Origin: Gemmatimonadota bacterium
GTDB lineage: Bacteria > Gemmatimonadota > Gemmatimonadetes > Palauibacterales > Palauibacteraceae
DNA length: 64,000 bases
Reading direction: 5' to 3'
NCBI GenBank assembly: GCA_039588275.1
Contig: JBDHAC010000005.1
Span: forward strand, 1-64,000
Shown: positions 1 through 64,000 of the stretch, in pieces
Layout: every line of letters starts with the position of its first letter
How positions within the stretch are numbered: the stretch's first letter is position 1
The notes under the pieces: generated by a model
Database searches by the model: none
The model's input: only the letters and a program-made list of their open reading frames with translations
Told to the model about the DNA's origin: nothing
Translations under genes and position numbers: made by a program

Positions 1-2375
1 AGGTGCGCGTCGCTCGCGGCCACCTCGGGTGTGAGCTGCTGAATCGAGGAGATGTCGTCCAGGATCCAGAAGCCACGACCGTACGTGCCCACGACCAGAT
101 CGTTGAAGTGCTCCTGGATCACCATCCAATAAACCGGTGCGTGGGGCAGGTTGGATTGGAGCGGCTGCCACACGTCGCCGTCGTTGAACGACACGTACAG
201 CCCGTTCTCGGTGCCGGCGTACAACAGTCCCTGCCGCACGGGGTCTTCGAGCACCGACCGTGTGAAGCTGAGCGGGGTGCGCTGGATCCCGTTCACGATC
301 AGCTCCCACGACTCGCCGTAGTCCCGGGTGCGGTAGATCCAGGGGTCGCGGTTGTTGGCCTGGTGTCCGTCGACGGCGAAGTACGCCGTTCCGGGATCGT
401 AGCGCGATGCCTCGATGTTGCGGATCGATCCCCAGTCCGGCATGCCGGGCACGTTCGCGGTCAGGTCGGTCCACGTGTCGCCACCATCTCGCGTCAGGTG
501 GATGAGCCCGTCGTTCGTGCCGGCCCAGATGAGCCCCGGAGTGATCGGCGACTCCTCGATCGCGAACACCACGCCAGCGTATTCGACCCCGATGTTGTCC
601 GGCGTGAGGCCGCCCGAGAGACCCATCCTGGAAGTGTCGCTCCGGGTGAGATCGGGGCTGATCAAGTCCCAGCTGCGACCCCCATCGGTCGTCACGTGCA
701 CGTACTGCGATCCTGTGTACACCCTCTCGTTGTCGTGCGGTGAGATGGTGAGCGGTGCGTCCCACACGAAGCGGTACCGGAGCTCGCCCGCTGGCCAGCC
801 GATCGTACTCTTGGGCCACACCTCGACGTCGTGCACCTGACGCGATTCGAGATCCATGCGCGTCACGATGCCGCCGACCGCGCCCGAGCCCGAAGCGCTC
901 GACCAGATGATGTCGGGGTTCACGGGGTCCGGGGTGGCGAACCCGCTCTCGCCCCCGCCCACGTCGTGCCAGTCACCCCGCGGGATATTGCCCACCGAGC
1001 CCAGAAACCCGCCGTAGAAGGTGCGGCTCGGACCGCGCATCGATTGCCCATCCTGTCGGTTGCCGTACACGTAGTACGGAATCCGCGTGTCGACCGTCAC
1101 GTGGTACATCTGAGCCACGGGGAGGGCGATCTGCCGCCACGTCTGCGCGCGATTGACGGAGATGTCGACGCCCCCGTCGTTCGCCACGATCATGCGGTCC
1201 GGGTTCTCCGGATCGATCCAGATGTCGTGGTTGTCGCCCCAGGGCTCCGCGCGGCCGTCGTGGTCGATCGTGCTCTCGCCGCCGTTCGTGCTCGAGCTGA
1301 ACGGCGCGGCGAGAAAGTAGGCTTCCATATCGTCGGCGGGGGACACCTCCACGCGGCTGTAGTAATGCGTGCGGCCCGCGAGATTGCGGTCGTACGAGAT
1401 GAGCTCCCAGGTGTCCCCGCCATCGTCCGAGCGCCACAACTCGCCGCTCTCGGTCTCCGTGCCATCGGGCAGCGGCACCCCGTCGCCGGTCTCGATGAGC
1501 GCGTAGATGCGCTCCGAGTTGGTCGGCGCGATCGCGAGCGCCACCTTGCCGACGTCCTTCTCGGGTAGGCCGTGTGCCTCCAGCCGCGTCCACGTGTCGC
1601 CGCCGTCGCGCGACATCCAGATCCCGCTCCCCGGCCCGCCGCTCGTCCGGCCCCAGGTATGGATCTCGATCTGCCACATGCCCGCGAACAGGATGCGCGG
1701 GTTGTTGGGATCCATGACCAGATCCGACGCGCCCGTGTTCTCGTCCACGAACAGCACCTGTTCCCACGTCTGCCCGCCGTCACGTGTGCGGAAGATCCCG
1801 CGCTCGGGCTGAGGTCCGTAGGCGTGGCCGAGCGCCGCCACGAAGGCCACGTCCGGGTCGCGCGGATCAACCTGGATGCGGCTGACCCGGCCGGTGTTCT
1901 CCAGCCCGAGGAAGCTCCACGTCTTCCCCGCGTCGGTGGACCGGTATACCCCTTTGCCCATCGAGATGTGGCTCCGGATGTTCGGCTCCCCGGTACCGAC
2001 CCACACGACGTTGGGATCGGACGGCGCGAGGGTGATCCAACCGATCGACAGGGCGTCCTCCTCATCGAAGATCGGCTCCCACCAGGTGCCGCCATCCGTG
2101 GTCTTGAAGATCCCGCCCGACGCCGCGCCCGCGTAATACGTGTTGGGATCCCCCGGCACCCCCTCGACGGCCGAGATCCGGTTCCCCTCGGGGCCGATGT
2201 GGCGGTACTTCAAGGCGTCGAAGGCGCTCGCGTCGACTTGCTGGGCTCCGGCGGGCGCAGCGGATGAAGCGAGGGCGACGACCCAGGCGGCCACGACGCC
2301 CCGTGGCAGGAAAGAGGCACGGGCGGCTGCGAAAAGACGCATCGGGACGGTATCGAAGAGGCGACGGATGTACAT
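1..2375 (-). CDS. Secreted Vps10/sortilin-like BNR (Asp-box) repeat glycosyl hydrolase-like protein; 3' end runs off the left edge
   Basis: Not in the ORF track (no stop in window). Manual minus-strand translation from ATG 2375 (alt. ATG 2342): ...VVAAWVVALASSAAPAGAQQVDASAFDALKYRHIGPEGNRISAVEGVPGDPNTYYAGAASGGIFKTTDGGTWWEPIFD..., with a signal peptide and repeated S/T-x-D-G-G-x-T-W Asp-boxes. Confidence 0.9.
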   Translation of the reverse strand, partial: MYIRRLFDTVPMRLFAAARASFLPRGVVAAWVVALASSAAPAGAQQVDASAFDALKYRHIGPEGNRISAVEGVPGDPNTYYAGAASGGIFKTTDGGTWWEPIFDEEDALSIGWITLAPSDPNVVWVGTGEPNIRSHISMGKGVYRSTDAGKTWSFLGLENTGRVSRIQVDPRDPDVAFVAALGHAYGPQPERGIFRTRDGGQTWEQVLFVDENTGASDLVMDPNNPRILFAGMWQIEIHTWGRTSGGPGSGIWMSRDGGDTWTRLEAHGLPEKDVGKVALAIAPTNSERIYALIETGDGVPLPDGTETESGELWRSDDGGDTWELISYDRNLAGRTHYYSRVEVSPADDMEAYFLAAPFSSSTNGGESTIDHDGRAEPWGDNHDIWIDPENPDRMIVANDGGVDISVNRAQTWRQIALPVAQMYHVTVDTRIPYYVYGNRQDGQSMRGPSRTFYGGFLGSVGNIPRGDWHDVGGGESGFATPDPVNPDIIWSSASGSGAVGGIVTRMDLESRQVHDVEVWPKSTIGWPAGELRYRFVWDAPLTISPHDNERVYTGSQYVHVTTDGGRSWDLISPDLTRSDTSRMGLSGGLTPDNIGVEYAGVVFAIEESPITPGLIWAGTNDGLIHLTRDGGDTWTDLTANVPGMPDWGSIRNIEASRYDPGTAYFAVDGHQANNRDPWIYRTRDYGESWELIVNGIQRTPLSFTRSVLEDPVRQGLLYAGTENGLYVSFNDGDVWQPLQSNLPHAPVYWMVIQEHFNDLVVGTYGRGFWILDDISSIQQLTPEVAASDAH

Positions 2376-2504
2376 GAGCTCGCTCCGGCTTACGGGTGGA
2401 ACAGGGGAGGGAAGTATGCGGTCGCGGACTCGGGTTGGCGATGGTCGGGCGACCGTGGATCGGTGGCCGGGGATCGTAGCAGTCCCTATCGTGGGCCCGT
2501 GGAC

Positions 2505-4388
2505 ATGCGCACCAAGCTCGTCTTCGCCCTGGTCGCCGTCGCTCTGGGAAGCATGCTCGTCCTGGGCGGCATCATGTACACCCGCGCCCGCGGTCTCCTG
2601 CGCGACAGCAAGCTGGAGCAGCTCGACAGCCTCGCCGAATCCCAGAGACAGAGCCTGGAGAGCGTCATCTCCGGCTGGTACGACGAGATCGAACTGCTCG
2701 CGAGCGGGACCCAACTTCGGCTCACGCTCCGCGAGCACAACGCGGGCCGAAGCCAGGAGGCGTCGGCTCGCATCCGGCGGATCCTCGAAGACGCGCTGGG
2801 CTCAGTGGACGACGTCGAGGCGCTCCATGTCCTCGACCACGAGGGACAACTGGTGGCATCGGCAACTCGCGAGGCCGGGACCGAGCTGCCCGAACCCCAG
2901 CCCGAAGCCCTGCCCGCTCCGCCCGACCGGTCCGCAAACGGCATCGTCTATCGCGGCGTCGCTTTCTCCTCCGACCATGAGCCCCGCGTCCGCTTCAGCG
3001 CCGACCTGACGCTCGAAGCCGAGCGCCTCGGGACGCTTCAGGCGGCGTTGAACGCCTCGAGGCTTCTCGAATTGGTGGAAGACCGCCGTGGACTCGGAGC
3101 GACCGGCGAAACGATGATCGTGACGCGGGACGAGCGCGGTGCGGCCCGGGTGCTGCATCCCGTTCGCCATCCAGCACCTGCAGGCACCGAGCTCATCCGC
3201 AGCGAGGACCGGAGCGATCCGGCGAACCTGGCGCTGTACGGCGAGGAGGGGAGATACCGGGATGGCATCACCGACTACCGTGGGGAGCCGGTCTGGGCGG
3301 CGGTTCGATTCCTCCCCGAGCCCGGCTGGGGCCTGGTCGTGAAGTTGGATGCAGGCGAGGAGCAGGGTGCGATCGCCGATTTTCGCCGAGAATCCACGCG
3401 GCTCGGTCTGTCGGTCTCCGCCTTCGCGATCCTCTTCGGCATCCTGCTCGGTCTTCACTTCGCCAGGCCGATCCACGACTTGGCCGGGGCCGCGACCCGG
3501 ATCCGGGACGGCGAGCTGGAGGCGCGGGCCAACGTAGCGGCGCGGGACGAGATCGGCTTCCTCGCGCACACGTTCAACGAGATGGCGGAGGAGCTGGAGC
3601 AGCGGGTCACGGAGCTACACGAATTCCACCGGTTCTTCGACGTTTCGCTGGACATGCTGTGCATCGCCGGGACAGACGGTTACTTCAAGAGGACCAACCC
3701 CGCTTTCGAGCGCACGCTGGGCTGGGGGAGCGAGGAGCTGTTGAGCCGCCCGTTCAACGACCTCATCCACCCCGACGACATCGAAGCGACCGACCACGAG
3801 ATCACCACGCTGTCACAGGGGATCCCCACGATCTCCTTCGAGAATCGCTTCCGATGCGCGGATGGCACGTACAAGCACTTGCTGTGGACCTCGCATCCGG
3901 AGCCGGCTACCGGATTGCTGTATGCGGTAGCCAAGGACATCACCGAGCTGAAGCAGGAACAGGAGCGGTTTCGCCTGGCCCTCGAGTCGTCATCGACCGC
4001 GATGATCATGGTCGACGACCACGGGACGATCGTTCTGGCAAACAAGGCCGCCGAACGCCTGTCTCAGTACTCGGTCGAGGAGCTGATCGGCCAGCCGATC
4101 GAGCTACTCGTTCCGTCGCACCTGCACGAGGTGCACCAGCAACACCTCGCCGAATTCATGCGCGAGCCCACCGCCAGGGCCGTGGGTCAGGGACGCGAGC
4201 TGCACGCGAGACGCAAGGACAGATCTGAGGTCCCGGTCGAGATCGGCCTGAGCCCGATCCACACGTCGGAGGGGCTTCACGTGCTGGGCTCGATCACCGA
4301 TCTGACCGCCCAAAAGGAGGCAGAGCGGAAGATCCGAACGCTCACCCGGGAGCTCGAGCAAGCCAAAGCCAAGCTGCGGGTGACCTAA
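2505..4388 (+). CDS. Membrane sensor: TM - periplasmic Cache-like domain - TM - HAMP - PAS - PAS, with no recognisable output domain
   Basis: ATG 2505 (MRTKLVFALVAVALGSML). Cache-like DYRGEPVWAAVRFL..GWGLVVK; HAMP ARPIHDL...RDEIGFLAHTFNEMA; two PAS/PAC domains (NPAFERTLGW...HPDD, ...ARRKDRSEVPVEIGLSP...DLT). Ends in a short coiled coil then TAA TGA. Confidence 0.88.
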   Translation: MRTKLVFALVAVALGSMLVLGGIMYTRARGLLRDSKLEQLDSLAESQRQSLESVISGWYDEIELLASGTQLRLTLREHNAGRSQEASARIRRILEDALGSVDDVEALHVLDHEGQLVASATREAGTELPEPQPEALPAPPDRSANGIVYRGVAFSSDHEPRVRFSADLTLEAERLGTLQAALNASRLLELVEDRRGLGATGETMIVTRDERGAARVLHPVRHPAPAGTELIRSEDRSDPANLALYGEEGRYRDGITDYRGEPVWAAVRFLPEPGWGLVVKLDAGEEQGAIADFRRESTRLGLSVSAFAILFGILLGLHFARPIHDLAGAATRIRDGELEARANVAARDEIGFLAHTFNEMAEELEQRVTELHEFHRFFDVSLDMLCIAGTDGYFKRTNPAFERTLGWGSEELLSRPFNDLIHPDDIEATDHEITTLSQGIPTISFENRFRCADGTYKHLLWTSHPEPATGLLYAVAKDITELKQEQERFRLALESSSTAMIMVDDHGTIVLANKAAERLSQYSVEELIGQPIELLVPSHLHEVHQQHLAEFMREPTARAVGQGRELHARRKDRSEVPVEIGLSPIHTSEGLHVLGSITDLTAQKEAERKIRTLTRELEQAKAKLRVT

Positions 4389-4448
4389 TGACGCTCGCGC
4401 CCAGTGGCACCTGACCCTACCCACTCTTCGAAGGTCTCCGGAGGATCC

Positions 4449-6020
4449 ATGAGGAAGTCGATCGCTCTCACGCTCGTCTCGCTGGCCGGCCTCTCTCTGG
4501 CCAGCTTCTCGCCCGTCGAGATCGCCGCTCAAGACACGGCGACACGAAACGGCCCGGATGGCGATGGCGCCCCCTCGGGTGCCGAGCCCGCACCCGCTCG
4601 TTGGGAGAGCCGCCACTCGATCGTGGTCGAGGGCCAGACGGTCGAGTACGACGCAGTGGTCGGCAGCATCATCCTGCGCGACAATGCCGAGAAGGCGACG
4701 GCCGAGCTGTTCTATACGGCGTACTTCCGCAGCAACGTCCCGGACCGCGCGCGACGACCGCTCATCTTCGCGTACAACGGCGGGCCCGGCTCCGCGTCGT
4801 TCTGGCTGCACATGGGCATCATGGGTCCGCGCCGAGTCGTAACCCCGAACGTGGGGCAACAACAGCCGCCCCCCTACCCGCTCGAGGACAACGAGTACAC
4901 GCTCCTCGATATGGCGGACATCGTGATGGTCGATCCGGTCGGTACCGGGTTCAGCCGTCCCGCGGGCGAGGCGGAGGGGGAAGACTTCTGGGGGTTGGAC
5001 GAGGACGCCCGCTCGCTGACGCAGTTCATCCGTCGATTCCTGAGTGACAACGAACGCTGGAACTCCCCTCGCTATCTCCTCGGCGAGAGCTACGGTACGA
5101 CCCGATCGGCCGTGCTCGCGCGGCACCTTCAGGGCGCGAACATCGACCTGAACGGCATCGTGCTAGTGTCGGCGGTTCTCGACTTCAACACGATCCGCTT
5201 CCCGCCCGGCGCGCAGATCCCGTATGTGGTGAACCTCCCGGCCTACGCGGTCACCGCGGCGTACCTGGATGCGCTCCCCGGCGGGGCGCCGAGCGATCTC
5301 GAGGCGTTCATGGCCGAGGTCGAGGAGTGGGCGCTCAACGATTACGCGACGACGCTGCTCGCGGGCGGCACTGTGGATCCGGACCAGAGGACCCGTACCC
5401 TCGACCAGATGCACCAGTACACGGGTCTCGACCGCGACTTCCTGGACAAGGCCGATCTGCGCGTGTCGGCGCCCGAGTTCGAGAAGGAGCTGCTGCGGGA
5501 TCGGGGGCTCGTCGTGGGGCGGCTCGACGCCCGCTTCACCGGTCCCACGGGCGATCTTCTCGGGACCCGGCCGGAGCACGACCCGCAATCCACGGCGATC
5601 AGCTCGGCGTACACGTCCGCCTTCAATACGTACGTCCGTGAGGAGCTCGGGTACGACGGCGACCGTGAGTACGTCCCGAGTGGGATGGCGAGGCCGTGGA
5701 AATGGGAGCGGGGAGGCGGGGGCGGATTCGGCTTCTCCGGGACCCCGAACGTCGCGCCGGACCTGGCGACCGCGATCCGGCGAAACCCAAACCTGGAGGT
5801 GCTGCTCGTCAACGGGATCTACGATCTCGCCACGCCCTACTTCGCGGCCGTGTGGACGATGGATCAGATGGGGCTGCCGCCGGACCTGCGCGACAACACC
5901 CAGCGCGCGGACTTCGCGGCGGGGCACATGATGTACGTGGAGCAGGGCCTCCTGCCGCAGTGGCGGCAGACGCTGGCCGCGTTCATCAGGCGAACGTCGA
6001 GCCCGGCATTGGTTCCGTAG
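4449..6020 (+). CDS. Peptidase S10 family serine carboxypeptidase, secreted
   Basis: GGAGG SD before ATG 4449; signal peptide; motifs YNGGPGSAS, DPVGTGFS, GESYGTTR (catalytic Ser), DLATP, AGHMMY. Confidence 0.93.
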   Translation: MRKSIALTLVSLAGLSLASFSPVEIAAQDTATRNGPDGDGAPSGAEPAPARWESRHSIVVEGQTVEYDAVVGSIILRDNAEKATAELFYTAYFRSNVPDRARRPLIFAYNGGPGSASFWLHMGIMGPRRVVTPNVGQQQPPPYPLEDNEYTLLDMADIVMVDPVGTGFSRPAGEAEGEDFWGLDEDARSLTQFIRRFLSDNERWNSPRYLLGESYGTTRSAVLARHLQGANIDLNGIVLVSAVLDFNTIRFPPGAQIPYVVNLPAYAVTAAYLDALPGGAPSDLEAFMAEVEEWALNDYATTLLAGGTVDPDQRTRTLDQMHQYTGLDRDFLDKADLRVSAPEFEKELLRDRGLVVGRLDARFTGPTGDLLGTRPEHDPQSTAISSAYTSAFNTYVREELGYDGDREYVPSGMARPWKWERGGGGGFGFSGTPNVAPDLATAIRRNPNLEVLLVNGIYDLATPYFAAVWTMDQMGLPPDLRDNTQRADFAAGHMMYVEQGLLPQWRQTLAAFIRRTSSPALVP

Positions 6021-6030
6021 AAGGCCCGTC

Positions 6031-7584
6031 ATGATCCGTCACCGCCAACGGCTCCTCGCCGCGTGGCTCGTCCCGCTCCTCTTCTTCGCGGCCTGCGATG
6101 CGGACCGCGAAGCCGATCCGCGGTCCCGGGAAACGGCGCCGACCGAAGGCGTGACCCGTGCGCGAGCACCGACGCCGCGGGCAGCACCGGGACCGAGACC
6201 CAACATCGTCGTGGTCGTGGTCGACGACTTGCGCTGGGACGAGTTCGGAGCAGCGGGTCACCCATACCTCGAGACCCCCAACATCGATCGCCTGGCGGCC
6301 GAGGGGGCTTTGTTCACGAATTCCTTCCACGCGGTCCCGCTCTGCTCGCCGAACCGAGCCAGCATCTTGACCGGCCAGTACCCGTCCAGGCACGGGATCA
6401 TCGACAACGTGGCCCGTAACCGCGTGAGTCACTCGCTCCAGACCTTCCCCGCCGCGCTCCAGGCGGACGGTTACGAGACCGCGTTCCTCGGCAAGTGGCA
6501 CATGGGGAACGATCCCACGCCCCGACCCGGCTTCGACTACTGGGTGGGGCTCCCGGGCCAGGGACGCACGGGGGACCCGGAGCTCTTCGAGGACGGCCGT
6601 CTGAACGTCGTCGAGGGCTACGTGACCGACGTGCTCACCGACAAGGCAGTCGAGTTCATCGAGCAAGAGCGCGACCGGCCGTTCCTCGTCTATCTGGCGC
6701 ACAAGGCGGTTCATCCGGATGTGCGCCAGCTCGACGACGGATCTGTCGATACCGGCTCGTCGCTCGGCTACATGCCTGCCACTAGACACCGCGGCCGCTA
6801 CGAGGAAGAGATGTTCGAGCGCCGGCCGAACGTCGTCTCCAGCCTGGAGGACCTAGCCGACAAGCCGGCCCTGCGCCGCGCCCTCGCCTACCGCGCCAGC
6901 CCCGACATCACGGAGGCTTTCGGGGGGATCCTGGATCCGGGTACGAGCGAAGAGACCATCCGCCGCCGGGCCGAGATGCTCCTGGCCGTGGACGAGAGCC
7001 TCGGGCGGCTCATGTCGACGCTCGAAGGGCTCGGTGTCCTCGATCAGACGATGATTCTGTTCACCAGCGACAACGGGTTCTTCTACGGAGAGCACGGGCT
7101 GAGCCTGGAGAGGCGGCTGCCGTACGAGGAATCGATCCGAAACCCTCTCCTGGTTCGCTACCCACCGCTCGTCGCCGCAGGCGCGAGGATCGCGGAGATC
7201 GCACTCTCCGTGGACATCGCGCCGACGGTTCTGGAAGCCGCCGGCTCGCCGATCGGCGACCATATTCAGGGAAGCTCGCTGGTCCCCCTGTTCGACGGCG
7301 CCGCAGACGGGTGGCGGGAATCGGCGCTCGTCGAGTTCTACACGTACGAGAATCCCATGCCTTGGCTGATGGACATGGATTACCGTGCGGTCCGGACCGA
7401 GCGGTTCAAGTACATCCATTGGATGAAGCACCCGGGGCTCGACGAGCTGTACGATCTCGAGTCGGACCCGTTCGAGATTCGTAACCTTGTCAGCGATCCC
7501 GAGTTCGCCGACGTCAAGCGGGATCTGCAGTCCGAGATGAGGCGTCTCGTGCTCGATGCGATGGGCTTGAGTGTCGAGCGCTGA
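6031..7584 (+). CDS. Cys-type sulfatase (probable lipoprotein)
   Basis: RPNIVVVVVDDLR, CSPNRASILTG (CxPxR formylglycine motif), GKWH, FTSDNG, ELYDLESDPFE; lipobox-like FAAC. Confidence 0.93.
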   Translation: MIRHRQRLLAAWLVPLLFFAACDADREADPRSRETAPTEGVTRARAPTPRAAPGPRPNIVVVVVDDLRWDEFGAAGHPYLETPNIDRLAAEGALFTNSFHAVPLCSPNRASILTGQYPSRHGIIDNVARNRVSHSLQTFPAALQADGYETAFLGKWHMGNDPTPRPGFDYWVGLPGQGRTGDPELFEDGRLNVVEGYVTDVLTDKAVEFIEQERDRPFLVYLAHKAVHPDVRQLDDGSVDTGSSLGYMPATRHRGRYEEEMFERRPNVVSSLEDLADKPALRRALAYRASPDITEAFGGILDPGTSEETIRRRAEMLLAVDESLGRLMSTLEGLGVLDQTMILFTSDNGFFYGEHGLSLERRLPYEESIRNPLLVRYPPLVAAGARIAEIALSVDIAPTVLEAAGSPIGDHIQGSSLVPLFDGAADGWRESALVEFYTYENPMPWLMDMDYRAVRTERFKYIHWMKHPGLDELYDLESDPFEIRNLVSDPEFADVKRDLQSEMRRLVLDAMGLSVER

Positions 7585-8845
7585 CGCCCCCGGCTGGCTA
7601 CGCCGCACGTCCCTCACCACGCGCGTCCTCATCGGGCTCGGCCTGGGCATGGCCGGCGGGCTCGCCGTGTCGTTCTCCGACGGCGGTTTCCTACCCTCGG
7701 TCCCGGGCGCCGTCGAGCCGATCGGCACACTCTGGGTGAACGCGATCCGTATGACTGTCGTCCCCCTGGTCGTGTCGCTGCTGGTGGTCGCGATCGCAGG
7801 GGAGCGAGAGAGCCGCACGGTTGCCACGGTCGGAGCCCGCACCATCGGCCTGTTCGCCGTCATGGTGGCGGCCGTGTCGCTGTTCAGCGCGCTCGCCGCG
7901 CCTCCGCTGCTCTCGCTGCTGCAGCTGGATCCGGCCACGGCCGAATCACTGCGCGCCGCCACGAGCGAGGTCACGCCGGACGCGGTCGAGCTTCCTCCGT
8001 TTCGCGATTGGCTCGTGGACCTCGTGCCCGCGAACCCTTTCCAGGCGGCCGTGGATGGAGCAATGCTCCCGTTGATCGTATTCACCGCCGCCTTCGCCTT
8101 TGCGCTGAACCGGACCGGTGAAGACGCGCGTGACGTCATCCTCCGATTCTTCGCGGCGGTCAAGGACTCGATGTTCGTGCTGATCGGCTGGATCCTCGAC
8201 GTGGCACCGATCGGCGTCTTCGCCCTCGTCCTGCCCCTCGCCGCGCGCATGGGCGCGGCGGCGGTGGGCGCCTTCGGCTACTTCATACTCATCGCGTGTG
8301 GACTGGTCATCGTGTCGATCCTGGCGCTGTACGTCTTCACGGCACTCGTCGGCAGGATTCCGCTCGGACGCCTGGTGCGCGCGTACGCACCGGCCCAGGT
8401 AGTCGGTTTCAGCACGCGCTCCTCTCTCGCGTCACTCCCGGCGATGCTGACGTCCACCGAGATGCTGGCTCTCCCGGCCAGGGTCACCGGACTTGTGCTC
8501 CCGGTCGCCGTCTCGATCTTCAAGTTCTCGTCGCCGATCGTGCGGGCCACGGGTACCTACTTCATCGCGCGGTTGTACGGCATCGAGCTGGGCCCCCCCG
8601 AGATCGCCGCAATCGCTGCCGCCATTGGGTTGCTGAGCTTCTACTCGCCCGGCATCCCGAGTGGCGGGCTGTTCGTCATGACCCCGGTCTATCTCTCGCT
8701 CGGACTCCCGGTGGAGGGAATCGGGATCCTGATCGCGCTCGACATGATCCCCGACATGTTCATCACGACCGCCAACGTCACGGCCGATATGACGGCTGCG
8801 GTGGTGTTGTCGCGGTCCGCTCCGGAAGGAGGGGTTGAGGCTTGA
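7571..8845 (+). CDS. Dicarboxylate/amino acid:cation symporter (DAACS/GltP family)
   Basis: Multi-TM protein; motifs LVPANPF, APIGVFAL, FSTRSSLASLP, PGIPSGG, DMFITTANVTAD; overlaps the sulfatase stop. Confidence 0.92.
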   Translation: MSSADAPGWLRRTSLTTRVLIGLGLGMAGGLAVSFSDGGFLPSVPGAVEPIGTLWVNAIRMTVVPLVVSLLVVAIAGERESRTVATVGARTIGLFAVMVAAVSLFSALAAPPLLSLLQLDPATAESLRAATSEVTPDAVELPPFRDWLVDLVPANPFQAAVDGAMLPLIVFTAAFAFALNRTGEDARDVILRFFAAVKDSMFVLIGWILDVAPIGVFALVLPLAARMGAAAVGAFGYFILIACGLVIVSILALYVFTALVGRIPLGRLVRAYAPAQVVGFSTRSSLASLPAMLTSTEMLALPARVTGLVLPVAVSIFKFSSPIVRATGTYFIARLYGIELGPPEIAAIAAAIGLLSFYSPGIPSGGLFVMTPVYLSLGLPVEGIGILIALDMIPDMFITTANVTADMTAAVVLSRSAPEGGVEA

Positions 8846-9369
8846 CTCGATCGATGTCCAGGACCGCGCGCCGTCGGCTCCTCCTCGCCCTCGCCCTCCC
8901 CGCGCTCACGGGTGCCGCGGCGACCTGGGGCTGTGATTCTGGCCGACCCGAACCCGACCCGAACGGCTCCGGATCGGAAGGTCTCGGATTCGACGCCGAA
9001 GCCGAATTGGGCGCGTGGGTCGAACTATGGGCGACTTACGACCTGGAGCGCGTCGACGACCTGTTCTTGGACGACCCGCGGCTCACCTACTTCTCCTCCG
9101 AAACGGAAGGACTGATGGTGGGTCCGGCCGCCATCCGGACGCACCACGAAGGCTTCGATTTCGTCGAGGGAGGTAGGGCTCCGGGGCAGGAGCTGTGGGT
9201 GGAGGAGATCCACGTCAGCGAGTTCGGGAGGGTGGCGGTCGTGGGGGCGACGTGGCACTTCGGGGACCGAGCGATGCCGGATGAGGCATCCCGCGGTCCG
9301 ATGACGGTCGTGTATGTGGACGAGGGCCACGGACCCAAGATCGCGCACATGCACTTCGCGGACTATTAG
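8842..9369 (+). CDS. NTF2/SnoaL-like domain lipoprotein
   Basis: TTG start overlapping the upstream TGA; signal with WGC; C-terminal MTVVYV...KIAHMHF typical of SnoaL/DUF4440 folds. Confidence 0.75.
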   Translation: MTRSMSRTARRRLLLALALPALTGAAATWGCDSGRPEPDPNGSGSEGLGFDAEAELGAWVELWATYDLERVDDLFLDDPRLTYFSSETEGLMVGPAAIRTHHEGFDFVEGGRAPGQELWVEEIHVSEFGRVAVVGATWHFGDRAMPDEASRGPMTVVYVDEGHGPKIAHMHFADY

Positions 9370-9565
9370 CAGCCGAATCCCGGTCTCCAGCGTCTCATCG
9401 GGCGGCCTGACGAGCGGGTACCTCGCTTCACACGGCGATTCCGCAGCCGGTTCCAAACGTTCAAGACACGCCACCCATGAGCGGGCATCGTACGAGTGGG
9501 GTGATTCAATACGTGGGACCCGAGAATCCCGTGGGCCCGCTCGGATGGAACGGAGGTAGCCGAAG

Positions 9566-10012
9566 ATGATGAGACGCGTAGCGTTGCTCACTGGTCTGCT
9601 GTTGGTCTCACCGCTCGCCGAGGCTCGCGCCCAGGAGGAGGCACCCGCCCAGGAGGAGGCACCCGTGGACAGCCTCGCGCTGGCGCGGCAATACACGGCC
9701 TGGCTCTACGATGGTGTCGCCGACAGTCTCATCGCGCACAGCTCCGAAGGGGCGAAGGCCAACTTCTCGACCCCGGAGCGTTGGGCGCAGTACAGCGAAA
9801 CGATTCTCGAGCGCGGCGGGATCGAGCTCGAGGTCGTCGAGGAGACCTGGAAGCTGCGCAACGGCCAGTGTCAGTATTGGCGCACCGCCAGCTTCAGCGG
9901 GATGGATGAGCCTCTTCTCGTCAGGTGGGTCCTGAACAAGGCAGGCGAGATCGTGGCGGTGGGTCTCGGGCCCGCGAGCCAACCCCCTATGGTCGAGAGC
10001 GAAGAGTGCTGA
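9566..10012 (+). CDS. Secreted hypothetical protein
   Basis: GGAGGT SD; signal peptide MMRRVALLTGLLLVSPLAEARA; AQEEAP x2 tandem repeat; coding-like composition. Confidence 0.75.
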   Translation: MMRRVALLTGLLLVSPLAEARAQEEAPAQEEAPVDSLALARQYTAWLYDGVADSLIAHSSEGAKANFSTPERWAQYSETILERGGIELEVVEETWKLRNGQCQYWRTASFSGMDEPLLVRWVLNKAGEIVAVGLGPASQPPMVESEEC

Positions 10013-10162
10013 TCTGAGGCTCCGCCCGCGGGGTGCCGAGCCCGGTCCCCCGGTCGTGCCGCCACCCTTGCCGCGCCCGGGCGATCGGGTCTAGTCTCGC
10101 GCCGTCCACGCCGTGCGCCCGGAACCCACCCGGGACCCATCAAGAACTCTGTGGAGGCTGAA

Positions 10163-10636
10163 ATGAGACGGACCCTCGCTACAGGCTCGCTGCCGCTCCT
10201 CCTCGCGCTTCTCTTCTCGACCCCGGGCACCGCCCAGCAATGGGACGCGGAGCAGCTCGAGGTGTGGGGCGTGATCCAGGCTCAATGGACCGCCACCATG
10301 GAGAAGGATGCCTCTTGGCCCGACACCTTTCTCGCCGACGATTTCCTGGGGTGGGGAAACGAGCAGCCGGCTCCCAGGGACGGCGCGTCACAGCGGATGT
10401 GGGCCCGGTACGACATGCAGAACTCCACCACGCTCGTTCAGGACCTTTACCCGCTGGGCATCGTGGTTCACGGAGACGTGGCCGTCGCCCATTACTTCTA
10501 TTCGACGGCAGCGGAGACCCCGCAGGGTGAGCGGGAAACGACCCACGGACGGTACACCGACGTGCTCGTCAGGGACGGCGGGACATGGCGCTTCGTCGCC
10601 TGGCACGGCGGCGACGAGCCCGACGACAACGACTGA
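10163..10636 (+). CDS. Secreted NTF2-like (DUF4440-type) protein
   Basis: GGAGG SD before ATG 10163; signal peptide; VHGDVAVAHY...GRYTDVLVRDGGTWRFVAWHG. Confidence 0.82.
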   Translation: MRRTLATGSLPLLLALLFSTPGTAQQWDAEQLEVWGVIQAQWTATMEKDASWPDTFLADDFLGWGNEQPAPRDGASQRMWARYDMQNSTTLVQDLYPLGIVVHGDVAVAHYFYSTAAETPQGERETTHGRYTDVLVRDGGTWRFVAWHGGDEPDDND

Positions 10637-10689
10637 GCCGATCCACTGAGTCAATGGGCGGAGACGCCTAGCGCCGACCGACAGGCGTT

Positions 10690-11637
10690 ATGACCGATCC
10701 ATCCGCGGCGGCGTATGGCGGGCCGAATTGGCGCCCGCGCTCGACCGATCTGAGAGCCGAGCTCGGTGACATCTGGGCCCCGTTCTCGGTCGGATCGGAA
10801 TGGACGCCCCTCACGGATGTGCTGCTCCACCCCCCCGGCCCCGAGCTGAGCGTGGCTGGGGAGCCGGATGGCGCCTTGATGCTCGCCGCGCCCGACTGGC
10901 AGCGAGCGTCCGCACAACACGAGGCGCTGAGCCAGGCCTATCGTGACGCTGGCGTTCAGGTGCACTTCGTGGATCCGGCGCCCTCGCCTTCCCCCAACCA
11001 GATGTTCGTCGCCGACCTGATGTTCATGACCCGTTGCGGCGCGATCGTGGGGCGGCCGGCCTCACCCGTCCGCGCCGGCGAAGAGCGCTGGGTCGCCCGG
11101 CGGCTCGCGGACCTGGGGATCCCGATCCTGAGGACCGTAGCGGGCCGGGGCACGTTCGAGGGTGCCGACGCGGCGTGGCTCGATGGCGAGACGGTCATCA
11201 TCGGGCGCGGTTTACGAACGAACGAAGAGGGTGCACGACAGGTCGCCGCAACCCTCGAGGAACAGGGCGTGGGGACTGTGCTCGTGGATCTGCCGCGCGG
11301 ATCCATGCACCTCATGGGCGAGCTGAGGTTCGCGGATCGCGACCTGGCTTACGTGCGGCCGGGGCGGACCCCCGAAGGCGCCATCGAGGCGCTCGAAGGT
11401 CGTGGTCTGCGGGTGAGCCCGTTTCCCGCCGAAGACGAGAACCTCCGGGGCATGGCGCACAATTTCGTGACGCTGGGGCCGCGGCGGATCCTGATGGCGG
11501 CGGGGAATCCGATCTCGGAGGAGGCCTACGGGGACGCCGGTCTGGATGTCGTCCCGGTCGAGGTGGACGAGCTGGCCAAGGCGGCCGGAGCGATGGGTTG
11601 TCTGACCGGGGTGCTCGCCCGCGAAACGGCAGGATGA
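10690..11637 (+). CDS. Amidinotransferase/pentein superfamily hydrolase (arginine deiminase/dimethylargininase-like)
   Basis: SEWTPLTDVLLHPP, NQMFVAD, RAGEE, FEGAD, GLRTNEEG, MHL, and C-terminal ELAKAAGAMGCLT with the catalytic Cys. Confidence 0.88.
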   Translation: MTDPSAAAYGGPNWRPRSTDLRAELGDIWAPFSVGSEWTPLTDVLLHPPGPELSVAGEPDGALMLAAPDWQRASAQHEALSQAYRDAGVQVHFVDPAPSPSPNQMFVADLMFMTRCGAIVGRPASPVRAGEERWVARRLADLGIPILRTVAGRGTFEGADAAWLDGETVIIGRGLRTNEEGARQVAATLEEQGVGTVLVDLPRGSMHLMGELRFADRDLAYVRPGRTPEGAIEALEGRGLRVSPFPAEDENLRGMAHNFVTLGPRRILMAAGNPISEEAYGDAGLDVVPVEVDELAKAAGAMGCLTGVLARETAG

Positions 11638-11657
11638 TCACCGGCTCGGAGGCATAG

Positions 11658-13031
11658 CTGAACTCGAGGGTAGCGGCCTCGCGCACCGGTTCGTCGAACT
11701 CCTCGGCCGCCCCCTCGTCGGAAGACTCCGAGCTTCCACGGCGACTGGGTTTCTGGAGCGCCACGGCGATCCTCGTCGGCGCTACGATCGGGAGCGGCAT
11801 CTTCCGCGTCCCCAGCTCCGTGGCCTCGGCCGCGGGTTCCAGCACCGGGTCGCTGATCCTCTGGGTCGCCGGGGGCCTGATCACGCTCTGCGGTGCGCTG
11901 ACGATGGCCGAGCTGGCCGCGATGTTCCCCCGTCCCGGCGGCACGTACGTGTACCTCCGCGAGGCATACGGAGACGGCGTCGCGTTCGTCTTCGGCTGGA
12001 CCCGCCTGCTGCTCATCCAGCCCGCCGTCCTCGGCGGAATCGCCGTGATCTTCGGAGCCTACGCGCAGGCCCTGATTCCGCTGAGCGGTCTTGGCGTACG
12101 TGTCGTGGCCGCGTCGGCGCTCGTGATCCTGGCGCTCGCGAACCTGCGATCCGTCGGGCTCGGCGCCGCGATCCAGAACGCGAGCACCGCCGCGAAGGTG
12201 ATTGCGCTCATCGGACTGGCGGCGGCCGCGTTCGCGCTGGGCGAGCCGGCCGAGGGTGGGCTCCTCGGGTCCCGGGTCACGGGGTCCACCACGGCGAGCG
12301 GGCTCGGGATCGCGCTCATCGCCGTGCTGTGGTCGTACGACGGGTGGGCCGAGCTGCTGTACGCGGCCGGCGAGGTGAAGCGACCGCAGCGGACGGTGCC
12401 CGCCGCGCTCCTCATCGGGTCGCTCGTCGTGGTGGCGGTCTACCTCGTCGTAAACGCCGCCTTCCTGTATGTGCTGGCGCTTGATGAGGTGGCCGCCTCG
12501 GAGCTCGTGGCCTCCGACGCCGCTACGCGCATCTTCGGTCCCGTCGGTGCCTCGATCGTCGCGGCGCTGGTCATGCTCTCGACCTTCGGGGCGCTCAACG
12601 GCGCTCTTCTGGGCGGTCCCCGCGTCTTCTTCGCCATGGCTCGCGACCGGGTGTTCTTCGCCCGCATCGGCGCCGTTCACCCCCGGTATCAGACCCCGTA
12701 CGCCGCCATCGCGCTGGCCGCCCTCCTGGGTGTCGGCTACGTGTCGCTTCGCACGTTCGAGCAGCTCGTGGAGGCGTTCATCCTGGGGATCTGGCCCTTC
12801 TACGTCCTGGTCGTCGCCGGGGTGTTCCGGCTTCGGCGGCGGCGGCCCGACCTCACACGCCCATACCGGACGTTCGGGTATCCGGTCGTACCCTGGGTGT
12901 TCTTGCTCGCGTCCGGGGCCATGCTGGTCAACGCTCTCGTGACCCAGCCAGCGTCTGCCGCGTTCAGCTTCGGAATCGTGCTTTTGGGCGCGCCCGTGTA
13001 CCTGATCTGGCGCACGAAAATTGCACCTTGA
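11658..13031 (+). CDS. APC family amino acid permease (probable CTG start)
   Basis: The conserved TM1 (LPRRLGFWSATAILVGATIGSGIF) lies upstream of the track's GTG 11820. In-frame TAG at 11655 is followed by CTG 11658, with GGAGG at 11648-11652. Motifs ELAAMFPRPGGTYVYLREAYG, WSYDGW, RPYRTFGYP. Confidence 0.9.
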   Translation: MNSRVAASRTGSSNSSAAPSSEDSELPRRLGFWSATAILVGATIGSGIFRVPSSVASAAGSSTGSLILWVAGGLITLCGALTMAELAAMFPRPGGTYVYLREAYGDGVAFVFGWTRLLLIQPAVLGGIAVIFGAYAQALIPLSGLGVRVVAASALVILALANLRSVGLGAAIQNASTAAKVIALIGLAAAAFALGEPAEGGLLGSRVTGSTTASGLGIALIAVLWSYDGWAELLYAAGEVKRPQRTVPAALLIGSLVVVAVYLVVNAAFLYVLALDEVAASELVASDAATRIFGPVGASIVAALVMLSTFGALNGALLGGPRVFFAMARDRVFFARIGAVHPRYQTPYAAIALAALLGVGYVSLRTFEQLVEAFILGIWPFYVLVVAGVFRLRRRRPDLTRPYRTFGYPVVPWVFLLASGAMLVNALVTQPASAAFSFGIVLLGAPVYLIWRTKIAP

Positions 13032-13162
13032 TCCGGGTGATACGGCAGGGCAGCTTGCGTTCGTAAGCGCGGGTCGGTCGCCTCAATGAGCCCACGAGAA
13101 AACGTACAGCCGAGCGTCCCGGCGACCCTTCCGCGGGGATGCCATGATCGAGGGGGACTCCC

Positions 13163-15973
13163 TTGGCTACCATAGATATCGAGACCGAAGCGCCCGGTTA
13201 CCCGCACGAGTTCGATGTCGACGTCGCGCTCCGTGACGGGACGGTCGTCCGCATACGACCCATACGCCCCGAGGACGCCGAGCTCGAGGCGCGCTTCATC
13301 AAGCGCGTGAGTCCGGAGAGCTCCTATTTCCGCTTCTTCACGGTCAAGCCCGAGCTCACCGAGGAGGAGCTCTCTTACTTCACGCACGTGGACTACGACC
13401 AGCGCATGGCGTTCGTGGCGATCCACGACGATGAGATGGTCGCCGTCGGTCGTTACGATCTGATCGAGAGGGAGGGCGCGCCCGACGCTGTAGGCGAGAG
13501 CGCTACCGTCGCCGACGAGAGCGAAGACGTCGCGGGCGATGGGGTCGCCGAGGTCGCGTTTCTGGTGGAGGACGCCTACCAGGGGCGCGGGATCGGAACG
13601 CACCTGCTCCGCCTGCTGTCCGCGCATGCCCGCCTGCACGAGGTCACGCGCTTCCGAGCGTTCGTGCTCGCCGAGAACGAGCGGATGCTCCGCGTGTTCC
13701 GCGATTCCGGCTACGAGGTCAGGCGCGAGCTCAGCGGCGGCCTGTTCGAGCTCGAGATCCCCACGCAATACACCGAGGCGGCCCGCAAGGCAGCGGCGGA
13801 CCACGAGAAGTGGGCCATCTCGACCTCGCTGAGCGGGTTGTTTCGACCGGAGTCAGTGGCCGTGATCGGGGCGAGTCGCGATCCCGCCTCGATCGGGGGC
13901 CAACTGTTCGGGAATCTCCTCGGTACGGGCTTCGCCGGACCTGTATACCCCGTGAATCCGAGCGCCCGGGTGGTTCGCTCGGTGCGGGCGTATCCTTCCA
14001 TCGGCGACGTTCCGGAACAGGTCGACCTGGCCTTCATCGTGACCCCGGCGGCGCACGTGATCGGAGTCGTCGAGGAATGCGCCAAGGCAGGCGTGAAGGC
14101 CGTCGTGGTGATCTCGGCCGGGTTCGCCGAGACCGGCGAAGAGGGTCGGGCGCTTGAACGGGAACTGGTCGAGACGGTGCGCGCCGCGGGCATGCGCATG
14201 GTGGGTCCGAATTGTATGGGCCTCGTGAACACCGACCCGGAGGTGTGCCTCAACGGTCAGTTCGGTCCGGTGTTCCCGGTCGCCGGCAACGTCGCCATGT
14301 CGAGCCAAAGCGGGGCACTGGGCTTGGCCATCATCCAGCAGGCGGCCGACATCGGAATCGGCATCTCGTCCTTCGTGTCCGTCGGGAACAAGGCCGACGT
14401 GGGCGGGAACGATCTGCTCCTGTTCTGGGAGGATGACCCCGCGACCGACGTGATCCTGCTCTACCTTGAGTCGTTCGGAAACCCGCGCCGCTTTGGCCGG
14501 CTGGCGCGCCGCGTGGGCCGCAAGAAGCCCATCATCGCGGTGAAGTCTGGACGCTCCCCCGCCGGTGCCCGGGCGGCCGCCAGCCATACCGGGTCCATGG
14601 CGAACGTCGAGGTAGCGGTCGAAGCGCTGTTCCAGGACGCGGGAGTGATCCGGGCGGAGTCGCTTCCCGACATGTTCGATCTGGCGACCCTCATGGCCCA
14701 CCAGCCGGTCCCGGCCGGTCGGCGCGTAGCGGTGCTCACCAACGCGGGCGGCCTGGGGATCCTGTGCGCGGACGCGCTCTCGGCGCACGATCTGGAGCTG
14801 CCGGAGCTCTCGGAGGAGCTACAGGCGGAGCTTCGACAGTGGCTGCCGGCCGCGGCATCGACGACCAACCCCGTGGACATGATCGCCTCCGCCAAGCCGG
14901 AACAGTACTCCTCGTGCCTCGGCGCGCTCACGGATAGCGACGAGGTCGATGCGGTCATCGTGATCTACATCTCGACGGTGATCGGGAGCGGAGAGTATGT
15001 CGCCGCGGCCGTACGGGACGTGGCGGAAACGAAGGGCGAGGACAAGCCCCTCCTGGGCGTGATCATGCAGGCCGGTGGATTACCGCGTGGGCAGGGCTCC
15101 ACCCGGGGAGGAATCCCCCTGTATCCGTATCCGGAGCCCGCCGCGCGAGCCCTGGCTGCGGCCGTGAAGTACGGGGAGTGGTGCGATCGCCCCGAGGGCG
15201 AGCACGTGACCTTCGAAGATGTGGATTCGTCCAGGGCGCACGCCGCCGTGGATGCGGCCCTGGACGCCCTCGAGCCGGAGGGAGGGTGGCTCGAGCCCGA
15301 TGCGGTCAACGAGGTCCTGGAGGCCTTCGGTCTCACGACCGTCAAGGGCGGGACCGCCCGCTCGCCCGACGAAGCAGCCGCGATCGCGGAGAAGCTGGGA
15401 GGAGCCGTGGTCCTCAAGGTGCTCGCGCCGTCTGTGGTGCACAAATCCGACGTGGACGGCGTCGCGCTCGACGTGCGCGGCGCCCGAGAAGTCCGCCAGG
15501 CTTATCGCGCCGTCACCGCGGTCGCGCCGGACGCGGAAGGTGCGCTGATCCAGCAGTACGTGGAAGGTGGTCACGAGGTCATCATCGGCATGACGGAGGA
15601 CCCGGTCTTCGGGCCGCTGATCGTGTTCGGAATCGGTGGGATCTACGTGGAGCTCATGCGGGACGTGGCGTTCCGCATCCACCCCGTCTCCGACCGCGAC
15701 GCCGCGACGATGATCGGCGAGGTCCGTGGGGCGCGGCTCCTGGAGGGTTACCGGGGCAGCCCTCGTGGGGATGTGGAGGCCGTAGAGGAAGCCATCCTGC
15801 GGGTGTCCGCGCTCGTGGAGCACCTTCCCGAGATTGTGGAGATGGATCTGAATCCGGTCATCGTCCGCGAGCCCGGCGACGGGATTTGCGTCGTAGACGC
15901 TCGCATCCGCGTGCGTCAGGTGCCGGCCACTTGGCTACCGAGCCGTAAGGACATTCCGGGTGTGATGCGCTGA
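13163..15973 (+). CDS. GNAT acetyltransferase fused to an NDP-forming acyl-CoA synthetase (Pat-like protein lysine acetyltransferase; GNAT N-terminal)
   Basis: N-terminal GNAT (IRPIRPED, RFF, AEVAFLVEDAYQGRGIG); CoA-binding SVAVIGAS, GPNCMG, SQSGALG, SVGNKAD, AASHTGS, TNAGG, NPVD; C-terminal ATP-grasp HKSDVDGV, EMDLNPV. Confidence 0.93.
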   Translation: MATIDIETEAPGYPHEFDVDVALRDGTVVRIRPIRPEDAELEARFIKRVSPESSYFRFFTVKPELTEEELSYFTHVDYDQRMAFVAIHDDEMVAVGRYDLIEREGAPDAVGESATVADESEDVAGDGVAEVAFLVEDAYQGRGIGTHLLRLLSAHARLHEVTRFRAFVLAENERMLRVFRDSGYEVRRELSGGLFELEIPTQYTEAARKAAADHEKWAISTSLSGLFRPESVAVIGASRDPASIGGQLFGNLLGTGFAGPVYPVNPSARVVRSVRAYPSIGDVPEQVDLAFIVTPAAHVIGVVEECAKAGVKAVVVISAGFAETGEEGRALERELVETVRAAGMRMVGPNCMGLVNTDPEVCLNGQFGPVFPVAGNVAMSSQSGALGLAIIQQAADIGIGISSFVSVGNKADVGGNDLLLFWEDDPATDVILLYLESFGNPRRFGRLARRVGRKKPIIAVKSGRSPAGARAAASHTGSMANVEVAVEALFQDAGVIRAESLPDMFDLATLMAHQPVPAGRRVAVLTNAGGLGILCADALSAHDLELPELSEELQAELRQWLPAAASTTNPVDMIASAKPEQYSSCLGALTDSDEVDAVIVIYISTVIGSGEYVAAAVRDVAETKGEDKPLLGVIMQAGGLPRGQGSTRGGIPLYPYPEPAARALAAAVKYGEWCDRPEGEHVTFEDVDSSRAHAAVDAALDALEPEGGWLEPDAVNEVLEAFGLTTVKGGTARSPDEAAAIAEKLGGAVVLKVLAPSVVHKSDVDGVALDVRGAREVRQAYRAVTAVAPDAEGALIQQYVEGGHEVIIGMTEDPVFGPLIVFGIGGIYVELMRDVAFRIHPVSDRDAATMIGEVRGARLLEGYRGSPRGDVEAVEEAILRVSALVEHLPEIVEMDLNPVIVREPGDGICVVDARIRVRQVPATWLPSRKDIPGVMR

Positions 15974-16362
15974 CCCAAGTCACACGTGCGACCCATTTCC
16001 CATCATTGGACACCTAGGATCCGGCGCCCGGATGAAGAAGACGAGGCTCGCGTCGCGCGAAGTCGATGGGACGTTCTGACCCGAAAAATTCCAGCTGAAA
16101 CTCGCGTCCCATCCTCGAGCAGAGGCGAGCTTCGTCGCGTCGGCGAACTCGGTAGCGGCGAGCGCCGCGTACCCCATCGCGCCCCTCTCTCTCAGGTCCT
16201 ACAAGCGCTTTCCCAAGAGAAGGTAGATGACGCTATCAACCGGCTATGAACGCGACGGGAGTCCCGCGCGGCGCCACCTGCGTCCCTGCGACGCACACTT
16301 GGCCCCGGGGTTGTCGACGTGCCTCCGAAGCGTAGCGGACGACCGGACGACGCGGCGTGTCC

Positions 16363-17016
16363 CTAGGCCAACCCGTGCTCTTCCTTGAAGGTCGGCCACT
16401 GCTTCTTGAGCTCGAGGAAGCTCTCGAAGTCCTCGCAGCGTAGGAAGGGATTGACCAGCTTCTCCAGTGCGATCGTGGAGGACGGACGACATCCGTAGTC
16501 GTGTCCGGGCCAGATCGTGGTATCGTCGGCGAGCTCCTCCAAGACGCGCTGCAGGCTTCGGTACTCGGCTCGCGCGGCCTCCGCGGTTCCGGTGCCCCCG
16601 ATCTTGCCCACGAACAACAGATCCCCGGTGATGGCGACCCGCTGCTCCGGCAGGTGGATGAGCACGTGATCGTCCGCGTGTCCCGGCACGTGGAGGATCT
16701 GGAGCTCCAACGAGCCCAGCTCGATACTCTGCCCGTCCACCAGCGGCACATCCGGGGGCGGGTGGGCGCTCTCGTGCGCCGCGACAGGAGCCCCTGTCAG
16801 CTCCCTGCCCCGGTCGTTTCCGTTGGTGTGATCCTGGTGTCCGTGGGTGTTGAGGATCAGCTCGACTTCGAGACCCTGCACCGTGGCTCGCTCGACGAGG
16901 GAGGCAGGAGCGTAGGCGGGATCGATGAGAGCCGCGATGCCTGCCGCGCGATCACCGAGCAGGTACCCGAAGTTCCGATCTCCGCCGGTCCGAATCTGCT
17001 CGAAGATGAAGTTCAT
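16363..17016 (-). CDS. MBL-fold hydrolase (hydroxyacylglutathione hydrolase/glyoxalase II-like)
   Basis: NTHGHQDHTNG (HxHxDH), PGHADDH, TGDLLFVGKIG, WPGHDYG, EKLVNPFL. Confidence 0.9.
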   Translation of the reverse strand: MNFIFEQIRTGGDRNFGYLLGDRAAGIAALIDPAYAPASLVERATVQGLEVELILNTHGHQDHTNGNDRGRELTGAPVAAHESAHPPPDVPLVDGQSIELGSLELQILHVPGHADDHVLIHLPEQRVAITGDLLFVGKIGGTGTAEAARAEYRSLQRVLEELADDTTIWPGHDYGCRPSSTIALEKLVNPFLRCEDFESFLELKKQWPTFKEEHGLA

Positions 17017-17193
17017 GGAGGTCCTCTCGATTGCCGGGACGGGCGTGACCAGCAGGTCCTCGACGCTGGATCAATATGCCCTCTCGCTCACCTAAGGACG
17101 ATGGGCCACACTCCCTGGTTGCTCGCGGTCTTGCAGCGGTCCGCGAGCCCCCTAGAGTGTGTGACCGCGATCTCTCGAGCCGAGGCGGACGCG

Positions 17194-18396
17194 ATGCCTA
17201 CAAAGCGGTTCATTCGCACGGCAGCCCTGGCGGGCCTGCTTCTCTGCGGAGGCGCGCCTGCCCGCACCCCCCTGAACGCTCAGGATGCTCCCAACGTCGG
17301 GATGGTGCCTCGAGACCTGGCCGCGGCGGTCGAGCAACGGTGCCAGGCCGAGTCGGAGTCGGGGGACCCTCCCCTGGGGGAGGTCGTTCTGGTGGGTCGG
17401 GTGGTAGACGCGGTCACGGGTGATGTCCTACCGGATGCGATGGTGTGGGTACGCCCGGTCGACGGTTTCTTCGAGGTCATTCGTGCCGGCCCCACCGGTC
17501 TCTTCCTCATGTGCGGTTTGCCGGGCGGCATGCAGCTCGAGATCCAGGCCTCCGGGCCGCTGAAGCTGAGCGAGCTCTTGACGGTGGACCTGCCCGAGCG
17601 CGGGGTCGCGCTCCACGACGTCCCGGTATCCGAGACGACGCTGGCCGTCGTACGAGCCTCGAGCTCTACGACTTCAAGCGTCTCGAGCGACGGGGCCGCG
17701 CGGCTGCAAGGCGTGGTGCGCTCCGCCGAGACGGAAGAACCGCTGGCCGGCGCCCGAGTCACACTCCTGGGGCTCGGTCTGGACGCGGTCACCGAAGAGC
17801 AGGGAACGTTCACGATCGGTGAGGTCCCGCGCGGCCGTCACCGCGTGGTCACCGAGTATCTCGGCATGGCCTCGGACACGATCACCGTAAACCTCACGGG
17901 TGACCTCTGGAACGTCGCGCTCTTCACTCTTCAGACCGCGCCGGTCGCCGTCCCGGAGCTTCACGTGGAGGTGCAGCGCACGTACGCGCATCCGCGCATC
18001 CAGGGGTTTCACGATCGCATGAAACGGGGTCTGGGGGAATTCATCGCCCAGGAGGACATTGGCGTTGTCGATGTCGTGTGGGCTTTTCGGCGGATCCCAG
18101 GAGTAACCGTCCGGCAGTGTGTGCGATCGGGCTTACGCGACACGGGGTGCTACACGTTGAGCATCGGGCGAGGCTTTGGGCTCGGCGGGAGGTGCGGGGA
18201 ACCCCTCGTCTACCTGGACGGCCACCTGATCGCCGGTGCGGGCCTCCCCCGAGGAGATGCGATATCGCGACTGAATGCGGTTCTGCACCGCCTGGAGGGG
18301 ATCGAGGTCTACCGGAACGCCGCCAGCGCGCCCGGGCGCTTCCGCAGGCTGGGGGACGCGTGCGGGATCGTCCTCGCCTGGACCCGACCGCGCTGA
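17194..18396 (+). CDS. Secreted protein with two carboxypeptidase-regulatory-like (Cna-B-like) domains and a C-terminal plug-like domain, no beta-barrel
   Basis: ATG 17194 with signal peptide; VGRVVDAVTGDVLPDAMV and LQGVVRSAETEEPLAGARV repeats; C-terminal CxPLVYLDG...EGIEVYR...ACGIVLAWTR. Confidence 0.78.
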   Translation: MPTKRFIRTAALAGLLLCGGAPARTPLNAQDAPNVGMVPRDLAAAVEQRCQAESESGDPPLGEVVLVGRVVDAVTGDVLPDAMVWVRPVDGFFEVIRAGPTGLFLMCGLPGGMQLEIQASGPLKLSELLTVDLPERGVALHDVPVSETTLAVVRASSSTTSSVSSDGAARLQGVVRSAETEEPLAGARVTLLGLGLDAVTEEQGTFTIGEVPRGRHRVVTEYLGMASDTITVNLTGDLWNVALFTLQTAPVAVPELHVEVQRTYAHPRIQGFHDRMKRGLGEFIAQEDIGVVDVVWAFRRIPGVTVRQCVRSGLRDTGCYTLSIGRGFGLGGRCGEPLVYLDGHLIAGAGLPRGDAISRLNAVLHRLEGIEVYRNAASAPGRFRRLGDACGIVLAWTRPR

Positions 18397-18416
18397 TCCC
18401 CACCACGACTCTCTAG

Positions 18417-18517
18417 CACCGGAAACCAGCGAACCACGCGCCCACCGGAAACCAACAAACCACGCGCCGGTAACAACGGAGCTACAGCGACCGGCGTCCC
18501 CGCAAAGACCACGCGCC
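18417..18517. repeat. Intergenic ~26-bp tandem repeat (two near-identical copies plus two degenerate ones)
   Basis: CACCGGAAACCAGCGAACCACGCGCC (18417-18442) and CACCGGAAACCAACAAACCACGCGCC (18443-18468), 2 mismatches; ACCACGCGCC recurs near 18508. Confidence 0.8.
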
Positions 18518-18550
18518 GTCACAGTCAACGCCCAAACCGGAGTCCCCGAC

Positions 18551-19858
18551 ATGAAGCGAGCCGTCCTTGCGACCGCTACCGCGTTCCTCTGCACCCCGGC
18601 GAGCGCGGACGCGCAGGACCTGTTCCTGGCCAACGCTAAGATCGTAGATCCCGCGGCCGAGGAAGTACGCGTGGGAAACCTGCTGATCCTGGACGGCCGA
18701 ATCGCCGGGAGCCCGGATCGCGCCCCCGCGGAGTTGGCGGGGGAGACGATCGACCTGGAGGGGAAGTGGGTGATCCCGGGCCTCATCGATCTTCACACGC
18801 ACTCGTACGGAAACCAGGCGCCTGGAAACGTCTTCGAGGGACCCGGCACCGCCGTGATCGCGAACCGGATGCTGTACGCCGGCGTGACCGCGTTCCTGGA
18901 CCTGTTCGGACTCGAATCGGCCATGTACGCGCTGCGCGAGCGGCAACGAGCCGGTGAGGTGGGAGGCGCAGACCTGTACACGAGCCTGTCGTGTCTCACG
19001 GCGACCGAGGGCCATTGCACGGAGTACGGAATCCCGACACGCGTAATGGACTCGCCGGAGGACGCGCGCCGGGTCGTGGCCGATCTCGCCACCAGGCGGC
19101 CGGATGTGGTCAAGATCGTCTATTCGCCCACTGGCCGGATGCCTTCCATCGACAGGGAGACGCTGGCGGCCGCGATCGCCACCGCCACCGAGAACGGCAT
19201 CCAGACGGTCATCCACATCAACACGTGGGACGACGTGCGCGACGCAGTGGAGCTGGGCGCGTCAGCCGTGACACACGTGCCGTTTTCCGGAGTAATCCCG
19301 GCGGATCTGGCCCGGCTCATGGCGAGGCGCGGTGTGTCCAGCATCCCTACCCTCGCGGTCGAGACCGACTTTCAGCCTTTCGTAGCGGACGCGAGCGTGC
19401 TCGACAACCCACTCGCCCGGGCGCTCGCGAGCGAGCAGATCATCGGGGCGTACCGTACGGAAGAGACTCGTGCTCACGCGGATGAGATGGCGGCGGAGGC
19501 GGAGCAGCGACGGGCGAGTATCCTCGGCTCAGTGAAAGCGATGGCGGACGCCGGCGTGAACGTCTTGGCCGGGACCGATGCCGGGAACTGGGGCACGATC
19601 CAGGGGTTCTCGGTCCACCGCGAGCTCGCGATCATGGTCGAGGCCGGCTTGACCGAATGGCAGGCGCTCGCCGCGGCGACGACGCGGGCGGGTAAGTTCT
19701 TGGGGCGGGCCGTGGGCGTCTCGGCGGGGAGCGTGGCGAGCCTCGTGGTGCTCGACGCCTCGCCGATCGCGGAGATTACGAACACGCAAGGCATCGAAAT
19801 GGTGATCCATCACGGCAGGATGGTCGACCGTGAGATGCTGCTGGGAAATGGATCCTAG
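18551..19858 (+). CDS. Secreted metal-dependent amidohydrolase (Amidohydro_1 type)
   Basis: ATG 18551 with signal peptide; PGLIDLHTH, DVVKI, AVTH, AGTDAG, ASLVVLDASP. Confidence 0.9.
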   Translation: MKRAVLATATAFLCTPASADAQDLFLANAKIVDPAAEEVRVGNLLILDGRIAGSPDRAPAELAGETIDLEGKWVIPGLIDLHTHSYGNQAPGNVFEGPGTAVIANRMLYAGVTAFLDLFGLESAMYALRERQRAGEVGGADLYTSLSCLTATEGHCTEYGIPTRVMDSPEDARRVVADLATRRPDVVKIVYSPTGRMPSIDRETLAAAIATATENGIQTVIHINTWDDVRDAVELGASAVTHVPFSGVIPADLARLMARRGVSSIPTLAVETDFQPFVADASVLDNPLARALASEQIIGAYRTEETRAHADEMAAEAEQRRASILGSVKAMADAGVNVLAGTDAGNWGTIQGFSVHRELAIMVEAGLTEWQALAAATTRAGKFLGRAVGVSAGSVASLVVLDASPIAEITNTQGIEMVIHHGRMVDREMLLGNGS

Positions 19859-19898
19859 GACCTATGTGAGAGGCCGACCGTAGCCCGCGGCTTCTTTG

Positions 19899-22604
19899 CT
19901 AGCCGCGCGGCCTCGCAACGTCCTGGAACGCGGCGTTGTCACGACAGCCGAAAAACCCCACGCGAAGGTGAATGTAGTTGTGGCCGCGGCCCTGGCTCAG
20001 CGCCTCCTCGAGGATTTGGGCGGCGCGGTCACAGTCACCCGCGGCGGCCACGATCTCGGCGCGGTGCTGAGTTGCCAGCGACACGTCTCGCCAGCCGAAC
20101 AGGTCTCGGTCGACCGGTGACGACTCCGCCCCGAGCCTCTCGAGCGCCTCCAGCATCAGCGAAGCTTCCTCCATGTCCCCGGATCTGGCGGCCGCCACGC
20201 CACGGAGCTTGAAGCCGATTGTGCGGCCGAAGTTAGTGGGGGCAGACACGGCCAAACTGTCGAGCACTCGCAGGGCTTCCTCGGGCTTGTCTAAGACGAG
20301 TAGCGTCGTGGCGAGCCGTCGTTGCCACTGGACTCGCGATAACGGGCTGACGCCCTCCTGATCGAGCTGGCTTCGTGACATCGCTTCGACACGCCGCAAC
20401 AGCTCTCTGCCCGCCTGAACATGTCCGTGCCACACGAGATCGGAACCGGCCAAGCCGAGGTTACCCGCCAAACCCGGGAGCTGCTGCGGATCCCGAGCCA
20501 GGGCAATCCGCTTCTCGACGGCGGCTTCCAGTTCCTCGATTCTTCCGAGGGCGGCCAGGGCGATGATCTCCATTTGAAGGAGCCCCGCCTCGGACATCGA
20601 CTGTCCCCACCCAATCGCCGCTTCGTCCGATTGCGCCTTTGCCTGCCGGGCTGCCGCGAGCTCTTCCTCGTGCTTACCTAGAAAGTGCAGGCTCAAGGTC
20701 AGCTGAAACCACGGGAAGCCCCGCCAAACCCTCGGGAAATCCGGGCGAAGGAGCACGTCCACCGCTTCCTGGTAACGGCCGGTGACGTGCGCGGCCGCGT
20801 GGAGCTCGAAAAGGCGATCGGGGGCGAGCTCGGCCGCCTCACGGAGGGCCCGATAACGACGCTCGTTGTCACCCCGCTGCCACGCCTCGAGGGCCTCTAG
20901 CTCGAGGCGATCGACAGGCGACAGGAATCCGGCCGACCGCTCCAGAATGTGAGAAATAGAGTCTTTGAGGCGCCGGGTGCGCGCGATCCCCGAGTCGCCC
21001 CATGGCCAATACACGCGGTCCAAGAACCACAGCGCCTTGAGCAGCGGTGTGACCAGGGTGCTGTCGAGACGGTGGGCCTGAAGAAAGTAATCCAGCCTCG
21101 CCGGTAGGTCGGGTGTTTCGATCCCCCGTAAGTACGCGTGATAGGCATCGTAGGAGGGTGGCTCGCGCACCGTCTCCGCCCAGGAAGCGAGCCGAGCGTC
21201 GAACCGACTGGCCAGCAAGCCCATTACGCGCTGCCGTAGCTCCTCGACTGCCATGAGTGGCGCGGCCGAGGAACCTCGAACCGGTTCGAGCCTGCCGAGC
21301 AATTGACCCGAGGCGAGATCCGTTGCGTGCGCTTGCAGATAGATCGTGTCCGAGGAAGCGTAGTAGGCTCCGGAGATGAGGGTCCCCGCGCCCCTCTGCT
21401 CCGCGTAGGAGCGAACCCGGTCGCGGTCACCGACACTGTCGCTGAGCGCCAGCTCGAGTCGCTCGAATGCGGAGAACACGGCGGCTGAGCTGATCACCTC
21501 GAGCAGGCCGGTTTGCGCGAGGCCGTCCGTGAGCCAGTCGGCGATCATATACCCCAGCGGGTCCATGGCGTCGTCGTTCGTCTGATTCTCGAACGTCAAC
21601 ACCATCACTCTTTTGGGGACCAGACTGGGCTCGCCGTTCAAGCTGGGGCTGTTCAGGGCGTTCTGGCTGTTCCGATCCGTGCGTACGGTGACCGTAACGA
21701 CTGTCGCGACGGTGACGACCGTGGCGAGTGCTGCGAGGCTGGCCACGAGGATCGCCCGTCTGGATGGTTGGGCACGTCGTGTCGCCGGGCCATGGAGAAT
21801 GGGGGCGGTCGCTGTCTCTTCATCTAGGCGCGCCGCGGTCCGGTCTAGGGTCGCCTTCTCGACGAGCGGTTTCGAGGTGACCCCCGATGTGCTCGGTTCG
21901 TCCCGCATCCGTTTCGCGAGGGCGATCACCTCCGGATCGGGCTCCGCCCCCAGTTCCGAGCGGAGAAGGTCTTGGTAGGCCTCGGCATGGCGGATGGCCA
22001 CTCCCCGGTCGCCCGCTGCTTCGAGCGACTTCATGAGCCCCAACATCACCCGCGCGCTGTGCGGGTTATGCGCCGCGAGACGGCGCCACCACTCGACCGC
22101 AGTCTCGTGATGGCCTTGCGCGCTCGCCCCTGTCGCCAGCGACTCCAGCGCCGCCTCGTAGAAGCTCGCCAGTCGATCGCGCTGTCCGTCCACCCACCGC
22201 TCGAACTCCGGGGCGTGGTTCAGATAAAAGCCGTCCAAGAAGGGACCCTGATACAAAGCGACCGCCGCAGCGGCCTCGCCCCGCTCGAGCGAGGCCTCGA
22301 ACTCCACCGCGTCGACGGACACCAGGCCCGTGTCGAGTCGCAGGTCGTCCCCCTCGGAGAGCAAGACCTCGGGACCGAACGCCTTGCGGATCATATGCAC
22401 GGACTGGTTGAGCAGATTGCGAGCGCGGTGAGTTCTGCGCTCGGGCCACAGATAGCCGAGAACCTTCTCACGACTCAGGGACCGACCCGGAGCCAGAGCG
22501 AGGAGAGCGAGGAGGGCCAGGCGGTGGCGCTGAGTGGCTCGTCCTGTGAGGCGACCATCGTCGTCCTCTAAGAACGGACGGCCAAACAGCTTGAGGGAGA
22601 TCAC
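19899..22604 (-). CDS. SARP/BTAD transcriptional activator - TM - TolB-N-like - TPR membrane-anchored regulator
   Basis: N-terminal wHTH+BTAD (LALLALLALA, SREKVLGYLWPE, ALYQGPFLDGF, LRSELGAEPDPE); hydrophobic TM; VMVLTFENQT TolB-N-like domain; helical TPR-like C-terminus. Confidence 0.88.
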   Translation of the reverse strand: MISLKLFGRPFLEDDDGRLTGRATQRHRLALLALLALAPGRSLSREKVLGYLWPERRTHRARNLLNQSVHMIRKAFGPEVLLSEGDDLRLDTGLVSVDAVEFEASLERGEAAAAVALYQGPFLDGFYLNHAPEFERWVDGQRDRLASFYEAALESLATGASAQGHHETAVEWWRRLAAHNPHSARVMLGLMKSLEAAGDRGVAIRHAEAYQDLLRSELGAEPDPEVIALAKRMRDEPSTSGVTSKPLVEKATLDRTAARLDEETATAPILHGPATRRAQPSRRAILVASLAALATVVTVATVVTVTVRTDRNSQNALNSPSLNGEPSLVPKRVMVLTFENQTNDDAMDPLGYMIADWLTDGLAQTGLLEVISSAAVFSAFERLELALSDSVGDRDRVRSYAEQRGAGTLISGAYYASSDTIYLQAHATDLASGQLLGRLEPVRGSSAAPLMAVEELRQRVMGLLASRFDARLASWAETVREPPSYDAYHAYLRGIETPDLPARLDYFLQAHRLDSTLVTPLLKALWFLDRVYWPWGDSGIARTRRLKDSISHILERSAGFLSPVDRLELEALEAWQRGDNERRYRALREAAELAPDRLFELHAAAHVTGRYQEAVDVLLRPDFPRVWRGFPWFQLTLSLHFLGKHEEELAAARQAKAQSDEAAIGWGQSMSEAGLLQMEIIALAALGRIEELEAAVEKRIALARDPQQLPGLAGNLGLAGSDLVWHGHVQAGRELLRRVEAMSRSQLDQEGVSPLSRVQWQRRLATTLLVLDKPEEALRVLDSLAVSAPTNFGRTIGFKLRGVAAARSGDMEEASLMLEALERLGAESSPVDRDLFGWRDVSLATQHRAEIVAAAGDCDRAAQILEEALSQGRGHNYIHLRVGFFGCRDNAAFQDVARPRG

Positions 22605-22784
22605 GCCCGTGACTAACGACCTGAGTTAAGTGAAACGGAACCGAGCGTTTACCCGGTGCGGCTATGAATCTAGGCGCGGGGACCCGTGCACACCAACAGC
22701 AGGGTGCCCACCCAGGGCGCTACGATCCCGGCGACAGCAGCTGGACCCGGGATCGGGCGCGTGGTTCTATCATGGAGGTGAAGG

Positions 22785-23504
22785 ATGCCGAGGACCCGAG
22801 GCTTTCCGTTGTCCGCCGCGTCGGTGATCGCGGTCACTCTCCTGGCGTTCGCGTGTGCCGATGCCCCGACCCAAGCGGGCTCTGACGAGCTGACGCCGCG
22901 GTTCGGGAAGGGCGGTGGCAAGGGGGGGCCCGCACCCCCACCACCAGCCACCGTGATGGCCGAGCTCAACGATCCGGTGTCGGGGGCTGGCGTCTCCTCC
23001 GATGGTCAGGGGGCCTACGATGGGGATCACGTGGGGGGGCGGTTCCGGCTCAAGCCACAATGCGCCGATGGAAGTGGTCCTCCGGCCGAGCGCCACATGT
23101 CTCTTCAAAGCCTGCCGATCATCGCGGCGCTGGCAGGGGTGACCATCCCTACCTGCAACGGAGAAGACGTATCGGGCGCGGGTTGGCTGCACCTGCAGCT
23201 TCCCAATCTATTGGAAGACGATATCTGCGGTGGTGCGAGCAGCTGTACCCCGTTCGATGACGTTCCCTCGTACGTGATCAGAGGGGGCAAGGTCAAGCCG
23301 ACGGGAGCCTTCGGTCCCACGGCCCACTTCTTCTTCTACGGTGGCGACCACTTCAATTTCGTTTTCCAGCAGGCGACCGTGGCGATCAAGGGGGACGGCT
23401 CGAGAACGGTGACCGCAACCGAGGCGCACCTGTATACCCTCGGCGACCTCCAGACTGTCCTCTGGAGCGGTCCGCTCGCGCTGGACATCACGGTAACGCC
23501 GTAG
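22785..23504 (+). CDS. Hypothetical lipoprotein, divergent from the BTAD regulator
   Basis: GGAGGTG SD; lipobox AFAC; low-complexity GKGGGKGGPAPPPP linker; four further Cys. Confidence 0.75.
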   Translation: MPRTRGFPLSAASVIAVTLLAFACADAPTQAGSDELTPRFGKGGGKGGPAPPPPATVMAELNDPVSGAGVSSDGQGAYDGDHVGGRFRLKPQCADGSGPPAERHMSLQSLPIIAALAGVTIPTCNGEDVSGAGWLHLQLPNLLEDDICGGASSCTPFDDVPSYVIRGGKVKPTGAFGPTAHFFFYGGDHFNFVFQQATVAIKGDGSRTVTATEAHLYTLGDLQTVLWSGPLALDITVTP

Positions 23505-23538
23505 GGTCCTCCACGTGATCCGTCGGCCTAGGCCACTA

Positions 23539-23560
23539 GGGGCGGCCCGGGGGCCGCCCC
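23539..23560. terminator. GC-rich hairpin between convergent genes (possible bidirectional terminator)
   Basis: GGGGCGGCCC-GG-GGGCCGCCCC perfect inverted repeat; no clear U-tract. Confidence 0.45.
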
Positions 23561-23602
23561 AATGCGCCTGGTCCTGCATATGTCCATTGGAGCGCGGCCG
23601 AT

Positions 23603-24235
23603 TCAGGCTCGCGGCCCCGCGGAGTCGCGCCCGCCACAGGTCTCGAAGAACTCCTCCAACCGCCGTCGCATCCGGCGCGTGTGGGACCCCTCCCAGTAGA
23701 CCCGGCCGCAGCCCGCACAATACGAGAACTCCTCATGCGTTCGGCGCACACCGTCCGGGACTTCGACCTCCAGTCGGTGCACATCGTCGGCGTCGATCCC
23801 TTCCAGTACCTCGTTGCACTCGAGGCAGCGGTCAAAGAGCAGGACGGGCTCGTGGATCCCGAAGTGTGAAAGTACTTCTGCGAGCCTGGGCAGCGGCTCT
23901 TCTTCCTGCAGTACCAGACAACCGCTGACGCGCCATTCCTCCATCAGACGCCGGTCGCAGGTGAGGATCCAGCGGCCCTCCTCCCACGCCCGGCGGACGA
24001 GATCGGCATCGGCGATCCCCGCATCGTAGGCCGTGTCGAAGCCGAGCGCCCGAAGCCAGCGGGCGAGGCGCCCCAGCATGGCATCGCAGAAGAAGCTCGG
24101 CTCCGAAGGCGGGCTCAGGACCCGCTCCTCTACATCGCGGGCGACCCGCTCTCCGCACGCGCACGTGATGGTGCGTCCGAACTGGAACAGCGTGACGTCG
24201 TAATGACGACCGCAGCGGGAGCAGGAAACGGCCAT
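23603..24235 (-). CDS. Mut7-C RNase (PIN-like, DUF82) protein with an extra N-terminal zinc ribbon
   Basis: FFCDAMLGRLARWLRALGFDT, RWILTCDRRL, RCLECN...CAGCGRVYWEGSH; N-terminal CSRC...CAC. Confidence 0.88.
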   Translation of the reverse strand: MAVSCSRCGRHYDVTLFQFGRTITCACGERVARDVEERVLSPPSEPSFFCDAMLGRLARWLRALGFDTAYDAGIADADLVRRAWEEGRWILTCDRRLMEEWRVSGCLVLQEEEPLPRLAEVLSHFGIHEPVLLFDRCLECNEVLEGIDADDVHRLEVEVPDGVRRTHEEFSYCAGCGRVYWEGSHTRRMRRRLEEFFETCGGRDSAGPRA

Positions 24236-24240
24236 CGGGG

Positions 24241-25209
24241 CTAGTCGGAGATGCCCTCCGCCAACACGCAGAGCAGCTCGTACATGATAGTAGCCGCGAC
24301 CAACGCGGTGTTTCCGCTCGGATCGAAGGGAGGTGCCACTTCGACGACGTCTGCGCCCACCAGTCGCAGGCCCCTGAACTTCCGGATCAAGGTCTGGGCC
24401 TCGATCGTCGTGAGCCCGCCCACCTCCGGTGTCCCCGTTCCGGGGGCGAACGTCGGATCCAGGCTGTCGATGTCAAACGAGAGATACGTCGGCCCGTCAC
24501 CCACGATGTCTCGCGCTTCGTCGCCCACCGCCTGGATCCCGAGGCGTGCGACCTCGTCCATGAACATGATGCGCATCCCGCAGGATTCCGAGTAGTCCCA
24601 CCCCTCGGTGGAGTTCTGAGCCCCGCGAATCCCAATCTGAATCGATCGGCTGGGATCGATCAGATTCTCTTCGACGGCCCGGCGAAACGGTGCGCCATGG
24701 GTATACCGGGAGCCCATGAACGTGTCCCACGTGTCCGTATGCGCATCGATATGTATGAGGCCGACAGGCTCCTGAGTCCGCAGCGCTCGGAGGATTGGAA
24801 GCGTGATCGAGTGATCCCCTCCAGCCGCAAGTGCCGTCACGCCGTCCCGGCTGAGAGTCAAAAAGAACCTCTCGATGTCTGCGTGGGCCTGCTCCGGTTC
24901 GAAGACCCGCTTGAAAGGGACATCTCCACAGTCGCCGACGCGGCAACGCTCGAACGGGTTGAGGCGAGTGACGGGGTGGATCGCGCGCATCATGCTCGAC
25001 GCGTTCCGGATCTCCCGTGGGCCGTGACGGGCTCCCGGGCGGTTTGTAACCGCGCCGTCGTACGGCACGCCGACCATCCCGATGTCGATCGGTGAGAAAT
25101 CGTCGACGAGGGGTGCCCGCATGAAGGTGGCGATTCCCGCATACCGCGGTGCAATCATGGGGTGATCGCGACCGGCGAATGACGCGTCGTCTGACCCGGG
25201 GTCGGCCAC
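24241..25209 (-). CDS. speB: Agmatinase/ureohydrolase family (agmatinase- or guanidinobutyrase-like)
   Basis: GVPYD, RPGARHGP, GGDHSIT, DAHTD, YLSFDIDSLDPTFAPGTGTPEVGG, DVVEVAP. Substrate not determinable. Confidence 0.88.
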   Translation of the reverse strand: MADPGSDDASFAGRDHPMIAPRYAGIATFMRAPLVDDFSPIDIGMVGVPYDGAVTNRPGARHGPREIRNASSMMRAIHPVTRLNPFERCRVGDCGDVPFKRVFEPEQAHADIERFFLTLSRDGVTALAAGGDHSITLPILRALRTQEPVGLIHIDAHTDTWDTFMGSRYTHGAPFRRAVEENLIDPSRSIQIGIRGAQNSTEGWDYSESCGMRIMFMDEVARLGIQAVGDEARDIVGDGPTYLSFDIDSLDPTFAPGTGTPEVGGLTTIEAQTLIRKFRGLRLVGADVVEVAPPFDPSGNTALVAATIMYELLCVLAEGISD

Positions 25210-25238
25210 TGTCTCCGCCTCCTCGATTCGGGCCCGAG

Positions 25239-25943
25239 CTAGAACGGGTTCGTCGCGAACACCGAGAACTCGGGGATAAACCCGCGGTCATCGATCTTCA
25301 GCGCGCCCACGATCGCATCGGCGATCTCGGCCGGTCGCAGCTTCTTCGGGGAGTCGTCCCGCGTGTACCCCGCCTTGGACGCGAACTCCGTCACGACCTC
25401 GCTCGGGTTCACGAGCATGACGCGCACATCGTGACGCCGAAGCTCATCCCGCCAGCACTCGGTCATGCCCCTGAGGGCGAACTTGGATGAGCTGTACGCG
25501 GTGCTACCGCGTCCCCCCTTGAGGCCGGACGTGGAGGAGATGTTGATCAGCTCGCCGCCCCCTTGCTCGATGAACTGACGCGCCGCCTCCCGCGCCATCA
25601 GGAACGCCCCGAACACATTGGTTCGGTAGACGCTCTCCAGCTCCTCCAGCTCCATTTCGATGAGCGGCTTGAAGATCCCGAAACCGGCGTTGTTGACGAG
25701 GATGTCGAGCCGGCCGTGCTTCTCCACGACCACGGCGACGGTCCGCACGGCATCGGCTTCCCGCCCCACATCGCCGGCGATGAAGTCCACGCCCAGATCC
25801 CGGGCCGCATCCTCGAGGACGTCCTCGCGGCGGCCGGTGATCGTGACCACCGCGCCTTCCGCCTTCAACGCTTCCGCGATGGCCCTGCCGATCCCTTCGC
25901 TCCCCCCGGTGACCAGCGCGATCGCACCGTCCAGCTTCATCAT
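25239..25943 (-). CDS. Short-chain dehydrogenase/reductase (SDR)
   Basis: TGGSEGIG, LVNNAG, YSSSK (YxxxK). Confidence 0.93.
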   Translation of the reverse strand: MMKLDGAIALVTGGSEGIGRAIAEALKAEGAVVTITGRREDVLEDAARDLGVDFIAGDVGREADAVRTVAVVVEKHGRLDILVNNAGFGIFKPLIEMELEELESVYRTNVFGAFLMAREAARQFIEQGGGELINISSTSGLKGGRGSTAYSSSKFALRGMTECWRDELRRHDVRVMLVNPSEVVTEFASKAGYTRDDSPKKLRPAEIADAIVGALKIDDRGFIPEFSVFATNPF

Positions 25944-26000
25944 CTGCTCTCCCGGCAACCTTCGAGTATTCCGTATGGCGGCGGTCGATGGCCGCTGCGG

Positions 26001-27674
26001 TCAGGGCGTTCCCTCTCGGAAACGCACGATCGGATAGGTACCGCCGGCCTCGATGTGGTCCGCGAGGAAGCCCCACGCGGCGAATCCGTCGTCCGAGCGC
26101 GGCTCGAGCAGCATGAAGACGAGTCTCCCCAGAGGCTGATCGGCCGGCACCCACCAGGCGCCCTCCGAGACGGACACCTCCCGCGGCTCGTACCGTCCGA
26201 ACAGCGTCTGCTCGTTGTGGCCCTGGAAGACGCGCTCCGCGGTGGTCAGCGAGTCGATCTGGAACGCCTCGGCCTCGACCGAGCCCGGCGCGACGGCCCG
26301 GGGCTCCATGCGGATGCCATGAGCCTGCAACCGTATGATGATCTCGTCTAGCTCGGCCGGAATCAGATAACCGGCGGGGACGGTCTCCCACTCGTCCGGG
26401 GCGAACGTCCCGTACTCGTACATGCTCTCGTTTCGCCGACCTTCGCGCCTCTGAAGGAGCGGCCTCCCCGTGAGCGGGTGCCGTCCTTCCTCCACCTCAC
26501 CCATCAGGATGTCCGCGGGCTGTTCCGATCTAGCGCGGGTGACGCGCAACGCCAGCGAGTCACCGATGAGCGAGCGGGAGTCCTCCGCGGCCGCGATGGC
26601 CCGGATCTCCGCGCCGTGCTCGTGTACGTAGTCCAGCGTCTCCTCCACGAAGTAGAGCGTCGCCAGCACGCGCTCCTCGAAGGATGCGTAGGAGTACGCC
26701 TCGCTCAGGAGCGCGAAGCGGTTCCGGAGCCCGATGTAGTTGCTGTTGAAGCGCGGACGGTGGTCGAACGTGTACCAGCCGCGCCCGTCCGATCCCAGCG
26801 GGGCGAACGCGTTGCCGTAGTAGTAGTACTCCCAGCCGTGCTTCTCCCGAATCTCGTCGGTCAGATGCGTCAGGAGCTCCTCACGAAGCAGCCGGTCGAT
26901 ATCCGCGGGCGTGTTCGGGTGCAAGGGTGGAGCGTAGGTGATGTGGTACGCGTGGCGCGTCCCGTTCGTGGTGTGCAGGTCGAGCGCCACGTGCGGATCG
27001 TATTCCGTGAACAGCCTGGCCAGCGAGCGGGCCTCGGGCGAGTCGAGCTTCATGTGGTCTCGGTTCAGGTCGTAACCCTGTGCGTTGGCCCGCTGCCCCA
27101 TGCCCCCGATCGGGCCGTTCTGGCGGCCGCGGTTCGTGAGGGCCACGCGCTCGTTCCCGTCGGCGTTGTAGATGGGGGCCACCAGCAGCACCGTCGATTC
27201 GAGCCATTCGGGGTGCCGGCCTTCTACCAGGTCTCGGAGGAGGATCTGCAGCGCCTCCTTCCCGCACACTTCGCCAGCGTGGATGTTGCCCTGCAGGTAC
27301 ACGACGGTCTTCCCCGAGGCGCGGACAGTCCCGGGGTCGGCGTCCGGTAGATCCCCGACCACCACGAGCGGCAGCGCGCGACCTTCGAACGTGTACCCGA
27401 AGGTCGTGAAGTGGAGTCTCGAGTCAGCTGCTGCGGCGCGCTCCATGAACGCCACGACATCCGCGTACGAGCTCGTCTCGCGAAACCCGCTCCGCTCGGC
27501 CCGGGTCGAGAGCTCGCCGGACGAAGACGGCGCCTGTGCACAGGCCATCGAGTTGCATGCGAGGACAGACGCCACGGGCCAGCCCCACCAAAAACCGCGG
27601 GCATTGCGGCTCGAAGCCCGAGTGACGTGGGGAGGGCGCTGCCGAGTGATTGCGGTCAGCTGACGATCGCTCAT
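26001..27674 (-). CDS. M14 family zinc carboxypeptidase-like protein
   Basis: NIHAGEVCGKE (HxxE), YNADGNE, DLNRD, DLHTTNG, LEPRSDDG. Start uncertain. Confidence 0.9.
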   Translation of the reverse strand: MSDRQLTAITRQRPPHVTRASSRNARGFWWGWPVASVLACNSMACAQAPSSSGELSTRAERSGFRETSSYADVVAFMERAAAADSRLHFTTFGYTFEGRALPLVVVGDLPDADPGTVRASGKTVVYLQGNIHAGEVCGKEALQILLRDLVEGRHPEWLESTVLLVAPIYNADGNERVALTNRGRQNGPIGGMGQRANAQGYDLNRDHMKLDSPEARSLARLFTEYDPHVALDLHTTNGTRHAYHITYAPPLHPNTPADIDRLLREELLTHLTDEIREKHGWEYYYYGNAFAPLGSDGRGWYTFDHRPRFNSNYIGLRNRFALLSEAYSYASFEERVLATLYFVEETLDYVHEHGAEIRAIAAAEDSRSLIGDSLALRVTRARSEQPADILMGEVEEGRHPLTGRPLLQRREGRRNESMYEYGTFAPDEWETVPAGYLIPAELDEIIIRLQAHGIRMEPRAVAPGSVEAEAFQIDSLTTAERVFQGHNEQTLFGRYEPREVSVSEGAWWVPADQPLGRLVFMLLEPRSDDGFAAWGFLADHIEAGGTYPIVRFREGTP

Positions 27675-27805
27675 GCAGGTGGCCTCTATTCGGCTATTCT
27701 GGGGGAGGGGTGCGAAAGCTCGGCCCCGGCTGAAAGGAGTCTACGGGGGGATCGTCCTCTCAAAAAGCGGCGAGTTCTTCGATTGGGCTCGCGTGCTCCC
27801 GCGCT

Positions 27806-28006
27806 CTAGCGCTTGGTATCGGCCACACCGTCCTCGCGCCTGAAGCCGGCCCCGAAGCACTTGGTGAGGTCCTCGTCGGTGTCGCGGTCCGCACGCGCGA
27901 TCTCCGGGTCACAGCGAGGAGCGGCGGAGGGATCTGTCGGTCCCTTGTCGCACGCCAGCGGCGCAAACGCCATCAAAGCCAGGGCCACGCGGAGGGTGTT
28001 TCTCAC
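27806..28006 (-). CDS. Small hypothetical lipoprotein (66 aa)
   Basis: GAGGGG SD before GTG 28006; signal MRNTLRVALALMAFAPLA-C lipobox; two more Cys in the mature part. Confidence 0.6.
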   Translation of the reverse strand: MRNTLRVALALMAFAPLACDKGPTDPSAAPRCDPEIARADRDTDEDLTKCFGAGFRREDGVADTKR

Positions 28007-28393
28007 TCTGCCCCTCTACTCGGGTGGGTATCCAGCGTGGTATTCGTGCATACCCTCGAGCTGCCGAGAGGGTCACTCCTTCCCGTGCGTTGACACCTCT
28101 TTTTCGTCCGCGCAGAGTCGCTATACTGCATGCGCGCACGGCTCGGCGAGGTCGCGGATCGTCGTGCGAAGGGCATTCCTGTCCCGCTCGAGACCCTTTC
28201 CCACCTGAGGACATCGGGGTGATCTGCGCCGCCCGGAACATCCACGTGCTGGAGTAGGACTGGGCGGAAGCGAAGCGGAGGAGCTTTGCTTGCCGGCGAT
28301 GCGGCCGCGGCGGCTCGCAGGGTCGGCAGGGTGAGTGACCGAGCCTGACCGACCGCCGCAGTCGACCACGCCGCGCGGATCGTGCGGTCGCCC

Positions 28394-28954
28394 CTAGCGA
28401 TCCCGAGCGTGCCCTCGCGTGCGCGGACCCGCTGATGCTTCGCGCGCCACGAGCCATACGGCGCCGATCGCGACGGCGCTCGCGGTGATGTGGAGCAGCG
28501 CTCCCAGCTCTTCGCAGGCGCCCAGCAGGCCCGCGCGACTCAGGAGCCAATGCCAGTCGTGGATGTGGCCGCCCACCAGTGGCAGAGCCTGCGCCTGCGC
28601 GTCGGCCATGTACTCGGCCGTGTACATGGCGCTCTCGGCGGCCCACACCCCGCAGATGCCTGCCTCGAACCGCTGTGCGCGCCGCCAGAAGTAAGTGACG
28701 AATGCGATCGGGAAGAGAAGTTGGAGCAGCGTCCCGCCAAGCGTGCCGAGCACAGCGCCCAGGGAACCGAACAGGACGTGGCCGGCCTCGTGGACGAGCA
28801 GGTTGACGCCGTCGATGAAGTGGTACCGGTACGCGGCGGCGAGCCAGACGACGTATACCCCCAGCCCGAGGACGACGGCCCGGCGAACGACGAGCGGCGG
28901 TGTCCACTCGCCCGCCAAATCCTCTCCCTTGGGCCTTGCCTCGGTCAGATCCAT
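28394..28954 (-). CDS. Membrane protein with HExGH motif (M50-like/putative zinc metalloprotease family)
   Basis: ATG 28954; FIDGVNLLVHEAGH, LGGTLLQLLFP, YMADAQAQALPL, HDWHWLL; several TM segments. Confidence 0.78.
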   Translation of the reverse strand: MDLTEARPKGEDLAGEWTPPLVVRRAVVLGLGVYVVWLAAAYRYHFIDGVNLLVHEAGHVLFGSLGAVLGTLGGTLLQLLFPIAFVTYFWRRAQRFEAGICGVWAAESAMYTAEYMADAQAQALPLVGGHIHDWHWLLSRAGLLGACEELGALLHITASAVAIGAVWLVAREASAGPRTRGHARDR

Positions 28955-29172
28955 AGCGGTGACCTGACCTGCAAGGGACGAGCCGTCAATCAGGGTCCGG
29001 GCAAGCCCCGGGGTGTCATCACGGACGGCCGAGTCGCATGATTCTCCGATTCCGAGCTGAGGCTCTTCGCGCCACCGGCCCGACTGAGAGGGCCGACGAT
29101 CTGACTGAGAGCGAACTGTCCATGCGACGATCAGAAGCAAACGCGCCTTCCCCGCCAGCACGCGGCTCTGTG

Positions 29173-30309
29173 ATGAAAGTGCTGCTTCCAGGTGTGTGCG
29201 CGCTGGCGCTGCTCGCGTCGCCCGGTGCAGCGCAGGAGTCACGCCGCGGGCGGGGGCAGCTGCCACCCGCCACGGACAGCACCTTCGACATGACCGTGGA
29301 GGCGTACGAGCCGCGCTCGACCCTGGTCGTTCCCGAGCATCCGGTTTTGCGCGCCCGGTACCCGTTCGTGGATGCGCACCTGCACATCAACGGCCGCATG
29401 TCGCGCGATTCGCTCGATGCCATGGTGGCGGCCATGGACCGGATGAATCTGGCGGTCGGCGTGAACCTGAGCGGCGGTAACAGCGAGCGGCTTGTCGGCC
29501 AGATCCAGAACCTGGAGGGCGCCCATCCAGGACGGTTCGTCGTCTTCGCCAATGTCGATTTCAGTCACATCGACGATCCCGAGTTCGGAGCCCTCGCCGC
29601 GGCCCAGCTGGAGGAGGACGTTCGAGCGGGTGCCCGCGGGCTCAAGATCTTCAAGAGCCTCGGGATGTGGATCACGGATGCCTCGGGCGCGCGGGTACGG
29701 GTCGACGACCCGAGGATCGACCCGGTGTGGGCGAAAGCCGGTGAGCTCGGGATCCCGGTGCTCATCCACACGGCCGACCCGGCCGAGTTCTGGCAGCCGC
29801 ACGACAGCGCCAACGAGCGCTGGTTGGAGCTCAGGTTGCGTCCAAGACGACAACGTCCGCCTGAGCCCTCCTGGGAGCAGCTCATCTCCGAACAGCTGAA
29901 TGTCTTCCGCAGGCACCCGGGAACCACGTTCATCGCCGCGCACCTCGGGTGGATGGGCAACGATCTGGGGCGCCTCGGACGGCTCCTCGATGAGCTCCCC
30001 AACATGAACGTCGAGCTCGGTGCCGTGATCTACGAGCCCGGGCGCCAACCCCGGGCCGCGAGGGCGTTCTTCGAGCGGTACCAGGATCGGATCCTCATGG
30101 GGAAGGACGCCTGGGTCCCCGATGAATACCCGGTCTACTTCAGGGTGCTGGAGACCGCGGACGAGTACTTCGATTACTACCGGAAGTACCACGCGTTCTG
30201 GAAGATGTACGGGCTCGAGTTGCCCGATGATGTCCTGCGTAAGGTCTACTACGAGAACGCACTGAGGATCATCCCGGGCCTGGACCGGAGCCTGTTTCCC
30301 TCTCGCTAG
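29173..30309 (+). CDS. Secreted Amidohydro_2 family metal-dependent hydrolase
   Basis: Signal peptide after ATG 29173 (alt. ATG 29122); DAHLH, RGLKIFK, PVLIHTADP, AAHLG, KVYYENALR. Confidence 0.88.
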   Translation: MKVLLPGVCALALLASPGAAQESRRGRGQLPPATDSTFDMTVEAYEPRSTLVVPEHPVLRARYPFVDAHLHINGRMSRDSLDAMVAAMDRMNLAVGVNLSGGNSERLVGQIQNLEGAHPGRFVVFANVDFSHIDDPEFGALAAAQLEEDVRAGARGLKIFKSLGMWITDASGARVRVDDPRIDPVWAKAGELGIPVLIHTADPAEFWQPHDSANERWLELRLRPRRQRPPEPSWEQLISEQLNVFRRHPGTTFIAAHLGWMGNDLGRLGRLLDELPNMNVELGAVIYEPGRQPRAARAFFERYQDRILMGKDAWVPDEYPVYFRVLETADEYFDYYRKYHAFWKMYGLELPDDVLRKVYYENALRIIPGLDRSLFPSR

Positions 30310-31528
30310 GTCGCTCGGGCTCCGGAGCTCCGGAGCCTCGGAGGTCCGATGCCGCCTGGAGCTTAGCGTCGAAATCCACCCGGTAGGTGTGGCCGCGCCA
30401 GTCCAACTCCGGCTTGAGCAGCATCGAGATGCCGATCGGGATGGCCATGGCGTACGGCATCCACACCATCCATGCGTGCCGAAGCGGCACCGGCGCCCCA
30501 CCCTGAAGGCGGTGGAGGCGGATGTAATGGAGCCCCTCGCACAGCAGCAAGAGGGCGGGCAGCGCGGTGGCCCAGACCGGCCCGACGGCCAGCGCCGCGA
30601 CCGCGAGCCCGAGCGCCGAGAACGTGCTCACGGCGCGGATCACGAACGGCCGCACGAAGCTGAACGGCATCCCGCCTCGTCCGCAGAACAGCCAGCGCCG
30701 CCACAGACGGACGAAATCGCTGAAACCGAGGTCGTAGTTGATGATGTGGAGCGGGTGCGTCCCCAGGACATTGCGGTAGCCCGCGTCGACGATTCGCGCA
30801 CCGAGGAACATGTCGTCCACCAGCTGTCCATCGGCGCACTCCACGCCACCGATCGCCTGCAGCGCCTCTCTGCGAAACACCATGAGCTGGCCCATGAGGA
30901 ACGGAAGCTCTCGGTGCGGGCCCATCTGAGCCTCCATGTACGCGACCAGCAGAGCATTCATGATGATGTCGTGCCCGACATCTCCGGCGGTACGAATGGG
31001 GCCCGGGGTGATGGGCGGCGCGAACCCCGCACCCGCCTTCGGGTCCGCAACCATGTGCTGGATGACGTTTTGAAGCACCTTCGTGTCCGGTCGGCTGTCC
31101 GAGTCTCCGAACGCGATGAACTCTCCGGTGGCGCTCCAGGCTCCGGCGATCATGTTGTTGATCTTGCCGGTGCGACCGGTGGGGGGCTTCCCCGCGAACA
31201 CGACCCGTGCCTCGCCGTGACCACCCGCACCGCGGTGGGTCTCGATTGCGTGGCGCGCGAGGGGAAACGCCGGATCGTCCTCGTCCTCGAACACGAAGAT
31301 GGTCTCGACCGCTCCAGGGTAGCCCGTGTCGAGGGCCGCACGGAAGTTCTCCGCCTGCTCCACGTCCGTCCCCTTCACAGGCCGGATGACCGTGACCGGC
31401 GGGTAGTCGGAAAGCGGTGGTGGACGCGCGCCCTCACGACGTCGGAACGCGCGCTCTACGTGCCGGTGCGCAACGGCAAGCTGGACCAGGAACACGAGCG
31501 ATACGGCGGTGATGAGGGCCGCCAACAT
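30269..31528 (-). CDS. GT2/GT21 glycosyltransferase (ceramide glucosyltransferase/HpnI-like)
   Basis: ATG 31528 with N-terminal TM; PPVTVIRPVKG, GKINNM, DSD, LVDDMFLG, RW motif, C-terminal WRGHTY. Confidence 0.85.
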   Translation of the reverse strand: MLAALITAVSLVFLVQLAVAHRHVERAFRRREGARPPPLSDYPPVTVIRPVKGTDVEQAENFRAALDTGYPGAVETIFVFEDEDDPAFPLARHAIETHRGAGGHGEARVVFAGKPPTGRTGKINNMIAGAWSATGEFIAFGDSDSRPDTKVLQNVIQHMVADPKAGAGFAPPITPGPIRTAGDVGHDIIMNALLVAYMEAQMGPHRELPFLMGQLMVFRREALQAIGGVECADGQLVDDMFLGARIVDAGYRNVLGTHPLHIINYDLGFSDFVRLWRRWLFCGRGGMPFSFVRPFVIRAVSTFSALGLAVAALAVGPVWATALPALLLLCEGLHYIRLHRLQGGAPVPLRHAWMVWMPYAMAIPIGISMLLKPELDWRGHTYRVDFDAKLQAASDLRGSGAPEPERPSERETGSGPGPG

Positions 31529-31838
31529 GTGTCGTCTCCCGTCCGCGGGTGAACCTGATCTCGGCCCTGCCGGAGCTCGTCCCGATGGTGGGCCGATCCG
31601 GCGCGAACTACGCCGAGAGCGCACCGCCAGTATGCGTGCGCGGTACCGAGATTGCACCCGCAACCATGGTCGCCGCCCTCCCACGACACTCCCGTCGAGG
31701 AGTAGCCGCGTCGCGTGAACGCGGAGGGGCCGGTCCGTCGCTCCGACGGCCGGCCCCCCGGGGGCCGCTTGCCCCGGTCCGCCGCTCCGGACCACTTTTC
31801 CGCTTCGTCCACCATCGTCACCTGGCCCGAACGGCAGC

Positions 31839-34349
31839 ATGTCGGTCGAACTGGATCACCTCCGGACTGCGCTCGCTGATTCGTACGCGATCGATCGAGA
31901 AATCGGTCACGGCGGCCACGCCGTCGTGTATCTCGCGACAGACCTGAAGCACGGTCGCGACGTTGCCATCAAGGTCCTTCGCCCCGAGCTCGTGTCCAGC
32001 CTGGGCCCCGGCCGCTTCCTGCGCGAGATCGAGATCGCGGCGCGCCTGACGCATCCTCGCATCCTCCCTCTGCACGATTCGGGTGATCGGGACGGATTCC
32101 TCTACTACGTGATGCCCTTCGTTGAGGGCGAATCGCTTCGCGATCGACTGAATCGCGAACAGCAGTTGCCGATCGCCGACGCGGTGCGAATCTGCCGACA
32201 GGTGGCGGACGCCCTCACCTATGCGCATGAGCAGGGGGTGATCCACCGGGACATCAAGCCCGAGAACATCCTGCTCACGCAGGGCGGGGCCGTGGTGACC
32301 GATTTCGGCATCGCTCGCGCCCTCGACGCGGCGGGTGCGGAGAAGCTCACCGAGACGGGCCTGGCCGTGGGCACGCCGGCGTACATGGGTCCCGAGCAGG
32401 CAACCGGTTCCGGGAAGCTCGATGCCCGGGCCGACCAGTACAGTCTCGCGTGCGTCCTGTACGAGATGCTCGTGGGCGAGCCGCCCTTCACCGGACCTCC
32501 ACAGGTCGTGATGGTTCGCCACTCCGTCGACCCGATCCCCTCGATATCGACGGCACGACCGACCGTTACGCAGCCGATGGTGCATGCCATAACTCGGGCG
32601 CTCGCGAAGGTCCCGGCCGATCGGTTCGACAAGATCAGCGACTTCGCGAAGGCCCTGGAGGGGGTGGACACCGGAACTCCTTTCCCTGCGGCCCCACCGC
32701 CCGCCGACACGCTGCCCCATGCCGGTGAGGCCGCGGCACTCAAGGGTCGAAGCGGAGTCCGACGCCTCGGAGTCGCCATCGGTGCCTCCGCGCTACTCGC
32801 CGTCGGGATCGTGTGGCTGGCGACAAGCAACTGGTTCCCGGGCGCTCCGGGGAGCGGCGTCGCCAGCCTGGACCCCTCCCACGTAGCCGTCCTCTACTTC
32901 GATGACCACAGTCCCGGACAGGAGCTGGGGTACCTGACGGCTGGTATCACGGAATCGCTGATCCACGAGCTGACTCAGGTCCGGCCGCTCAGCGTCATCT
33001 CCAGGAACGGCGTGAAGCCATACCGTGACCTGGGGATTCCACTCGACAGTCTGGCGGGACTGTTGAACGTGGGAAGCCTCGTCGAGGGGAGCATCGAGCG
33101 CGCCGGCGATCGGCTGACCGCGACCATGCACCTGGTGGATGGAAACACGGGAGAAGGTGTGTTCAGCCAGCGCTTGACGCGCAGCGGCGAGGATCCCTTG
33201 TCGTTGAGGGATGCCATCGTCGCCGAAGCCGCCCGCCTCCTCGGGCAGCATCTGGGCCGGGAGCTGGAGGTTCGCGAAACGCGGGCGGGGACGCGCAGCG
33301 ACGAAGCGTGGAGTCGCTTCCAGCAGGCGGAGCGAATGCTGGAGAACGCGGACACGCTGCGATGGAGCCTGGGGGACACGGAAGGGGCCGCGCGGGCGCT
33401 CGATGAGGCGGACCGGCTTCACCAGGAGGCGGAGTCTTTCGATCCGGATTGGCTGGAGCCAATCGTGAGGAGGGGCTGGATCGCGTCGACCCGAGGGAGG
33501 CTCGGTGCGACGTCTCGGAGTGGATACGACCAGCAGATCCTCGAGTCGGGGATCGCTCACGCCGAGCGCGCCCTGGCGGTTCAGCCGACGTTCGCGCCCG
33601 CACTCGAGCTGCGCGGAAGTCTGCGGAACGATCTGACATGGATCGCGGACTCCACACAAGTGCCCCAGCTGCGACAGGGCGCGGAGGAGGACCTCCGAGC
33701 GGCCGTGGATGCCGATCCCGGCCTGGCGCGCGCCTGGGTCGCGCTCGCACAGTTGCAGCGCACGGCCGGCGACTTCACCGAGGCTTCGATCGCCGCCCAG
33801 CGTGCGCTCGAAGCCGATCCGTTCCTCATTCACGCGGAGAAGGAGATCATCTTCGCCCTCTCACAGGTGTGGCTGGATCTCGCGGAAGTGGATCGCGCCG
33901 CCCGTTGGACGGATGAAGGCCGCCGCCGCTACCCGGCCGAAGCCTCGTTTCCGGCAGCCAAGCTGGTGATTCTGGCAGGCGGCACCGGCGCGGAAGCGGC
34001 AACGGACACCGCCTGGAACCTGCTTGCCGGGGTTCTGGATGCGTTCGGGATCGACAGCTGGCCGAACGGCGAGCTACAGGTCGCCGCGGTGCTCGCGCAA
34101 AACGGGCTAGCAGACAGCGCGCAAGCCGTCATCGCACGTGCTCGCCAGACCAGGTCGGCCAACCCCTGGACCGACTATTACGAAGCCAACGCTCGACTCA
34201 GACTGGGCGCGCGCGACGAGGCCCTGGCCTTGCTGGGACGGTTCCTCGAGGCGGTCCCGGACCGCAAATCGTATATCGCGAACGACTGGTGGTGGGAGAG
34301 CCTGCACCAGGACTCCGTGTTCGTGCGGCTGACAGAGACCTCGGACTAG
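31839..34349 (+). CDS. Hanks-type Ser/Thr protein kinase - TM - TolB-N-like - TPR receptor
   Basis: IGHGGHAVVY, VAIKVL, HRDIKPENIL, DFG, GTPAYMGPE, DQYSLACV; TM; VAVLYFDD TolB-N-like domain; TPR-like C-terminus. Confidence 0.95.
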   Translation: MSVELDHLRTALADSYAIDREIGHGGHAVVYLATDLKHGRDVAIKVLRPELVSSLGPGRFLREIEIAARLTHPRILPLHDSGDRDGFLYYVMPFVEGESLRDRLNREQQLPIADAVRICRQVADALTYAHEQGVIHRDIKPENILLTQGGAVVTDFGIARALDAAGAEKLTETGLAVGTPAYMGPEQATGSGKLDARADQYSLACVLYEMLVGEPPFTGPPQVVMVRHSVDPIPSISTARPTVTQPMVHAITRALAKVPADRFDKISDFAKALEGVDTGTPFPAAPPPADTLPHAGEAAALKGRSGVRRLGVAIGASALLAVGIVWLATSNWFPGAPGSGVASLDPSHVAVLYFDDHSPGQELGYLTAGITESLIHELTQVRPLSVISRNGVKPYRDLGIPLDSLAGLLNVGSLVEGSIERAGDRLTATMHLVDGNTGEGVFSQRLTRSGEDPLSLRDAIVAEAARLLGQHLGRELEVRETRAGTRSDEAWSRFQQAERMLENADTLRWSLGDTEGAARALDEADRLHQEAESFDPDWLEPIVRRGWIASTRGRLGATSRSGYDQQILESGIAHAERALAVQPTFAPALELRGSLRNDLTWIADSTQVPQLRQGAEEDLRAAVDADPGLARAWVALAQLQRTAGDFTEASIAAQRALEADPFLIHAEKEIIFALSQVWLDLAEVDRAARWTDEGRRRYPAEASFPAAKLVILAGGTGAEAATDTAWNLLAGVLDAFGIDSWPNGELQVAAVLAQNGLADSAQAVIARARQTRSANPWTDYYEANARLRLGARDEALALLGRFLEAVPDRKSYIANDWWWESLHQDSVFVRLTETSD

Positions 34350-34360
34350 GTGAGCGTAAA

Positions 34361-34401
34361 GGTGCGCCGGGCGCGCGAGTGGGTGCGCCCGGCGCGGGAA
34401 T
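34361..34401. repeat. 21-bp-period tandem duplication between convergent genes
   Basis: GGTGCGCCGGGCGCGCGAGT (34361-34380) and GGTGCGCCCGGCGCGGGAAT (34382-34401), 3 mismatches. Confidence 0.6.
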
Positions 34402-34429
34402 CGTTACCGAGAGTGCATCCGAGAGGCGA

Positions 34430-34846
34430 TCAACCGGGTCCGACCTCGATCTCTGGATCGAGCACTCTCATACCGTCGTCGGTGATCACGATGATGTCGT
34501 ACTGGTAGCGGCCCTGGGGAGCACCTGGCCGGACCTCGCCTCCGCGTCGCTCTCCCCTGCGTCCCCGAATGCCTTGCTGACCCGCGAACCCGAGCGGTCG
34601 CCTGGCATCCGGGATCCTGATCTCCCATTCGAAGTCGCCTTGCCACAGAATCACGTCGCGGGGTCTAACGGGGACGGGATCGGGGTCCGCGACCGGATTG
34701 CCCTCAGAATCCAGGCTGAGGGTCACCGGCACCTCACGGGGAGCCTGCTGTTGCGCGTCCGGCGGTTCCTCGGGTCCGGTTCCCGAAGCGATGATCAGGG
34801 GGATTACGATCGGGGCCGTGATGGTGAGGGCTCGGGCTCGCATCAT
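34430..34846 (-). CDS. Small secreted beta-sandwich protein resembling DP-EP family/cupredoxin-like proteins
   Basis: GGAGGT SD before ATG 34846; N-terminal hydrophobic segment; PDPVPVRPRDVILW, GRYQYDI, VLDPEIEV. Confidence 0.7.
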   Translation of the reverse strand: MMRARALTITAPIVIPLIIASGTGPEEPPDAQQQAPREVPVTLSLDSEGNPVADPDPVPVRPRDVILWQGDFEWEIRIPDARRPLGFAGQQGIRGRRGERRGGEVRPGAPQGRYQYDIIVITDDGMRVLDPEIEVGPG

Positions 34847-35084
34847 ACTACCTCCCACGCGAGTGGTTCCTCCGATTGGACCGGACAGGGTCAAGTAGGC
34901 GAGAACCTAGGCCGACAGTCCTCGGTCGGCTAGAGGTGTGTTCCCCCAGACACAACGACATCCACAGATTTGGCCCGGCCTCACGACCATGGCGCTTGGG
35001 AGGTGCTCTTTCGCGGGGTGTTGTTGTTCGGCTCGAAGGACCGGCTGGGGCGAGGGGTTCGCGAACGTCCTTACGGGTACCTGA

Positions 35085-35918
35085 TCACGGTGTCGAAGCG
35101 TCGGCTACCGCCTCGGTCCCCTCGGTGTACTCTCGAAGGTGCAGCGCCATCGTCCCGAACTTCGTGGAGGTCGTCAGCTTCACGATGATCCGCCGCGCAT
35201 CGTCGCTCAGGTATACTTTCGCCTGAGCGTCCCTGCGGAAGATCCCCATCGCCGGCAGGACCGGATCCACCACGACGGTGTTGAACCGTCCCGCGGGCAC
35301 GCGGACCTTCTCCTTGCCGAGTACTCGGAAGACGACAGGGTTGCCGCCCGGCTCGAAATGCGAGCCGAACTCGTACCGGGCCCCCGGCTCGAGCGCCAGG
35401 AGCCGCATCAAGTAGAGGAAGGCGACCTCGTCGAGCGCCGGATCCGGAATCGGCGCGGACCCCACCGAGCCGCGCATGGGAACGTAGGAGGCCAGCCGGT
35501 CATCCCACTCTTCGGCGCGATACGTACCTCGCTCGTAATCGAGCTCGTAACGCCGCCGGTATCGCGTGTCGCCTTCGTGAATCGCCTTCTCGATGCCCAG
35601 CGATCGAACCGGATCGGTGGCGATCCAGCTCGTCCATCGATCCTCGAAGGCCACGAAAGGCACGCTGGCCTCGATGCTGAGTGAGACCCGGTAGGCCCGC
35701 ATCCCCCGATAGACCTCGTACGCCTCCACGGTGAGGCGCCCCCGACCCGCGTTGATCGGCCCGAGTCCGACCACGTACTCGAGCGACTCTCCGACCGCGA
35801 ACCGCCATGGGGCCACGTCGTTGTCCTGGGAGGTCGCACGGGATGCGCCACCCGCCAGGAGAAGAGCCGGGAGCAGTGGGAGGACGCACCGTCGAGTGCT
35901 GGACATTTGAGGCTCCAA
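35085..35918 (-). CDS. DUF3108 domain secreted protein
   Basis: Signal peptide; FAVGESLEYVV...AG, KEKVRVPAGRFNT, YLSDDARRIIVKL. Confidence 0.82.
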   Translation of the reverse strand: MEPQMSSTRRCVLPLLPALLLAGGASRATSQDNDVAPWRFAVGESLEYVVGLGPINAGRGRLTVEAYEVYRGMRAYRVSLSIEASVPFVAFEDRWTSWIATDPVRSLGIEKAIHEGDTRYRRRYELDYERGTYRAEEWDDRLASYVPMRGSVGSAPIPDPALDEVAFLYLMRLLALEPGARYEFGSHFEPGGNPVVFRVLGKEKVRVPAGRFNTVVVDPVLPAMGIFRRDAQAKVYLSDDARRIIVKLTTSTKFGTMALHLREYTEGTEAVADASTP

Positions 35919-36150
35919 TGGTCGGCCAGCCGCATCTAGGGGGCGTCAAGTGGGCAAGACGCGGGCCCTCCCGGTCCAGATACGCTGTAAGCTGCTGTTA
36001 GTGTAGGGCGTTACGCGGTTCCACGAGATCCACGATCTGGTTGATCGTGCGACAGGGCGGGGACAAAAAAGTGCCCAGATTACACCTGCGGCGAGTTCCT
36101 CGCCGCTGGGAGAGTGCCGCCTGAAGCGACCGTGGGAATCTGCCGCGAGC

Positions 36151-36816
36151 CTATCGCAGCACGCTCTTCCCTCGAGCCCAGATCTCGGTCGCGTCCAGGT
36201 AGCTGAGGGGCCGCAGAGACTCGTTCTCCAATCCGAGCTCCAGCCGCGCGGCCAGCAACGCGGCCTGTCCTCCACTCGCCTCCTCGGGCTCCTTCTCGTC
36301 GCCCCAATTCTCGAGGCCGACGGACAAGACATCCTCGGGCGAGGTGATCGTCGCCAGCTCGACTTTCACGGCCCCCGGCGGACCCGGCCACAGCCACGCC
36401 TGCCGGTTCTTGCGCACCTCGACGACCGTGATTCGCTCGTCCACGGCCCTGAGGTGATCCAGCGTCGCGGGCAGGTCGGTGGGCTCCTCGGGACTCACCT
36501 CGAGAGTCAGGCCGACCTTCCGTAACTCGGAAGCTAGCCGCTCCCAGGCCGCGTGATCGAGCGGGAAGTCGTACAACTCTTCGGGGTCCTCGTGCCACAG
36601 CTCCAGCTCATTGGCTCTTGCCAGGAGACGCTTGAACTTGAGCCCGTCCTGGACACCGGACCGAAGCTTCACGTTCACGGTGAGCCGCGGGATCCACAGG
36701 TACCGGTCGACGACCTCCTGGGGCGGGAAGAGGTCCTCGAGGCCGCCGATGGTGTCCGCCAGGCGCTCCGACCCCTCACCGAAGCCTCTCCACTCCCAGT
36801 GAACTCCGAGTGCCAT
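36151..36816 (-). CDS. CYTH-like (triphosphate tunnel) hypothetical protein
   Basis: HWEWRGFG N-terminus, NVKLR, LKFKRL, VRKNRQ, VELATI, SVGLE, LSYL follow the CYTH-like strand pattern. Confidence 0.55.
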   Translation of the reverse strand: MALGVHWEWRGFGEGSERLADTIGGLEDLFPPQEVVDRYLWIPRLTVNVKLRSGVQDGLKFKRLLARANELELWHEDPEELYDFPLDHAAWERLASELRKVGLTLEVSPEEPTDLPATLDHLRAVDERITVVEVRKNRQAWLWPGPPGAVKVELATITSPEDVLSVGLENWGDEKEPEEASGGQAALLAARLELGLENESLRPLSYLDATEIWARGKSVLR

Positions 36817-36889
36817 GCCTACACGCCTCGCATTCCTGGCCGCTGTCGACGAACGCGAGAGAATACGAATGACATCGCCAACGGTGGAT

Positions 36890-39800
36890 TCAGTCGCGCC
36901 ACAGCCAATCGTCCCTCAGCTCCTCGCGCTCCCACCAGAAGGGTTCCCGCGCCTGCGGGTGGTTTCCGATCTGGTCCATGGTCTCCGCATCGTAGATGCG
37001 CCCGTTCACCATCACGTAACCGACATTCTCGGTCTCGTAGATGTCTTCCAGCGGGTTGCCGTCGAGCACCACGAGATCGGCCAGCTTGCCCACTTCGAGC
37101 GAACCGATGTCGCCGTCCAGACCCAGGTACTGCGCGCCGTGAAGCGTCGCGGATCGGAGCGCCTCGTGCGGCGTCATCCCACCCTGTACGAAAGACCACA
37201 GCTCCCAGTGGGCCCCGAGGCCCTGGAGCTGCCCGTGCGCACCCAGCTGCACGATGTTCCCCTGGTCGACGAGCTTCTTGGCCTGCGCCGCCACCGTGAT
37301 GTAATGATAGTCATCGTCCGGCGTCATCTGCCGGCGACGCGATCTGGGGTCGATGACCCTGCGCGGGACGAAGTTGAGCAGTCTGTTCTTCGTCCAAACG
37401 TCGCTGTGCTCGTACCACCAGTACTCGCCCGACAGTCCGCCGTAGCTTACGACCAGCGTCGGCGTGTATCCCACATCCGTCTCGGCCCACAGCCGCGTCA
37501 CGTCCTCGTACAGCGGTGCGATCGGGATGTTGTGCTCGATCCCGGTGTGACCGTCCAGGATCATGGTGAGATTGTGGAAGAAGGTAGAACCTCCCTCGGG
37601 AACCACCAACATCTCGAGCTCTCGGGCGGCCGTCAGGACCTGCTGCCGCTGCTCGCGGCGTGGCTGATTGTAGCTCTTCACCGAGAGAGCGCCGACCGCC
37701 TTCATGCGCCGCAGGTGTGAACGGGCGTCGTCCAGGCTGTTGATGACGGCCTTGAAGTCACCGTCGGCTCCGTACAGGATCGTCCCCGTCGAGTAGATCC
37801 TCGGTCCCGCGATTAACCCGGCCTTCACCATCTCGGACAGAGTGAATACGGTCCCGGTCGTTGCTGAAGGGTCGTGTGCCGTGGTGACGCCGTACGCCAG
37901 GTTGGCGTAGTACGGCCAGAACTGCTGAGGGATCGGCCCGGTGAAGAAGTGACTCGCATGCGCGTGCGCATCGATGATGCCGGGGATGATCGTCTTGCCC
38001 GCGACGTCGATCACCGCGGCGTCCGAAGGCACGGAGACGGCGTCGGCCGGCCCCAGATCGACGATGCGATTCTCATCCACCACGATCGTCCCGTCCTCCA
38101 CCACCTCGTCCCCGTTCATCGTGATGAGGCGCGCGCCCACGAGCGCCACCGTCCCGGCGGGCACATCGGTCTGGACGGTGAGGCCGATCGCGAGCCCGGC
38201 GGTGTCGGGCTCGGGGAGCTCGTCCGGGGCGCCCGCCATGAACGAGAAGGCGTCCTGCAGGTCACGCGTGTAGTACTCGGGGCCGATCACCCAGTGCAGG
38301 CTCTGGCTATCCCCCGACCAGTGCAGGGACGTTCCCGCGTCGCGTGTCACCTGTCGGACGGGGATGGCCTTGGTGTCCTTGTTGAGGTCCACGGCGCCGC
38401 CCGTCCGAGGGAAGGGCGCCACGTACGCGTTGAACAGCTCGTTGAACGCCACCCACCTGCCATCGGGGCTCGGCACGACCGTGTTCGCGTACTTGAGCGT
38501 GAAATGAGTGCGCTCGTCACCCCCGTCGAGTCGGACGCTCCGGTACTGCTTCTCGAGCCCTCCCCCGGTCAGGAACTCGATGCGCTCGCCGTCCGGGCTG
38601 AAGCGCGGCTCACGGCCGCTCTCGCGAATCAGGTGCGCTTCGCCGCCGTCGGTCCCCATCCAGTACAACCCGGTGTCGACGCCGTGGAGTGTGCCGAGAG
38701 TCCCGTTCCCCGTCCCGCGGCGATACACGATGCTGCTACCATCGGGCGAGAAGCGGGGCGTGAAGTAGTACCCGGGTCGCGTCGTGAGCCTGACGGGGGT
38801 GCCCCCGGAGAGCGGGACCTTGTAGATGGCGCCGAAATCGGCATCACTCCACGTGGTATACACGACCCAACTGCCATCGGGGCTGAGCGCGGGCTCGTGC
38901 TCCCAGTGCGCGTCCCCGGTCAGCCGCACCGGCGTGCCGTCCGGGAGCCGCTTCTTCCACAGGTGACCCAGCGCCCCGAACAACAACCACTCGCCGTCCG
39001 GCGAGGTGAGAACCTGCCGGATCATCTTCGCCTCGAAGCGCTCGGGGCTGACCTCGGTGGCATACCGGACGGCCTCGGTGACGGTCTGCTCGACCTCGGC
39101 TTCGAACGGGATGCGGGTCGCGGCGCGTGCCCCGACGTCCAGCCGCCACAGCCCACCCTGCGCCCAAAGCACGAGGCTCTCCCCGTCGGGTGTCCAGGCG
39201 TAGTTGGGATACACGCCGAAGATCGCCCACGCCTCCTGTTGGTCGTGATCGAGGCCGTCCCACAGGGGCGTTTGGGCTCCGGTCTCGCGATCGTACACGT
39301 AGAGCACGCTCTTCGTCCGCACCCGCCGGACGAAGGCGATATGACGGCCGTCAGGCGATACTTCGGGACGCGCGGACCCGCCGGGCCCGGTGATCAGGTT
39401 CCGCAGGTCACCGGTCTCCCTGTCCAACCGGCGGATCACGTAGATCTGCCGGTTCGGGTCCTTGTTGTACTGGAAGGTCGAGCCACCGCTCATGTCCTCG
39501 CTGAAGTACACGTAGCGGCCGTCAGGGGAGACCTCGGGCTCACCGGCATCCTGCTGGTCGTTCTTTCGTTTCGTGAGCTGCAGTCCGCTCCCGCCGCTGA
39601 GGTGGTACATCCACATTTCGCCGGCGCCCAGCGACCGCGTGCTGGTGAAGTGCTTGCGGGCTACGAGGAACTGCCCGTCGGGCGTCCATGCGGCGTTGTT
39701 CAGGAGGCGGAAGCTCTCCTCCGTCACCTGGCTGGGTTCCGAGCCGTCGAGGTTCATGACCCAGATGTTGTCGCCCCCCGCTCGGTCGCTGGTGAAGCTG

Positions 39801-40189
39801 ATCTTCGTGCCGTCGGGGCTGAACCGCGGCTGAACGTCGAACGCCGGACCGCTCGTGAGTCGCGTCGCGGTGCCGCCCTCGATGGGCAGCGCGTAGATGT
39901 CACCGAGCAGGTCGAAGGCGATCGTGTTTCCGTCGGGGCTCACATCCAGGTTCATCCACGTCCCCTCCGACGTCGTGAAGCGCACGCTCTTCGTGGGTCC
40001 GCGCGCGGCCGTCACATCCCAATCCTTCGGCCCCTCCTGCGGGGATTCCTGCGCGGAGTCCGCGGCGGCCGGTTCCTGCGCGCTCAACGCGAACGCGCCG
40101 GGTTCGACGAGCGCGAGCGCGATGACCGCGGCGAGCGCCGGTAGAATGGATCTCGGACCGTATGTTCGGGCGTGCGGCCGTACTGACAT
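36890..40189 (-). CDS. Secreted PD40/TolB-like beta-propeller - amidohydrolase fusion
   Basis: ATG 40189 with signal peptide; EGTWMNLDVSPDG and many SPDG repeats; C-terminal PGIIDAHAH, GAHGQLQGLGAHWE, GKLADLVVL. Confidence 0.93.
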   Translation of the reverse strand: MSVRPHARTYGPRSILPALAAVIALALVEPGAFALSAQEPAAADSAQESPQEGPKDWDVTAARGPTKSVRFTTSEGTWMNLDVSPDGNTIAFDLLGDIYALPIEGGTATRLTSGPAFDVQPRFSPDGTKISFTSDRAGGDNIWVMNLDGSEPSQVTEESFRLLNNAAWTPDGQFLVARKHFTSTRSLGAGEMWMYHLSGGSGLQLTKRKNDQQDAGEPEVSPDGRYVYFSEDMSGGSTFQYNKDPNRQIYVIRRLDRETGDLRNLITGPGGSARPEVSPDGRHIAFVRRVRTKSVLYVYDRETGAQTPLWDGLDHDQQEAWAIFGVYPNYAWTPDGESLVLWAQGGLWRLDVGARAATRIPFEAEVEQTVTEAVRYATEVSPERFEAKMIRQVLTSPDGEWLLFGALGHLWKKRLPDGTPVRLTGDAHWEHEPALSPDGSWVVYTTWSDADFGAIYKVPLSGGTPVRLTTRPGYYFTPRFSPDGSSIVYRRGTGNGTLGTLHGVDTGLYWMGTDGGEAHLIRESGREPRFSPDGERIEFLTGGGLEKQYRSVRLDGGDERTHFTLKYANTVVPSPDGRWVAFNELFNAYVAPFPRTGGAVDLNKDTKAIPVRQVTRDAGTSLHWSGDSQSLHWVIGPEYYTRDLQDAFSFMAGAPDELPEPDTAGLAIGLTVQTDVPAGTVALVGARLITMNGDEVVEDGTIVVDENRIVDLGPADAVSVPSDAAVIDVAGKTIIPGIIDAHAHASHFFTGPIPQQFWPYYANLAYGVTTAHDPSATTGTVFTLSEMVKAGLIAGPRIYSTGTILYGADGDFKAVINSLDDARSHLRRMKAVGALSVKSYNQPRREQRQQVLTAARELEMLVVPEGGSTFFHNLTMILDGHTGIEHNIPIAPLYEDVTRLWAETDVGYTPTLVVSYGGLSGEYWWYEHSDVWTKNRLLNFVPRRVIDPRSRRRQMTPDDDYHYITVAAQAKKLVDQGNIVQLGAHGQLQGLGAHWELWSFVQGGMTPHEALRSATLHGAQYLGLDGDIGSLEVGKLADLVVLDGNPLEDIYETENVGYVMVNGRIYDAETMDQIGNHPQAREPFWWEREELRDDWLWRD

Positions 40190-40396
40190 CGAAAACTCCC
40201 GCGTTGACGCATGACAGCTATCTGGCCGGTCGCTCTCCGGAGTGCACGAGCGACCCGCTCCGGCACCGTAAGTTTCAACCCGTCGCTTCGCTGGGCGAGG
40301 GGTGACCCCGAGCGGTGGCGGAGACAACGGCTCGGGCCGAAGTTGCTCGCGTTCCGACCAAGAATTGAACCCACATCCTGTTCCCGGAGGGCCGAG

Positions 40397-40996
40397 ATGA
40401 GTGACACGGGGCGCCGCGCGTTCCTCAAGCAGTCCACGATCGCGCTTTCCGGCCTGGCGGTGAGCGGGTGCTCGCCGCGAGAGAGCGAGCACGAGGGCTC
40501 CGGACTGGACCCGCGGCTCCTGCGGGCAATTGGCCGTCTCGCCCTCCCGGGGGAGCTGAAGGAGGACGGCGTAGAGCGGGCCGTAGCGGGCTTCGAGTCG
40601 TGGCTCCTCGAGTTCGAGCCGGTGGCCGAGCTTCCGCACGGGTATGGGTCGCAAGAGATCCGCTATGGACCTCCGAACCCCGTACCCCGCTGGGGTGCGC
40701 AGCTCGAGGCCCTCGAGATCGAGGCGGGGAAGCGCTTCGGGGCCGGGTACGCCGAACTCGACCAGCCCAGGCAAGAGCGCTTGCTCGAGCGCCAGTTGGT
40801 GGCGGTCACCGAGGAAACCGAGGGGCTCCCTGGCCAACCGGCCCGGGCCGACCATGTCGCGGTGGGTCTACTGGCGTGGTTCTACGGCACATCCGAGGCC
40901 ACGGATCTGTGCTACGGGCGTCAAATCGGCGCTTTCACTTGTAGACCCCTGGCTGCGGCACCCGATGAGCCCGCCGCCCTCGGGGACGGGACGTAG
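40397..40996 (+). CDS. Tat-exported accessory subunit of GMC oxidoreductase (gluconate 2-dehydrogenase subunit 3-like)
   Basis: GGAGG SD; Tat motif TGRRAFLK followed by GC; upstream of the GMC flavoprotein; YAELDQPRQERLL. Confidence 0.75.
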   Translation: MSDTGRRAFLKQSTIALSGLAVSGCSPRESEHEGSGLDPRLLRAIGRLALPGELKEDGVERAVAGFESWLLEFEPVAELPHGYGSQEIRYGPPNPVPRWGAQLEALEIEAGKRFGAGYAELDQPRQERLLERQLVAVTEETEGLPGQPARADHVAVGLLAWFYGTSEATDLCYGRQIGAFTCRPLAAAPDEPAALGDGT

Positions 40997-41032
40997 CAGG
41001 GGAGTGTTTCAGCACCCTGCTGGAGCGATCCA

Positions 41033-42643
41033 ATGACTCGGGTGATCGAGACCGACATCTGCATCATCGGCGCGGGCATCACCGCCGCCATGGTGGCGGA
41101 GAAACTCGGCGACGAGCGCGACGCGACGATCACGGTCCTTGAGGCGGGTGATCGCCCCATCCCTTTGCGGGAGCGCGCGCGCTGGTGGCGGCGCTACGTG
41201 GACTACGGCGACAGCCCCTGGCCGGACGACCACATCGATGGTCAGGACGTGATTGGCCGGCCGCACGGTTACTCGCCGTCTTTCCTGGTAGGGGGACTGG
41301 CCATGCATTGGGGCGCCGTCACGCCGCGCTTCTCCCCCGAAGACTTCCGCGTGCGCTCTCTGTACGGGGTCGGCGACGACTGGCCCCTTACGTACGAGGA
41401 GCTGGACCCCGCGTATCAGGAGGCCGAGGAGCGCATGGGAGTGGCGGGGGAGCCGGGGCCCACCGAGCTGGACCCGCGCGGCGCTCCCTACCCGATGCCT
41501 GCCCTCCCTCTCACGTACAACCTCGCTCGGCTGAAGGAGTGGGGAGAATCCGACGGCATCCCGTTTTGGGCGATGCCCTCGGCAAAGAACTCGATCGCGT
41601 ACCGCGGACGCGCCGCCTGCTGCCGCAACGACACCTGCTGGCCGATCTGTCCGGTGGGTGCGAAGTACTCTCCGGACTTCACGTTCGACGCGCTCGAGGA
41701 AGCGGGCCGGGCCCGGCTCCTCACCCGCACACTCGTCCGGCGTCTGGTTCTCGCGAATGGCTCCGACAGGGTGGAGCGCGCCGAGGCCGTGGATCGCGAC
41801 GATCCCGACCAGCCGCTTCACATCCACGCGCGGGTCTTCGTCGTTGTGGCCGGATTCGTGTGGAGCCCCCACCTGTTGCTGCTTTCGGCCGACTCCCGCC
41901 ATCCCGACGGCTTGGCCAACAGCTCGGGCCTGGTCGGAAGGTACCTGGCGGGCCACCGTGCCGTGCACGGGTTTGCCCGAGTGCCCTTTCAGCTCTACGC
42001 CGGGATGGCCAACCAGCACAGCCTCGTCTCCCAGCACTTCATGCGTCCGCGCGGGATGCGCCGCTATCTGCGGCACGACTTCCGGATCTGGGAGTCGGCC
42101 GTGGGACGGGAGCCGAGGCTCCGGGACGAGGATGGCCGGCTGCTGCTGGGGGATGAGCTGCTCGCGGACTGGCGGGGCCGTGCGCTGGGTGGTGGGACCG
42201 CCAGGCTCCGCGCGTACTACGATGTTCTGCCCGCCCGTGAGAGCGAGCTGACTCTGGATGCGGACGCCCGCAACCCGTGGGGAGATCCACTCCCCCGAGT
42301 GAGCTTTCAAGATGAAGCCGATTCGGTGGCGCTACGCCCGTACAGCGAAGAGACGATCGAAGCGCTGTTCCACTCGGTGGCCCGCGCGGGTGGTGGAGAG
42401 GTGGTGTCAGTCCGGCCGGGCAGTGCTCAGGAGCACCCGGGGGGCGGATGCCGGATGGGCGACGACCCCTCACGCAGCGTCGTGGACGGCTTCGGCCGCA
42501 GCCACGATCACGACAACCTGTTTATCGTCGGGGCTCCGACCTTCGTCACCGCCGGGTGCACGAACGGCACGCTCACGATGGCAGCGCTGGGCATCCGCGC
42601 AGCCGCGGAGATCGGGAACGAGTATCCTGCCCGCTCGCCCTGA
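41033..42643 (+). CDS. GMC family oxidoreductase (flavoprotein)
   Basis: IIGAGITA FAD motif, VGGLAMHWGA, WPLTYEELDP, CCRNDTCWPICPVGAKY (Fe-S-type Cys cluster), HPGGGCRMG, NGTLT. Confidence 0.93.
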   Translation: MTRVIETDICIIGAGITAAMVAEKLGDERDATITVLEAGDRPIPLRERARWWRRYVDYGDSPWPDDHIDGQDVIGRPHGYSPSFLVGGLAMHWGAVTPRFSPEDFRVRSLYGVGDDWPLTYEELDPAYQEAEERMGVAGEPGPTELDPRGAPYPMPALPLTYNLARLKEWGESDGIPFWAMPSAKNSIAYRGRAACCRNDTCWPICPVGAKYSPDFTFDALEEAGRARLLTRTLVRRLVLANGSDRVERAEAVDRDDPDQPLHIHARVFVVVAGFVWSPHLLLLSADSRHPDGLANSSGLVGRYLAGHRAVHGFARVPFQLYAGMANQHSLVSQHFMRPRGMRRYLRHDFRIWESAVGREPRLRDEDGRLLLGDELLADWRGRALGGGTARLRAYYDVLPARESELTLDADARNPWGDPLPRVSFQDEADSVALRPYSEETIEALFHSVARAGGGEVVSVRPGSAQEHPGGGCRMGDDPSRSVVDGFGRSHDHDNLFIVGAPTFVTAGCTNGTLTMAALGIRAAAEIGNEYPARSP

Positions 42644-42714
42644 GCCGCGTGGGGCCCCATCATTGGCGCCGGCCAGGAAGCATTCGCGGTCCGGGCGCCC
42701 CGCTTCGGAAACAA

Positions 42715-42761
42715 TGGCGCCATAACGGAACGGTGGCGCCATAACGGAACGGTGGCGCCAT
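42715..42761. repeat. Perfect 19-bp tandem repeat (2.5 copies) containing palindromic TGGCGCCA
   Basis: TGGCGCCATAACGGAACGG at 42715 and 42734, partial TGGCGCCAT at 42753. Confidence 0.9.
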
Positions 42762-42800
42762 CGCGGCGACGCACGCCGGTTCAAGGAGAGGACAACGAGC

Positions 42801-44141
42801 ATGATCGAGCCACGTTCATCAATGCTTTTCCCAATGCGTTCGCCTAGAACCGGGGCCCTCCTCGCGGGAGCGTGTCTCGCTCTCGGGACCATGGTCGCGT
42901 GCGCCCCTTCCGCCGATCAGGGCGAACAGGGCGAGGGTCCGCGGACGGCGCTCACCGAGGAGACCGTCCTCCGCCCCCGCACCATCATCCTGCGTCCCGA
43001 CCGGATCCTGGACGGGCTGGGCAACATGGTGACTGACCAGGAGGTCATCGTTCAGGACGGCTTGATTCTGGGGCTCGCGGAGACAGGTGAAGGCGGACGT
43101 GGGGCGGTGTACAATCTCTCCGGCACCACGCTCATGCCGGGACTGGTCGACACGCACGTGCATCTCGGGTGGCACTTCGACCGGGAAACGGGCCGCATTC
43201 ACGGGGAGGACCCGGACGAGACCCCACAGGAGGAGGTCCTGTACGGGGTCGAGAACGCGTACGCGACGCTCATGAGCGGGGTGACGACGGCGCAGAGCGT
43301 CGGGGCGCCCGGGGATGCCTTCCTGCGTGATTTTCTCGCCGCGGGCGGTGTCCCCGGTCCTCGCGTGCTCACCTCGTTGCGAGCCGTGACGGCGCGCGCC
43401 GGCGAGCCCGAGGCGATTCGCGCCTTCGTGGACAGTCTCGCCGAGGCGGATGCCGATGTCGTGAAGATCTTCGCGTCCGAAAGCATCCGGGACGGAGGCG
43501 GCCCCACGCTCTCCGAGGAGCAGCTGGTGGCGGCGTGCGGCCAGGCGAGCTCGCACGGCCTCCGCAGCCTGGTGCACGCGCATGGACCGGAGAGCGCCCG
43601 CCGGGCCGTCATGGCCGGGTGCACGCAGATCGAGCACGGCGCCCTCCTCGACCGGCCGACGCTCGAGCTGATGGCCGAGCACGGCGTGTACTTCGACCCG
43701 CACATTCACCTCGTCTTTCAGAACTACTTCGACAACGAGGATCGCTTCCTCGGTGTGGGCAACTACACCGCTGAAGGGTTCCAACAAATGCGCGACGCCG
43801 TCCCCACGGCGCTGGCCGCGTTCCGGGAGGCGCTCACCGTGCCGGACCTGAACGTGGTGTTCGGTACCGACGCGGTGGCGGGCGCGCACGGGCGCAACTG
43901 GGAGGAGCTGGCGTATCGGGTGCGGGAAGGCGGTCAGGATCCGATGGAGGCCATCGTGTCAGCTACAAGTCTCGCGGCCCGCTCCATGGGCCTCGAGGAC
44001 CAGGTGGGCACCGTGTCGCACGGCATGCGGGCGGATCTGATCGCCGTGGAGGGAGATCCGCTGGGGGATATCGACATGCTGGGCCGGGTGGTGTTCGTGA
44101 TGCAGGGCGGGAAGATCATCCGCTACTTCTCGAGCCCCTGA
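42801..44141 (+). CDS. Amidohydrolase (Xaa-Pro dipeptidase/prolidase-like), probable lipoprotein
   Basis: AAGGAG SD; lipobox-like VAC; PGLVDTHVH, DVVKIFA, VHAHG, IEHG, FGTDA, ADLIAVEGDPL. Confidence 0.9.
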   Translation: MIEPRSSMLFPMRSPRTGALLAGACLALGTMVACAPSADQGEQGEGPRTALTEETVLRPRTIILRPDRILDGLGNMVTDQEVIVQDGLILGLAETGEGGRGAVYNLSGTTLMPGLVDTHVHLGWHFDRETGRIHGEDPDETPQEEVLYGVENAYATLMSGVTTAQSVGAPGDAFLRDFLAAGGVPGPRVLTSLRAVTARAGEPEAIRAFVDSLAEADADVVKIFASESIRDGGGPTLSEEQLVAACGQASSHGLRSLVHAHGPESARRAVMAGCTQIEHGALLDRPTLELMAEHGVYFDPHIHLVFQNYFDNEDRFLGVGNYTAEGFQQMRDAVPTALAAFREALTVPDLNVVFGTDAVAGAHGRNWEELAYRVREGGQDPMEAIVSATSLAARSMGLEDQVGTVSHGMRADLIAVEGDPLGDIDMLGRVVFVMQGGKIIRYFSSP

Positions 44142-44260
44142 GTCGCCTTTCGGAGAACGGGCCTGTAGGGTTCAGAGCCTGTTGATATCGGCCCGTATCT
44201 TGGTTCCATGTCGAATGGAAGCGCTGGCAAGGGAAGAGTGACCGGGGCCGTTTCGGAGGT

Positions 44261-44307
44261 CGAAAGCTCGCACGCGCGTTTCAGCTGAAACGTCTCGCAG
44301 GCTTTCG
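44261..44307. repeat. Palindromic intergenic element between convergent genes
   Basis: Perfect 16-bp palindrome CGTTTCAGCTGAAACG (44277-44292) flanked by CGAAAGC / GCTTTCG arms. Confidence 0.75.
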
Positions 44308-44364
44308 TTGGCCTGGCCGCGCCTGCGCGGCACGACCGCCTCCGCGCGCGCGGGGACGTTGGAG

Positions 44365-45027
44365 TCAGAGCTTCTCGAGGTAGAGGTTCCGCCAGCGGAT
44401 CTTGATCCCGCCCCCGTCGTGGATCTGGAGCGCGATGGAGCCCTCCGCCTCGCCGATGCGCTCGTCGCTCAGGTCGACCATCTGGACCCCGTTCAGCCAG
44501 GTGGTGACGCGATCCCCGACGGCGCGGATCCGCATCGTGTTCCACTCACCCATGTTCAGGACCGAATCCAGCGCGGGGTCGGGCTGAATTAGCCAGCCGC
44601 GTCCGTACGATTCGTAGATGCCCCCGGTGTGCCGACCCGGTGGCGCGACCTCCGCCTGCCACCCGCTGATCCGGGTCCCTTCGAGGTGCGACCGGATGAA
44701 GACGCCGCTGTTGCCGTCCGCCTCCTGCTTGAACTCGAGTGTGAGCTCGAAGTCGCGGTACTTGGCCTCGGTCGCCAGGTAGCCGTACGCTTCGTCCGGG
44801 CCGCTCTCACACACCAGCTCGCCATCCTCCACGTACCACCGTTCGGTACCATGGATCGTCCACCCCGAGAGATCCTGCCCGTTGAACAGGGAGACCCCCT
44901 CGGCCTGCGCCCCGAGCGCAGCCGGCTGGGTGGCGGCAAGCAGGCACCAGAGCAGGCCCCTGAACGCGAGACGAACGGCGCGAAGCTCACATCGAGAGTC
45001 GGGGAAGCGCTGGGTTTGATCGGTCAT
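44365..45027 (-). CDS. DUF1080 (3-keto-disaccharide hydrolase-like) secreted protein
   Basis: ATG 45027; SLFNGQDLSGW, GNSGVFIR, GEWNTMRI, GSIALQIH, WRNL. Confidence 0.9.
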   Translation of the reverse strand: MTDQTQRFPDSRCELRAVRLAFRGLLWCLLAATQPAALGAQAEGVSLFNGQDLSGWTIHGTERWYVEDGELVCESGPDEAYGYLATEAKYRDFELTLEFKQEADGNSGVFIRSHLEGTRISGWQAEVAPPGRHTGGIYESYGRGWLIQPDPALDSVLNMGEWNTMRIRAVGDRVTTWLNGVQMVDLSDERIGEAEGSIALQIHDGGGIKIRWRNLYLEKL

Positions 45028-45250
45028 GGCACGAAGACTCCGGTTTTCCGGCCTCGAGGCACCTCTCCCCAAAACTTGGCCGGACCGTTCCGCGTCAGCA
45101 ATTCGCCGCTCTCGCCGAACGGTTACACTTTCTCTCGCCCGAACGACCTGTCGCGCCCCAGGCCGACTGCGGGTCGCCGCCCTCGCTTGCCCTCTCCTCA
45201 TGTGTCCGGCGACCTTGTTACGTGGAGGGTGAACAACCTGAAGGAGGCGT

Positions 45251-45787
45251 ATGGAGCTCAGCACGCTAGCTAACCTGGCCGAGATCATCGGTGCCGCCAT
45301 CGTGGTCGGCGGCGTGGCGTTCGCCTTCGTTCAGCTCGCCCATTTCCGCCGCCAGCGGCACGATCTGGCCGCGCTCGAGCTGGCGCGCTCGTTCGAAACT
45401 CCCGAATTCGCACACGCCCTCCGCCTCGTCCTCTCGCTACCTGATGGGATCACCGCAGAACAGCTCAGGAAGATGGACTCACAGTACGAAGACGCGGCGA
45501 TGCTCGTGAGCCTCACGTTCGAGTCGGTGGGGATCATGGTCCACCGCCGTATCACCAGCCTGGACATGGTTTGGGAGTTGATGGGTGGCGTCGTGTTAGC
45601 GGCATGGGAGAAGCTGAGCGTGTGGGCGGGTACCATCCGCCAGGAGCAAGGGCGCGAGAAGTTCGATGAGTGGATCCAGTGGCTGTGCGATCAGATGAGG
45701 CGCTACCCGGAAGTCGGGCTGGAGCCCGCCTACGTTGAGCACCGGGACTGGAAGCCTCGACGCGTCTCGATGTGGTCGCCCGGGTGA
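45251..45787 (+). CDS. DUF4760-like membrane-anchored hypothetical protein
   Basis: AAGGAGG SD; N-terminal TM (LANLAEIIGAAIVVGGVAFAFVQL); FESVGIMVHR, WIQWL. Confidence 0.7.
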   Translation: MELSTLANLAEIIGAAIVVGGVAFAFVQLAHFRRQRHDLAALELARSFETPEFAHALRLVLSLPDGITAEQLRKMDSQYEDAAMLVSLTFESVGIMVHRRITSLDMVWELMGGVVLAAWEKLSVWAGTIRQEQGREKFDEWIQWLCDQMRRYPEVGLEPAYVEHRDWKPRRVSMWSPG

Positions 45788-46974
45788 TGAGTCCCCTGGT
45801 GGGTCCTCCGGAGACCGCAGCGCTCACCTGCCAGAAGGAGCTGTTCTCGCTTCCCGACGGGTGTCACTACCTGAACTGCGCGTACATGTCCCCTCTATCC
45901 AGGCGGGTTCAGGAAGCCGGCGTCGCGGGCGTCCGGAGGAAGGCGGTCCCGGCCGAGATCCGGTCGGAGGACTTCTTCACCGGCTGTGACGAGGTGAGAC
46001 GGCTGTTCGCCGGTCTCGTCAACGTATCCGATCCGACCCGGGTCGCGATCATTCCCGCCGTTTCGTACGGGCTGGCTGCCGTGGCCAGGAACACCCCCGT
46101 CGGACGTGGCCAGAACATCGTGACCGTGCACCACCAGTTCCCCTCGAACGTCCATGTCTGGCGGCGCGTGTGCGCCGCGGAGGGCTCGAGCCTTCGTGTG
46201 ATCGCTCCGCCGGTTGCCGGCCCCGACCGCGTGCGACTGTGGAACGAGGCGATCCTGGACGCGATCGATCGTGACACGGCGATCGTCGCGGTCGGGCCCC
46301 TGCATTGGACGGACGGCACCCGGATCGACCTGGTCCGAATCGGTGAACGGGCGCGGGAGGTGGGTGCCGCCTTCATCGTGGACGGTACCCAGGCTGTGGG
46401 AGCCGAGCCGTTCGATGTCGAGGAGCTTCGGCCGGACGCCCTCGTTTGTGCCGCGTACAAGTGGCTGACCGGGCCCTACTCGATCGGTGCCGCCTACTTT
46501 GGCCCTCGCTACGACGATGGCGTGCCTCTCGAGGAAACGTGGCAGGGCAGGGTGGGAAGCCACGACTTCGCGGGACTCGTGGAGCAGAGCGACGCATACA
46601 GACCGGGCGCTGCCCGCTACGATGTCGGAGAGACGGCCAACTTCGTTCTCATCCCGATGTTCACTGCGGCCCTGGAACAGCTGCTCGAGTGGGGGGTCGC
46701 GAACCTTCAGGGGTATGTGAAGGGGCTCACCCGCGACCTCTTCGAGGGCGGCCGACTCGAGGCGCTCGGCGTCGACGTGGCGCGGCCGCATGGCGAGCAC
46801 CTGTTCGGCCTGCGGCTCTCCGAGGACAGCGACGTGGCGCGGGTACAGGCCCGCCTCCGCGAGCGAGACGTGTTCGTGTCCGTGCGTGGGACGGTCATCC
46901 GCGTTTCACCACACATCTACAACGACACGGAGGACATCGAAGCGCTGCTGGACGCGTTGGAGGGCGCGCGCTGA
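45787..46974 (+). CDS. PLP-dependent class V aminotransferase (lyase-like; lacks the desulfurase Cys loop)
   Basis: TGATG coupling to the upstream gene; YLNCAYMSP, QFPSN, VDGTQAVG, AAYKWLTGP (PLP Lys), IRVSPHIYN. Confidence 0.9.
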   Translation: MSPLVGPPETAALTCQKELFSLPDGCHYLNCAYMSPLSRRVQEAGVAGVRRKAVPAEIRSEDFFTGCDEVRRLFAGLVNVSDPTRVAIIPAVSYGLAAVARNTPVGRGQNIVTVHHQFPSNVHVWRRVCAAEGSSLRVIAPPVAGPDRVRLWNEAILDAIDRDTAIVAVGPLHWTDGTRIDLVRIGERAREVGAAFIVDGTQAVGAEPFDVEELRPDALVCAAYKWLTGPYSIGAAYFGPRYDDGVPLEETWQGRVGSHDFAGLVEQSDAYRPGAARYDVGETANFVLIPMFTAALEQLLEWGVANLQGYVKGLTRDLFEGGRLEALGVDVARPHGEHLFGLRLSEDSDVARVQARLRERDVFVSVRGTVIRVSPHIYNDTEDIEALLDALEGAR

Positions 46975-47031
46975 GCAACCGAGATCAAGGAGCGGCCGAG
47001 GGAGGATGACCGGCCGCGCATAACGAGAAGC

Positions 47032-48576
47032 ATGAGTCAAATCCCCGTCGTCGAGCATCATCGTGCGGGGCCGACCCCCGCGCAGGTAGCCAAGGCCGAG
47101 CGACTCGCTCGCAAGCTCGAAGTCGAACAGCCGGCCCTGGAGGTACCCGAGCGATTTCGCGCTTTGGTGCCGACCAGCCTCGAGGACGCCCCGACCCTTC
47201 ACCTGGACGACCTGAGCGCGATTCCGCTTCTGGATCGCAACTATGACATCAGCTTTGTCGAAGACCGGGCTCGGCTGCGCGCCGGCGATGGAGACTTCGT
47301 AGCCAGCTGCGCGGAACCGGTAGCCGAATTCGAGCCCTACTGCCGAGAACATCTGGGTCTCGGCTCCGTGACCTGGCTCCGCCCGCGCGCCCGCGGGCGA
47401 AAGCTACGGGTCGCGGACGCCTGCTGGTCTGACTCGGAAGTTCGCCGGCGTCTCCTGAAGGCGATCCGGAGCGATCGGCTGCTCTACGTACACCCGCACA
47501 TAGGGAGCTTTCTCGTTTGGGCCGTGGCGCTCCTGTTTGCCGAGGCGAGCGGAGGCCCCCTCAAGGTCATCGCGCCTCCGCCGGGTGTCACGGGCGCCGC
47601 GAATCACAAGCTCTGGTTCGCGGATGTGGTGCGAAGACTGTTTGGACGGTCGGCGATCCCGCGCACCGAGCGGGCATCCGACTTCGCGACGCTGGCGGTG
47701 GCCGCGCAGCGTCTGGCGGAGGACTCCGAGCGCATCGTGGTGAAGATCCCGGACTCCGCGGGCGGGGCCGGGAACAAGGTCGTGCGCGCGTCGAAACTTC
47801 GCGGGCTCGAGCTGGGTCAGGTGCGACGCCGCCTGAAGCGAATGATGGAGGAGCTGGGTTGGTGGAAGGGCGAGCCCATCCTCGTGTCCGCCTGGGAGAG
47901 CTACGTCCTGTCCTCACCCTCCGCTCAGCTTTGGATCCCCCCGGTCAACGACGGCGAACCGGTAGTCGAAGGCCTGTACGAGCAGCTCCTCGAGGGACCT
48001 CAGGGCCAGTTCGTCGGGAGCCGGCCCGCCCACCTCCCACCACCGCTAGCCCAGGAGATCACCGACCAGAGCTGGCTGCTGGGCAGGTTGTTCCAGTTGC
48101 TGGGGTACGTGGGTCGCTGCTCGTTCGACCTGCTGCTGATCGGGCGAAGCATGGATTCCTGTCGCATCGCGTTCGTCGAGTGCAACGGTCGCTGGGGCGG
48201 TACATCGGGCCCCATGACTCTGATGAACCGACTGTTCTCGCGCTGGAGCGCGCGGCCCTACGTCTCCAAGGCGTGCTTCGTGCCCGGGGTGACCCGCTTC
48301 GCCTACGCGGATGTCCTCGAGCACTTCAGCGACGAGCTGTTCGATGCACGGACCGACGAGGGGCGATTTATCTTCTTCAACCCGGGCGGGTTCAAGACCC
48401 CACACGGCGTCGACCTCATCGCGTTGGGCGAGGACTGGAGCCACGCCAGCGAAGTCGTCGAGCGGGAATTCATGGTGCGGCTGCAAGGCATGGTGGGGGC
48501 GTCGGGTGAGGCGCGCGCGACCCTGTCCCCCGACCGCGCACGCCCCTCGCGGACCGCAGCGGTGTCCGAACCGTAG
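47032..48576 (+). CDS. ATP-grasp amidoligase with pre-ATP-grasp domain (PGM1-like)
   Basis: ANHKLWF, VVKIPDSAGGAGN, SPSAQL, FVGS, GYVGRCSFD, VECNGRWGG (ExNxR ATP-grasp motif). Confidence 0.8.
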   Translation: MSQIPVVEHHRAGPTPAQVAKAERLARKLEVEQPALEVPERFRALVPTSLEDAPTLHLDDLSAIPLLDRNYDISFVEDRARLRAGDGDFVASCAEPVAEFEPYCREHLGLGSVTWLRPRARGRKLRVADACWSDSEVRRRLLKAIRSDRLLYVHPHIGSFLVWAVALLFAEASGGPLKVIAPPPGVTGAANHKLWFADVVRRLFGRSAIPRTERASDFATLAVAAQRLAEDSERIVVKIPDSAGGAGNKVVRASKLRGLELGQVRRRLKRMMEELGWWKGEPILVSAWESYVLSSPSAQLWIPPVNDGEPVVEGLYEQLLEGPQGQFVGSRPAHLPPPLAQEITDQSWLLGRLFQLLGYVGRCSFDLLLIGRSMDSCRIAFVECNGRWGGTSGPMTLMNRLFSRWSARPYVSKACFVPGVTRFAYADVLEHFSDELFDARTDEGRFIFFNPGGFKTPHGVDLIALGEDWSHASEVVEREFMVRLQGMVGASGEARATLSPDRARPSRTAAVSEP

Positions 48577-48593
48577 CGGCTCTCGCCGGCTCG

Positions 48594-49427
48594 TTAGATC
48601 GGCAGTAGCGTCGCGCGGATCCCGTTGTCGACCGCGAGGAGGCTCCCCTCTGGCACCTCCTCCCAGTCCTCCTGGGTGATCGGCTCCGAGGCCACCGCCA
48701 CGGCTTCGTACGCAGCGTCTGAGATCGGCTGTACGTGTGGGATTCCGCACATCTCGCAATCCCTGATGCCGTGTCTGAGAACCCAATACAGCGAGTGGCG
48801 CCAGCGGCTCGCGAGCAGAATACTCCCATCGGTCAGGATGATGTTCAGTCGCGTCGGCTTGGTCTCGCCGGCAGCCGCCGATCGCTCGCTCAGCTCCGCG
48901 ATACCCGCGCCCACCACGCTCGACAGGGTCCCCAGCTCGACAGGCTCGAGAGCGTCCACGTCGGCCTCTCGCATGCGGCTGAGGAGCCACAAGAACACCG
49001 CTTCGCTGTCGGTTTCCCCTCGGCGACCGGCGAGCAGGTCGGGGTCGGTCTCTGCATCGAGTTGCGGGCGCAGGGAGTCGATCGCGCGCAACGTGCCGTT
49101 GTGGGCAAACACCCACCGTCCATGCATGAACGGCTGCGTGTTCTCGAGGGCCAGGGGTCCGACGGTTGCCTGCCGGACGTGCGCCACGACCGTTCGGGCG
49201 TAGCTACGCGCCGCGGTCAGGCCGAAACGGAAATCCTCGAACGCCGCCCGGGCGCGTCGCTGGACTCGCGGGACGCCATCCTCGTACGAGGCGATGCCCC
49301 ATCCGTCCGGGTGAGGGAGGCCCCTGACGTCCGACGCGCTCTGACTCAAGAGCGCGTTCTGCGCATACACCAGGCTGCACTCGACCTTCGTCGGCTGGCT
49401 GGCGCGGAAACCGTACAGGCGGCACAT
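48594..49427 (-). CDS. Class II (Ntn) glutamine amidotransferase, EgtC/YafJ/Dug3-like
   Basis: N-terminal MCRL (Cys2 nucleophile), HPDGWG, AHVRQATVG, NTQPF, FAHNG, GETDSE, VASEP. Confidence 0.92.
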   Translation of the reverse strand: MCRLYGFRASQPTKVECSLVYAQNALLSQSASDVRGLPHPDGWGIASYEDGVPRVQRRARAAFEDFRFGLTAARSYARTVVAHVRQATVGPLALENTQPFMHGRWVFAHNGTLRAIDSLRPQLDAETDPDLLAGRRGETDSEAVFLWLLSRMREADVDALEPVELGTLSSVVGAGIAELSERSAAAGETKPTRLNIILTDGSILLASRWRHSLYWVLRHGIRDCEMCGIPHVQPISDAAYEAVAVASEPITQEDWEEVPEGSLLAVDNGIRATLLPI

Positions 49428-49499
49428 GTAGGGTTGTCGGTCGCTCCTTCTTGACAGGCCGACTGCGTTCTGCCGCGCCCTGCCACGCCCTGCCGGGCC

Positions 49500-49979
49500 C
49501 TAGGCGTCGCCGGAGGGCCCCGACCGCTCGCTCCAGCGGGGAGCGCGGGCGCGTATCTCCTGCCAGCGCTCCATGACGCGCTCCTCCTGTGCCGGATCCA
49601 GATCGCCGATGTGACTGAGCAGCGTCCCACAGCTGATAGCGTGATCGAGCGCGATTTCGACCTGGCCGAGAAGGCGCTCCCGCCCGACATCGTCAAGTTC
49701 GGCGATTCCTCCTGAGAGCAGGGTCTTGACCGCGGCCTGACCTTCGTCGTGCTCCTCGTACAGCCGGTTCACGAACTCGCTTCCGAGCCGGGTCGCGAGC
49801 TCCGGATAGAAGATTTCCTCTTCGAACTCCATGTGTGCCCCGACCAGACGATCCATGACCTCGGCCCGGTGGGCTGCGGTCTCCAGATCGTTCTTCTTCA
49901 GGGCTTGGTGGATCTCGTACAACCCGCGCGTCAGGTGCCGGTGCTCATCGAGAAACATCTGCGCTAGCTTAGAGCTCAT
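49500..49979 (-). CDS. Hemerythrin/HHE cation-binding domain protein
   Basis: ATG 49979; DEHRHL, AHMEFEEEIFYP, LYEEH, DH. Confidence 0.8.
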   Translation of the reverse strand: MSSKLAQMFLDEHRHLTRGLYEIHQALKKNDLETAAHRAEVMDRLVGAHMEFEEEIFYPELATRLGSEFVNRLYEEHDEGQAAVKTLLSGGIAELDDVGRERLLGQVEIALDHAISCGTLLSHIGDLDPAQEERVMERWQEIRARAPRWSERSGPSGDA

Positions 49980-50245
49980 CGTCGTTCCCACCGTGTCTCC
50001 GCGCGGCAGTCGGCCGTGGACCCCTTCCCCGAGCGGCAACCTGATCGACTCCCACGCACTGACAACCCACATGTTACCCCAAAAAAAACGAACTTGGAAC
50101 CATGCGCTCCATTCGCTAGCCTTAAGGCGGGAGTTGTGAGGCAGGGAGATCGGTGGCCCCGCGACACTCTCGAGGCGGGGGACTCGTAGTCTCATGCGGG
50201 AACGGCCCCTCGCCCCCGCCGACTCATGAGCCGCGGCGGTACCGA

Positions 50246-50305
50246 GAGAACGGGCTGTGCGCGCGACGCCGGCCGCGAGAATGGGCTATGCGGACGACGC
50301 CGGCC
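50246..50305. repeat. 31-bp-period tandem duplication upstream of the protease gene
   Basis: GAGAACGGGCTGTGCGCGCGACGCCGGCC (50246-50274) and GAGAATGGGCTATGCGGACGACGCCGGCC (50277-50305), 4 mismatches. Confidence 0.75.
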
Positions 50306-50339
50306 AGGAGACAGGACAGCCTCAAGTGCGGATGACCGG

Positions 50340-51476
50340 ATGAACGCACACCGCAATCTACGAGCTGCACTGCTCGTCGCATTGCTCGGATTCCTGTGTA
50401 TCACCTGGTTCGGCCAGCCGGGGACCCAGCTCGTGCCCCGCCTGGATACCGCCCGCACATGGACCGTCGACTTTCAGGCCCTGTCCCCGGCTCGACAGGC
50501 AGAGGCGGTGGCCGCGCTCACCCGGGTACAGGAACGACACAACCGCCGGTTCTTCGGGATTCCCGGTGTGCTCGCGACCGGAGTTGGCCTGACGGAGGGC
50601 GGGCGGCTGGCTCTCCGGGTCTACGTCAATCGCGATGCCTCTTCGCTTGTGGAGTCCCTGATCGGGGCGCGGCTTGATGGCTTCCCCGTCGTCGTACGCG
50701 AGGCCGGGCCCTTCGTCGCGCTCCAGGAGCTCCCCGCCGCAGCCCCGGCCCGCGAATCGGAACGCGACCCGGACGACTCGGATGTGAATCGCATGGGTTG
50801 GTTCGAGCGTCCGGTCCCCATCGGCGTGTCGACCGGCCACTCCACCGTCACGGCAGGAACGATCGGAGCCGTGGTAACCGATGGCGCACAGCAGTACGCC
50901 CTCAGCAACCAGCACATCTACGCGGCTGAGAACCGCGTCAGGATCGGCGACAACCTGCTGCAGCCGGGTCCTGCGGACGGAGGTTCCGACCCGACCGACG
51001 CCATCGGCACGCTGGCGGCATTCGAGCGCATCAACTACTCGCTCGTCGCGAACAACCGAATCGACGCGGCGCTCGCTCTCACGACGCAGGTCGACTACCG
51101 GACCCCGCGGGATGGCTACGGAGCGCCCCGCACGGGCACGACGACCGCTCGCCCGGGCATGAAGGTCAAGAAGTACGGCCGCACCACCGGCCTGACGACG
51201 GGCCGCGTCGATGCGATCAACGTGACCGTGAGCGTCCGGTACAAGTCCGACATCGCGCGCTTCACCGGACAGATCATCATCTGCTGCTCCGCCAGCGCCG
51301 GGGGAGACTCGGGATCATTGGTCGTCCAGGACGACGTGGACAAAGACGGCGTCGAGGGTAGCGAGGATCGGAGGCCCGTCGGTCTCCTGTTCGCCGGTGA
51401 CGGACGTTTGACGATCGCCAACCCGATCGACGAGGTGCTGGGCAGGTTCGGCGTACGAGTCGTGGGGGATAACTGA
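50340..51476 (+). CDS. Secreted trypsin-like (S1, Nal1-like) serine protease with N-terminal pro-domain
   Basis: ATG 50340 with hydrophobic signal; pro-domain PGVLATGVG...RVYV...DGFPVVV; AGTIG, LSNQH (His), DAAL (Asp), KKYGRTTGLT, GGDSGS (Ser), VGLLFAG. Confidence 0.88.
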   Translation: MNAHRNLRAALLVALLGFLCITWFGQPGTQLVPRLDTARTWTVDFQALSPARQAEAVAALTRVQERHNRRFFGIPGVLATGVGLTEGGRLALRVYVNRDASSLVESLIGARLDGFPVVVREAGPFVALQELPAAAPARESERDPDDSDVNRMGWFERPVPIGVSTGHSTVTAGTIGAVVTDGAQQYALSNQHIYAAENRVRIGDNLLQPGPADGGSDPTDAIGTLAAFERINYSLVANNRIDAALALTTQVDYRTPRDGYGAPRTGTTTARPGMKVKKYGRTTGLTTGRVDAINVTVSVRYKSDIARFTGQIIICCSASAGGDSGSLVVQDDVDKDGVEGSEDRRPVGLLFAGDGRLTIANPIDEVLGRFGVRVVGDN

Positions 51477-52870
51477 CGGTCCCGGCACCTCGCCCACCCA
51501 GGAGCTCACAGGCAGGCCTCCGGCGGGAAATCCGCCTTCCACACGCCACGGCACTCGTCGTCGGGACCATCATCGGCGCCTCGATCTTCGTTCAGCCTTC
51601 GGAGATCACCGGCCAGGTTCCGTCGGTGATGGGAGTGTTTCTCGTCTGGCTCCTGAGCGGCGCTCTCACCGTATGCGGCGCGCTCGTATGTGCGGAGATG
51701 GCCTCGATCTTCTCGCGGACCGGGGGCGTCTACGTGTACCTGAGCGAAGCCTTCTCCCCCGCCGTCGGGTTCCTCTGGGGCTGGGCGATGTTCTGGGTGA
51801 TGCACTCGGGGATCATCGCGGCCATCGCGATCGTGTTCGCCCGGTACGTCGGGTTCTTCACGCCGCTCGGCGACACGGCTACGAAGTCCATCGCCATCGC
51901 GGCGATCCTGGCCCTGTCGGCGGTGAACTACGCGGGGGTCAGGCACGGGGCTCGGCTGCAGGCGCTGTTCACGCTGGGGAAGCTGCTCGCGATCGCGCTC
52001 ATCATCGTGCTCGGGTTCGCGCTCGGCGGCGGCATGGACGCGCCAGCTACGAACGCCTCGCCTTCTGCCGGGGTTGGCACTGGGGCGGACGCGGCCGGTG
52101 CGCCGCTGACCCTCGACGGCTTCATCGCCGCGGTCGTCGCCGGCCTGTTCGCCTACGGCGGGTGGCACATGGTCACGTACAGTTCCGAGGAAACGGTCAC
52201 GCCCAAGTCGACGATCCCTCGAGCGCTGCTGCTCGGAACGGCGATCGTGACGTTCGTCTACATCGGCATGAACGCGGTCTACCTCTACGTGCTCCCGCTC
52301 GAGACCGTCGCGTCATCCACTCGCGTCGCCGCCGATCTGGCGGATGCGGTCCTCGGGTTCGGCGGAGGCGCGTTCATGTCCGGACTAGTGATCTTCTCCA
52401 CCTTCGGGGCGTTGAGCGGGATCATCCTCGCCGGGCCACGCGTCTACTACGCGATGGCGGGTGATGGGCTCCTCTTTCCGGGAGTGGGCGAGGTCCACGC
52501 GCGGTTTCGAACTCCGGGGCGAGCGATCGGTCTGCAGGCCGTCTGGGCATCCGTGTTGGTTGCCACCGGGACGTACCGGGCGCTGTTCAGCCGCGTCATC
52601 TATACGGAGTGGCTGTTCTTCGGCTTGTTGGCGATCGGGCTGATCCGGCTGCGGCGTAGAGTCGATCTCGAGCGGGGGTACTCGATCTGGGGCTATCCCA
52701 TCACGCCCATCGTATTCGCCCTCTCGTCGTTCTTCATCATCTTCAATCACATCGGGGCGAACGCGCGCGATAGCGCGTACGGGCTGTCGCTCGTTCTGCT
52801 GGGACTCCCGGTGTATTTTCTCTGGGCCTCGAAGCGAGCCCGTACGCCGGAGCGGCCGAAAGAGGACTGA
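51473..52870 (+). CDS. APC family amino acid permease (probable CTG start)
   Basis: TM1 (LRREIRLPHATALVVGTIIGASIF) lies upstream of the track start. In-frame TAA at 51470 is followed by CTG 51473, overlapping the protease TGA (CTGA). Motifs GGVYVYL, FAYGGW, WGYP. Confidence 0.9.
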   Translation: MTVPAPRPPRSSQAGLRREIRLPHATALVVGTIIGASIFVQPSEITGQVPSVMGVFLVWLLSGALTVCGALVCAEMASIFSRTGGVYVYLSEAFSPAVGFLWGWAMFWVMHSGIIAAIAIVFARYVGFFTPLGDTATKSIAIAAILALSAVNYAGVRHGARLQALFTLGKLLAIALIIVLGFALGGGMDAPATNASPSAGVGTGADAAGAPLTLDGFIAAVVAGLFAYGGWHMVTYSSEETVTPKSTIPRALLLGTAIVTFVYIGMNAVYLYVLPLETVASSTRVAADLADAVLGFGGGAFMSGLVIFSTFGALSGIILAGPRVYYAMAGDGLLFPGVGEVHARFRTPGRAIGLQAVWASVLVATGTYRALFSRVIYTEWLFFGLLAIGLIRLRRRVDLERGYSIWGYPITPIVFALSSFFIIFNHIGANARDSAYGLSLVLLGLPVYFLWASKRARTPERPKED

Positions 52871-52926
52871 TCGAGGACGAGAATCCCGCCGCCGCGCCGA
52901 CTCGACCCGCCGGAGGGAACTGTCGC

Positions 52927-53919
52927 ATGCAGATCGTCGATTTCCACAACCACTACTACCCGCCGGAATACCTCGAAGCTCTTCAGAGCCGGCCCGGCAA
53001 CATGGATGTGACCTTCGACGACGAGGGGAACCCAGTTCTACACTATCCGGGTGACTACAACGTCGTCGTACCCGGGCACCGCGACATCGGGTTTCGAGAG
53101 GGCGTTCTCGAAACGCAAGGCATCGATCGGCAAGTCCTCACCTTCACGGCCCCCGGGATTCTGATCGAGTCGCCCGAGCGCGCCGTGCAGCTGGCTCCGA
53201 CCATAAACGATGCACTGGCCCACATCGTAGAGGAACGCGGGCACCGCTTCAGCGCGCTCGCCACGTTGCCTCTGAACGACCCGCAGGCGTCGGTGATCGA
53301 GCTCGAGCGAACGTTCGACGAGCTAGGCCTGCCGGGCGCGATGTTGTTCGGAAACGTGAACGGCACCGCGCTCGCCGACGACCGCTTCTGGCCGCTCTAC
53401 GAGCTGGCCAGCGAGCGAAGCGCGATCCTGTACATCCACCCGACGCAGGCCGTCGGCGTCGAGGCGATGCTCGACTACTGGCTGCTGCCCCTGATCGGGT
53501 TCACCTACGATACCACGCTGGCTGCCGCCCACCTCGTGTTTAGCGGGGTCGTCGAGCGATTCCCGGGAATTCGCTGGGTCCTGGGCCACTTGGGCGGTGC
53601 GATCCCATACCTCGCCGAACGCCTCGATCGTGGCTTTGAGGCCTTCCAGGAATGTCGCCGCGACATCGACCGTCCGCCCAGCTGGTATCTGAGACGGTTT
53701 TACTATGACACCGTGAACTTCGACCCAAACGCCCTGCGGCTGGCCATCGCCTTTGCGGGGACCAGCCAGCTACTCGCCGGGAGCGACTATCCCCACCGTA
53801 TCGGGAGCATCGAGAAGATGCTGGAGAGCATCGATGCTCTCGATCTCGACGAGGGCGATAAGGCTGGCATCCTGGGTGGAAACGCGGCGGAGCTGCTGGG
53901 CGTGTCCGCCTCAGGTTAG
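52927..53919 (+). CDS. Amidohydro_2 family decarboxylase/hydratase (ACMSD-like)
   Basis: GGAGG SD; DFHNH, YIHP, HLGGAIPY, FYYDT, GSDYPH, GGNA. Confidence 0.88.
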   Translation: MQIVDFHNHYYPPEYLEALQSRPGNMDVTFDDEGNPVLHYPGDYNVVVPGHRDIGFREGVLETQGIDRQVLTFTAPGILIESPERAVQLAPTINDALAHIVEERGHRFSALATLPLNDPQASVIELERTFDELGLPGAMLFGNVNGTALADDRFWPLYELASERSAILYIHPTQAVGVEAMLDYWLLPLIGFTYDTTLAAAHLVFSGVVERFPGIRWVLGHLGGAIPYLAERLDRGFEAFQECRRDIDRPPSWYLRRFYYDTVNFDPNALRLAIAFAGTSQLLAGSDYPHRIGSIEKMLESIDALDLDEGDKAGILGGNAAELLGVSASG

Positions 53920-53942
53920 GCCTCTTCAGGTTAGGCTTCTTC
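53911..53942. repeat. 15-bp tandem duplication carrying the stop codons of two convergent genes
   Basis: TCAGGTTAGGCCTCT (53911-53925) and TCAGGTTAGGCTTCT (53926-53940). Confidence 0.8.
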
Positions 53943-54743
53943 GAAGGCGAAGGCTCCGTAGCCCACTACCCGGTCCTTCGGTCCAGCCGTATCACCCGAG
54001 TTCCGCAAGTCCAGAGTCCGCACCCTGAGCCCTCGCTCGGCGGCAAGACCCAGCAGGCCCTGGACGGCTACTGCACCGCAAGCTTGGGTCGGGCCGATGT
54101 CCTGCGGGCGCAGCGCCTCGATCGCGCTTGCCGTGGCTCGGTCCTCCCGGCGGGCGGAATCGTAGTCCAGATAGTGACTCAGATCCGAGCTCACGACGAT
54201 CGAAGTCTCGGGCCCGCCCCACAGGAGACGTAGCGCCGTTTCGACATCAGCCGGCTCCGCGTCTCCGACCACGAGCGGGACGAGACGGAACGCCGAGAAG
54301 CTGCGCTGCAGGAAGGGGAGATGGACCTCCAGCGAGTGCTCGGGCTCGTGCGCCTCGTCGCGCTCCCGCACGCAGGGCAGGGAGAGAGCTCGTCCCACGG
54401 CCTCACGGTCCACCTCCACCAGCCCGAGCGGGGTCTCGAACGCGTCCGCGCCCGATGCGGCGAGCCCGCGGAAGGGCACCCGGTGGGCGGGGCCGACGAG
54501 GATGACCCGCTCGACGTCCTCTCCTGCCTCCTCGAGCCAGCGATACGCGGTCGCCGCGATCGGTCCCGAGTAGATGTATCCGGCGTGGGGTGCTACCACC
54601 GCTTTGTGCCACCCCGGCGCTTTTCCGGGACCGGTCGTCGCGTGCGGGACGGCTGCATCGAGGAGCGACGTCACCGTCTCACCCAGTGCATCTCGATCTG
54701 CGGGATAGAAGTAACCCGCAACGGCCGGGCGGCGAATCTTCAT
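53931..54743 (-). CDS. amrB: AmmeMemoRadiSam system protein B (Memo family)
   Basis: RRPAVAGYFYP, APHAGYIYSG, EHSLEVHLPFLQ, SSDLSHY, ACG, NSGD...VVGYGA. Confidence 0.95.
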   Translation of the reverse strand: MKIRRPAVAGYFYPADRDALGETVTSLLDAAVPHATTGPGKAPGWHKAVVAPHAGYIYSGPIAATAYRWLEEAGEDVERVILVGPAHRVPFRGLAASGADAFETPLGLVEVDREAVGRALSLPCVRERDEAHEPEHSLEVHLPFLQRSFSAFRLVPLVVGDAEPADVETALRLLWGGPETSIVVSSDLSHYLDYDSARREDRATASAIEALRPQDIGPTQACGAVAVQGLLGLAAERGLRVRTLDLRNSGDTAGPKDRVVGYGAFAFEEA

Positions 54744-54762
54744 CGTTCAATCCCTTGCATCC

Positions 54763-55860
54763 TCAGGCGGCGTAGGTCGCGAGCCGCACCGGCAAGCGCC
54801 TCGCGCCCCATCCGCCTGGCTTTGGCTCGAACAGGCCCGGGCATCTACTGCCGCAGCGGCTACACAGCCCGTCGCCCGTGAGATTCCATTCGGACAGCAC
54901 GTACCAATCGCGCCCGATGAGGCGCTCCCCGCACCCGTGGCAGTACGTGCTCTGCGTCTCGAGGTCGTGCACGTTCCCGGTGTAGACGTGCCGCAGCCCG
55001 TTCGCGAGGCCGATCCGCCGCGCTCGACGCAGCGTGTCGGGAGGTGTCCGCGGTCGGTCTCGCATCTTCCAGTCGGGGTGGAACGCGGTGAAGTGGAGCG
55101 GGACATCCGGTCCCAGGTGCTCGGCGATCCACGCGGTTTCCCCCTCGATCTCGCCGTCCGAATCGTTCTCCCCCGGGATGAGAAGCGTCGTGATCTCGAA
55201 CCACACGTCAGTCTCGTGCCGCAGGTGGCGAAGCGTGTCAAGGACGGGCTCGAGCTCGCCCCCGCACACCTTCCGGTAGAACGTGTCGCTGAACGCCTTC
55301 AGGTCCACGTTGGCGGCATCCATGTGCCGGTAGAACTCCGCGCGCGGCCCGGGAGACTGGTACCCGGCCGTGACGGCGACCGAGCGGATACCACGCTCGC
55401 GGCATGCCCGGGCTACATCGATCGCGTACTCGTGGAAGATGATTGGGTCGTTGTAGGTAAACGCCACGCTGCGACACCCGAGACGCTCGGCGGCCCGAGC
55501 GATGGTCTCGGGCGACGCCGCATCGGCCAGCGTGTCCATCTCGCGCGACTTCGAGATGTCCCAGTTCTGACAGTACCGGCAAGCGAGGAGGCATCCGGCC
55601 GTCCCGAACGAGAGCACCGGTGTGCCCGGCAGAAAGTGGTTGAGCGGCTTCTTCTCGATCGGGTCCACGCAATAGCCGCTGGAGCGGCCGTACGTGGTCA
55701 GGACGATTTGATCGCCGGCGTTGGCGCGGACGAAGCAGAACCCGCGCTGTCCGTCGCGCAGCCGGCACTCGCGGGGGCAAATGTCGCACTGGACGCGTCC
55801 GTCTTCCAGCCGGTGCCAGTGCCGCGTCGGGTGTCCCTCCAGCGCGTCGGCGACTTTCAT
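54763..55860 (-). CDS. amrS: AmmeMemoRadiSam system radical SAM enzyme
   Basis: CDICPREC...GFCFVR, DPIEKKPLNHF, CLLACRYCQNWDISK (CxxxCxxC), VYTGNV, C-terminal CxxC...CxxC. Confidence 0.95.
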   Translation of the reverse strand: MKVADALEGHPTRHWHRLEDGRVQCDICPRECRLRDGQRGFCFVRANAGDQIVLTTYGRSSGYCVDPIEKKPLNHFLPGTPVLSFGTAGCLLACRYCQNWDISKSREMDTLADAASPETIARAAERLGCRSVAFTYNDPIIFHEYAIDVARACRERGIRSVAVTAGYQSPGPRAEFYRHMDAANVDLKAFSDTFYRKVCGGELEPVLDTLRHLRHETDVWFEITTLLIPGENDSDGEIEGETAWIAEHLGPDVPLHFTAFHPDWKMRDRPRTPPDTLRRARRIGLANGLRHVYTGNVHDLETQSTYCHGCGERLIGRDWYVLSEWNLTGDGLCSRCGSRCPGLFEPKPGGWGARRLPVRLATYAA

Positions 55861-56828
55861 GCGTCCGCAGCCCGGTTGAGGACCCTGAAGAGCCGGAGGT
55901 GTGACTGCCGCTCATCCAGCCTCCGGAGACCGAGGTCGCCCGCGATCTCCCGCGCCTGACGGAACTCGGCGGCGGAGAGACGCCGGCACAGCTCCGGGTA
56001 CCGGTCCTCGCTCACCGCGCCGGCCGGCGAGTACTGGTCCATGAGGTTCACGTACGTCCCCGGTCCCAATTCCCGGGCGATCCACTCCAGAATCGCCCGC
56101 GTCTCGTCTAGCTCGCCGGGCATGACGAGGTGCCGCAGGAGTACGCCTCGCCGCGCGAGCCCGTCGGCATCGATGACGAGATCCCCGACCTGGCGGTGCA
56201 TCTCCGCGATCGCGGCACGTGCCGCGTCCGGATAATCCTCGGCCTTCAGGTATTTCCGGCTCTTGTCCGCGCTCCAGTACTTGAAGTCCGGCATGTAGAT
56301 GTCGACGACCCCGTCCATGAAGGCCAGGCTTTCGAGGGCGTCGTACGCGCTCGTGTTGTAGACGATGGGAAGCTCGAGCCCGTCCTCCACCGCCTTCGCG
56401 ATTGCCTCGAGCACCTGAGGTACGACGTGCTCGGGGGTCACGAAGTTGACGTTATGGCACCCGAGCCTTTGTAGCTCCAACATCATGGCCGCGATCTCGT
56501 GCGCCTTGGCCTCGCGATCGGATCGGCCGGGCTTGATCGCCTGGCTGATGTCCCAGTTCTGACAGAAGGCACACCGCAGATTGCAGTGCGAGAAGAAGAT
56601 GGTGCCCGACCCGTTCCACCCCCGCAGGCAATCCTCTTCGCCCAAGTGCGGGAAGCAACTGCTCACGACCGCGTGGCGACCGGTCTTGCATGCCGCCCAC
56701 TTGTCCTCGAGCCTGTTCACACCGCAATCGCGCGGGCACGCGCGGCAATCCGCCAGGCTGGCGACGGCGCGCTCGGCCCGCAGCTGAAGCTCGCGGCGAG
56801 ATAGGCTCAGGTACGCCGCACGAACCAC
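55857..56828 (-). CDS. PflX-like radical SAM protein (putative pyruvate-formate lyase activating enzyme family)
   Basis: CRACPRDCGVNR, HLGEE, GSGTIFFSHCNLRCAFCQN, NFVTPEH, DIYMPDFKY, RHLVMPG, NLMDQY; ATGA overlap with amrS. Confidence 0.9.
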   Translation of the reverse strand: MVRAAYLSLSRRELQLRAERAVASLADCRACPRDCGVNRLEDKWAACKTGRHAVVSSCFPHLGEEDCLRGWNGSGTIFFSHCNLRCAFCQNWDISQAIKPGRSDREAKAHEIAAMMLELQRLGCHNVNFVTPEHVVPQVLEAIAKAVEDGLELPIVYNTSAYDALESLAFMDGVVDIYMPDFKYWSADKSRKYLKAEDYPDAARAAIAEMHRQVGDLVIDADGLARRGVLLRHLVMPGELDETRAILEWIARELGPGTYVNLMDQYSPAGAVSEDRYPELCRRLSAAEFRQAREIAGDLGLRRLDERQSHLRLFRVLNRAADA

Positions 56829-56987
56829 GGGGCCTCCGATCCTGCCATATTGACCTTCCCCGAAATGTACGCGCGGACCGGGGCTTTCGCCCCAGCCTCG
56901 TGTCTCGGATGCGTCAAGATGTAAGATTCAGCTCATTCGTGGCATCCATACGCTGGTGAGGGATGGTGTGGGTGCCGACTCGAACCG

Positions 56988-57536
56988 GTGGGAGTGTCGG
57001 CAGGCAATGGCGTGAAACCCGAAGCTACCAGGCCCGAGGTCCTGACGCGGGCGGGTCGCGGTGACCGCGACGCGCTGACGCAACTGTATCAAGAGTACGC
57101 GGAGGGGGTGTACGAGGCTGCCTTTCACCTCACGGAATCCGCCGCCGACGCTCAGGATGTCGTGCAGGAGGTGTTCTTGGGGCTGCCGGAGGCACTGCGG
57201 ACGTACGAGGGACGCGGCAGCTTCGGTTCCTGGCTGCGGACGGTGACGGTGCGGACGGCGTTGATCAAGCTTCGCCAGCGTCGGCGGCTGAGGGAGATAT
57301 CGCTTGGCTTCAATCGGACCGGACTATCGCTCGCGCCCGCGGGCCATATCGATCGTATCGAGCTGGAGAGGGCGCTGAGCGCGCTCCCAGAGAAGCTGAG
57401 GATCGTGGTCGTTCTCAAGGAGATTCAGGGTTTCTCGCACAGGGAGATCGCCGGCCTGCTGGGGATTCGACCCTCGGCGTCGGCCGCGCGGCTTTCGAGG
57501 GCGAGAGAGCAGCTCCGGGAGCACCTCAACACCTGA
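56988..57536 (+). CDS. ECF sigma-70 factor
   Basis: Region 2 DAQDVVQEVFL...FGSWLRTV; region 4 LPEKLRIVVVLKEIQGFSHREIAGLLG...RLSRAR. Start could be GTG 57012. Confidence 0.93.
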   Translation: MGVSAGNGVKPEATRPEVLTRAGRGDRDALTQLYQEYAEGVYEAAFHLTESAADAQDVVQEVFLGLPEALRTYEGRGSFGSWLRTVTVRTALIKLRQRRRLREISLGFNRTGLSLAPAGHIDRIELERALSALPEKLRIVVVLKEIQGFSHREIAGLLGIRPSASAARLSRAREQLREHLNT

Positions 57537-57537
57537 G

Positions 57538-57735
57538 ATGGTGCTTCGTCGCTGGCACCCGGACCTGGAGACGCTTCACGATCTCGTCGAGGGAGCGGTC
57601 GCGGACGGCCTCCGAGGACGCGTCGAGCGTCACGTGGAGAGCTGCGGCGAGTGCCAGCGCGAAGTGGGGATGAGACAGGATGCCAGGACAGGGCTCGAGA
57701 ATATCGCGCGTCTGCGCGCGAGGTTGAGAGGATAG
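57538..57735 (+). CDS. Stand-alone zf-HC2 (ZAS) anti-sigma domain protein, 65 aa
   Basis: Starts 1 nt after the sigma stop; H...HVESCGEC (HxxxCxxC); no TM. Confidence 0.72.
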   Translation: MVLRRWHPDLETLHDLVEGAVADGLRGRVERHVESCGECQREVGMRQDARTGLENIARLRARLRG

Positions 57736-57740
57736 CGGGG

Positions 57741-59885
57741 ATGCGGGTACGTAGACATCCGAGCCACCAAACGCTCAGCTGCTACATCGACGAAGAGCTG
57801 ACGGAAGCTCGACACAGCGAGGTGGATGAACACCTCGAGGGCTGCCTGAGATGTCGGCGTGAAGTCGACTTCATGGCCGAGGTGCAGCGCGGACTGCGTG
57901 AGATCGCGAAGCCGCGCCCGCCCCGGGACGTCCTGGAGCACATCCTCGAGCGCCGAGAAGCGGGCGAACGGATCATCCTGCCGACCGCGTGGGCGAGCCC
58001 GCGGAGACTCAAGCCCGCGGTGCCCGCGGTCACAGCGGTCGCCGCGGCCCTGTTCGCGGCCGCGGTGGGGCTCATGCTCCTCGACAGCCGCGAGGCCGCT
58101 GCCGGCGCCAGCGGCATGGAGTTCTCGCCCTCCAACCTGGCTTACACCCACGAAATCGAGATCGAGTACCGAACTGCGGGTGCACTGGCGGGTGAGCCGA
58201 AGCTCCGGGTGCGCGGTCGCTACCTGACGGCCGATGACGACATCCGGTTTGGCGCGGGCGGGTCCTTCGTGTCCGCCGATCTGTGGCCTGGTGAGGACGG
58301 GACCTTTCAAGGAACCCTCCGTCTGCCCGGTTCCGCGGTGTACGCTCAGTTCGCGGTGGAGGACGAAGACGGCGAGTACGTGGATCACAACGGTTACCTG
58401 TCGTGGGACCTCGTGGCCGAGTACGAGGATGGTCGACCCAAGTTCGAGGCGTTGTGGCAGCGCGCCAGAGCCTTCCAGGAGAGAGACCGGCAAGAGGCGT
58501 ACGAGTCGATCAAGCGGCTGACAGAGCTGTACCCGGACCGCGTGGAAGGGTGGTCGGCGCGGTACGGGTACGAGAGGGCCGCGATCGCGTCCGTGCTCAC
58601 GCGACCGCTCGAGAGCCGGCACCGCTCGAAGTTCGCCGGGTTCCTCGAGCAGGCGTCGAGAGGTGCGTTGTCCGCCACGGAGCTGGGTGCCCTCGTCGAC
58701 TACGCCCGCCGTTTGGGCGACCGCCCTGCGGTCGAGATGGTGGCCAGCGAGCTGCAGCGGCTTTACCCGAGCGATCCGATCGCCGTTGGCGAGCGCGTCG
58801 TGCGTCTGCGGGAATCGCTGCGGGGCGAACCCCAGGCCATGCTCCGCGAGCTCGAGCGCGAGTGGGAGCGTGTGGGGCCGACGCAGCCCCTGCTCGTTGA
58901 AGACGCATATGAGGCGGCCACGAAGACCCGTGATCCCGCGGCGATCCGGCAGTGGACCGACCGCCTCGTGGCGCTAGAACCCAGCCGAACGCCGATCATT
59001 GCTCGCGACCTCGAGGGAATCCCTTCCGTGCGCCCGTACGTGGCCGAACTGATCAGGGTCGAGCTCAGGCGGCTCGAAGAGGCCCCGGAGATCAGTCGCC
59101 CGCTGCACCTCGGCGTGAGCGAGTACCGTGATGAGAACCGGCGCCTGCGCCACGACCTCTTGGCGAGGCTGGGTCGGATGCTGGTAGCCGAAGGAAGGGT
59201 GGAGGCCGGAGTCGACACATTGCTGCTGGCGGCCGAGACCGGCTGGGATCCCGAGCTGTTTGCTGAGCTCGGCGCGCTATCCGCATCCCGCGGTGACGTG
59301 ACGACGGCACGCCGCTACTCTGCGTTGGCGGCCGTCGATCCGCTAATAGAGCATACAGAGCTGGAAGCTCTGCATGCGCGGGGCGACAGACTTACCACGG
59401 AGAGTTCTTGGGAGGAGGCGCTCGAGGCAGCAAGAGAGGAGCAAAAGGATCGACTGTACGAGGGCGACATCAATCGGAGGTTGCCCGACGGTATCGTTCT
59501 CAGAGACCAAGGCAGAGCCGTACGACAATTCGAATCCTTGCTCGGAGAGGGGGCCACAATCGTCCTTCTGTGGTCACGGTGGGAGCGGAGGACCATCGAG
59601 GTCTCCAGGAAGTTGGGGGAGTATCGTGACCGGCTCGCTCCGGCGGGGGTGGAGATCCTCGCGATCACCCGGGACCCGGATGCTGAGGGAGCGTTGAACG
59701 GCTGGAGGGAGTTAAACGTTGACCTTCCGGCTTACCTAGACCCCCGGGGGCGGGCGACGGCCGCCATGGGTTCTTTCGCGTTCCCGGATCTGTTGGTGCT
59801 GGACGCTGGTGGGCGGGTCCGATTCGCGGACAGAGACGCCGACGGAGCGGCGCGCGCCGCTCTGACATTGGCCGGAGCAAGGTAG
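57741..59885 (+). CDS. Membrane anti-sigma factor: zf-HC2 - TM - Ig-like/helical (TPR-like) region - C-terminal TlpA/AhpC-like thioredoxin fold without CxxC
   Basis: ATG 57741; HLEGCLRC; TM AVTAVAAALFAAAVGLMLL; C-terminal TIVLLWSRW...GVEILAIT...YLDP...FPDLLVLDAGGRVRF. Confidence 0.85.
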   Translation: MRVRRHPSHQTLSCYIDEELTEARHSEVDEHLEGCLRCRREVDFMAEVQRGLREIAKPRPPRDVLEHILERREAGERIILPTAWASPRRLKPAVPAVTAVAAALFAAAVGLMLLDSREAAAGASGMEFSPSNLAYTHEIEIEYRTAGALAGEPKLRVRGRYLTADDDIRFGAGGSFVSADLWPGEDGTFQGTLRLPGSAVYAQFAVEDEDGEYVDHNGYLSWDLVAEYEDGRPKFEALWQRARAFQERDRQEAYESIKRLTELYPDRVEGWSARYGYERAAIASVLTRPLESRHRSKFAGFLEQASRGALSATELGALVDYARRLGDRPAVEMVASELQRLYPSDPIAVGERVVRLRESLRGEPQAMLRELEREWERVGPTQPLLVEDAYEAATKTRDPAAIRQWTDRLVALEPSRTPIIARDLEGIPSVRPYVAELIRVELRRLEEAPEISRPLHLGVSEYRDENRRLRHDLLARLGRMLVAEGRVEAGVDTLLLAAETGWDPELFAELGALSASRGDVTTARRYSALAAVDPLIEHTELEALHARGDRLTTESSWEEALEAAREEQKDRLYEGDINRRLPDGIVLRDQGRAVRQFESLLGEGATIVLLWSRWERRTIEVSRKLGEYRDRLAPAGVEILAITRDPDAEGALNGWRELNVDLPAYLDPRGRATAAMGSFAFPDLLVLDAGGRVRFADRDADGAARAALTLAGAR

Positions 59886-60107
59886 CCGGCGGCGGCTCGA
59901 TCCGGCCGCCATAGGCTCGAAGAGCAAACCACCCAGGTACGCAATAAGAAGGGGCGTGCTCACCGGTCGGGTGGCCTTGGGCGCACCCCCCTCCGCTTTT
60001 CCTGGCAGTTCGTAAAACAGTAGACATCACAGGCCATCCGCACCCGGACAGGGGCTTCGCCCTGGCCTCGGGTGCGGGATCTTCACGCGCTTCCAAGAGG
60101 AGGAATC

Positions 60108-60308
60108 ATGGATTCCAAGCGCATCTCCCGATTCACGAGTGCGACGCTGCTGGCCGCGGGCTTCTCGCTGATTCCCGTCACGATCTCCAGTTCCGGCGAG
60201 CTGGAGGAAGCCGCCGTGTGCGCGAATCAGGGACAGTGCACCTTCGAACTGGGGTCGTGGTGCGACGACAACTTCGACTACTACGATAAGCCAGTGGTCG
60301 TCGACTGA
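60108..60308 (+). CDS. Small secreted Cys-containing peptide (66 aa)
   Basis: Strong SD GAGGAGG before ATG 60108; basic N-terminus and hydrophobic stretch, then ELEEAAVCANQGQCTFELGSWCDDNFDYYDKPVVVD. Confidence 0.75.
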   Translation: MDSKRISRFTSATLLAAGFSLIPVTISSSGELEEAAVCANQGQCTFELGSWCDDNFDYYDKPVVVD

Positions 60309-60358
60309 TCCGAGCGCGAGACGATTCCAAGAAGCTCGAGACGAAAGGACTCGAAGCC

Positions 60359-61483
60359 ATGTTCAAGCGATTCGGGAAAGCGCTCGCGCTCCTGGTGACC
60401 CCCTTTATCGTCTTCCTGGGCTCGACGGGCCTCGGCTCGTGGGCCATCGCGTCGGACGAACGCTCCCCTTCGAGCGAAGAGGTGTCGATCCTGGACCTCC
60501 AGGGCGCGGTGCATCACCAAGGTGAGCACCTCGGGATGCCCGTAGGGTTGGCGGTGTTCGGCAACACGCTGGTCGCGATCGACCGCTTCGCGGAGCGCAG
60601 CGTCCACGTCGTCGATCTCGGCACGGGGAAGCTCCGCGGATCGGTCGGACGGGAAGGGGAAGGGCCGGGCGAGTTCAGGGCTGTGTACTCGATCGATCGC
60701 GTGGCGAACAGCGATGAACTGTGGGTGTTCGATGCCGGAACGCAGCGTCTGACGCGCCTGGACCTCGCGGCGCTCGACTCCGACGGCGGCTGGGCGAAGG
60801 AGTTCGTCAGCTTGCGGGGGAGTGCACGCGTGATGAACCCGGTCCGAACAGCTGAGGACAACGTCCTGGCCGTCGGCCTCTTCACCGAGGGTCGGTTCGG
60901 CGTCTTCAATCAGAACGGTGAGCAAGTCGACGCGCTCGGTAGCCTGCCTGAGTGGTCAGAGCCCATCCCGCCGGGAGTGCTCCAACACGCGTTTACCGGG
61001 ACGATCAAGGCCGACCCGGACCGTCAGCGGTTCGCCGTCGGAGCACGCCACGCCGGCTTGCTGGAGATCTTCGACGCGTCCGGTCGGCGGCTCGCCCGGG
61101 CCGAGGTCCCCGTGGAGTTCGAGCCGCGATTCACCGTCAACGTGCGTGATGACCGCATCTCGATGGGGAGCGGTGAGGACCTGAGGTTCGGCTACGTCGA
61201 CGTGGCTACGACGCACGACCGTGTCTACGGCCTCTTCTCGGGGCGGGTGCGCGGCGAGTACCCGAAGAGCGCCAACTTTGCGCGCGAAATCCATGTGTTC
61301 GATTGGACCGGTCGGCTAGAGTCGATTATCCACCTCGACGCGGACATAATCGCGATCGCGGTGGACGAATGGGACGATAACCTGTACGCGATCGGTCACG
61401 ACCCGCTCCCAGCGATCCTGAAGTACGAGCTGCGGGACGCGGGCGGATCTCGGGCCGTGGGCTCCATCGCGATGCGTGACTGA
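60359..61483 (+). CDS. BF3164-like / TolB-like six-bladed beta-propeller protein, exported
   Basis: N-terminal signal/TM; GREGEGPGEF, FGYVDVATTHDRVYGLFSG, IHVFDWTG, IAVDE...LYAI. Confidence 0.85.
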   Translation: MFKRFGKALALLVTPFIVFLGSTGLGSWAIASDERSPSSEEVSILDLQGAVHHQGEHLGMPVGLAVFGNTLVAIDRFAERSVHVVDLGTGKLRGSVGREGEGPGEFRAVYSIDRVANSDELWVFDAGTQRLTRLDLAALDSDGGWAKEFVSLRGSARVMNPVRTAEDNVLAVGLFTEGRFGVFNQNGEQVDALGSLPEWSEPIPPGVLQHAFTGTIKADPDRQRFAVGARHAGLLEIFDASGRRLARAEVPVEFEPRFTVNVRDDRISMGSGEDLRFGYVDVATTHDRVYGLFSGRVRGEYPKSANFAREIHVFDWTGRLESIIHLDADIIAIAVDEWDDNLYAIGHDPLPAILKYELRDAGGSRAVGSIAMRD

Positions 61484-61549
61484 CGGGCTGACGCGGCTTG
61501 GCCGCGGCCGGCGTGCGACGCCGATTGAAAACCCGCTCCCGAGGCGCGA

Positions 61550-62560
61550 TCAGGAGTTCGCGGGTTCGGTGGTTACTGTAACCGAGCCCGCCTCGGAATC
61601 GGCGACGGCGGAAGCTCGCGACACCGCGGGGCGGTGTCGGGCGGCTCGCCTCTGCGACCGCTGAACGAGTATCACCGCAATAGTGATTATCGCCATCGCC
61701 ACGAACGTGCGCTGGGTGAGGGGCTCCGAAGCCAACGCCCAACCCAGGACGACGGCCACCACAGGGTTCACGTACGCGTACGTACCAACCAACGCCGGTC
61801 GCACGGCGCGGAGTAGCCATATGTAGGCCGAGAACGCCACGAGCGAGCCGAACACGATGAGATAGGCCAGCGCGGCGACCGATTTCAGGGACACGGCCGC
61901 CAGCTCGATCTGCCCGAACTCGCCCCGAAAACCCCCCGTCAACAAGAGCAGGCCGCCGCCGCAGAGCATCGTCAACGACGTGGCGTACAGCTGCGGGCTC
62001 GGGAAGGTCGCGCTTCGGCTGTAAATGGACCCGGCCGCCCAGGACACAGAGGCGATCAGCACCGCCACCGCGCCGAGCACGAACGAGCGTGGGTCGGCGC
62101 CCACGTTGCGCAGCACCTCGGGCGACGGCGCCAGGAGCAGAGCCACACCGCCCAGCCCGAGCCCCAGGCCCGCGATCTCGCCTCCGCTGGGCCGCTCTCC
62201 GTCGGGCCCGAGCCACGCCATCAACACCAGCCACAGCGGCGCGGTCGCGACGAGGAGCGCCGCCAGACCGGATGGCACGAATTGCTCTGCCCAGCTCAGG
62301 AGCCCGTTTCCACCCAAGAGCATGAGACCGCCGGATATCGTGGCGGCCTTCCAATGCCCCCCGGCCGGCATCTCGCTTCCCCGCAACCGGAACCAGGTGA
62401 ACAGGACCCCGCCAGCCACGAGGAATCGAATCCCGGCCATCGAGAACGGTGGGATCGTCTCGATCGCGAAACGGATCGACAGGTAGGTCGATCCCCAGAT
62501 CACGTAGACCAGCCCGAGAGCCAGCAACACGCGTGCGGGTGACGCGTCCCGGGGACTCAT
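61550..62560 (-). CDS. EamA/DMT family transporter (YedA-like)
   Basis: ATG 62560; VYVIWGSTYL, PPFSMAGIRF, GGNG...AEQ.VPSG, FGSLVAFSAY, YAYVNPVVAV. Confidence 0.92.
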   Translation of the reverse strand: MSPRDASPARVLLALGLVYVIWGSTYLSIRFAIETIPPFSMAGIRFLVAGGVLFTWFRLRGSEMPAGGHWKAATISGGLMLLGGNGLLSWAEQFVPSGLAALLVATAPLWLVLMAWLGPDGERPSGGEIAGLGLGLGGVALLLAPSPEVLRNVGADPRSFVLGAVAVLIASVSWAAGSIYSRSATFPSPQLYATSLTMLCGGGLLLLTGGFRGEFGQIELAAVSLKSVAALAYLIVFGSLVAFSAYIWLLRAVRPALVGTYAYVNPVVAVVLGWALASEPLTQRTFVAMAIITIAVILVQRSQRRAARHRPAVSRASAVADSEAGSVTVTTEPANS

Positions 62561-62696
62561 ATGCGGCTGGGCTTCGATTCGCGGTGCATCTGACCCGATC
62601 CTGGCTCGATCGCACTCACCTCGCGGCGATTCGATAGTGAAACGACCGAGGAGACCGACGCGTGAAAAGCCCCTGTGGCGGGAGTCGGGAGACGGG

Positions 62697-63356
62697 CTAC
62701 TCGGCCTCGAAGCCCACCGAGAAATGCGAGCCGTCGCAGAACGGCTTGTTCTCCGAAGCCCCGCAGCGGCACAGCGCGGCGTTGCGCACAGGGATCCGGG
62801 TCGCGCCATCCGCGCTCCGAAGCTCGGCCCGCCCGTCGAGGAGAAGCGAGCCATTCGGGAGCGGCCGGATCTTCAACGGGCCCTCAGCCGGCTCGTTCGA
62901 CGTCGAGCCACTGCCCTCGGCGTCGAGATCCCCCGCGTCCCGGAAGCCGAGCTCGACGTGGTTGTTGTCGCAGAACGGTTTGCGCTCCGATGCCCCACAG
63001 CGGCACAGAGCCGCGCGGATCTCGCGGCTCGGGGCCCCAGGGCCCGCGATCTCCAGCTCGAGGTCTCCCCAGGCGTACAGAGGGCCATTGGGGACGAGGG
63101 TAAGCGCGTTGCTCGGCGGTGGCGTCTCGCCCGGGCCACCATCCGAGCGCTCGAACTGAAGGGCACCGGTCGGGCAGCGACCCACGACGGCAGCGATCTC
63201 GTCGGCCGTGGCACCACGTGGGTCCACCCATGGCCGGCGGTGAGCGTCGAACACCCCCGGCAAACCGTGAACACATTCCTCCGCATGGATGCAGCGCCGG
63301 GGCTCGAACCGCACGACGATGCCGTCGCCCTCGTACTCACGAACCTTCGGCTTCAT
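62697..63356 (-). CDS. Fe-S protein: YjdI-like (Fer4_19) domain plus two CDGSH iron-sulfur domains
   Basis: GGAGG SD, ATG 63356; CIHAEECV...RPWV...CPTGAL; LCRCGAS.RKPFCDNNH and LCRCGASENKPFCDGSH. Confidence 0.92.
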   Translation of the reverse strand: MKPKVREYEGDGIVVRFEPRRCIHAEECVHGLPGVFDAHRRPWVDPRGATADEIAAVVGRCPTGALQFERSDGGPGETPPPSNALTLVPNGPLYAWGDLELEIAGPGAPSREIRAALCRCGASERKPFCDNNHVELGFRDAGDLDAEGSGSTSNEPAEGPLKIRPLPNGSLLLDGRAELRSADGATRIPVRNAALCRCGASENKPFCDGSHFSVGFEAE

Positions 63357-63382
63357 GTGTCTTCCTCCAGGGGACCGCTTCT

Positions 63383-64000
63383 CTACGGGATGGGTGTGGC
63401 CAGTTCGGCCTCGCTCACGAGCAGCAGGAGCGCGGCCTGAATCGCCAGGTGGCCGTCGCGGTTGATCCACCATTCGCCAGGTGAGTGGCCTCCACCCCCC
63501 TCGCCTCCCCGCCCGATCGTCACCGCCGGGACACCCAACGAGATCGGGATGTTCGAGTCCGTCGACGAGCGAGCGAGCGAGGGCTCCCCGCCCATGAACG
63601 CCAGCGAGGCGAGGGCTCGCTGCACCAGCGGCGCGTCATCGGGAATCTCGCCCGACGGTCGCTCGCCGATGCGGTCCAGGTGCAGCTCGATGGGTGGCCC
63701 CTCCCGCCGGAGCGCGTTCTCCTCCTCCAGCGCCCGGGCCATCGCATCGCGGAAAGCCGCGTCGATTCTGTCGAGGCTCGCGGGGCTCTCGGAGCGCATG
63801 TCGACCTCCATCCATGCCTCGAACGGGATCGAATTCACCGATGTCCCTCCGCCGATGCGTCCCACGTTGTAGCTCGTCCGGGGCCCCGAGCGGGTCAGGG
63901 TATCGGCGATGTTCTGAAAGTGCTGCACGGCACGCCCGAGCGCGTGCGCCGGGTTCGCCAGTCCGAAGGCGCCCCACGAGTGACCACCGGGCCCCCTGAA
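63383..64000 (-). CDS. M20/M25/M40 family metallo-hydrolase, C-terminal part (5' end beyond the window)
   Basis: FRGPGGHSWGAFGLANPAHA, YNVGRIGGGTSVNSIP, VDMRS, SSTDSNIP, GGHSPGEW. Confidence 0.9.
   Translation of the reverse strand, partial: FRGPGGHSWGAFGLANPAHALGRAVQHFQNIADTLTRSGPRTSYNVGRIGGGTSVNSIPFEAWMEVDMRSESPASLDRIDAAFRDAMARALEEENALRREGPPIELHLDRIGERPSGEIPDDAPLVQRALASLAFMGGEPSLARSSTDSNIPISLGVPAVTIGRGGEGGGGHSPGEWWINRDGHLAIQAALLLLVSEAELATPIP

Follow-up and report, generated by a model that had tools for sequence, protein, structure and literature searches.

An ECF sigma/ZAS anti-sigma operon coupled to a small cysteine peptide and a six-bladed propeller in Gemmatimonadota

In Escherichia coli, the RpoE-RseA-RseB system includes an operon-encoded periplasmic accessory protein that restrains proteolysis of the anti-sigma, whose site-1 protease is DegS. 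According to excerpts of the published work, signal peptidase is the site-1 protease of the anti-sigma in SigV-RsiV of Bacillus subtilis (PMC6066255) and SigP-RsiP of Bacillus thuringiensis (PMC8844934), and the RsiP cascade is started by a separate sensor protein (PMC8844934). Excerpts on DdvS-DdvA of Myxococcus xanthus describe an ECF sigma with its own promoter and RseP-mediated release (PMC11506125), a pattern that the locus described here shares, the release being predicted in our case. DdvA also resembles the anti-sigma of our locus in its ZAS of ~70 residues, its single membrane helix, its unusually large periplasmic TPR region and its terminal enzyme fold, the active site of which is incomplete (PMC11506125). 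The locus lies in a 64,000-nucleotide stretch of a Gemmatimonadota genome, hereafter the window, and combines such a sigma/anti-sigma pair with a small cysteine peptide and a propeller. We found in the literature no description of this four-gene unit, and no function for pairs of a small Cys peptide and a six-bladed propeller. The features of the locus are the following.

56918..56949, + strand: predicted autoregulated ECF promoter (-35 TGTAAG at 56920-56925, -10 GCATC at 56942-56946)
56988..57536, + strand: ECF sigma factor with sigma2 and sigma4 domains (Pfam and NCBIfam sigma70-ECF above cut-off)
57538..57735, + strand: free soluble ZAS of 65 aa (zf-HC2, four zinc ligands kept, lineage-specific)
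57741..59885, + strand: anti-sigma of 714 aa (zf-HC2, one membrane helix, all-beta domain, TPR-like region, ResA/TlpA fold)
57741..57965, + strand: cytoplasmic ZAS domain of the anti-sigma (H6, H31, C35, C38, from an alignment of homologues)
58020..58106, + strand: membrane helix of the anti-sigma (about residues 94-114) and predicted signal peptidase I site A119-A120-A121/G122
58113..59456, + strand: anti-sigma ectodomain, with an all-beta domain (125-227) and a TPR-like helical solenoid (235-572), from the model and Foldseek
59469..59885, + strand: C-terminal ResA/TlpA-type thioredoxin fold of the anti-sigma, lacking the active-site Cys (structure match; cis-Pro position kept)
60108..60308, + strand: peptide of 66 aa, predicted to be exported, whose N-terminus is Sec-like and whose three Cys are conserved (alignments, dN/dS 0.18)
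60359..61483, + strand: NHL-like beta-propeller with six blades (PF15869 TolB_like), bearing a signal or anchor at its N-terminus and no Cys

The five co-oriented ORFs lie on the + strand (56988-61483) exactly where the preliminary description had placed them, and all five genes are genuine and intact. Comparison with the same-genus copy in G001 indicates purifying selection on every one of them, with dN/dS values of 0.09 for the sigma, 0.26 for the free ZAS, 0.22 for the anti-sigma, 0.18 for the peptide and 0.19 for the propeller, the last computed on the first 234 codons only. Their GC and GC3 are near the genome values. Its neighbours are an EamA transporter and, in the opposite orientation, a radical SAM gene. 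As had been noted, the locus itself contains no modifying enzyme or dedicated exporter, and MNIO (DUF692) and DUF2063 genes are absent both at the locus and in the homologous loci that were read.

The sigma (182 aa from a GTG at 56988; a caller based on codon scores favours the GTG at 57012) matches Sigma70_r2 and r4_2 above cut-off and contains only the sigma2 and sigma4 domains. Its orthologues, 45-58% identical and adjoining an anti-sigma, occur across the window's family. From the upstream regions of homologous sigmas we derived a conserved motif, TGTAAG-N16-GCATC, found upstream of the sigma gene and at 14 other intergenic sites of this genome. With its own genus left out of the matrix, the window site scores 28.4 bits, and the other 17 ECF upstream regions of the genome score at most 2.7; in a leave-one-out analysis, 18 of 30 sigma upstream regions reach at least 15 bits. 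The exact pattern was present in 10/16 relatives with a ZAS-type anti-sigma versus 1/25 without, and its reversed form, taken as a control, gave 0. Sites above 16 bits number 15 in the genome, against 0-3 for ten column-shuffled matrices. The sigma likely autoregulates, as predicted from this motif upstream of its own gene.

Co-transcription of the operon from this one sigma-type promoter is likely on the basis of the motif scores, which agrees with the earlier proposal that the sigma drives the peptide and the propeller. No ECF promoter was found before the peptide in 23 peptide upstream regions (best score -1.1, never above 0), and neither an intrinsic terminator nor a sigma-70 promoter was found in 56800-61700. 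The peptide and propeller genes are separated by 50 nt, and the anti-sigma and peptide genes by 222 nt in this genome, with GC-rich hairpins, a point against the model preferred below, although this longer gap folds no better than shuffled sequences (z -1.08). The other promoter targets of the genome are mixed (VanY peptidase, nuclease, LamG and TonB-C proteins, a hydrolase-caspase operon), so that they do not reveal the signal, and no conserved defence regulon was found among the promoter targets. When 20 promoter loci from eight relatives were compared with the 14 own sites, few targets turned out to be shared across genera. G002 and G022 have in common an operon for an efflux-type membrane fusion protein, and G000, G002 and G009 a protein of 107-130 aa; one more pair matched.

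The free ZAS had been counted as part of the system. It matches zf-HC2 with 23.1 bits (cut-off 22.2), carries the ligands H7, H32, C36 and C39, and is 31% identical to the anti-sigma N-terminus over 54 aa; it is likely a second, cytoplasmic anti-sigma that arose by partial duplication, judging from these similarities. Among 72 sigma-anti-sigma pairs, 3 come with such a protein, namely those of G000 and G001 and that of G312:C6, where it is dissimilar and ~100 aa long; close relatives of about the same length were few, with only 3 others found. The free ZAS is therefore a lineage add-on outside the core unit.

The anti-sigma adjoins the sigma and joins an N-terminal H-x3-C-x2-C zinc domain to one membrane helix. 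Its ligands H6, H31, C35 and C38 are invariant in one alignment and kept in 137-138 of 150 homologues. A small-x-small motif follows the membrane helix in the same register in 145/148 homologues, and [AVL]-x-A is found at the cleavage register in 124/148, versus 0-38 at 13 neighbouring offsets. This signal-peptidase-I-type site suggests an RsiV-like activation of the anti-sigma, and the genome encodes RseP and two SPase I genes. In relatives devoid of the ZAS, the protein begins at the corresponding point, with a signal peptide or lipoprotein peptide of ordinary type. A protective amphipathic helix (DUF4179) after the site was looked for: it gave no Pfam match, and the model (pLDDT 91.6) predicts coil followed by a strand from residue 125. 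Since the model contains no RsiV-like protective helix, the site could be the constitutive relic of a fusion. The ZAS would then have been joined to a normal secreted protein of TPR-thioredoxin type, the signal peptide of which is cleaved at all times, leaving the ectodomain as a periplasmic peptide chaperone and the sigma under the control of the ZAS stub, of zinc/thiol status or of secretion load. This would fit the secreted and lipoprotein relatives, which have the same ectodomain and cleavage register, and a leaky sigma could be held back by the free ZAS that this lineage has. However, a DdvA stub without ectodomain is an RseP substrate, as reported in excerpts of PMC11506125, so constitutive cleavage would leave the sigma permanently on, and the conserved ZAS argues against it. 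We consider constitutive cleavage very unlikely and retain a regulated one: autoregulation and signal-peptidase-initiated proteolysis, taken together, appear fairly likely.

The large exterior region had been described as ending in a TlpA-like fold, which the model bears out: the C-terminal domain superimposes on ResA (2f9s) with Z 17.8 and an rmsd of 2.2 over 135 residues, and the thioredoxin fold extends to the last residue of the protein. The preceding region is TPR-like by fold, with Foldseek matches to the OGT TPR and to consensus TPR proteins (E about 4e-5) and a Pfam TPR_6 match below cut-off. The all-beta domain (125-227) is covered by no match among those listed in the whole-model structure search. 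At the CxxC position the sequence reads E615-R-R-T618, and thus both Cys are absent. The thioredoxin fold had been called redox-dead, which holds for this copy but not for all homologues, the loss being clade-specific: the first Cys (C615) is present in 91 of 150 homologues and the second in 12, and the cis-Pro position (P682) is kept in 127. The thioredoxin Cys is missing in 29/30 peptide-linked anti-sigmas and present in every ZAS-less relative whose C-terminus is covered. This correlation is not independent evidence, since the peptide-linked copies come from one family, the G338 anti-sigma keeps its Cys although it is linked to a peptide, and the Cys is also missing from six copies that have no peptide. 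A tree of 59 anti-sigma relatives, built with a quick method, has an unresolved backbone and long-branch warnings, and for this reason we do not use it to order the events.

The peptide gene has a strong ribosome-binding site and is single copy in the genome. The Cys residues C38, C44 and C52 are conserved in alignments, the number of Cys is odd in 37/37 mature cassette peptides, and neither the propeller nor the ectodomain of the window locus offers a Cys partner. Bacteroidota NVEALA (PF14055) peptides presumably adjoin BF3164/TolB_like propellers, and the present peptide had been likened to them. This assignment was abandoned: a search with PF14055 found nothing in the genome at E<=1 and nothing among 11 peptides at E<=10, the peptide belongs to no Pfam family, and the sole link to NVEALA is an atlas hit of 0.80, at the level of a lead. 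We also considered a lipoprotein and ruled it out, the first Cys lying about 15 residues past the hydrophobic stretch with no lipobox. The propeller is, as proposed, BF3164-like: it matches PF15869 TolB_like with 75 bits (cut-off 29.2), the only such match in the genome, and its model (pTM 0.90) has a six-bladed fold whose best structural matches are NHL six-bladed propellers. It may be an amidating lyase of the PAL type, though PAL comes only at rank 11 among the NHL propellers that match it.

The preliminary description had proposed that the ectodomain senses the peptide or its thiol state. Read as an autoinducer, the exported peptide would bind the ectodomain and trigger cleavage in a positive feedback, the propeller maturing, presenting or scavenging it. 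An operon with a promoter predicted to be autoregulated would suit this scheme, as would the RsiV precedent for ligand-triggered SPase cleavage (excerpts of PMC6066255) and the peptides of paralogous units, which diverge while their Cys frame is kept. Against it, the locus contains no dedicated exporter or outer-membrane route, the peptides are under purifying selection (dN/dS 0.16-0.52 in 9 pairs) with no sign of diversifying selection, and peptide-free units persist. An autoinducer thus seems unlikely to us.

Linkage of the sigma, anti-sigma, peptide and propeller in other genomes, proposed earlier as a check, was found across genera. In the window's family, the propeller lies directly downstream at 56 of 67 countable anti-sigma places, as counted by hand from coordinates, while the other promoter targets are barely common between genera. 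At the other 11 places, and at 7 sigma-linked loci in other families, the sigma-anti-sigma pair has no peptide and propeller; among 20 further loci, 8 were read individually, with positions counted by hand. Conversely, sigma-free propeller loci have an adjoining small Cys-rich ORF in 8/15 cases, DsbA next to them in 4 and an SPase S26 in 1. The loci without peptide and propeller indicate that the sensor can work alone, the peptide-propeller pairs without a sensor must have a job of their own, and the circuit is therefore a coupling of two separable modules. The idea of a single peptide circuit stands as far as linkage and likely co-transcription are concerned, but not in that both modules also occur alone. 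It speaks against the model preferred below that single members are broken in some relatives: the propeller in G001, the anti-sigma ZAS in G002 and the peptide in G294. Tandem and dispersed paralogous units occur in G293, G153, G261 and G401, each with its own divergent peptide, as matched ligand-sensor pairs would lead one to expect.

The separate occurrence of the modules also fits a scheme in which the peptide and propeller are only an output, as an effector pair under the sigma (e.g. a thiol/metal buffer, or an antagonist that is secreted and the protein that binds it), while the anti-sigma would use its TPR and thioredoxin surfaces to sense another signal, such as envelope proteins that are misfolded or mis-oxidised. 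A metal could be bound by the one spare Cys, and excerpts of PMC11626156 describe sigma-controlled, Sec-exported, copper-buffering Cys peptides (bufferins, SigF/NrsF). But the linkage is far tighter than that of any other promoter target, the paralogous units keep private peptides, and the locus has no MNIO or DUF2063 gene. We regard a pure output as somewhat doubtful, if less so than the autoinducer.

Our preferred reading is that the peptide and propeller probably act as a brake in a feedback on the anti-sigma. The ZAS domain would hold the sigma, as its class suggests, the free ZAS adding a cytoplasmic buffer here. At rest, the bulky beta/TPR/thioredoxin-fold ectodomain, probably with a propeller-held peptide, would keep the cleavage site closed. 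The trigger may be the consumption, oxidation or metal binding of the peptide at its spare Cys. Signal peptidase I would then clip the ectodomain and RseP cut the membrane stub, by analogy with RsiV, RsiP and DdvA. Once released, the sigma would transcribe from TGTAAG-N16-GCATC promoters, namely those of its own operon and about 14 lineage-specific targets, and transcription of the operon would restore the peptide and propeller. The Cys-less thioredoxin fold may be a binding surface inherited from a thiol-oxidoreductase partner that is separately encoded in stand-alone cassettes. As a whole, this model of an autoregulated operon, release of the sigma by signal peptidase and a feedback brake is put forward tentatively, its chances being a little below even. 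A bolder version is speculative and rather improbable: a periplasmic circuit in which a propeller-held spare-thiol mini-protein is read by a dead thioredoxin/TPR receptor gating signal peptidase cleavage, which arose when a ZAS was fused with the oxidoreductase that partners a cassette found throughout the phylum, and whose paralogues are orthogonal channels.

Small Cys peptides are common next to six-bladed propellers in Gemmatimonadota, as they are in Bacteroidota, and the operon offers a read-out for their role: its promoter is defined, a cleavage site is predicted, and the unit of four genes is transferable to a laboratory host. Were cleavage at the site regulated, anti-sigma proteolysis begun by signal peptidase would reach beyond Bacillota into a diderm phylum, and the paralogous units could offer orthogonal peptide-controlled switches. 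If the bolder version is true, this would be a peptide-ligand ECF system.

Among known systems, RpoE-RseA-RseB shares the logic proposed for the peptide and propeller but no part homology beyond the sigma. The Bacteroidota NVEALA pairs likewise have a small exported Cys peptide (export being predicted here) and a PF15869 propeller, whereas PF14055 is unmatched in our case. The following comparisons are limited to excerpts of the cited papers. At its C-terminus DdvA carries a caspase-like CHAT domain for which self-cleavage has been proposed, where the window anti-sigma has a thioredoxin fold; the DdvA zinc site is CHCC instead of HHCC, the signal peptidase site after the helix is a feature of the window protein, and DdvS controls CBASS and CRISPR-Cas, whereas we found no conserved defence regulon (PMC11506125). 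RsiV and RsiP share the use of signal peptidase as site-1 protease, for which cleavage at the window locus is predicted only, but they belong to Gram-positive hosts and have small ectodomains and lysozyme or beta-lactam signals (PMC6066255, PMC8844934), and the RsiV site is shielded by amphipathic helices not seen in our model (PMC6066255). Bufferins under SigF/NrsF (ECF16) are also ECF-controlled, Sec-exported small Cys-rich peptides (export again predicted here), but they need MNIO and DUF2063 and have 4 or 6 Cys, while the window locus has no modifying enzyme, an odd Cys number and a propeller (PMC11626156); NrsF is a multi-pass membrane protein, unlike the single-helix window anti-sigma (PMC7826278). 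Word searches of the Casas-Pastor 2021 supplement (PMC7826278), with groups compared by description, gave in the passages retrieved no ECF group with a matching context or promoter, TGTAAG being absent from them, in agreement with the earlier claim. The nearest groups in that source are ECF231, with a zinc-binding single-pass anti-sigma that has helical repeats in the periplasm and with TGTAACCTT as its -35 box, but with HEAT repeats, a different -10 box and adhesin neighbours; ECF284, whose anti-sigma has AhpC/TSA homology but which is Actinobacteria-only, with two helices and a different promoter; and ECF25, which includes Gemmatimonadetes and has a single-pass anti-sigma at +1 (PMC7826278). 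We read the locus as a variant of ECF/ZAS signalling that is coupled to a peptide and a propeller.

Five co-oriented genes, all present and unbroken as first described, make up the operon in the window:

56988-57536, plus strand: ECF sigma factor
57538-57735, plus strand: free ZAS (zf-HC2) protein of 65 aa
57741-59885, plus strand: anti-sigma factor of 714 aa
60108-60308, plus strand: small cysteine-containing peptide
60359-61483, plus strand: BF3164-like propeller

The domains assigned from sequence were recovered by Pfam: Sigma70_r2 and r4_2 both match the sigma factor, PF15869 matches the propeller (75 bits), and zf-HC2 is found, marginally above cut-off, both in the 65-aa protein and at the anti-sigma N-terminus. 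Since dN/dS is 0.09-0.26 at dS 0.45-0.71 for all five genes against the same-genus genome G001, the free ZAS and peptide ORFs are coding. The AlphaFold model of the anti-sigma, built from a 130-sequence alignment (pLDDT 91.6, pTM 0.81), begins with a helical ZAS and a helix (102-114), continues through an all-beta domain (125-227) and a long helical solenoid (235-572), and ends in an alpha/beta domain. By Foldseek, the solenoid resembles TPR proteins, and ResA/TlpA is the match for the last domain, in agreement with the TlpA-like fold proposed in the preliminary description, and a wide VIA search also retrieved ResA (Z 17.8, rmsd 2.2 over 135 residues). For the propeller (model pTM 0.90), NHL six-bladed propellers are the nearest structures.

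Upstream of and divergent from these genes, three co-oriented genes (53931-56828, minus strand) encode two radical SAM proteins and a 270-aa protein, presumably AmmeMemoRadiSam A/B-like and PflX-like; PF04055 matches the product of 55857-56828. They are common to same-genus loci only and are therefore placed outside the unit. A Cys-rich protein of about 219 aa (62697-63356, minus strand) has motifs that we take to resemble those of a (4Fe-4S)-binding plus CDGSH iron-sulfur protein.

The unit of sigma, anti-sigma, peptide and propeller is real and conserved. At E<=1e-30, 374 representatives of 50%-identity clusters are relatives of the anti-sigma, a family placed in Gemmatimonadota by atlas taxa and source names; the anti-sigma occurs in 42/401 genomes of the phylum and 61/114 of the window's family. 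We counted linkage by hand from coordinates at 67 family places, that is 70 ZAS-type places that extend into the C-terminal part, minus 3 ending at a contig edge. A propeller lies downstream on the same strand, within about 1.6 kb of the anti-sigma, at 56 of them and is absent from 11. In the loci read, the peptide gene lies between the two, except in G294, where it is broken, and in G338, from another family, where the order is anti-sigma, propeller, peptide. The suspected recurrence of a small Cys ORF and a propeller behind anti-sigma homologues thus holds. Neither was found at seven sigma-linked loci of other families (G407, G309, G277, G268, G415, G132, G422). The free ZAS, first counted as part of the system, is not core: it occurs in only 3 of the 72 sigma-anti-sigma pairs for which both ends were listed, counted by hand (G000, the window's own genome; G001; G312:C6), and just three further close relatives of similar length came up in a search.

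Same-genus copies show damage, either decay or assembly error. G002 retains an eroded remnant of the free ZAS and has a frameshifting deletion inside the anti-sigma zinc motif (L022:6174-6260), and the G001 propeller carries a frameshifting deletion (L021:8990-9060). In G153, G444 and G293 (L059, L063, L101) two or three units, whole or partial, stand in tandem and have divergent peptides. In genus g16, a conserved 99-aa gene matching no Pfam family often lies directly 3' of the cassette propeller (L101:7895-8191; equivalents in L037, L058, L064, L103).

A signal peptidase site is predicted after the membrane helix of the anti-sigma (A119-A120-A121|G122). The pattern [AVLISTG]-x-[ASG] plus a non-proline is found in 145/148 homologues covering the position, and [AVL]-x-A at exactly that register in 124/148, against 0-38 at 13 neighbouring offsets; the conserved columns S124 and L126 set the register independently. 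In ZAS-less relatives an ordinary signal peptide or lipoprotein signal occupies roughly this position at the N-terminus. By eye, no comparably uniform motif was seen in the genome's eight other ZAS-membrane anti-sigmas. Signal peptidase is the site-1 protease for RsiV and RsiP (PMC6066255, PMC8844934), and DdvA without its ectodomain is described as an RseP substrate in PMC11506125. The genome encodes RseP and two SPase I genes. Judged from the sequence, the anti-sigma may be cut at this site in a regulated manner; its model has no RsiV-like shielding helix there. Constitutive cleavage, as an alternative, seems very unlikely.

The motif TGTAAG-[AG]TT-N13-GCATC precedes homologous sigma genes: leave-one-out scores reach >=15 bits in 18/30 sigma upstream regions, and the window site (56918-56949) scores 28.4 bits with a matrix made without its genus. 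Of 23 peptide upstream regions, none scored above zero. In g16, 30-45 nt separate the stop codon of the anti-sigma from the start of the peptide, so that the unit is likely transcribed as a single mRNA. Genome-wide, 15 sites exceed 16 bits, all intergenic per the gene caller, against 0-3 with ten column-shuffled matrices, and the genome's 17 further ECF genes have none upstream. Of the genomes searched, 10/16 with a ZAS-type anti-sigma contain the exact pattern vs 1/25 without, these genomes being kin and not independent; the reversed pattern gave 0.

Further intergenic motif copies in G000 (contig:position and strand), 16.7-41 bits
C57:1446+
C39:10852+
C65:18786+
C1:15328+
C1:15312-
C1:9367-
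C1:3018-
C3:76562-
C9:88010+
C12:62314-
C76:12046-
C51:7461+
C51:14750+
C43:736-

Two of these copies face outwards from one C1 intergenic region. Because the genes behind the sites are mixed and little is common between relatives, the targets do not name the sensed signal. Behind one site, an operon (L124:13973-18187; G000:C1:15473-19690) encodes a weak alpha/beta-hydrolase match, a caspase domain (Peptidase_C14) and an HTH-tipped protein, with several uncharacterised helical proteins after them; it resembles a caspase-linked conflict system.

The preliminary description called the thioredoxin fold redox-dead. This is true of the window copy, which has no Cys at the CxxC position, but not of the family: 91/150 best homologues retain the first Cys and 12/150 the second. 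Among loci read, 29/30 peptide-linked anti-sigmas lack the active-site Cys, G338 being the exception; of the sigma-linked ones with no peptide, 8 have it and 6 do not, and ZAS-less relatives retain it, nine with the full CxxC. The pattern follows clades, so this association is weak evidence. ZAS-less lipoprotein or secreted ectodomain relatives with intact CxxC (L073-L080, L049) often lie amid other redoxins and propellers.

The peptide is single-copy in the genome and matches no Pfam family. It does not match NVEALA; an atlas match (0.80) to an NVEALA cluster is a lead only. All 37 mature cassette peptides counted (sets of 25, 6 and 6) carry 3 or 5 cysteines, leaving out N-terminal signal-region cysteines of three peptides; this odd number predicts one spare thiol each. 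With no cysteine in this operon's propeller, the remaining fates are a peptide dimer, metal or a free thiol. Among sigma-free loci of related propellers, a small Cys-rich ORF adjoins the propeller in 8/15 loci read, followed by DsbA in 4 of these and by a signal peptidase in 1, and several of these sigma-free peptides have even Cys counts. In one sigma-free locus (G323, L106:5752-8392) the propeller is accompanied by two peptides of seven Cys each, an exported protein of 131 aa and a dedicated signal peptidase I.

In our reading, the operon unites two modules in one lineage, an ECF/ZAS switch and an older peptide-propeller cassette. The switch would be autoregulated, with signal peptidase and RseP opening it, and the dead domain of the anti-sigma would stand in for the cassette's usual thioredoxin-fold partner. 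The peptide, presumably exported, and the propeller would bind to the anti-sigma and brake it in return, until the peptide is consumed or changed. We tentatively favour this feedback brake because no other promoter target is linked nearly as tightly as peptide and propeller, and because each paralogous unit retains a peptide of its own. That peptide and propeller are output only is somewhat less likely in view of this linkage, and a peptide acting as autoinducer seems unlikely.

No published description of this system was found in the literature searched, mostly non-subscription papers; the absence suspected in the preliminary description stands to that extent. "Gemmatimonad", "redoxin" and "propeller" have zero occurrences in the main text of the ECF reclassification (PMC7826278); the supplement text searched names Gemmatimonadetes only for ECF19, 25, 41, 56 and 248, and ECF231 is its closest group description. 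What appears new is a variant of ECF/class I anti-sigma signalling. In bufferin clusters, too, an ECF sigma controls an exported Cys peptide (PMC11626156), but these clusters have modifying enzymes that this operon lacks. The nearest studied architecture is DdvA, which shares the ZAS, helix, TPR and disabled enzyme fold; it ends in a CHAT domain, which the anti-sigma here does not have, so the latter is not DdvA-like. If the predicted site is used, the anti-sigma would work in the manner of RsiV and RsiP.
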